DNA of 14,972 nucleotides from the sequence record MK054219.1. One strand, given 5' to 3'. This document shows positions 1 through 14,972 of this stretch, piece after piece. How positions within the stretch are numbered: the first letter of the stretch is position 1; each line of letters opens with the position of its first letter. The notes beneath the pieces were generated by a model. It was not told the origin of the DNA. It did no database searches and saw only the letters and a list, made by a program, of their open reading frames with translations. Both the position numbers and the translations under genes were made by a program.

Positions 1-46
1 CGCCGCGGCCGGGATTTGAACCCGGGTCAGGGGCTCGACAGGCCCC
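1..46 (-). tRNA. 3' half of tRNA-Asp(GUC), serving as the viral attachment site (attP or att duplicate); not a complete tRNA gene
   Basis: Minus strand reads GGGGC-CTGTCGA-GCCCC (anticodon stem-loop, GTC), TGAC, CCGGG-TTCAAAT-CCCGG (T arm), CCGCGGC (acceptor 3' strand) and discriminator G. No D arm or 5' half is present upstream. Confidence 0.93.
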
Positions 47-250
47 CGAAGTGGGGGATACCCCCACACCCCCATTAGGGGGATACCCCCTAAGACCCCC
101 ATTGCTAATGTAAAATTCGATTACCTTATCTAAAGGTGCAATATAATGATGCCTTTCCTTATTATCATCACCCTTCTCTATTGAGTAAACATAATACCTA
201 CCTTTAATCTCTTTTACGTAGAATTTAGAACCCACGTAAAAGTTAGGCAT
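1..250 (-). CDS. int: Integrase N-terminal fragment (intN), 83 codons, reading through the att site
   Basis: Manual translation from ATG at 250: MPNFYVGSKFYVKEIKGRYYVYSIEKGDDNKERHHYIAPLDKVIEFYISNGGLRGYPPNGGVGVSPTSGACRAPDPGSNPGRG, with no stop before base 1. The KGRYYVY motif resembles the SSV1 integrase N-terminus. Confidence 0.93.
   Translation of the reverse strand, partial: MPNFYVGSKFYVKEIKGRYYVYSIEKGDDNKERHHYIAPLDKVIEFYISNGGLRGYPPNGGVGVSPTSGACRAPDPGSNPGRG
51..93. repeat. Two tandem palindromes with core GGGGGATACCCCC next to att
   Basis: GTGGGGG-ATA-CCCCCAC (51-67) and TTAGGGGG-ATA-CCCCCTAA (75-93); cores start at 53 and 78, 25 bp apart. Confidence 0.9.
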
Positions 251-274
251 TCTGAGAATGTTAATTCACGGGGG

Positions 275-282
275 TTTAAATA
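275..282 (-). promoter_or_regulatory. Putative TATA box of a leaderless int transcript
   Basis: TATTTAAA on the minus strand ending 25 nt upstream of the int ATG (250), preceded by a purine-rich BRE-like stretch. Confidence 0.6.
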
Positions 283-360
283 CTCATTCTAATAGAATAT
301 CAGTAAAGAAGTTGAAAGAAGACGGCAAAAATTCCACACAGGTAATACTAAAAAGTAGAA

Positions 361-471
361 TTACTTATCGCATAATACTTCATATGCGTAAACTATTGCT
401 AACGTAAATCCGACGCCTACTAGAATTCCCATTATAAAAGCAATCAAAAAGAATGAAACTACGTCATTCAT
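361..471 (-). CDS. 36-aa single-transmembrane peptide (not in ORF track)
   Basis: MNDVVSFFLIAFIMGILVGVGFTLAIVYAYEVLCDK; ATGA overlap with the stop of the upstream nuclease gene; T-rich tract downstream. Confidence 0.6.
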   Translation of the reverse strand: MNDVVSFFLIAFIMGILVGVGFTLAIVYAYEVLCDK

Positions 472-1037
472 TTCCGGCTCACCCAATTCTTGAACTGATT
501 GGGCTTAAGCCAATCTTTCCACTTAGTTATTACGTAAGTCCTTTCGCCCTTAGCAAATTCTGAAGGCTCGGCCAAGAAAGCCCGCTTATTCTTCTCTAAT
601 ACTTTTAATCTAGTGTAGGGCATAAACCTAATTTCACCCTCATTATCATTAACGCTAACAAACGCCGTATGATAGCCTTTTGATTCCAGAATTTCCCCAA
701 CACTTACTTTTACTCCTAATATTGCTATTATTGCTCCATTTAAGCCAAGTCTATGAGCCCTTTTAATGCTTTCAAATTTGCTAAAACTTGTCCCAGTAAT
801 ATCAAGATATAATTTATATTTAGGTAAATAGAAGTCGAACTTCCTAAACGGATCACCTTCCCACGTCTCATCTGTTTTCTCTGTACTCATTACACCTATG
901 CCGTTTACTACTATATCCTCTTCCTTCAGATTAAGAACTAATTGGAGCCATTTCCTTGCAATATCTTCCCTAATTGATGTAAGAGCCCAAAGCTTAGCGT
1001 ATTTATCTTTTAATGTATTAGCAAAAGAATTATTCAC
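468..1037 (-). CDS. Probable PD-(D/E)XK-fold nuclease of the SSV1 D244 / SSV8 D212 type, 189 aa
   Basis: GTG start 7 nt after a GAGGTGA Shine-Dalgarno; FDFYLPKYKLYLDITG resembles the nuclease motif II/III core; position in the int-proximal early operon fits D244-like genes. Family assignment from memory. Confidence 0.65.
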   Translation of the reverse strand: MNNSFANTLKDKYAKLWALTSIREDIARKWLQLVLNLKEEDIVVNGIGVMSTEKTDETWEGDPFRKFDFYLPKYKLYLDITGTSFSKFESIKRAHRLGLNGAIIAILGVKVSVGEILESKGYHTAFVSVNDNEGEIRFMPYTRLKVLEKNKRAFLAEPSEFAKGERTYVITKWKDWLKPNQFKNWVSRK

Positions 1038-1177
1038 GGGCGGGTCACCTCATCCCTCACTATTAAACCGTTTACGTCGTTAATCCAAACGTAACTATGT
1101 TGTTTAAAGAGATGAATTATCACCTCGTCCTCATCATAACTTTTGTAACCACATTCTTTGCAAACATATGCTTTCAT
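1034..1177 (-). CDS. 47-aa C2H2 zinc-finger protein (not in ORF track)
   Basis: [47 protein letters not shown] has C-x2-C-x12-H-x4-H. TAATG overlap with the D63 stop and GTGA overlap with the nuclease start. Confidence 0.85.
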   Translation of the reverse strand: MKAYVCKECGYKSYDEDEVIIHLFKQHSYVWINDVNGLIVRDEVTRP

Positions 1178-1362
1178 TATGTCACCAGCTGGTATAATTC
1201 CGCCGTGATTTTTTGACTTAGAAAGAGAGCTTTGTTTAGCTTCTCTTTATCGTAATTTTCCGTGATGATATCTATTTTTATATTATGAATAAGTGTTAGG
1301 AGTTGGCGTACGTCCTCGTCCAACATCTTAAATATCTCTCTTTCTTGTGCGTAAACTCTCAT
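1177..1362 (-). CDS. d63: D63-family ROP-like helical hairpin protein, 61 aa
   Basis: [21 protein letters not shown]...[10 protein letters not shown] closely matches SSV1 D63; GGTGA SD upstream. Confidence 0.92.
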
Positions 1363-1363
1363 C

Positions 1364-1804
1364 TCAGTTCACCAACTTTTTCATGATTTTTGCAATAAGT
1401 TCATCAAACTCCTTAATTCTAGCCGGAGGAAGAACTATCGCATTATTCCTCTGAATATCTTTGTTCCTAACCTTAACCTCATTCCATAGTTCATTTAATT
1501 TGTTGATTAAATCGGACAACTCTATAGTAACATTAACCTTAGCCTCAGCCTTTGGCTTATTCTCATTATAATTTATATTAATGTTAATTGATGCGGGTGT
1601 TATGTTATCTCTAATCAACTCTATGTTTAACTCTTTAGCCACTTTTTCAAAGTTCTCTTTATCATCTGAAAGGCTAAATATTAGTGACTCTAAGGCTAGC
1701 TTAACTATCCTCTTCTTTCTGGCATCTAGTCTAAGGTACTTTTCCTTCGCTAATGCATTTATCCTAAACGCCAAGAGTGATGTTACCCTTATCTCATCTG
1801 CCAT
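1364..1804 (-). CDS. Hypothetical 146-aa protein, possible RHH-like N-terminus and coiled-coil C-terminus
   Basis: GAGGTGA SD upstream of ATG; strand-helix-helix pattern [29 protein letters not shown]; amphipathic [17 protein letters not shown]. Confidence 0.75.
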
Positions 1805-1837
1805 TATTTCTCACCTCTGAAACTTTTACTAAAACTA

Positions 1838-2008
1838 CTGGGTAAGCAAAACCTTACTTTTACCCACTGACTGAAAGAGTATAGGAGTATAGTTAGTTTG
1901 TTAATTAGTGTTTGTTTGTTTGACGTTTGTTTAACAGTTTTTTCTGAATGGGTATAGGGGGGGTATAGTTTGTTTTTAGTGGGTAAATTTATGTTACTAT
2001 TTACCCAG
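1838..2008. repeat. Structured repeat region: two TGGGTAA-N14-TTACCCA dyads enclosing four G(A/G)GTATAG copies and TTTG repeats; candidate replication origin
   Basis: Dyads at 1839-1866 and 1980-2007 (both 28 bp); GAGTATAG at 1877 and 1885; GGGTATAG at 1950 and 1961; only 3 C on the plus strand in 1872-1996. Confidence 0.75.
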
Positions 2009-2026
2009 CCAATTTTTTGCATATGC

Positions 2027-2461
2027 TCACCCAAAATTTATTAAATTCAAAATCAGTTTTGTTAGTAGTTTCCCTTTTTCAGTTAGCTTATAGTAAGTTC
2101 TAGGGTCTGGGCTTATATGATAGCTCTGCACTAATCCAAACTCTTCCAGTTCATTCAGATACCTCTTTACATATTTGCCGTTTGTTCTCAATAATTCTTT
2201 AAATTTATTTACATGAAGTCCTTTATCTGTCCTATATAATATTAATAATATCTTTAACTGTTTATCCTCTTTATTATATAAATTATATAGGGATAATAGG
2301 ACTTCTATTAAACTCTTAGCCTTTGGCCTTGATTTTATTGCCTCTTCTTCTAACTCTTCTTCTTGGTCTTCCTTTACAACTTCTTCCTCATCCTCAACTA
2401 TTTCCTCTTTGTCTTGAATAATTTCTTCTTCCTCTTCAATTAGCTCTTCCCGGGGTTCCAA
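2027..2461 (-). CDS. Winged-helix (MarR-like) DNA-binding protein with a highly acidic N-terminal tail, ~144 aa; start revised to TTG 2461
   Basis: C-terminal KRYLNELEEFGLVQ...YYKLTEKGKLL wHTH signature; GGTGG SD before TTG 2461 and a TATA box at ~2495-2502. The 65 extra N-terminal codons in the ORF track overlap a promoter and an opposite-strand gene. Confidence 0.75.
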   Translation of the reverse strand: MEPREELIEEEEEIIQDKEEIVEDEEEVVKEDQEEELEEEAIKSRPKAKSLIEVLLSLYNLYNKEDKQLKILLILYRTDKGLHVNKFKELLRTNGKYVKRYLNELEEFGLVQSYHISPDPRTYYKLTEKGKLLTKLILNLINFG

Positions 2462-2477
2462 ACACACCCACCAATTA

Positions 2478-2516
2478 TACATATGTACAGAAAAGTTTAA
2501 AAGCTTTCTGTACATA
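2478..2516. promoter_or_regulatory. Bidirectional promoter: central TTTAAA flanked by a 12-bp inverted repeat operator
   Basis: TATGTACAGAAA (2482-2493), spacer AGTTTAAAAGC, TTTCTGTACATA (2505-2516); divergent starts at 2461 (-) and 2535 (+). Confidence 0.75.
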
Positions 2517-2534
2517 CACAAGTATGTGGGAAAA

Positions 2535-2693
2535 ATGGAATTTGAGCCTAAACCTAGACTGATGATAACCTTAAGTAAAGATACGTATGTTTTTTTGAAA
2601 AAATATTCTGAAGAGACTCGTAAACCAATTTCACATATAATTGAGGAACTAGTCAAAGAATATTTAATGAAGAAAGAGGTTGTAAAAGAATGA
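2535..2693 (+). CDS. 52-aa ribbon-helix-helix (CopG/F55-like) repressor (not in ORF track)
   Basis: MEFEPKPRLMITLSKDTYVFLKKYSEETRKPISHIIEELVKEYLMKKEVVKE: beta strand RLMITL, helix A, turn, helix B ISHIIEELVKEYL. Confidence 0.85.
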   Translation: MEFEPKPRLMITLSKDTYVFLKKYSEETRKPISHIIEELVKEYLMKKEVVKE

Positions 2694-2720
2694 TATCTAT
2701 GAATAGAATAAGGTGATTAA

Positions 2721-3002
2721 ATGAAAAGTACACCCTTCTTTTACCCAGAGGCAATAGTCTTAGCACATATATATGATAATGAAGGGATTGCGACTTACGA
2801 CCTCTATAAGAAAGTTAGTACGGATTTTCCTATGTCTTCGGCCACATTTTATGGTGCTAAGAAATTCTTAATACAAGAAGGCTTTATAGAGGAAAGACAA
2901 GAAAAGGGCGAAAAGAAACTTTACTTAACGGAAAAGGGGCGTTTATTTGCCATCTCACTTAAGCCCGGAATTGAAACGTATAAAAAGATTAAGAAAGAGT
3001 GA
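2721..3002 (+). CDS. f93: F93-family winged-helix transcription regulator, 93 aa
   Basis: MKSTPFFYPEAIVLA...EGIATYDLYKKV...LYLTEKG is near-identical to SSV1 F93; AGGTGA SD at 2711-2716. Confidence 0.93.
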   Translation: MKSTPFFYPEAIVLAHIYDNEGIATYDLYKKVSTDFPMSSATFYGAKKFLIQEGFIEERQEKGEKKLYLTEKGRLFAISLKPGIETYKKIKKE

Positions 3003-3005
3003 AAA

Positions 3006-3260
3006 TTATTTTTTCTTATTTTGTTCTATTTGCTTCATAAGGGCTTTGTAAGCGTTTTTAATAGCGGTTTCATTTAATGTACCATCTTCATTAAAAATGT
3101 CCTCGGCTTTGATTAGACCTAATTCATGTAGAACTACCGCATATGATAACAACACCGCAAAACTCCATGATACGGCCCCTTTCTTTAATGTGGTAAGGAT
3201 TTTATCTTGGAAGCTCTCTTTATTTTCCTTCTTTTCCTCCTTGCTCCCGAAAAAATTCAC
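3006..3260 (-). CDS. Hypothetical 84-aa protein
   Basis: GTG start overlapping the end of the upstream RHH gene; charged termini and a short hydrophobic core; no family recognised. Confidence 0.6.
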   Translation of the reverse strand: MNFFGSKEEKKENKESFQDKILTTLKKGAVSWSFAVLLSYAVVLHELGLIKAEDIFNEDGTLNETAIKNAYKALMKQIEQNKKK

Positions 3261-3417
3261 TATATTTTTCCTTTAATAGCTTTGCTCCTTCATCTATTAA
3301 TTCGCCTATAGATTTTCCAGTCCTTATCTTTAGTTCATTTAATATCATATAAGTTTCTTCCTCAATCGCTATGTTAAGCCTATACTTTACCCCTTTTTTA
3401 GTTTTTTCGATTACCAT
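3220..3417 (-). CDS. 65-aa ribbon-helix-helix protein, first gene of the leftward early operon
   Basis: YRLNIAIEEETYMILNELKIRTGKSIGELIDEG is an RHH pattern including the G-x-S turn; TATA box (TTTAAA 3441-3446) is 29 nt upstream of ATG. Confidence 0.8.
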   Translation of the reverse strand: MVIEKTKKGVKYRLNIAIEEETYMILNELKIRTGKSIGELIDEGAKLLKEKYSEFFREQGGKEGK

Positions 3418-3515
3418 ATCTGTACATATGTGTTGTCCCTTTTAAATATAATGTTTCTGCATTACTGTGTTTCTGTACAGAAAAATTTATATACCCACTG
3501 TACATATGTACAGAT
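3418..3515. promoter_or_regulatory. Divergent early promoters (T5/T6-like) carrying TGTACA operators
   Basis: Leftward TATA 3441-3446; rightward TTTATATA 3486-3493. ATCTGTACATATGT (3418-3431), palindrome TTTCTGTACAGAAA (3470-3483) and palindrome CTGTACATATGTACAG (3498-3513). Confidence 0.8.
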
Positions 3516-3530
3516 TAGAGGTTCCCCAAA

Positions 3531-3821
3531 ATGCAAGACCAAGAAGAAAGGGAAAACCTCGTAAAACAAAGTTCAGTTTTTTTACTTCTCACCACGGGTA
3601 GTAAAAAGTACGGAACATATCTACATGTCAAAATTGAGATAAATGAAGACGAAAAGATAATAAAAGAAATCTATGTCGACGATATCGGAATAGAGAATGA
3701 ATTAAGGAAGCTAAAAAGGTTATATGAAGTGTATGGCTTTGCTATGTCTGATGAAACACAGGAGGCAATAAGAAAAGAAGTATTGATAGAAATAGCGAAG
3801 ATTCTGCATTTGTTCCTGTGA
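3531..3821 (+). CDS. a100: A100-family protein, 96 aa
   Basis: SVFLLLT.G.K.YG.YLH.KIE..EDEK..KEIY.D....[13 protein letters not shown] matches SSV1 A100. Confidence 0.88.
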
Positions 3822-3826
3822 GGGCG

Positions 3827-3994
3827 ATGAAAATGACTGATATTGAATTTTACTTAGAACAGTTAGCATATATTAAACAACAATTAGATGATCTATTAAG
3901 CAACGCACCTTGCGATAAAGAGCTAATTGAATCATTAGAGGAATTGAAAGAAACTATAGAGCATGCAATTGAATATTGTGAGTGTGGTGATTGA
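3827..3994 (+). CDS. 55-aa acidic helical protein (not in ORF track)
   Basis: MKMTDIEFYLEQLAYIKQQLDDLLSNAPCDKELIESLEELKETIEHAIEYCECGD; GAGGG SD upstream; exactly fills the gap between a100 and c80. Confidence 0.7.
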   Translation: MKMTDIEFYLEQLAYIKQQLDDLLSNAPCDKELIESLEELKETIEHAIEYCECGD

Positions 3995-3995
3995 G

Positions 3996-4241
3996 ATGAA
4001 GGCTAGGGTTGAGTATATCAGGTTGCCGAGACCCTCCTATGCAAAAACTTATAGAAAGATGGAAGTAACGAAGAGGAATGATGGCACAATAGAATTAACG
4101 TTAGAGGATACAATGCAAGTAATATCGTTTAAACTACCGCCTGAGTTGAACGCAAAACTGGAATCTGCTTCAATAAGACAAGGGAAAAGTAAGAGCGAAA
4201 TAATCAGAGAAGCGTTAGCGAGGTACTTGGAAAATGTTTAG
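3996..4241 (+). CDS. c80: C80-family RHH (CopG-like) regulator, 81 aa; start revised to ATG 3996
   Basis: MKARVEYI.LPR...MQVISFKLPP.LNAKLE......KSKSEIIR.ALARY matches SSV1 C80; GGTGA SD at 3986-3990. Confidence 0.9.
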   Translation: MKARVEYIRLPRPSYAKTYRKMEVTKRNDGTIELTLEDTMQVISFKLPPELNAKLESASIRQGKSKSEIIREALARYLENV

Positions 4242-4476
4242 ATGCCCTATTTGTGGTTTCACAACGATTAGATTATTCGCATTGAAACAACATACGCGAA
4301 GGAATCATGTGCTAAATAAATGTCCAGTTTGCAATAATTCGTATGTAAGGCTTAATCAACACTTTTACGGTAAGTACGATATCGATCATCTCGTATATTG
4401 TTATCTATTTACTACTTACAAGTTACCTAAGAGCGTTAGGTTGGCAATTAAACGTAAATTAGAGGTGGGTCAATAA
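4234..4476 (+). CDS. a79: A79-family C2H2 zinc-finger protein, 80 aa
   Basis: MFRCPICGF..RLFALKQHTRR.H..KCP.C matches SSV1 A79. Confidence 0.92.
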   Translation: MFRCPICGFTTIRLFALKQHTRRNHVLNKCPVCNNSYVRLNQHFYGKYDIDHLVYCYLFTTYKLPKSVRLAIKRKLEVGQ

Positions 4477-4607
4477 TGTATCAGTGTTTACGTTGTGGCG
4501 GTATATTTAGGAAAAGAAGGGAAGTGGTTGAGCATTTGCTTAGTGGGCATATGCAGAGCAAGTTTACGCTAGAATATTTCTATATCTACTTCAGGGTGAG
4601 AGAATGA
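4476..4607 (+). CDS. a45: A45-family C2H2 zinc-finger protein, 43 aa (not in ORF track)
   Basis: MYQCLRCGGIFRKRREVVEHLLSGHMQSKFTLEYFYIYFRVRE; TAATG overlap upstream and ATGA overlap downstream; matches SSV1 A45. Confidence 0.92.
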   Translation: MYQCLRCGGIFRKRREVVEHLLSGHMQSKFTLEYFYIYFRVRE

Positions 4608-4897
4608 TGATAGCGGAATTATTAGCATTCTATGGTATGCACTTTAACGATTATTTTACAACGGTATTAGGGCTTAGAATTGAGGGAGTGAGAGAGGTTA
4701 ATGCAATTGCGAGGAAATTCATTGAAACGCCTTTACGATTAGCGTTCTATAAATTTTCTTTAGCTACGTTACTTCTTATCGTAATTTTAATATTTCATAT
4801 TGCACCCACATCGATGATTTATTATGATAGTGTGATAGAGGCGTTTGTAGTTGGCTGGAACATAATAACGATTAGGAGGCATAAGGTGAGAAGATGA
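4604..4897 (+). CDS. C102b-like membrane protein, 97 aa
   Basis: Hydrophobic segments (LATLLLIVILIFHI; VIEAFVVGWNII); position between a45 and b129 is that of SSV1 c102b. Confidence 0.75.
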   Translation: MMIAELLAFYGMHFNDYFTTVLGLRIEGVREVNAIARKFIETPLRLAFYKFSLATLLLIVILIFHIAPTSMIYYDSVIEAFVVGWNIITIRRHKVRR

Positions 4898-5091
4898 AGA
4901 AAAAGAAAGAGCTTATTCAGACTTCTTTAGATGATTTTGCAAAGCCCGAAGCAAAATGGATAACAATAGGTAATGAAAGATATGTAACGGGTGATGATTT
5001 CTTTAAATGTTATGAGTGGTGCGAAAGCCAAGGAAAGCATAAGGACGAGTTTGATAGATGCGTAAAAGAATGTCTTGGGGTTAGAAGATGA
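4894..5091 (+). CDS. 65-aa Cys-rich protein with a PIP-box-like motif, coupled to cas4
   Basis: ATGA overlaps at both ends; QTSLDDF near the N-terminus; C-x3-C-x11-C-x3-C at the C-terminus. Confidence 0.75.
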   Translation: MKKKKELIQTSLDDFAKPEAKWITIGNERYVTGDDFFKCYEWCESQGKHKDEFDRCVKECLGVRR

Positions 5092-5705
5092 AAAGCAGAC
5101 TACTGACTATACTATATAATTATGAAATAGTCTCAACTAACGATACAAGGACAATATGGGTTACAGAGCTTAGCCGGTGTTTGAGGTATAGTTTCTTGCT
5201 AAGGCATAACAAGATACGCCCTTCAATTGATGTAATAATGAGGATGAATATAGGTTCAGGTCTTCATATGCGTTTGCAAAAAATCTTAGCAAAGCATGGG
5301 TTTGAAGTGGAAAAGAGGGTTGAACGGAAGACGGCTTTAGGGTTTCAAATAGTAGGCAAAGTTGACGTCTTTGACAAAGAAGAGAACGTAGTGTATGAAC
5401 TGAAGTATACGCATCACGATAAACTGGATAACGTTAGGCTTAACTACTACCTCAGACAACTTAACTATTACATTGAGATGGCTAACGCGTTAAAGGGGTA
5501 CTTAGTTATCGTACATGCGGACGGCAAAGTTGAGGAAATAAAGAGGGATTGGAGTGAGACAGACCTAGAGAGAAGGGCTAATGCTTTCGGGATTTCAGTT
5601 GAGGAAAACATTTTACCGCCGAGAAAGGCTAAGCCTGATAGTGAATGCCTAGAGTGTGCGTTTTACAACTACTGTTGGAGGGATAGGAATGGAGTCAGGC
5701 AGTAA
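5088..5705 (+). CDS. cas4: Solo viral Cas4-like RecB-fold exonuclease with Fe-S cluster cysteines, 205 aa
   Basis: N-terminal Cys (TELSRCLR), H in GLHMRLQ, GKVD (motif II), YELK (motif III), QLNYY (QxxxY) and C-terminal CLECAFYNYC (C-x2-C-x5-C). Confidence 0.9.
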   Translation: MKSRLLTILYNYEIVSTNDTRTIWVTELSRCLRYSFLLRHNKIRPSIDVIMRMNIGSGLHMRLQKILAKHGFEVEKRVERKTALGFQIVGKVDVFDKEENVVYELKYTHHDKLDNVRLNYYLRQLNYYIEMANALKGYLVIVHADGKVEEIKRDWSETDLERRANAFGISVEENILPPRKAKPDSECLECAFYNYCWRDRNGVRQ

Positions 5706-6066
5706 AACGCACCTGAGGAGTAACCATAAGGGGATTACGATTCACGTGACTTTGGAAGAACTGGAACGCTATCATTCTCTGACGCCGGAACAGAAAAGAA
5801 TAATTAGGGCTATTGTTAAAGCGTTAATCCATAACCCCCAGTTGTTAGATGAAAGCGGTTATCTCTATAAGTTACTTACAAGTAAAGCAGTATCGCCTTA
5901 CGTTTGTCCCCTTTGCTTAATGCCATTTTCTTCATCAGTTAGTCTGAAGCAACACATCCGTTATACGGAACACGCAAAGACTTGTCCCATATGCAAAAAG
6001 GAGTTTAGAAACACTGATTCAACCCTAGACCATGTTTGCAAAAAACATAATATCTGCGTTAGTTAG
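5689..6066 (+). CDS. b129: B129-family double C2H2 zinc-finger DNA-binding protein, 125 aa; start revised to ATG 5689
   Basis: VCPLCLMPFSSSVSLKQHIRYTEH and CPICKKEF..TDS.LDHVCKKHNICVS match SSV1 B129. Confidence 0.93.
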   Translation: MESGSKTHLRSNHKGITIHVTLEELERYHSLTPEQKRIIRAIVKALIHNPQLLDESGYLYKLLTSKAVSPYVCPLCLMPFSSSVSLKQHIRYTEHAKTCPICKKEFRNTDSTLDHVCKKHNICVS

Positions 6067-6078
6067 GCCCTTTTTAAA
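6065..6078 (+). promoter_or_regulatory. AGGCCCTTTTTAAA promoter motif for the A291-like gene, overlapping the b129 stop
   Basis: TATA-like TTTTTAAA begins 31 nt before ATG 6102; near-identical motif at 7267, 11268 and 11463. Confidence 0.75.
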
Positions 6079-6101
6079 GTTCTATTTTTCCTCTATTCCA
6101 A

Positions 6102-7010
6102 ATGAGGAAGTCCCTTCTAGCCCTTCTAACCCTATCCCTAGCGTTACTATCGCTTTTAATAACTCCAACAATTGCAGGAGTAATAATACCGCCATCATCA
6201 CCGATACCGATAAATCAAATTTCATCATCAACTGATTCAAACCTTTTAGGGTATGTGTTTGAGTTTGCTAATAACGGTCAAGTGCAACCGACTTCATATG
6301 CCTCAATCTCTGTGCCAATCCCATCTTCAATACCATATTATTATAATCCTAATGAATACTGGTATGATAACATGTATGCCTTTTGGGTGGCTCTTTCACC
6401 GTATACTATTGGTAATGGGGCAAGCACAACTTTCTTGCAAGCGGGAGTTGATTTATTGGAAAATCAAAGTGCGAAATACGTGCTACTTTTTGTGTATCTG
6501 GTGGTAAATAACAACGCTCATCCATTGGTATCATATCAATATCCGTATAGCCAGTTCGCGGGTACAACTATGAACATATATCTTTACCTTTCTAACGGTA
6601 ATGTAGTTGCACAATTCTCAGATGGGAGTTTTTCATATACCTATAATACCGGAATCAGTTTTACTCCATATTCTGCTCTAGTGATGGGTGAAGCACCCGG
6701 TTATTACCAGAGCGGAGTGAACAAATCAATTTTGTTCTACCCAATTCCTAACGAAACCTTTAGCGGAATATCATTTAACATAATTGGAAGTCCCGCTACT
6801 GCAGTAGGGTATGAAACTATAAAATACGCTACAAACTATCCTATCGCAAATAATTATATTAGTAGTAATTATGCATGGGCTTTTGCTTGGTTGTCCAGTA
6901 GCCCTTCATTTTCCGCAAACGCCTACACGTCAAGTAGTAGTGCTCAAATATCGGGAACCTTACAACTTAGTTACACAGAAACACCGTTAGGTCTATTGTA
7001 TATTGCCTAA
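6102..7010 (+). CDS. a291: A291-family secreted protein, 302 aa (family reported as the SSV killer toxin)
   Basis: Signal peptide MRKSLLALLTLSLALLSLLITPTIA as in SSV1 A291; internal matches (VALSPY, YSQFAGT, GSPATAV); S/Y/N-rich beta-type body; no C-terminal anchor. Confidence 0.8.
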   Translation: MRKSLLALLTLSLALLSLLITPTIAGVIIPPSSPIPINQISSSTDSNLLGYVFEFANNGQVQPTSYASISVPIPSSIPYYYNPNEYWYDNMYAFWVALSPYTIGNGASTTFLQAGVDLLENQSAKYVLLFVYLVVNNNAHPLVSYQYPYSQFAGTTMNIYLYLSNGNVVAQFSDGSFSYTYNTGISFTPYSALVMGEAPGYYQSGVNKSILFYPIPNETFSGISFNIIGSPATAVGYETIKYATNYPIANNYISSNYAWAFAWLSSSPSFSANAYTSSSSAQISGTLQLSYTETPLGLLYIA

Positions 7011-7046
7011 CGAAAAAGTATATTATCAAGTTAATCTTTTTTTCTT
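7011..7046 (+). promoter_or_regulatory. BRE/TATA for the 72-aa gene, followed by a T-tract likely terminating the toxin transcript
   Basis: CGAAAAAG-TATATTAT about 30 nt upstream of ATG 7049; a long T run (with a single C) at ~7037-7046. Confidence 0.55.
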
Positions 7047-7048
7047 AT

Positions 7049-7267
7049 ATGTCATCCTCGGGTTTTAATTTCGGTTCCGGCGAAGTAAATATAACTTATC
7101 CGAATGGTACAAAACTTATTTTTCCTTATTCGCCACCTCCATGGTATGTTCAATACGCTCCGGAAATTGCCTTAGCAATTTTTTTAGCCTCTTTAGGGAT
7201 TGCAATGTACTTAAGCCCCAAATTTCGTAAGGCAGTAATAGACTTACTATGGCGTTTGATAGACTAA
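7049..7267 (+). CDS. 72-aa single-pass membrane protein (candidate toxin immunity factor)
   Basis: N-terminal sequons NIT and NGT, TM IALAIFLASLGIAMYL, then basic KFRK (positive-inside); has its own promoter. Confidence 0.75.
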   Translation: MSSSGFNFGSGEVNITYPNGTKLIFPYSPPPWYVQYAPEIALAIFLASLGIAMYLSPKFRKAVIDLLWRLID

Positions 7268-7280
7268 GGCCCTTTATAAA
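7267..7280 (+). promoter_or_regulatory. AGGCCCTTTATAAA promoter motif for the vp4 operon
   Basis: TTTATAAA starts 31 nt before ATG 7304 and overlaps the upstream stop codon. Confidence 0.78.
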
Positions 7281-7303
7281 CTCACATAATTTTTTATCGC
7301 TTA

Positions 7304-9706
7304 ATGAAGTGGGGACTATTATTCGCTATTTTCTTTATATCTCTTTTTTCTCTCAACTCCTTAGCTTTACTTATAGGTGGAGGAGGGCCTAATAATAGCG
7401 GTGCGGGAGTTTATACTCAAACTATAACGGTAAATGGGGGTTTAGCGAGTACAACACTAAACGGAAATACGCTTTTTAACGCACCTTGGACAAACCCATC
7501 ATACTTATCAAACACATCCACGGGTGGGCTAATCATAATACCAGACCAGAGTTATACTTACAATAACGTTTCGTTCCTACCTAGTGGTAATGGGGGATTC
7601 GCGTTAAACGTCACCTTCACTACACCTTATGTAAATTCACCGGGCGGTGCATTTGCTATAGGGTTTGGAACTTACATTCCCGGTTCTGTGCAGGAAAATT
7701 GGGGGCCAGCAAATATTCCGCCGGATGGTATTATAGTAGTAATTGAGCACGGTGCCATGAGTACCTACCATCTCTTTGTAATATTAACGGGCCATATAAT
7801 AGCCAACATTTCATTAGGTTTCACAACATTAAGTAGTTCTGTTACTTACGGTTTAGGGTTTGAATATGAAGCAACCCCAACCGGGACTTCGTTTGAAAGC
7901 TTTATAGATGTCTTCTGGTTTAACGGTACTCTACACACATTCGGCCTAACGAATACTAACTACTATTTCACCTCAACTACTAATGTCATAAATAATAATT
8001 ATGAAATAGGTGCGTTCAATGGAGGCCCGATATTCGGTTATTCCGAATACGAGATAGTTAATTATCGGTACTTTAAGCAGGTAACGGCACAACTGACTAT
8101 TAGTTATTTCGCATTATCGTATAACATCTATCATTTCTTAATGGCCTATGCGGGTGCGGGGAATCCCGTAAACATTTCAGGTGCATTATATAGCATATCG
8201 GGCATAGTTTCACAGAAAAACTTTACAATAACGGGTATACAACAAGGCTTAGCATACACCTTTAACATTTTAGGGAAGTCAAACGGATTATATTTACTTT
8301 ACACGGGGCCAATCGAAGGTAACCCACCAACATGGTACGTAAACGTAACCATAGGGCTTCAAATCGTTACATCTCAAGTAACGATAAACTACAACCTAAC
8401 TATACCCGTAATTGTTGAGGGCTATGCACTATATCCTAGCGTCAATTTGCCTAGCGGAACTTATCTAAGCGGGCAAACAATCAGTTTTACACTGACCAAC
8501 TTCGTAGGTTATCCCTCAAATCTAGGTTATTATACTGCAGTATCAGAGCGGGCTAACGTATCAATAAACGGTGTTACGTACCCGATACCCTATAGTTTTA
8601 CGCCTATAGTCCAAGTACCTACTACTTATTACTACACAGTAATCGTAACTGAAGGTCCAATATCAATGATAGATTATAGTGGTAGTTTCACAGTATTGCC
8701 CGCACAGAGTTACCCCGTGTTATTCGTTACTTCTTATCCTAGAATCGGGATATTAGGGCAAACGATAACGATAACGTTCCAATTCACTTACAATAGTCCC
8801 GTCTCGAATGTAACACAATCCGCATTAACGCAAACTACTAGCACTTTCGCATTTACTTATGCATCTATAATAACGTCGTCATCATTGATACAATTCAAGG
8901 CGTATTGGCTTAATGCAAGTGATGGTTTAATAATCATTACGCAAAGTCAGAATTTCTTAATCCCCTTCAACTATGTAGGGCTAACATGGTACAATAATAG
9001 CGTTAATACAGTGCAGATTAACGTTATTAATAACGCGTTACAATTAACGATTAACGGTGGTACGCTTAACATAGCTAACTCATCTAAAGTGATAGGCTTA
9101 GGCTTCTACTACGGTGCGGGGAAACTTGTACTGAACTGGTTCTTCGTTAGCGGTATCGTTTTACAAAGTGCTACGGCTAACCAAGCATATATAATATTGA
9201 TCGGGACTAACCCATCAACATTGACACAATATGTAACGGGTTACACTAACGCTAGCGGTTTCGGAAACGTAACGCTAAAACTATCCTATAGTCCTTATGA
9301 GCTTATTGACGTATATTGGTACGGCGTTACATATCAGATACTAAACATTAGCGTTTCAAATACTACTACAGTAAGCAGCACCACCACAGTGAATACCACT
9401 ACTCTTAACTACAACTACACTAAGCCGTTTAGTAATAACATTGCCCCTAACTCCTCACTATATAACTTCTCTCAATACCAACCATGGGCGGAAATCATCG
9501 GGATTGTGGTTACTTTACTTATCGCGTTACTAGGTTGGAAATTCGGCGGTAGTGCGGGTGCATCGGGTGGTGCGGTTATGGGGCTAATCGCCACTGCATA
9601 TTTGGGGCTATTACCATGGTACATCTTTTATGTCTTTGTACTTGGCATAGCGCTACTGTTAGCGAAAACGTTTGTGGATAGGTTTATGGGGAGGGAGGAA
9701 GAATGA
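7304..9706 (+). CDS. vp4: VP4 (C792-family) tail/adsorption glycoprotein, 800 aa
   Basis: N-terminal signal ([21 protein letters not shown]), many N-x-S/T sequons, beta-rich T/S/Y/N body, Thr-rich linker, C-terminal TM segments; largest ORF, in the canonical position. Confidence 0.9.
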
Positions 9707-9945
9707 CGGACGCAATTTCCCTAGCTTTACAAACCGGTTTAGGGCCGGTAATTGCGGTCGTTATTATCATAGGAATGATGGGACTAACATACAAGATGGC
9801 GGGCAAAGTACCGGCGATTCTTGTAGGTATAGCCTCAACTTTCACCCTAACTTTCATGAATTTCTTACCGCTTTTTTGGGGCGTTGCGATCATTTTGGGT
9901 CTGATAGCCGGGTTAATCTTAGGAGGTGGTAGGGATGGGGACTAA
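9703..9945 (+). CDS. b78: B78-family membrane protein, 80 aa
   Basis: ATGA coupling to vp4; three hydrophobic segments; canonical position. Confidence 0.85.
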
Positions 9946-10435
9946 GCTAATAGTATACGTCCTATTGTTTGACGTCTTTCTAGCGTTAATGGTAGGTGCT
10001 TACGGCGGTATAACGCCACCGTCAATTCCACCGATACCTTCATATAGTTTTGACCAAGCTTTAGCGTCATCAATTGTATGGACTGTGGGGTGGCCACCCA
10101 TTACGTTATGGGGGCCCGTGACACTTATTCCGCCGTTTTCCATTTTAGGGGCTAACTTTCCGGGACTAACTTTACCGGGTGTAACGATACCGGGTGTAAC
10201 ATTGTTTAGTATATCGTTTTCATGGTTGGCCCCAATCCTTTACCTGATAGGTTGGCTAACGTGGATGTTTCAGACAACCGATAGTGTTTTAGGGTATCTA
10301 ATATCTATATTCACTTCTTCTATAGGATTGTTAGCGAATGTACCGACAGTAGGGCCGTTTTTGACGGCTTTCGTTTTGATTGTCAATTTCATCCTCATTT
10401 GGGAAGTGGTGAAATTGATAAGGGGTGGGCCATGA
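9935..10435 (+). CDS. c166: C166-family membrane/virion protein, 166 aa; start revised to ATG 9935
   Basis: [13 protein letters not shown] start after a GGAGGTG SD gives 166 aa; Pro-rich centre and TM helices; canonical position. Confidence 0.85.
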   Translation: MGTKLIVYVLLFDVFLALMVGAYGGITPPSIPPIPSYSFDQALASSIVWTVGWPPITLWGPVTLIPPFSILGANFPGLTLPGVTIPGVTLFSISFSWLAPILYLIGWLTWMFQTTDSVLGYLISIFTSSIGLLANVPTVGPFLTAFVLIVNFILIWEVVKLIRGGP

Positions 10436-10776
10436 CTTATAACGCTAATGAGATTAGGGCTAAGATACTAAGGCGTAAAATCTTAGAGCTTATTGTGGAA
10501 AACTACGTACTCTCTGCTTCTCTCATCTCTCACGCACTGCTTTTGAGCTATGCAACAGTGCTAAGACACCTCAGAATCCTTAACGAAGAAGGATACATAG
10601 AGTTGTACAAAGAAGGTAGGACGTTATATGCTAAAATTAAAGAGAACTCTAAACAAATTCAGATTCTGAATTCAGAACTGGAGGGGTTTAAAAAGCTTAG
10701 CGACAAGCCCCTATTGACCAAGTATGAGCCTAGTACTATTGCAAAGACCAAAGCTAAGAAAGGGCGAAGCAACTAA
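10432..10776 (+). CDS. b115: B115-family winged-helix (ArsR-like) regulator, 114 aa; start revised to ATG 10432
   Basis: [35 protein letters not shown] pattern; ATGA overlap with the c166 stop; 3' end overlaps the vp1 promoter and 5' end. Confidence 0.87.
10681..10694 (+). promoter_or_regulatory. vp1/vp3 promoter (GAGGGGTTTAAAAA)
   Basis: TTTAAAAA at 10687-10694 upstream of the vp1 ATG; resembles the SSV1 T1/T2 promoter as recalled. Confidence 0.7.
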
Positions 10777-10987
10777 CATAGGAGCAATTTTAGGGCTATT
10801 CATCTTTATACTTATAGGCATAGTACTATTGCCCGTCATCGTTAGCCAAGTAAATAACTTGACTTCCGGTACTGCACCTAGCGTAACCGGCACAAACGCC
10901 ACACTCTTACAACTAGTCCCACTGTTCTATATCCTAGTCTTAATCATAGTCCCCGCCGTAGTGGCGTACAAGATTTACAAAGAGTAA
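10724..10987 (+). CDS. vp1: Major capsid protein VP1 precursor, 87 aa (predicted mature 73 aa from E at 10766)
   Basis: [35 protein letters not shown]...[26 protein letters not shown] matches mature SSV1 VP1; in-frame stop at 10715 excludes a longer precursor. Confidence 0.97.
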
Positions 10988-11207
10988 AGGTGTGAGGGAT
11001 GGAAATCAGTTTAAAGCAAATAATTTTTTTGACTATCTTCATCGTTTTAGGTATAGCGTTATTATCGCCAATTGTTAGTTACGTAAATTTGCTAACCACA
11101 CCGTCTTTCACAACTGTTTCAGGTACTGTGACGCAAACTAATCCTAACCCGCAATACGTAGGAAGCTCAAACGCACCCATCTTACAACTAGTCCCACTGT
11201 TCTATAT
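10905..11207 (+). repeat. 28-bp exact direct repeat shared by vp1 (10905-10932) and vp3 (11180-11207)
   Basis: TCTTACAACTAGTCCCACTGTTCTATAT in both genes, with mismatches on each side. Confidence 0.92.
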
Positions 11208-11265
11208 ACTTGTACTGATAGTTGTACCGGCGGTTGTAGCGTATAGGATATACAAGTCTGACTGA
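10999..11265 (+). CDS. vp3: Minor capsid protein VP3, 88 aa
   Basis: Two TM helices; C-terminal [26 protein letters not shown] paralogous to VP1; GTGAGG SD upstream. Confidence 0.95.
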
Positions 11266-11266
11266 A

Positions 11267-11289
11267 TAGGCCCTTTATAAAGTCATAAT
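11267..11289 (+). repeat. 23-bp direct repeat copy 1 (promoter of the mini capsid paralogue; downstream T-tract may terminate vp1-vp3)
   Basis: TAGGCCCTTTATAAAGTCATAAT, identical to 11462-11484; TATA starts 29 nt before ATG 11303. Confidence 0.92.
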
Positions 11290-11302
11290 TTTTTCTCTTT
11301 TG

Positions 11303-11464
11303 ATGAACGCGTTAATAATAGCATTATTCATATTTTTACTTGCAGGAATTATATCACTACCAATCATAATTTCTGACACTTCACTTTTACAGTTAGTGCC
11401 ACTATTCTACATAATATTGGTTGTTATCTCTGCTCTAATTGTATATAGGATTATGTATAACTAG
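11303..11464 (+). CDS. 53-aa third VP1/VP3 paralogue lacking the inter-helix loop (not in ORF track)
   Basis: [53 protein letters not shown]; LFIF..GI..LP and [10 protein letters not shown] align in register with VP1; dedicated promoter and downstream T-tract. Confidence 0.88.
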   Translation: MNALIIALFIFLLAGIISLPIIISDTSLLQLVPLFYIILVVISALIVYRIMYN

Positions 11465-11484
11465 GCCCTTTATAAAGTCATAAT
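11462..11484 (+). repeat. 23-bp direct repeat copy 2 (promoter of the a82-b251 operon), containing the stop codon of the 53-aa gene
   Basis: TAGGCCCTTTATAAAGTCATAAT; TATA starts 30 nt before ATG 11499. Confidence 0.92.
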
Positions 11485-11498
11485 CTTTTTTCGTTTTG

Positions 11499-11747
11499 AT
11501 GAGTGCGTTAGGGGATGTAATCTACGTAGTCTCTATTCTTTTCCCGGCCGTGGGTTTGATAAGTAGGAACTATCTTGTAAATTTAATGGGGACGTTCTTA
11601 GGCGTCATAGGGTTTCTGGTTTTTGTCCAAGGGTATACTGATATAGCGTTCTCAGGGTCTACTTTCTATTTAGCGATATTCCCGCTCTTACTGGGGTTGG
11701 TGAACTTAGGGTTCTTCTTCAATTGGGTGAGGGAAGAGAGGATATGA
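11499..11747 (+). CDS. a82: A82-family membrane protein, 82 aa; start revised to ATG 11499
   Basis: MSALGDVIY...three TM segments...FFFNWVREERI; length and position match SSV1 A82. Confidence 0.88.
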   Translation: MSALGDVIYVVSILFPAVGLISRNYLVNLMGTFLGVIGFLVFVQGYTDIAFSGSTFYLAIFPLLLGLVNLGFFFNWVREERI

Positions 11748-11995
11748 GGTGGGGGAGCGATGATACTTATACCGGCAAAATACGCAGAAATAGTCCTAGG
11801 TTTCGATTCAATTATGCTCATTACTGCTTTGCTATTCAGAAAGCCAAAGCCCAAGAAAAAACAATCAAAAGAACAATTGACGAATGGAAAACTTCTAGGG
11901 TACTATCTCGTAGGGGGTTCGGCATTAGCCTTACTCGTAGGGCATTATGCCTTCTACACCACTTACGTAACCTATTTTACGGGATTATTGATTGA
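11744..11995 (+). CDS. c84: C84-like basic protein, 83 aa, overlapping a92 in another frame
   Basis: MRWGSDDTYTGKIRRN...; ATGA overlap with the a82 stop; SSV1 has the same c84/a92 overlap. Expression is uncertain. Confidence 0.55.
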   Translation: MRWGSDDTYTGKIRRNSPRFRFNYAHYCFAIQKAKAQEKTIKRTIDEWKTSRVLSRRGFGISLTRRALCLLHHLRNLFYGIID

Positions 11996-12041
11996 CGCTT
12001 TCGTATTTTATCTCGGTTTGGAGGTGTTAAGGCGTGTCTGA
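11760..12041 (+). CDS. a92: A92-family membrane protein, 93 aa
   Basis: GAGGTGGGGGAG SD; TM segments flanking a basic loop (FRKPKPKKK); canonical position. Confidence 0.85.
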   Translation: MILIPAKYAEIVLGFDSIMLITALLFRKPKPKKKQSKEQLTNGKLLGYYLVGGSALALLVGHYAFYTTYVTYFTGLLIDAFVFYLGLEVLRRV

Positions 12042-12876
12042 CGGTAAGTTAGTTTCCGCATGGGAGGAAGAGCTTAAGAAAGCTCAGACACTTGATGAGC
12101 TAAAGCAAAAATATGAAGAAGTACAAAAGCAGATAGCGGATGGTAAAACGCTAAAGAGATTATACAAAGTTTATGAGAAAAGGCAAACTGAATTAATGCT
12201 ACAACAATACAAACAATTGAAAGCGGAATTAGCTCAAAGAAAGAAGGTAAAGAAGAAGGATAAGGCGGATATCAGAGTTAAAGTAGTTAAGAAGTGGATT
12301 AATTCGCGTCTGTTTACTGCGGAACATTACGTAGCAATGTTACAACAATCAAAGGACGGCTTGCAATTGTTGTTTATGAGGAAAGCGAAACTGGTGGAAA
12401 ACCAGGGTTATCTAATGCTAGAGAACCGCAAACTAAGAAAGAGTTGGGTCTTAAACGGTGAACCTTTGCTACTTGAAAAGAGCAAATTCCCGTTTGGGAA
12501 AAAGTTTGTGGCCGTTCATTTCGTTTTGCCGGATTATCCTTATACTTTAGATTTGGTAGTAGATGAGAAGATTAAGCAATTAACGTTAAAGACAATAAAC
12601 GCCCCGCAGATAATACATTCAATCATAAAAACGAAATTCTTTGAGGCTTTGGCAAGAGTAGGATCAGGGCCTGATTATACTATGCTCATAATAGGGGCGA
12701 TAATGGGTATTGGAATTGGGGTGGCGATAGGTTTCGGGATTGCAAACGCTAACCTGAGTCACTTACTTGCTCAACATGTGACAAATAGCACAGTAACGCA
12801 TACTACTACCACACCGCAAACTATTACATCAACCACACCTAGTTTCACCATTCCTTCCAATACGAGCAAGGGGTGA
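12034..12876 (+). CDS. b277: B277-family core protein, 280 aa, with C-terminal TM and Thr-rich tail
   Basis: GTG start after GGAGGTG SD; coiled-coil N-terminus; TM MLIIGAIMGIGIGVAIGFGIA; canonical position. Confidence 0.87.
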   Translation: MSDGKLVSAWEEELKKAQTLDELKQKYEEVQKQIADGKTLKRLYKVYEKRQTELMLQQYKQLKAELAQRKKVKKKDKADIRVKVVKKWINSRLFTAEHYVAMLQQSKDGLQLLFMRKAKLVENQGYLMLENRKLRKSWVLNGEPLLLEKSKFPFGKKFVAVHFVLPDYPYTLDLVVDEKIKQLTLKTINAPQIIHSIIKTKFFEALARVGSGPDYTMLIIGAIMGIGIGVAIGFGIANANLSHLLAQHVTNSTVTHTTTTPQTITSTTPSFTIPSNTSKG

Positions 12877-12881
12877 GCTAA

Positions 12882-13349
12882 ATGGCTAAGAAGAACGGCT
12901 TAACGGAAGTAGAGCAATTAAAGAAAGAAAATGAAGAGTTAAAGAACAAGTTGGCAAAGTTAGAGGCGTTAATAAACAATGAAACAGAGGATGAAGTAAA
13001 GCCACCAGAAATTGAAAACCCATATACGGTAACTAATAGAACTATTTCAGAGTTGGTTAGCCCTAAGGACACAATGTTCTATTTATCTGGAAACCAAATT
13101 AGCCTAATCTTAACTGCGTTTGAGTTTGCTAAACTTCCTAGTTATTTCGGTGAGGAACCGGTGGTTGAATTAGCACAGTTTGCGGATAAGTTAAAGCATT
13201 ATCTCGTTTCGAAAGGTGGTAGGGGTAGGAGGGATATATTGAGAGTGCTAAGAGTAAGCAGTGGGCAAGTTAGAGAGAACGTGAATAAGAGCCTATTCAG
13301 ACAAATCTTAAAGGGAGGTGCAGATATTGATGAAGATGAAACAGAATAA
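12882..13349 (+). CDS. a154: A154-family core protein, 155 aa
   Basis: N-terminal coiled coil and SKGGRGRRDILRVLRVSSGQVRE motif; directly precedes the ATPase. Confidence 0.88.
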   Translation: MAKKNGLTEVEQLKKENEELKNKLAKLEALINNETEDEVKPPEIENPYTVTNRTISELVSPKDTMFYLSGNQISLILTAFEFAKLPSYFGEEPVVELAQFADKLKHYLVSKGGRGRRDILRVLRVSSGQVRENVNKSLFRQILKGGADIDEDETE

Positions 13350-14043
13350 TGCAACATTAATATTAGCATCTGAAATCTATAAGGCGTATAAGGAAGGCTC
13401 ATTTCTAAATGTTATAATATTTGGAAAGCAAGGTGCGGGTAAGACAACATATGCCCTAAGGGTGGCTAAGGAAGTCTTAAAGATGATTGATAAAAACTTA
13501 GATGAGCAAACGGCATGGGAAAAGGCGTTATCGTATTTAGCTTTTAACGTTAGAGAAGCTCTTCAGAAATTAGCAATAATCGTAGAACTTCATAAGCAAG
13601 GGCATATAGATTCTAGGTTACCTCTCTTAATCATGGATGACGCATCAATAGACCTTATTAAATATAATTGGTATGATAAGGAAAATCAAGAGTTCTTTAA
13701 ACTAAACGTTTTGGCTAGAACATGGGTTTCGGCAATAATTTATACTAGCCCTATGATGTCGGACATTTCAAAGTTCTTAAGAGAAAAGGGATGGATGGTA
13801 GTAAAAATAACTAGGAATGGCGGTTATAAGGATACTGAAAGTGTGGCGAAATTATACGGTAGGGTGATTAAGCTTAACAAACAACATACTGATTTTGTAG
13901 GAAGATATAAGCCTATAGCGATTGACAGATTTACGAGGAGGATGCCGGATAGGATATATGAGGAGTATATGAGGAAGAGGAACAGAGTTATGGTATCGAT
14001 AGCCGAAAGACTATTACAAAGTGAGGAAAATTCGTTAGTTTGA
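13330..14043 (+). CDS. b251: B251-family P-loop NTPase, ~237 aa; start revised to ATG 13330
   Basis: Walker A GKQGAGKT, Walker B LLIMDD, LREKGW motif; GGAGGTG SD at 13314-13320. Confidence 0.9.
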   Translation: MKMKQNNATLILASEIYKAYKEGSFLNVIIFGKQGAGKTTYALRVAKEVLKMIDKNLDEQTAWEKALSYLAFNVREALQKLAIIVELHKQGHIDSRLPLLIMDDASIDLIKYNWYDKENQEFFKLNVLARTWVSAIIYTSPMMSDISKFLREKGWMVVKITRNGGYKDTESVAKLYGRVIKLNKQHTDFVGRYKPIAIDRFTRRMPDRIYEEYMRKRNRVMVSIAERLLQSEENSLV

Positions 14044-14199
14044 AAATATTTCACGTCTTTTTACGTCCTATTTAGCCTATTAAATGTACAAACTAATTTT
14101 TAGTGGTCACTGTATAAAGTGACCAAATAACGTTTTTGTAGTCGGGAATCCCGACGGCATAAAATTTTGTAAGAAATTGTAAAAATCAAAATTCAAAGC
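14044..14199. other. Convergent intergenic region with two inverted repeats and T/A tracts
   Basis: TGGTCACT-GTATAA-AGTGACCA (14104-14125) and GTCGGGA-A-TCCCGAC (14141-14155). Confidence 0.6.
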
Positions 14200-14972
14200 T
14201 TAAATATTCTGTTTCAACCATTCCGCATACTTCTTATACTCTTTTTTCGCTAAAGTGAGTAAGTCAAGATAATGTTTCGTTAGGATATTGCCGGGCGTCC
14301 TACCTTCGATAAAGTCCACGATTTCGCCCGGTACTCCTAACTCTAGCATTTTTGTGGCCGTGAATTTCCTGAGGTATTTAGGCGGTACTAGGTTAAGCCT
14401 TCTTACTGCACTAGTTACCTGACCTTCCGTAATTTTTATTTGTTGCAATGGAGTTACGTGGAATAAGTAGAAGCTCTTCTTTTGCCCCCTAGACCAATTA
14501 AGCATGTAAATGCTAAACACTTCTTCCCTAATCTCGTTTTGCGGGTTATACTCGTTTAGGGTTTTTAACCCTTCAACCTCTCTAGCACCGCTTTCCAGTA
14601 AAAGCCGATATAATAAATATAAATTAGGGTATTGTTTGACGGTACTTAACGTTTTGCGTACTTCCTCTAACGTAGGTACCTTGAGGTCTGGTTTCGTTTT
14701 CTTAACTTTCAAACTTTCGGGCGGGTCTCTGTTCAAGACTAAGCGATAAAAGTTACGCCATGCCTTAATGCAGTTATTCGATTCTTTTCTTCCTTGCTTA
14801 ACGCATGAGATATATTTCTTTATTGTCTCTTCACTGATATTTTTACTACGTAAAGCAATTTCGAATTTGAGTAAATCGCTTGCGGAAATTTCAGAGTTGT
14901 TAGAAGACGTTAGATTAGAGTCAATTATTCTAACTCCTTTCAATTCATTTTGAGATAATGACGTAAAATTAA
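14200..14972 (-). CDS. int: Integrase C-terminal fragment (intC) with the tyrosine recombinase catalytic domain
   Basis: ESGAR, KYLRK, FIEGR and KHY motifs of SSV-type integrases; frame is open from 14972 and continues the intN frame across the 1/14972 junction (1023 nt total, 340 aa). Confidence 0.95.
   Translation of the reverse strand, partial: NFTSLSQNELKGVRIIDSNLTSSNNSEISASDLLKFEIALRSKNISEETIKKYISCVKQGRKESNNCIKAWRNFYRLVLNRDPPESLKVKKTKPDLKVPTLEEVRKTLSTVKQYPNLYLLYRLLLESGAREVEGLKTLNEYNPQNEIREEVFSIYMLNWSRGQKKSFYLFHVTPLQQIKITEGQVTSAVRRLNLVPPKYLRKFTATKMLELGVPGEIVDFIEGRTPGNILTKHYLDLLTLAKKEYKKYAEWLKQNI

Follow-up and report, generated by a model that had tools for sequence, protein, structure and literature searches.

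The DNA analyzed here, record MK054219.1 over its full length of 14,972 bp (the window, to which all positions refer), is the complete circular genome of Sulfolobus spindle-shaped virus M.06.0.8v2, from Mutnovsky, Kamchatka, the host of which is S. islandicus. Fuselloviruses are model temperate viruses of hyperthermophilic archaea, and hardly any cis-acting DNA has been defined in them beyond promoters and attP. The element described below is part of the T5-like early operon on the minus strand, where its neighbors are a MarR/HxlR-like winged-helix gene on one side and a gene for a 146-aa protein on the other. Its features and its neighbors, in the sense of the genes, are these:

2027..2461 (annotated to 2515), minus strand: winged-helix regulator, SSV10 D154 family (PMC6080066, section 3.7)
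1980..2007, no strand: upstream dyad unit (gene sense), beginning 19 nt past the regulator stop codon
1950..1968, no strand: TATAC repeats of the upstream side, CTATACCCCCCCTATACCC on the gene-sense strand
1894..1949, no strand: variable centre, in which the palindrome is degenerate and TTTG repeats and a T6 run at 1937-1942 (plus strand) are left
1878..1893, no strand: TATAC repeats of the downstream side, CTATACTC twice on the gene-sense strand
1839..1866, no strand: downstream dyad unit (gene sense), with identical arms and N14, ending 3 nt ahead of the leader of the 146-aa gene
1809..1835, minus strand: conserved leader with a Shine-Dalgarno motif before the 146-aa gene (GGTGA at plus-strand positions 1811-1815)
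1804..2022, minus strand: CDS AZG03495.1, a 72-aa hypothetical protein in GenBank, read here as a "bridge" reading frame
1364..1804, minus strand: 146-aa helical protein, PHROG 11638, SSV-RH E152 / SSV10 D152 family, the first gene downstream of the element

The regulator belongs to PHROG 12817, "transcriptional regulator" (2e-52), and matches the HxlR, PadR and MarR families of Pfam, in agreement with an earlier sequence-only reading of this DNA, in which 2027-2461 was called a winged helix-turn-helix gene. Its nearest relatives of solved structure are MJ223, QsrR/YybR and Lrs14-like proteins, and in its AlphaFold model a canonical winged helix-turn-helix, with residues 95-107 as the recognition helix, comes after a long acidic helix at the N-terminus. 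The promoter of the regulator gene itself has a different palindrome, TGTACA. The 146-aa protein has no sequence match in PDB and no Foldseek match, its model being of moderate confidence (pLDDT 65). Genes for a D63-like protein and a nuclease are found further downstream in the early operon.

Transcription of the locus can be followed in RNA contigs. In four DNase-type RNA libraries of one 2021 study, contigs of a closely related virus, which give neither strand nor level, are unbroken from 1359 to 3100-3440 and on the other side continue to about 312; the only break is at the divergent promoter gap, 3440-3600. Since the contigs run through the element, it is transcribed together with both neighbors and has no strong stop inside. 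A published RNA-seq study of S. islandicus chronically infected with Mutnovsky SSVs was based on DNase-treated, stranded libraries (PMC8628083) and would lend itself to strand-resolved mapping. Comparison by eye with the consensus of PMC6080066 (section 3.8) revealed no canonical Sulfolobus/SSV TATA/BRE within the element; the TATAC cores and a near-palindromic A/T box in the leader are weak promoter candidates.

The dyad TGGGTAA-N14-TTACCCA occurs at 1839-1866 and again, with the identical geometry that the sequence-only reading had reported, at 1980-2007, with a start-to-start distance of 141 bp. These two matches, against 0.07 expected in 14,972 bp, are the only ones genome-wide, even with 2 mismatches allowed, and 0/200 shuffled genomes reached two. 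The unit at 1980..2007 is asymmetric, with an additional TTAC 7 bp inside one arm. Between the dyads, two pairs of GTATAG repeats are indeed present, GAGTATAG twice at 1878-1893 and GGGTATAG-GGG-GGGTATAG at 1950-1968, and the TTTG microrepeats are visible at about 1896-1932. The TATA cores are at mirror-image distances from both dyads.

Distribution and common plan of the element

BLAST and tblastn searches returned 11 distinct fuselloviruses with the regulator, and the set of viruses with the element was identical; in all regulator-bearing records the element is directly downstream of the regulator. Carriers from Kamchatka are MK054219, MK054207 and MK054208, where the element is 100% identical, MK054205 and MK054213 (92%), and MK054210; those from Iceland are SSV3, SSV4 and SSV5, and those from North America are SSV8/Ragged Hills (SSV-RH), SSV10/Lassen and the Yellowstone strains MK054221 and MK054227. 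When whole genomes were scanned for recurrent dyads, SSV2 was added as a 12th virus; its twin TGAGTCA/TGACTCA dyads (4658-4697 and 4792-4832) immediately follow the MarR-like ORF106, and the element forms an in-frame fusion with ORF310, as whose N-terminus it is annotated. Three metagenome loci (L018, L139 and L143) also have regulator and element. Conservation of the dyads in related SSVs, proposed in the sequence-only reading as a check, is borne out by this recurrence of the same architecture in 12 viruses and in metagenome contigs. The literature searched contained no account of the element; one and the same element goes under many "hypothetical protein" names, i.e., AZG03495, SSV-RH D110, SSV4 ORF64, SSV10 F102/F111 and the N-terminus of SSV2 ORF310.

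Regulator and element are both missing from ten further Kamchatka SSVs with 92-95% identical core regions. SSV6, SSV21 and SSeV have no regulator, half-sites or dyads, and in them the small upstream gene abuts the E152/D152-type gene directly; because these three viruses keep the E152-type gene without the other two, regulator and element behave as one insert. Judged by such genome comparisons, the element is a single module that travels with the winged-helix gene immediately upstream. SSV1 has no convincing copy (its E-178 has one GAGTAA/TTACTC pair only, which was not counted). SSV9 lacks the element and has a truncated MarR-like gene elsewhere, as well as a different pair of large palindromes; the same genome slot is occupied in SSV9 by a helicase module next to large palindromes. 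IMG/VR yielded known SSVs only, and scanning it for the bare dyad pattern gave unrelated single chance matches, never twins; a scan of genome contigs with the regulator alignment found zero relatives, and PLSDB plasmids had no match.

The elements are of two types. Type A, with arms GGGTAA/TTACCC and a 14-bp spacer, comprises the M.06.0.8v2 clade and SSV3/4/5, and only in type-A units is there an inner pair, GTAA-N8-TTAC, of about 12 bp. Type B, with arms GAGT(C/A)A and T(G/T)ACTC and spacers of 23-27 bp, comprises RH, Lassen, MK054210, the Yellowstone strains, SSV2 and the metagenome loci; the type-B homologues of the 1839..1866 unit have arms GAGTMA/TGACTC at N23 spacing. All share a common plan. 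In the gene sense, the 5' part consists of the regulator stop, a dyad unit, TATAC repeats followed by C-runs, and an A-run; the 3' part consists of the central palindrome, a short T-run, TATAC repeats, a dyad unit, the GGTGA leader and the start of the next gene. Type-B viruses have 3-4 tandem dyad units after the regulator stop, as opposed to one. The TATAC repeats differ among relatives in copy number and spacing (6, 8, 9 or 11 bp), and the leader before the 146-aa gene is nearly invariant across the type-A Kamchatka viruses and the type-B viruses.

The complete element is laid out as a quasi-palindrome of about 200 bp centred on a hairpin; in SSV4, the centre is bracketed by an 18-bp perfect inverted repeat. 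The centre of the relatives is a palindrome with a 12-bp stem and a GTGTAGAC or GTGTTAAC core, placed between the A-run and the T-run, and the two versions differ by compensatory change, GTGTAGAC/GTCTACAC versus GTGTTAAC/GTTAACAC (AG/CT to TA/TA). This palindrome is degenerate in M.06.0.8v2, and MK054213 and SSV2 have other palindromes instead. Rearrangement breakpoints are found at the centre: only the centre is replaced between M.06.0.8v2 and MK054213, two metagenome assemblies break in the loop of the central hairpin, and one half is duplicated in MK054221. Between SSV4 and the M.06.0.8v2 clade, the dyad units are inverted and have exchanged places with respect to the genes, with the orientation of the TATAC repeats unchanged. 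One dyad unit (1980..2007) is 26/27 identical to a unit of Icelandic SSV3/4/5; the regulators next to them share only about 65% protein identity.

Such a plan could also be that of an array at which some other protein docks and affects the topology or inheritance of the DNA, i.e., a recombination, inversion, multimer-resolution or centromere-like (sopC/parS) site. Subsites of res have the same arms with variable spacers, and the res of Tn3/gamma-delta, like the element, has the same inverted half-sites with differing spacers in neighboring subsites, is intergenic, and doubles as a regulatory site. The plasmid centromeres F sopC and P1 parS are sited just after the gene of the binding protein; together with the AspA site of Sulfolobus pNOB8, they likewise have 7-bp inverted-repeat units immediately downstream of a small DNA-binding gene. 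Plasmid centromeres are also accessory and patchy in distribution, as is the element, of which type B has 3-4 tandem units. The flipped and swapped dyad units with TATAC orientation kept, the 18-bp inverted repeat around the SSV4 centre and the breakpoints in the central hairpin could be explained in the same way. However, the annotated neighbors include no partition NTPase, adaptor or extra recombinase at any locus, and the site of the SSV integrase is, according to the annotation, within its own gene. Unlike plasmid centromeres, the element has few units, and no ParA-type motor or adaptor can be recognized near it; unlike Tn3/gamma-delta res, it is not accompanied by a serine resolvase, and no inversion variants were seen among near-identical genomes or RNA contigs. 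We regard a function of this kind as unlikely.

Open reading frame, dyad arms and published mutagenesis

The 72-aa frame is fitted tightly between its neighbors: its ATG is 4 nt past a GGTGA motif sharing bases with the stop of the regulator, and its own stop overlaps the next ATG (TAATG). Across lineages, the stop of the frame is within about 20 nt of the next start (TAATG here, ATGA in MK054213), and in every lineage the frame is open across the element; dinucleotide shuffles produced frames as long in 10, 70, 2, 1 and 0 of 2000 cases. All this, as well as the SD-like motifs and start codons, the indels among type-B elements, which are multiples of three, and the hydrophobic character of the type-B products, would be expected if the region were simply a small protein gene (72 aa here, D110 in SSV-RH, F111 in SSV10) in which the repeats are incidental.

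The pattern of substitution speaks against a plain gene. The element is no more divergent than the flanking genes, 13.8% versus 19.6% and 19.3% between RH and Lassen, and 25.1% versus 29.8% and 39.8% between RH and MK054210, and its substitutions are spread evenly over the first, second and third codon positions (14/18/17 for RH/Lassen, 27/26/36 for RH/MK054210, and 28/23/26 for Lassen/MK054210). The third-position bias that is absent here is seen in both flanking genes of the same virus pairs, e.g., 24/21/43, 28/10/50 and 56/32/91. Moreover, the frame used at the 3' end over homologous DNA is different in the M.06.0.8v2 clade and in the other viruses; the 72-aa product has no similarity to RH D110, reaches only E = 0.03 with SSV4 ORF64, and belongs to no Pfam or PHROG family; the annotators of SSV3 left the region uncalled; and the sense strand has only 3 G per 125 nt. 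A plain gene is, in our view, very improbable. According to the sequence-only reading, purifying selection on the overlapping ORF without conservation of the repeats would have told against the origin; the opposite is seen, with conserved repeats and substitutions flat over codon positions. We conclude, on the evidence of sequence comparison, that the DNA sites and the openness of the frame are under selection and that the peptide is not. The simplest role of the open frame would be to keep translation coupled and to prevent polarity within the operon; that the frame is kept open across the array may be ascribed to the location of the array inside a polycistronic operon. A frame held open over a putative protein-binding array, its peptide being unconstrained, is an unusual case of overlapping constraints in a compact archaeal operon.

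The published genetics of SSV10, the Lassen virus, can be read in this light, as its "F111" (F102 in GenBank) is the element. A Tn5 insertion at 6453 in F111 gave virus in 0/3 trials, insertions in E62, D154 (the regulator) and D152 likewise gave no virus, and those further downstream, in F64, E138 and F199, were tolerated (PMC6080066, Table 3, Goodman and Stedman 2018); the SSV10 T5 operon has a single block that is intolerant of transposon insertion, and the element is part of it. Going by the coordinates of the record, position 6453 is in the downstream TATAC repeats, 20 nt ahead of the dyad. The 2-kb Tn5 insertion is probably polar on D152, and a cis function is neither proved nor disproved by this result; what it does show, within the confounding effect of polarity, is that the region is not freely dispensable. 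F111 was interpreted by the authors as a membrane protein with two helices ("2-TMH") (PMC6080066). We argue that it is more plausibly a DNA-level element, so that the published mutagenesis is reinterpreted and a supposed membrane protein is removed.

Arm position 2 is complementary in 25/25 dyads, 6 with G:C (type A) and 19 with A:T (type B), and the two are never mixed; arm position 5 is non-complementary in 14/25 dyads; and the centre-to-centre distance of the outer arms is about 20 bp in one case and 29-33 bp in the other. The concerted change at position 2, the asymmetry at position 5 and the shift in spacing by approximately one helical turn would mark the arms as protein half-sites and not as hairpin stems. 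This arm pattern fits putative protein half-sites, against hairpins, and the hairpins predicted at 78 C are marginal, from -0.1 to -3.4 kcal/mol, with those of the dyads at -0.1 to -2.4 kcal/mol.

The same observations bear on an RNA-level element, which would be either a folded stretch between cistrons of the T5-like mRNA or a small antisense RNA that starts at the A/T box of the leader and ends at the central hairpin and T-run. The region is transcribed, the central hairpin has the compensatory changes from AG/CT to TA/TA, and T-runs follow the hairpin on the antisense strand, which has the stronger terminator (T7 in SSV4, T5AT4 in RH, T6 in M.06.0.8v2). On the other hand, an Rfam scan of 1500-3700 gave nothing relevant, the dyad hairpins have almost no predicted stability at 78 C (near 0 kcal/mol) and position 5 is mismatched in 14 of the 25, the central hairpin is absent in M.06.0.8v2 and replaced in MK054213, and a canonical promoter is not present. 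An RNA function appears improbable.

Composition, skew and the replication-origin reading

The dyads, the repeats between them and a strand-asymmetric core had been taken in the sequence-only reading for a candidate replication origin. A lineage-specific origin would use the dyads as initiator sites flanking this core, with the winged-helix protein or a host factor as the binder, and would be embedded in a translated frame, like lambda ori in gene O. No origin is known for any SSV, and the earlier statement that the fusellovirus origin has not been mapped agrees with PMC6080066 and PMC9608457.

The unusual composition of the core is real. The 125 nt at 1872-1996 contain 3 C (that is, 3 G on the sense strand), as claimed; the genome mean for C is 23, and this count is the minimum for any base over all 125-nt windows of the genome. 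The G+T fraction is 0.744, about 3.9 sd over the mean, and less than 1% away from the genome maximum of 0.752, which is reached in an overlapping window starting at 1877. This keto skew would suit an origin, as would the two-fold symmetry with repeats around a central palindrome, the extreme conservation of the 27-bp unit, and the centre as a hot spot of rearrangement. Tn5 in the SSV10 homologue and in three neighbors left no virus (PMC6080066, Table 3), and in SSV9 the same slot has a helicase module beside large palindromes. The lambda ori and iteron origins likewise have dyad-symmetric repeats inside an ORF of an early operon, with transcription passing through.

Other properties of the element are not those of an origin. 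Its core, which had been described as easily unwound, is not notably AT-rich: 1867-1979 has 32.7% GC versus 37.9% for the genome, only the 15th percentile, and it is the regulator gene that contains, at 2185, the window of lowest GC (18.6%). Cumulative GC skew, put forward earlier as a check, has its minimum at about 3450-3600 and its maximum at about 14,100-14,250, with only a local blip at the element, although gene orientation confounds and dominates this measure; the turning points, at about 3500 and about 14,200, do not coincide with the element. An ORB-like motif is not present in the element and has 1 weak match elsewhere in the genome versus 3.6 expected. There is no neighbor of the initiator type, as the element is flanked by a winged-helix protein and a helical protein of no recognizable fold, and the DnaA-like gene, found in all SSV records examined, is far from the element.

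The distribution points in the same direction. An origin would be missing from SSV1, SSV6, SSV9, SSV21, SSeV and about ten close Kamchatka relatives, and in SSV6, SSV21 and SSeV the flanking genes remain, abutted. Unlike the lambda ori and iteron origins, the element has neither a linked initiator nor an AT-rich flank, consists of only two units in M.06.0.8v2, and is missing in many members of the family. It is transcribed and kept in an open frame within an operon, and polarity on the essential D152 explains the Tn5 result equally well. What survives of the origin-like architecture is a functional DNA-level element, with conserved repeats and no selection at the amino-acid level; AT-richness, initiator, skew and distribution do not support an origin.

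A lineage-specific origin is, on balance, unlikely. If there were one, regulator and element would form a self-contained, exchangeable replicator module, set in a frame that is open only for translational coupling. The variable slot of T5 would then be the place where fuselloviruses keep their differing replicons, with the helicase module and palindromes in SSV9, and regulator and element in viruses of the SSV2/4/8/10 types.

A candidate binding array linked to the regulator

It is more likely that the element controls the early operon than that it starts DNA copying. The reading that we prefer, to which we assign a probability of about 0.4, is that 1805-2026 is a cis element of non-coding type, a two-fold symmetric, putative protein-binding array that is tied to the adjacent regulator and controls the downstream early genes. 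The two dyad units would be occupied by the winged-helix protein, alone or as part of a complex, and might be bridged by it across about 140 bp. Occupancy would set the amount of transcription from the regulator gene into the genes for the 146-aa protein, the D63-like protein and the nuclease, either by a roadblock or loop or by control of a weak internal start beside the downstream dyad. The open frame would carry ribosomes from the regulator stop to the next start by translational coupling, with the peptide being irrelevant.

The adjacent winged-helix protein is the candidate binder because of its linkage to the element, and the features of the protein give it mixed support. In the H1-H2 segment (residues 71-93), the M.06.0.8v2 regulator is closest to that of type-A SSV4, with 17/23 matches versus 12-13/23 with type B, and in both segments flanking H1-H2 it is nearer to type B. 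Such a mosaic is hard to explain by a single recombination tract, as the C-terminal segment lies between H1-H2 and the element. The H1-H2 segment tracks the arm type; the recognition helix does not. The recognition helix of MK054210 equals that of M.06.0.8v2, yet MK054210 has type-B arms, and SSV2 ORF106 has a very different helix, yet its GAGTCA/TGACTC arms are as in SSV-RH. A relation between the first residue of the recognition helix and the central palindrome (Lys with GTGTAGAC) was considered and dropped, as the metagenome locus P0004/L139 has Lys with GTGTTAAC. The outer arms, 20-33 bp apart, are too distant for one compact dimer of the MarR type, a distance of about 12 bp being given by the inner GTAA-N8-TTAC pair of type-A units alone, and the location of the sites downstream of the regulator gene, not at its promoter, argues against an operator role. 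A host factor or another viral protein is a possible binder.

Among known systems, the operator sets of MarR/HxlR proteins, e.g., Sulfolobus BldR/BldR2, likewise have palindromic sites beside a winged-helix gene. Unlike in these operators, the half-sites of the element are 20-33 bp apart, not about 10-12, and the element is downstream of the regulator gene, in a stretch that is transcribed and translated, with no canonical promoter between the sites. In dual-operator loops (gal OE/OI, lac O1/O3) there are likewise two similar sites, which here are about 140 bp apart around the putative regulated junction. The element offers a defined 230-bp target and two natural specificity types, with GGGTAA and GAGTMA arms, for assays of binding, transcription and replication. 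As a putative operator inherited in one block with its regulator, it resembles the TGTACA set found elsewhere in the M.06.0.8v2 genome.

Breaks and probable inversions within the element

When the element of SSV4 is compared with window 1839-2007, both 28-bp dyad units have changed places and are inverted with respect to the flanking genes, with identities in the inverted sense of 26/27 and 23/27, while the TATAC repeats keep the same orientation in SSV4 and in the window clade. On sequence comparison, this arrangement implies that inversions probably took place inside the element in the past.

Rearrangement breakpoints lie at the central hairpin. The type-B element, with GAGT(C/A)A / T(G/T)ACTC arms, stops at the hairpin loop in two metagenome assemblies (L017/L142 and L141), with unrelated sequence beyond:

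about 1490-1510 of contig L017: break of the type-B element at the hairpin loop

In MK054221 the downstream half of the element is duplicated, the duplicate starting immediately after the hairpin, and the sequence includes an N.

Element centers and other palindromes

The SSV2 element (NC_005265, 4600-4860) is joined in frame to ORF310, and an 11-bp perfect palindrome, CTGTCAGACAG, occurs three times in the center of this element; the replaced center of the MK054213 element contains a motif related to it. A second recurrent dyad, ACGTAAA, with 7-bp arms, is present in two copies in the window genome (213-240 and 4452-4493); this twofold occurrence may be due to chance.

In SSV-K1/SSV9 (NC_005361), the mostly non-coding region 8209-8864 adjoins the helicase/A460 module and is a separate candidate origin for the T5+ type fuselloviruses. 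The same region includes:

8254-8290 and 8488-8524 of SSV9: two copies of a complex palindrome, 11-bp arms, N15 spacing, within 22-bp inverted repeats

Regulator start and early transcripts

The winged-helix regulator is annotated as starting at window 2515, on the upstream side of the TGTACA/TATA palindrome (2482-2516). A TTG codon at 2459-2461, immediately downstream of the promoter at this palindrome, is more plausible as the start.

Near window 312 (about 305-315) the RNA contigs covering the early region come to an end, and over 3440-3600 they are broken. This suggests a T5-like transcript that ends ahead of the integrase gene, with 3440-3600 as the untranscribed divergent promoter gap. 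Loose ends of the RNA contigs carry a Sulfolobus CRISPR repeat, GATAATCTACTATAGAATTGAAAG, fused to viral sequence (window 3595-3634); host arrays with spacers against this segment were therefore transcribed in those samples.

Follow-up and report, generated by a model that had tools for sequence, protein, structure and literature searches.

The window analyzed here is the complete genome of SSV M.06.0.8v2 (MK054219; 14,972 nt), a Sulfolobus spindle-shaped virus from Kamchatka. At the left of the locus lies the gene of a winged-helix protein with an acidic N terminus (2027-2467, minus strand; Pfam HxlR/HTH matches), the first gene of the leftward T5-type transcript. Its start codon is probably GTG 2467 or TTG 2461 and not the ATG 2515 of GenBank, because ATG 2515 and ATG 2482 lie on or too near a TATA box under the SSV1 spacing rule, by which we predicted start sites 30 nt after the start of the TATA box. 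On the plus strand, a small ribbon-helix-helix gene, RHH52 (2526-2693), is followed by a co-transcribed F93-type winged-helix gene (2721-3002; PF22194, 2.5e-28). The minus strand then carries a T5'-like unit whose first gene, divergent from T6, is RHH65 (3220-3417), and whose second is ORF84 (3006-3260; 84 aa from GTG 3260, given as 3006-3155 in GenBank). ORF84 has a hydrophobic middle and no family match, and BLASTP found no similarity between it and the ORF at the equivalent position of the L002 genome. The first T6 gene, an A100-type gene (DUF5517; 3531-3821, plus strand; PF17639, 2.3e-33), lies outside the exchangeable block described below. The GenBank CDS calls at 2027-2515 and 3398-3505 overlie control DNA and are probable annotation errors.

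The two RHH genes encode candidate box-binding repressors. RHH52, which the sequence-only reading had placed at 2535-2693 and called unannotated, does exist and matches Pfam RHH_3 (7.9e-5; 23.0 bits against a cut-off of 21.6); however, it is present in GenBank as AZG03496.1, a hypothetical protein, and was absent only from the ORF track used for that reading. Translation from ATG 2535 gives 52 aa and from GTG 2526 gives 55 aa; the GTG falls on the predicted start site, so its mRNA would be leaderless. An AF2 model (pLDDT 86) has residues 1-14 extended, with helices at 15-28 and 32-50, and by its profile and this modeled strand-helix-helix order RHH52 is a member of the RHH (CopG/Arc/MetJ) superfamily. 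It is nearly an orphan, with three weak matches in an exhaustive search of 1.84 billion representative proteins and no match besides itself in a word-indexed search; the only one of the three whose context could be retrieved, P0005, lies on a metagenome contig of 1.2 kb that gave no useful information. Identity to SSV1 E51 was 41% over 34 aa. RHH65 belongs to the E51 family (Pfam RHH_1 1.6e-4, 22.0 bits against a cut-off of 20.5) and its identity to SSV1 E51, an annotated RHH protein, was 55% by tblastn and 51% in alignment A1. Its single-sequence AF2 monomer (pLDDT 83) formed one helix over residues 2-33 and did not reproduce the N-terminal strand, which leaves the RHH fold unconfirmed by this model. 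For RHH65, a protein search returned only a fragment of 42 aa; the Logan contig that carries it is 98.7% identical to the window. Neither protein matched Pfam RH3_dom in the Pfam scan.

A genome scan found CTGTACA at 2484 (minus), 2508 (plus), 3420 (plus), 3473/3474 (a palindrome, both strands), 3498 (plus), and 3507 (minus), exactly the six core positions that the sequence-only reading had listed. That reading had also proposed a genome-wide motif count as a check, and the count bore it out: all six positions fell within two control regions, with none in the remaining 14.8 kb. There were 7 strand-hits in the genome compared to 1.42 expected, and at least 7 were reached in 0 of 200 shuffles. 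When all 7-mers were scanned (5377 words tested; 714 nt of intergenic DNA), CTGTACA was intergenic in 7 of 7 cases (hypergeometric p = 5.5e-10) and tied with the TATA-box word TTATAAA as the most intergenic-enriched 7-mer. The bare hexamer TGTACA occurred outside the control regions at only 2 sites (10604 and 14085), which is within chance.

The first control region (2482-2516) is a bidirectional promoter in the form of a 35-bp near-palindrome, serving RHH52-F93 rightward and the winged-helix gene leftward. Its arms are 17 nt long with 88% complementarity and a 1-nt center, arranged around a single TTTAAAA box, and the CAGAAA-N5-TTTAWAWA core is found on both strands. The 12-bp inverted repeat previously claimed for this region is real, with TATGTACAGAAA (2482-2493) pairing with TTTCTGTACATA (2505-2516). 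Box A (ATGTACAG; 2483-2490, plus) lies at about -43 to -38 of the RHH52 promoter (P52) and at about -18 to -13 of leftward T5, whose predicted start site is at about 2472 (minus); box B (ATGTACAG; 2508-2515, minus) is its mirror image, and the two cores are spaced 25 bp apart. Between them is the shared TATA box (2496-2503), read as TTTAAAAG on the plus strand and as TTTTAAAC on the minus strand at 2495-2502. Since one TATA box is common to both directions and has a BRE on each side, P52 and T5 would probably compete for a single pre-initiation complex.

The second control region serves T6 and the T5'-like unit. Box C (ATCTGTACATATGT; 3418-3431) covers the predicted RHH65 start site and the start codon and forms a perfect 14-nt inverted repeat with 3502-3515. 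The T5'-like TATA box (TTTAAAAG; 3439-3446, minus) is an octamer identical to the TATA box of the RHH52 promoter, and its predicted start at about 3417 would make the RHH65 mRNA leaderless. Box D is a 14-bp palindrome, TTTCTGTACAGAAA (3470-3483), and the last G of its box (3480) stands 6 nt before the start of the T6 TATA box, the BRE position that prefers G; relative to the first TATA-box position, TFB prefers G at -6 and A at -3 (PMC11065993). The T6 TATA box (TTTATATA; 3486-3493, plus) lies inside the core CAGAAAAATTTATATAC, which is conserved across fuselloviruses. Between it and the predicted T6 start (3516/3517) is box E (CTGTACATATGTACAG; 3498-3513), whose 16 bp are perfectly palindromic and contain two TGTACA cores at a distance of 8 bp.

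Boxes are thus found on four promoters, namely T6, T5'-like (RHH65), and the shared-TATA divergent pair (RHH52-F93 and the winged-helix gene), in slots at about -43 to -38, touching the BRE, and about -18 to -5, between TATA box and start site. T6, P52, and T5 have in common CAG-AAA-N2-TATA-(4-5 nt)-CTGTACATA; a 33-nt unit of the divergent promoter was 79% identical to the T6 promoter unit at 3474-3506, and the 25-bp core spacing of A-B recurs in D-E1. In boxes A, B, and D, which are BRE-proximal, the CAG is part of the conserved promoter core (seen as GAACAGAAA in MK054210), so the independence of these three boxes from the promoter consensus is only partial. A sigma-70 promoter and terminator scan was set aside as irrelevant to archaeal promoters.

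Comparison between genomes showed that the locus is a replaceable unit. The window has no similarity to MK054210 and L002 over 2449-3474, in contrast to flanks with 97% DNA identity, and the A100-type first T6 protein is 100% identical in these 2 genomes, which carry another operator set. Both keep the TATA/BRE core and the leader AGAGGTTCCCCAAAATG, with GATTGATAGA repeats occupying the same slots, and their regulators between the winged-helix gene and T6 are unrelated to those of the window. Regulators and operators have therefore been replaced together between otherwise near-identical genomes. SSV12 and SSV15 likewise have a common first T6 gene and different blocks. SSV7 from Iceland and SSV12, SSV14, and M.04.0.13 from Kamchatka have one operator type and the F110 winged-helix gene in common; as read from these genomes, operator type and regulator block stay paired even between continents. 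The fuselloviruses examined have six operator types or more (TGTACA, GATTGATAGA, those of SSV1, of SSV7/SSV12, and of SSVK1, and a Yellowstone type, GTTTAAAC), four of them at Mutnovsky. The SSVK1 motif TTGTAC was not clearly enriched genome-wide. RHH52 and RHH65 are present only in the five box-carrying genomes (the window, SSV13, M.03.0.42, SSV17, and SSV15). Over 2100-3533, SSV13 and M.03.0.42 are 100% identical to the window, SSV17 has two differences, and SSV15 differs solely outside both control regions. The control regions being identical in all five carriers, phylogenetic footprinting is impossible, and the boxes are without an independent evolutionary test. MK054218, the second provirus of host M.06.0.8, lacks the entire T5/T6 regulatory region and is silent on heteroimmunity.

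These data suggest, with a probability of about 0.68, that the (A/C)TGTACAG boxes are operators of a small viral repressor encoded within the same exchangeable block (about 2461-3530). Each palindromic box would be read by a single RHH dimer. The boxes at about -43 to -38 share the BRE guanine, and the others lie at about -18 to -13, with extras at about -10 to -4 on T6 and T5'; from these positions, occupancy would block TFB/TBP binding and RNA polymerase recruitment. Four promoters would be silenced at once: T6, T5'-like (RHH65), RHH52-F93 rightward, and winged-helix/T5 leftward. Because boxes lie on the promoters of both RHH52 and RHH65, both candidate repressor genes would be autoregulated.

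The protein that reads the boxes is most likely one of the two block-specific RHH proteins, judging from their distribution among genomes. RHH52 has close to an even chance of being the binder, RHH65 is possible but rather doubtful, and the remaining probability goes to both RHH proteins or to another protein. The DNA-reading strand of RHH65 (RLNIAI) is close to that of SSV1 E51 (RLNISI), yet SSV1 is without the boxes. A C80-like RHH protein is an unlikely binder since 79 of its 81 residues are identical in L002 despite the other operator set of that genome. SSV15 has an extra ORF in its block that matches Pfam RH3_dom; the between-genome comparison argues against this protein as a box-specific binder, and its reading strand is the same as that of RHH73, yet GATAGA sites are absent from SSV15. 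SSV-RH E73, of the E73/RH3 family, bound SSV-RH DNA only non-specifically (PMC5569661). A rule that the gene divergent from T6 encodes the binder fits F55, but is undermined by the SSV15 RH3 protein and E73. Homology between F55 and RHH62 was not significant.

Other explanations of the boxes were considered. They could be activator sites for a timed switch-on of the early promoters, which we regard as improbable. The slot at -43 to -38, upstream of the BRE, suits archaeal activators, and T5 and T6 are strong early promoters (PMC11065993). However, F55 sites at equivalent positions repress (PMC9608457, PMC5569661), and all four promoters have a further box downstream of the TATA box and ahead of the start, which on T6 and T5' includes one within about 10 nt upstream of the start; such positions are classic for occlusion.

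It is quite improbable that a host transcription factor reads the boxes and that the virus borrows a host regulon signal. The host factor Sta1 acts at SSV1 early promoters, which was counted in favor of this explanation. RadA also acts there (PMC9608457). In viruses that share a single host species and a single site, however, operator type and viral regulator block change together, which is not expected of a host-encoded binder. The promoter-architecture pattern TGTACAGAAAARTTTAWAWNNNNNCTGTACA gave no matches in the metagenome, genome, and IMG/VR collections, and its absence from the genome collection also speaks against a host signal.

A winged-helix dimer, either F93 or the acidic protein at 2027-2467, could instead bind CTGT-N8-ACAG half-sites in a LexA-like manner, but this is very improbable. 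The half-sites of box E, a perfect 16-bp palindrome, are separated by one turn of the helix, the F93 gene belongs to a transcript driven by a box-flanked promoter, and the T6-adjacent regulator is a winged-helix protein in SSVK1, SSV7, and SSV12. Against these points, both half-sites are present at only 1 of the 6 sites, whereas the complete TGTACA core is present at all 6. F93 is unlikely to be a box-specific binder, given that its copies in SSV1 (84% identical) and MK054220 (88% identical) coexist with regulatory regions that have no TGTACA. The acidic protein is unlikely on similar grounds: its identity is 62% to the L002 homologue and 58% to that of SSV4, and its recognition-helix stretch TNGKY.KRYLN is invariant across operator types, including genomes with GATAGA-type operators. 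Box E does equal the gammaproteobacterial LexA SOS box, CTGT-N8-ACAG, letter for letter, and the exact 16-mer CTGTACATATGTACAG occurred in nine IMG/VR contigs (50-59% GC) that have no protein in common with the window and are taken as bacterial phages with LexA boxes. LexA is not known from Sulfolobales, no LexA-like match was found among the window proteins, and the likeness, confined to box E, is coincidental.

Least probable of all is that the boxes are replication-origin or recombination elements and not transcription operators: a former proposal placed the origin of SSV1 in the Tind region (PMC9608457), the cumulative GC skew has its minimum at 2500-4000, and the block ends coincide with both box clusters, but the skew minimum coincides with the gene-orientation switch too, the boxes keep fixed distances to TATA box and start on four promoters, mirroring the F55 layout, and no AT-rich unwinding tract or iteron array lies outside the promoters.

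What the sequence-only reading chiefly missed is that the locus is one of several operator/regulator blocks that are interchangeable on a conserved T5/T6 core. We propose, tentatively and as something possible more than probable, that fuselloviruses carry interchangeable immunity-type blocks, in which the contents of the operator slots on that core (CAGAAA-N-TTTAWAWA followed by an AGAGG leader, with slots before and after the TATA box) are exchanged among co-circulating viruses along with the small regulators next to them. If so, operator types would define regulatory incompatibility or superinfection groups, and hence which viruses co-reside in or take over a cell, and the TGTACA type would have spread recently, because its block is near-identical across five genomes with diverging flanks. 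Near-isogenic viruses that differ in the block alone are clean natural controls. The locus opens three questions to direct testing: which operator is read by which of the small RHH proteins, whether immunity groups in the lambdoid sense exist among archaeal viruses, and whether a single TATA box with two BREs acts as a toggle between divergent transcripts.

F55, the only fusellovirus regulator with a demonstrated role, binds SSV1 repeats in T5, T6, Tind, and its own promoter (PMC9608457, PMC5569661). It is reported to be unique to SSV1 (PMC9608457). The present locus is a second operator/regulator set, unrelated in sequence, on the same promoter core. Aligned to SSV1, the T6 TATA box matches SSV1 box A of T6 (5753-5760), boxes D and E fall at the annotated copies of direct repeat 1 that flank it and cover the mapped start, and box E takes the position of the second copy (5763-5786; mapped start site 5783). 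In both viruses a small RHH gene lies beside T6, one short sequence recurs at T5, T6, and the promoters of the regulator or candidate regulators, the sites lie on either side of the TATA box and extend over the BRE and the start (predicted in the window), and a single protein is predicted to switch off several early promoters at once. The F55-analogous switch proposed earlier is therefore supported as to the equal promoter slots, the four promoters, and the different operator, but no F55 homology was detected, RHH52 and RHH65 both being relatives of the E51 family. RHH52 matched F55 with E = 1.4 in pairwise BLASTP, and RHH65 was 25% identical to F55 in alignment A1, with zero conserved columns. 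The F55/Tlys operators of SSV1 are 11-nt tandem direct repeats, ATAGATAGAGT (Fusco et al. 2013, 2015, as reviewed in PMC9608457 and PMC5569661); this repeat was not found in the window, where the operator is a 6-8 bp palindrome, and ATAGATAG had 0 matches in the window and 10 in SSV1. Other differences from SSV1 are that the window lacks a Tind/B49 unit, that its candidate RHH genes number two, and that it has a divergent promoter with a shared TATA box. SSV1 is reported to be the only fusellovirus that is induced by UV (PMC6080066), and to speak of a lysogeny switch may therefore be too strong for a system that could serve temporal or carrier-state control. The order RHH52 then F93 is the E51-F93 order of SSV1; the operator of E51 is not known, and SSV1 has no TGTACA boxes.

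Among solved structures, the best sequence matches to RHH52 were SIRV1 SvtR (2KEL) and AFV6 AvtR (4HV0), both weak (E 0.03-0.05). These are autoregulated RHH repressors acting on imperfect inverted repeats (PMC5569661). Unlike the candidates in the window, they come from other virus families and have other operators, with main sites far from promoters.

Escherichia coli MetJ is an RHH repressor that binds tandem 8-bp palindromic met boxes. By analogy of geometry only, each 8-bp near-palindromic box would hold one RHH dimer, and the cores of box E, exactly 8 bp apart, would allow MetJ-like cooperation between dimers; homology and evidence of a corepressor are both absent. Unlike lambdoid phages, these viruses use archaeal TBP/TFB machinery and RHH or winged-helix regulators, not CI/Cro. 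Like lambdoid immunity regions, however, the locus presents near-identical flanks around unrelated regulator/operator blocks in co-circulating viruses.

The window, MK054219.1, is the complete circular genome (14,972 bases) of Sulfolobus spindle-shaped virus M.06.0.8v2.SSV. This Alphafusellovirus is a provirus of an S. islandicus strain sampled at Mutnovsky, Kamchatka (PMC6452263). The sequence-only reading had placed six CTGTACA cores in two control regions (2484, 2508, 3420, 3473, 3498, and 3507); each position was exact, and CTGTACA was absent elsewhere. The whole window contained 7 strand-hits compared to 1.42 expected, and 0 of 200 shuffles reached 7. The bare hexamer TGTACA had two extra copies, which is a chance-level number. 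With no motif chosen beforehand, all k-mers were tested for over-representation within the 714 intergenic nt. CTGTACA was intergenic in 7 of 7 occurrences (p=5.5e-10, 5377 words tested). It ranked joint first with TTATAAA, which serves as TATA box in the late "core" promoters; TATA boxes and the CTGTACA motif are therefore the sole two strong non-coding signals of the genome. GCGTTA, AACGCTA, and TAACGYTA were strongly over-represented under a first-order model (for GCGTTA, 28 observed vs 6.8 expected, both strands, whole window) and were spread across coding regions, for example at 650, 4096, 5429, 9019, 9247, 9270, 10440, 12581, and 13545. The convergent intergenic region at 14084-14160 has a single ATGTACAA, an inverted repeat GGTCAC-N8-GTGACC surrounding TGTATAAA, and the perfectly palindromic GTCGGGAATCCCGAC. 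All of these elements lie outside the TGTACA set and may be terminator or other hairpins.

A repeat finder recovered the same sites as a 35-bp near-palindrome (2482-2516), a 14-bp palindrome (box D, 3470-3483), a perfect 16-bp palindrome (box E, 3498-3513), a perfect 14-nt inverted repeat pairing 3418-3431 with 3502-3515, and a 33-nt promoter unit (2484-2516, 79% identical to 3474-3506). Box E, CTGTACATATGTACAG, agrees in every letter with the bacterial LexA SOS-box consensus CTGT-N8-ACAG. Its 16-mer had nine exact IMG/VR matches (L006-L014) in contigs of 50-59% GC with no protein in common with the window, one of which (L007) carries two copies 57 bp apart; we take these contigs to be bacterial phages.

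The core CAGAAA-N(1-3)-TTTAWAWA matched three promoters in a pattern search of the window: P52 of RHH52-F93 (plus strand, TGTACAGAAAAGTTTAAAAGCTTTCTGTACATA), T6 (plus strand, TGTACAGAAAAATTTATATACCCACTGTACATATGTACAG), and T5 of the winged-helix gene (minus strand, TGTACAGAAAGCTTTTAAACTTTTCTGTACATATGTA). A fourth, T5'-like promoter of RHH65 lies on the minus strand (TTTAAAAG at 3446-3439, then …ACATATGTACAGATATG). The mapped T6 start site of SSV1 (5783, the A of …T|AGAGGG) is 30 nt past the start of the promoter's box A (5753). By this rule, starts in the window are predicted at 3516/3517 for T6, about 3417 for T5', about 2526 for P52, where an in-frame GTG coincides, and about 2472 for T5. For T5', the predicted start coincides with the first base of the RHH65 ATG, which would make the RHH65 mRNA leaderless. 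Relative to predicted starts, TGTACA cores lie at about -43..-38 and -18..-13 in T6, P52, and T5, and at about -10..-4 in T6 and T5'. In T6, P52, and T5, the final G of TGTACAG precedes the TATA start by 6 nt and thus occupies the BRE position that favors G (PMC11065993). P52 and T5 have one common TATA box with BRE-like CAGAAA on either side in mirror orientation. The TGTACA boxes are a real, well-placed candidate operator set for four early promoters, where we infer binding and repression.

The control regions adjoin a winged-helix protein whose N-terminus is acidic (2027-2467, minus strand), RHH52, a ribbon-helix-helix (RHH) protein with a Pfam RHH_3 match (2535-2693, plus), an F93-type winged-helix protein (2721-3002, plus), a small protein that is hydrophobic in its middle part (3006-3260, minus), RHH65 with a Pfam RHH_1 match (3220-3417, minus), and the T6-type operon (from 3531, plus), ordered A100/DUF5517, C80-like RHH, zinc-finger protein. 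RHH52 had been described as unannotated, which was mistaken; GenBank has it as AZG03496.1. The GenBank CDS at 2027-2515 (AZG03497.1) and 3398-3505 (AZG03501.1) span TATA boxes and operator boxes and are probably annotation errors. AZG03497.1 probably starts at GTG 2467 or TTG 2461. AZG03501.1, a probably spurious call of 35 aa, is entirely contained in the intergenic DNA between T5' and T6. The cumulative GC skew minimum (2500-4000) coincides with the divergent T5/T6 switch in gene orientation; it is compatible with a nearby replication origin but is no evidence of one.

The TGTACA set is part of a block in which regulators and operators are exchanged together. MK054210 and an IMG/VR provirus (L002) match the window in T6 core (CAGAAAAATTTATATACCC), in leader (AGAGGTTCCCCAAAATG), and in the first T6 gene, which is 100% identical. 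In both operator slots flanking the TATA box, however, MK054210 and L002 have GATTGATAGA-type direct repeats, with the same substitution at T5, and the genes that they carry from the end of the winged-helix gene up to T6 are unrelated to those of the window: ORF73, RHH62, and the RH3-domain protein RHH73. The TGTACA block occurs in five Mutnovsky genomes (MK054219, SSV13, SSV15, SSV17, and M.03.0.42), with RHH52 and RHH65 100% identical in all 5. SSV15 and SSV17 have a different first T6 gene after the block, and SSV12 combines that gene with an SSV7-type operator and an F110 winged-helix gene; blocks therefore reassort against both flanks. The right-hand recombination junction is the T6 leader/ATG. 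The leader (3517-3533) was invariant in all Kamchatka viruses examined (also L005, L003, L027, L028, and L029), regardless of operator type or first T6 gene. Other operators on the same core are GATTGATAGA in SSV2-6, SSV8, MK054210, L002, and SSV10 (the last per PMC6080066), ATAGATAGAGT in SSV1, the SSV7 type in SSV7, SSV12, SSV14, and M.04.0.13, TACAAAGWTTGTRC in SSVK1, and the GTTTAAAC type in Yellowstone MK054220. The same promoter slots hold GTTTAAAC-type boxes in MK054220 (3786-3991), where the neighboring gene encodes an F93-like fusion, GCTATAT(A)GC palindromes with an F110 winged-helix gene in SSV7 and SSV12, and TACAAAGWTTGTRC repeats with an E81 winged-helix gene in L003 (9320-9400). 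The T6 TATA/BRE core is kept in 20 fuselloviruses (PMC11065993), and the SSV1 and SSV10 repeats were already noted (PMC6080066); in the literature we found neither the TGTACA set nor slot swapping described.

Across 2100-3533, SSV13 and M.03.0.42 were 100% identical to the window, SSV17 had two differences, and SSV15 differed only outside the two control regions. As judged from these alignments, the five carriers have one recent haplotype of the block, and its conservation is therefore no independent evidence for the boxes. Three large collections yielded no further examples, and RHH52 and RHH65 were not found in any phage record besides the five carriers. A 1614-bp Logan contig assembled from a public read set (SRR15299608) also bears the block; it was 98.7% identical to 1802-3380 and diverges abruptly within RHH65, at a contig end or rearrangement. 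SSV15 (MK054207) has an extra 74-aa RH3-domain (E73-family) gene between RHH52 and F93 (3373-3597). The second provirus of the same host strain, MK054218 (M.06.0.8v1.SSV, 11.7 kb), is without the entire T5/T6 regulator and promoter region; at the corresponding place (within 200-1400) it encodes a 197-aa protein that contains an internal repeat and looks rich in N, S, and T. This provirus may require a helper, for example MK054219.

Box geometry favors an RHH reader, as the full 6-bp palindrome is present in 6 of 6 sites, suiting one dimer per box. The two cores of box E are 8 bp apart, the same spacing as in MetJ met boxes. We give RHH52 a probability of about 0.45 as the binder: boxes flank its own promoter more symmetrically than any other, it has a distinct reading strand (R-M-T), it is a near-orphan among 1.84 billion representative proteins, and two viral repressors, SvtR and AvtR, are its closest solved relatives by sequence, although weak matches. 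RHH65 is a less probable binder; it has an F55-like position adjoining T6, yet its reading strand (R-N-A) is nearly the R-N-S of E51 from SSV1, which has no TGTACA boxes. Identity to E51 was 51-55% for RHH65 and 41% for RHH52. The remaining probability falls to both RHH proteins or another protein. A winged-helix dimer would need two half-sites, present in only 1 of 6 sites. Genome comparison disfavored four candidates, which leaves the block-specific RHH52 and RHH65. F93 has an 84%-identical copy in SSV1 and an 88%-identical copy in MK054220, neither genome having regulatory TGTACA; the C80-like RHH matches L002 at 79/81 residues, and the operators there differ; the acidic winged-helix protein has the same recognition-helix stretch (TNGKY.KRYLN) in the window, L002, and SSV4; and the RH3 protein of SSV15 has the KKKTTLAFD strand of RHH73, the reading strand of T5' RH3 proteins in GATAGA-type viruses, yet the SSV15 genome has no GATAGA sites. 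DNA binding by E73 is non-specific (PMC5569661).

The set had been proposed as an analog of the SSV1 F55 lysogeny switch with another operator. The analogy stands as to promoter slots; "lysogeny" may be too specific, since UV induction is reported for SSV1 only (PMC6080066), and the role here may be temporal or carrier-state control instead of an inducible lysogeny switch. In the SSV1 annotation, "direct repeat 1" flanks the T6 box A on both sides and its second copy spans the start site. These repeats are F55 sites (consensus ATAGATAGAGT), which the T5, Tind, and Tlys promoters contain as well (PMC9608457, PMC5569661). At T6 of the window, the same two slots are filled by boxes D and E, and RHH65 adjoins T6 divergently, as F55 does (SSV1 5510-5677, minus strand). 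No F55 homology was detected for RHH52 or RHH65. The TGTACA set resembles the F55 system yet falls outside it, since operator and protein are both different.

Follow-up and report, generated by a model that had tools for sequence, protein, structure and literature searches.

A VP1-derived helical hairpin gene on a recombination-mobile promoter cassette in Sulfolobus spindle-shaped viruses from Mutnovsky

Introduction

Fuselloviruses are a model for the way in which a lattice of tiny hydrophobic hairpins can build a spindle-shaped capsid of variable size. In SSV19, contacts within and between strands are made by the two helices of VP1, the outer surface is made up of its loop, and its termini are directed toward the DNA (PMC9351363). 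In SSV1, assembly takes place at the cytoplasmic membrane during budding, and the propeptide of VP1 is needed for infectivity. The structural proteins described in the accessible literature are VP1 to VP4. The literature that we searched gives the fuselloviruses two capsid-protein paralogues; no report of a third was found in it, which agrees with what an earlier note on the DNA analyzed here, made from the sequence alone, had supposed.

That note pointed to a short ORF downstream of vp3 and proposed that it encodes a hidden third capsid paralogue without loop, in an expression cassette of its own. The locus thus raises the question whether a third branch of the VP1/VP3 family exists, where it came from and what it could do. 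The window studied here, 14,972 bp in length, is the complete genome of the alphafusellovirus Sulfolobus spindle-shaped virus M.06.0.8v2 (strain M.06.0.8v2.SSV; MK054219), an integrated provirus of a Sulfolobus islandicus strain from the Mutnovsky volcano, Kamchatka (PMC6452263).

Results

The local gene order runs from a B115-like wHTH regulator via VP1 and VP3 to the ORF in question, here called mini-VP, and continues with the A82 homologue, a C84/A92-like gene and B277 (Table 1). The mini-VP ORF has an ATG start, with an in-frame TTG at 11300, and it lies in the slot that is taken by vp2 in SSV1, as had been noticed before, and also in SSV11. The resident VP1 has the conserved Glu cleavage site (RKGE/ATNIG, the slash marking the cleavage) and carries two N-x-T sequons in its loop, at N45 and N58. 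The VP1 CDS in GenBank is truncated, its start being placed at 10829. A sequon scan of the VP3 of M.06.0.8v2 returned zero N-x-S/T sequons.

The word hidden proved too strong for mini-VP. GenBank holds the gene as CDS AZG03521.1, it is annotated in seven of the eight genomes that carry it, and BFVD contains a predicted structure for a 96%-identical orthologue. What does stand is that the annotation does not name it as a structural gene and reads 'hypothetical protein'.

Table 1. Features of the mini-VP locus and its surroundings (positions in the window)
Feature	Position	Strand	Basis
B115-like wHTH regulator	10432-10776
VP1, major capsid protein precursor, 87 aa	10724-10987	+	Pfam PF06281 8.9e-20; PHROG 11172 1e-44
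VP3, minor capsid protein, 88 aa	10999-11265	+	Pfam PF06281 4.6e-32
Upstream duplication arm: last VP3 codons, T9 element and first 4 codons of the mini gene	11243-11314	+	homologous to 11438-11510
Repeat copy 1, TAGGCCCTTTATAAAGTCATAAT, BRE/TATA element of T9 type, box A TTTATA at 11274-11279	11267-11289	+	exact repeat
T-tract TTTTTCTCTTTTG, predicted terminator of the VP1-VP3 (T2-type) transcript, and spacer	11290-11302	+	matches SSV1 T2/T9 position
mini-VP gene, 53 codons and TAG, VP1-type two-helix hairpin	11303-11464	+	homology; AZG03521.1
Repeat copy 2, TAGGCCCTTTATAAAGTCATAAT, T9-type promoter of the A82 operon, box A at 11469-11474	11462-11484	+	exact repeat
T-tract CTTTTTTCGTTTTG, predicted terminator of the mini transcript, and spacer to the leaderless start of A82	11485-11498	+
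A82 homologue (DUF5493)	11499-11747	+	Pfam PF17597 9.7e-43

The relation of mini-VP to the capsid proteins was evident from direct comparison. BLASTP aligned it with VP1 (10724-10987) over both helices at 41% identity with a single gap of 16-17 aa (E 5e-12), and with VP3 over helix 2 alone (E 2e-8). Because hydrophobic helices can align through composition alone, the local-alignment scores were compared with those of 3000 shuffles of the mini-VP sequence. The resulting z was 15.5 for VP1 and 9.5 for VP3, and four other membrane proteins of the same genome remained at chance level in this control (z from -1 to 1.3). The similarity is not an artefact of hydrophobic composition. In addition, PHROG profiles matched both helices (VP1, 1.2e-6; VP3, 1.9e-5). 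The Pfam profile VP1_VP3 (PF06281) gave 18.2 bits (E 0.0025) on helix 2 only and stayed below the gathering cut-off of 25 bits; the missing loop takes away a third of the profile.

A closer inspection of the alignment revealed what has been kept and what has been lost. The core motif is identical to that of VP1 in 10 of 10 residues, with seven of the ten codons differing, all synonymously. Moreover, mini-VP retains each of the ten columns that are invariant across 26 family sequences (L..F...G in helix 1 and LVP.FY....A...Y in helix 2), in its own numbering L8, F11, G15, L31-V32-P33, F35-Y36, A44 and Y48. The 19-residue, sequon-bearing linker of VP1 has been replaced by DTS, which leaves a turn of 3-4 residues (S24-D-T-S27); the loop columns with conserved V, P and G positions are absent, and a scan of mini-VP found no N-x-S/T sequon. 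There is neither a propeptide nor a Glu cleavage site, as the protein starts with MNAL directly at helix 1. Within helix 2, VPA has become ISA, so that the conserved proline is gone, and one residue has been deleted. The three changes in length (N-terminal fusion, loop deletion and one-codon deletion) are all in frame. Thus, ORF 11303-11464 truly codes for a protein of the VP1/VP3 capsid family, and this product is VP1-derived and cut down to a bare alpha-helical hairpin. The propositions of the earlier note on the alignment over both helices, on the exchange of the linker with its two sequons and on the missing propeptide were all borne out.

The predicted structure fits this description. AlphaFold2, run on the single chain with the 26-sequence family alignment, returned helices at 2-24 and 32-52 with a mean pLDDT of 89, so that the chain can be divided into helix 1 (about 2-24), the turn S24-S27 and helix 2 (from about 28 or 32 to 52). 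The 5.9-kDa protein is wholly hydrophobic, with a GRAVY of 2.0 and one basic residue; having a single tryptic site (R49), it would be missed by standard proteomics. The nearest PDB folds to the model were generic two-span hairpins such as PsbZ, with non-significant E-values. The search with the model did not retrieve SSV19 VP1 and therefore adds nothing past the statement 'helical hairpin'. The profile of the VP family does match the solved structure of SSV19 VP1 (7xdi) at 2.5e-28.

The gene is flanked by a 23-bp direct repeat that is exact in both copies, in agreement with the earlier description of a repeat-bounded unit, and the homology around the copies reaches 11243-11314 and 11438-11510, respectively. 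The repeat families, D2 and D3, are spaced by 195-196 bp. The identity of the repeat follows from comparison with the SSV1 record, which holds the experimentally mapped 'promoter box A (T9)' at 13521-13526, the 'start transcript T9' at 13551, one base ahead of the ATG of A82, and the 'transcription termination site T2' at 13549-13560. Both repeats in the window represent the same element as the SSV1 sequence at this place, which consists of TAGGCCCTTTATAAAGTCATATT, a T-rich tract and TGATGAGTGCGTTAGGGG; copy 1 is nearly identical to SSV1 13514-13536, and the same element is found after VP2 in SSV11. Both copies show the characteristics of the T9 type, namely GGCCC followed by box A TTTATA, a T-rich spacer and an ATG about 30 nt downstream. 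Box A lies 29 nt from the ATG in the mini gene, versus 30 nt in the A82 gene of this genome and 31 nt in SSV1.

Because the repeats are the T9/T2 element of SSV1, the mini-VP gene is predicted to be a leaderless and insulated unit, with a putative transcript start at about 11302-11303. The TATA promoter and T-tract that had been attributed to the gene from its letters are consistent with this assignment. Judged from the element, expression of mini-VP from the duplicated promoter is somewhat probable. In SSV1 the T9 transcript is early and the T1 and T2 transcripts are late (PMC9608457). A scan for sigma-70 promoters and hairpin terminators was uninformative, the method not being applicable to archaea.

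The anatomy of the cassette is that of a 195-bp module consisting of the mini-VP ORF and one T2-terminator/T9-promoter element, bounded by the second copy of the element. Copy 2 overlaps the stop codon TAG of the mini gene. At the other end, the first 12 nt of A82 (ATGAGTGCGTTA) and of the mini gene (ATGAACGCGTTA) match at 10 of 12 positions (MSAL versus MNAL), and the similarity ends there. The C-terminal codons, VYRIMYN-stop, parallel the AYRIYKSD-stop of VP3. From its sequence, the unit looks like a VP-type gene that was fused to the promoter and first four codons of A82 and is followed by its own copy of the element. We regard the identity of mini-VP and this anatomy of the cassette as close to certain.

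A bifunctional element that is conserved across SSVs could by itself be the reason for the duplication. In that case the ORF would be irrelevant; the duplicated promoter/terminator would count, by insulating the A82 operon better or changing its dosage, or else a small non-coding RNA would. We consider this highly improbable, given the clear homology at the protein level and the synonymous-only change in the core motif, and considering that a spacer would need no open VP-like frame. The cassette gave no Rfam match, no tRNA and no RNA folding signal (z = -0.15), and the first and last of these also speak against an RNA role.

A gene for mini-VP is present in 8 of the 16 SSVs from Mutnovsky (MK054205-08, -11, -16, -17 and -19). 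The frameshifts or stops that would mark a decaying duplicate were looked for in these relatives, and all eight copies were found to be intact. They are nearly identical, with three variable nucleotides, each of them a conservative non-synonymous change; as these three are the only substitutions, dN/dS among the eight copies has no power to test selection. In the other eight genomes the site is empty and only one copy of the element is present. The empty sites come with two types of T-tract, one identical to that of copy 1 and the other to that of copy 2, and crossovers within the 23-mer or within TTTTGATGA would yield exactly these two types.

Several further observations suggest that the module moves independently of its surroundings. 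In the tree of VP1-VP3, carriers and non-carriers interleave, with at least four discordant sister pairs, and the cassette is found next to both of the deeply diverged A82 alleles, which are 68.5% identical to each other. The cassette itself differs by 0-2 mismatches per 195 bp, versus 5-14 per 264 bp for VP1, its diversity being about a fifth of that of the flanking capsid genes. A further case is provided by strain M.06.0.8, in which a second SSV provirus (v1) is co-resident with v2 (PMC6452263). The VP1 and VP3 of v1 are 100% identical to those of the window, and v1 has no cassette and carries the other A82 allele. Up to the element the two proviruses agree completely (100% identity), and beyond it their identity falls to 68%, which places a recombination breakpoint exactly at the element. 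Direct repeats of the same region have been found to excise vp3 in vivo in SSV1 (PMC6080066).

Outside the Mutnovsky cluster no relative of mini-VP was found in a word-indexed search of 5.8 billion proteins, in a HMMER search of 1.84 billion representative proteins, in IMG/VR (queried with the peptide and with the VP alignment), in GTDB genomes, or in GenBank phage records by tblastn and blastn. In JGI metagenomes, 47 fusellovirus loci were recovered, and all of their matches were of the VP1 type with a full loop. When every ORF of 25 aa or longer in 57 further fusellovirus loci was scanned with a HMM, only VP1, alone or together with VP3, was recovered; the one apparent third paralogue, in contig L029, was rejected as a probable assembly artefact.

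The narrow distribution, the occupancy of 50% and the demonstrated junction between the co-resident proviruses would all be expected if mini-VP were a neutral by-product of recombination. According to this account, a VP1-type gene of foreign origin, shortened later, was joined by an illegitimate crossover to the promoter and the first four codons of A82, as the chimeric 5' end with its 10 of 12 nt in common with A82 suggests. The ORF would then be intact because it is young in the population, and it would be gained and lost without function by recombination at the T9 element. The fact that all three polymorphisms are non-synonymous also agrees with such a history. On the other hand, the core genes next to it vary more than the cassette, which has also been kept in three streamlined 11-kb genomes that shed most of their accessory genes. 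The presence of mini-VP does not correlate with genome size (carriers 11.3-18.2 kb, non-carriers 11.4-17.2 kb). A strong duplicated promoter in front of a very hydrophobic membrane protein is, moreover, unlikely to be free of cost. A purely neutral origin and maintenance is, in our estimate, rather unlikely, yet it is a serious rival, as selection cannot be measured within eight copies and the signal of constraint could predate the truncation.

The age of the gene bears on the same question. Recent duplication of the resident VP1 or VP3 was considered as the origin and was ruled out by saturated synonymous sites, high pN and a GC content of 29%. More specifically, the nucleotide identity of the mini gene is 58% to the resident VP1 and 53% to the resident VP3, and in comparison with all 25 VP1/VP3 sequences pS was 0.63-0.93 (saturated) and pN 0.30-0.45. 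Over the same 53 codons, the VP1 of the window differs from the mini gene with pS 0.74 and pN 0.31, and from the VP1 of the betafuselloviruses ASV1 and SSV6 and of SMF1 with pS 0.75-0.81 and pN 0.15-0.18. The non-synonymous divergence of the mini gene is thus about twice the value between genera. In the ML tree, mini-VP falls within the otherwise almost invariant VP1 group, with a branch length of 0.8 substitutions per site, and adjoins the VP1 of SSV6 and ASV1 with weak support (UFboot 78). The GC content of the mini gene is 29% (GC3 30%), versus 38% for the genome and 42% for VP1.

Judged by these rates, the mini gene is of the VP1 type and appears to have evolved at the protein level for about as long as the fusellovirus genera have been separated, under constraint that was relaxed about two-fold. 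It then emerged, nearly uniform, in a single local population of viruses. The simplest account would be that it was imported from a donor outside the sampled viruses and was subsequently spread by recombination at the T9 element. The AT-rich outlier composition and the loss of the conserved proline, loop and propeptide are compatible with a neutral by-product. The retention of the family-invariant residues despite saturated synonymous sites argues against it, as does the fact that three length changes out of three are in frame and that their outcome is exactly a minimal hairpin.

Discussion

Our analysis characterizes mini-VP as a strongly derived form of a known protein family that resides on a recombination-mobile promoter cassette and that has been annotated but not named. 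A comparison with known systems shows which of their properties it shares. With fusellovirus VP1 (PF06281; SSV19, PDB 7xdi) it has in common the two hydrophobic helices arranged as a hairpin, the invariant L/F/G of helix 1, a VP1-like 'LP' in helix 1, the LVPLFY of helix 2 and its grouping in the tree. It differs from VP1 in lacking the propeptide and the Glu site, in having a turn of 3-4 instead of a loop of 19 residues and ISA instead of VPA, and in an early-type promoter in place of T1/T2. Its identity to VP1 is 47% in this comparison, versus 78-97% among VP1 orthologues worldwide. The exposed loop between the helices, which is glycosylated in both VP1 and VP3 of SSV1, is absent from mini-VP.

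Other properties are shared with VP3. VP3 is a dispensable paralogue of VP1 that is encoded beside it and has no propeptide; it can be excised via direct repeats, and its removal changes the shape of the virion. Unlike mini-VP, VP3 has a loop that is even longer than that of VP1, is present in more than 90% of the genomes and is co-transcribed with VP1. With vp2, known from SSV1, SSV11 and in total about 10 fuselloviruses, mini-VP shares the slot between vp3 and the T9 element, a stop codon that overlaps TAGGCCC, and an accessory, patchy and dispensable nature. The VP2 protein, in contrast, is basic, soluble and DNA-binding, has no similarity to mini-VP and is read from T2 without a promoter of its own. 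Two hydrophobic helices with a short turn are also the class architecture of VP1/VP3 in His1-type viruses and in the Bathyarchaeia 'Huangdivirus'; these have no detectable sequence relationship to mini-VP and are the main capsid proteins there, not an extra copy.

The best reading of the data, which we put forward tentatively and at somewhat less than even confidence, is that mini-VP is an accessory, recombination-mobile and VP1-derived hairpin that acts as a dispensable subunit packing with VP1 and VP3. The module would have entered the population from an unsampled, distantly related donor. Homologous recombination of one copy of the element with the other would account for its gain and loss. 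A short leaderless mRNA would be made from the T9-type promoter, which is early in SSV1, and the T-tracts would insulate it from the late VP1-VP3 transcript. The product may become a hairpin that spans the cell membrane twice and has its two ends in the cytoplasm; in the membrane it would be well placed to meet VP1 and VP3, considering that SSV1 is assembled at the cytoplasmic membrane.

Since mini-VP keeps the family-invariant helix residues, we infer that it packs side by side with VP1 and VP3. It could then supply glycan-free positions in the helical capsid strands and thereby tune assembly or shape, as the VP3 ratio does. The deletion of VP3 alters the shape of the virion, implying that the make-up of paralogues tunes morphology. 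That mini-VP is dispensable follows from the fact that half of the local viruses, and all other fuselloviruses, do without it. Its co-assembly into the virion as a component is possible, though somewhat less likely than not.

Several properties of the gene sit uneasily with a role as subunit. The purifying signal could predate the truncation and stem from the donor gene, and the VPA proline, the loop and the propeptide have been lost although they are invariant or essential in VP1. An early-type promoter is odd for a structural protein, the low GC and GC3 could mean decay under weak selection, and the curated Pfam threshold is not reached.

The early-type promoter, separate from that of the capsid genes, would suit an interference factor such as the decoy or dominant-negative subunit proposed in the earlier note, which also thought of a modulator of spindle curvature. 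Acting early in the membrane, the hairpin could co-polymerize with rival capsid proteins and so poison the assembly of competing SSVs or of pSSVx/pSSVi-type satellites, or it could block superinfection. The packing residues are retained and the surface loop and the proline are lost, and an accessory, patchy and recombination-mobile distribution is what is seen for conflict genes. In fact, the Mutnovsky SSVs do compete via other accessory genes, the B310-type toxins (PMC8628083). A review's statement that would link the SSV toxin to A82 was followed up and dropped, as the toxin is B310, on transcript T3 (PMC8628083). A second capsid paralogue need not enter the virion either: that of the rudiviruses is retained in the genome and has been reported not to be incorporated in virions, which makes it a precedent for a non-structural role, be it of a different fold and from a different virus realm.

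Nevertheless, we consider interference improbable. One and the same cell line houses the carrier provirus and an SSV that lacks the gene, and this is a mild argument against strict exclusion of close relatives. As the VP1 and VP3 of the two are identical, a poison subunit would strike its own virus equally. A more pointed form of the idea, to which we give a still smaller chance, is that of a weapon derived from the capsid, in which an early hairpin without glycan and propeptide would derail the assembly of rival fuselloviruses or satellites via co-polymerization with their nearly invariant VP1. The carrier would have to tolerate it through timing or stoichiometry. If true, this would be the first case of a dominant-negative capsid decoy to be described for an archaeal virus, and one located on a recombination-mobile cassette.

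Whether it acts as a subunit or otherwise, mini-VP comes close to a ready-made minimal construct consisting of the two packing helices only. As such, it would reveal the roles of the loop, the glycan, the propeptide and the helix-2 proline in assembly, curvature and stability. The comparison is already in place, because close natural viruses with and without mini-VP exist, some of them identical in VP1 and VP3. SSV genetics and RNA-seq of S. islandicus infected with three carrier viruses, SSV13, SSV14 and SSV17 (PRJNA750755), are available as well. Finally, the cassette illustrates how an element that combines promoter and terminator can act as a portable site of recombination by which small genes are swapped into the vp2 slot.

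Allelic variation and gene content at the T9 element

The two proviruses of strain M.06.0.8, v2 (MK054219) and v1, are 100% identical in VP1 and VP3 and carry different A82 alleles, and the breakpoint between the identical and the differing part lies at the T9 element. The comparison of A82 (DUF5493), which covered the window gene and loci L003, L006 and L071-L074, revealed two deeply diverged alleles (68.5% nucleotide identity) within one Mutnovsky virus population. In the record of SSV12 (MK054204), the single T9 element of the empty site contains ambiguous bases (N), which may reflect a mixed population at that position.

A minireview on SSV1 from 2022 named A82 as the toxin that kills uninfected cells (PMC9608457). 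This is contradicted by the primary paper that it cites, in which the toxin was identified as B310 and its analogues, encoded on transcript T3, and in which A82 served only as a core gene for the tree (PMC8628083).

The mini gene, a loop-less VP1/VP3-family paralogue, is a compositional outlier (GC 29%, GC3 30%; genome 38%, VP1 42%). Its product has one tryptic site (R49) and would therefore be missed by routine proteomics. An intact copy lies unannotated in the record of strain M.04.0.29.SSV (MK054216), whereas the other seven carrier records have the ORF annotated.

Positions of the genes, ORFs and motif copies discussed
Record	Feature	Position	Strand
MK054219	motif copy	6066-6079	
MK054219	motif copy	7268-7281	
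MK054219	VP1, full-length ORF	10724-10987	
MK054219	VP1, GenBank CDS	10829-10987	
MK054219	VP3	10999-11265	
MK054219	motif copy	11269-11282	
MK054219	mini gene	11303-11464	+
MK054219	motif copy	11464-11477	
MK054219	A82/DUF5493	11499-11747	
MK054216	mini ORF	644-805	
MK054204	N bases in T9 element	~1385-1400	
LAFJ01000430.1	VP-like ORF	18-275	-
LAFJ01000430.1	VP-like ORF	481-732	+
LAFJ01000430.1	VP-like ORF	736-1026	+

Annotation and sequons of the capsid genes

The VP1 CDS in GenBank starts at a TTG in the middle of helix 1 and yields 52 aa, and most related records show the same truncation. The full-length ORF starts at an ATG and encodes 87 aa; the end of the B115-like gene extends into its 5' part, and the ORF has a GGGGTTTAAAAAG box about 30 nt upstream. 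The window VP1 has two N-x-S/T sequons (N45 and N58). No such sequon occurs in the window VP3, whereas the VP3 of SSV1 has been reported to be glycosylated.

Three VP-like ORFs occur together at just one other locus, the 1.2-kb metagenome contig LAFJ01000430.1, where an extra full-length VP1 copy adjoins the VP1-VP3 pair in inverted orientation. This extra copy is probably an assembly artefact.

A recurrent promoter-like motif

The motif GGCCCTTT(A/T)TAAA(G/C) occurs four times in the window against 0.28 copies expected by chance. It resembles a promoter type that is common to several transcription units; one copy lies directly upstream of the VP4 gene (7304).
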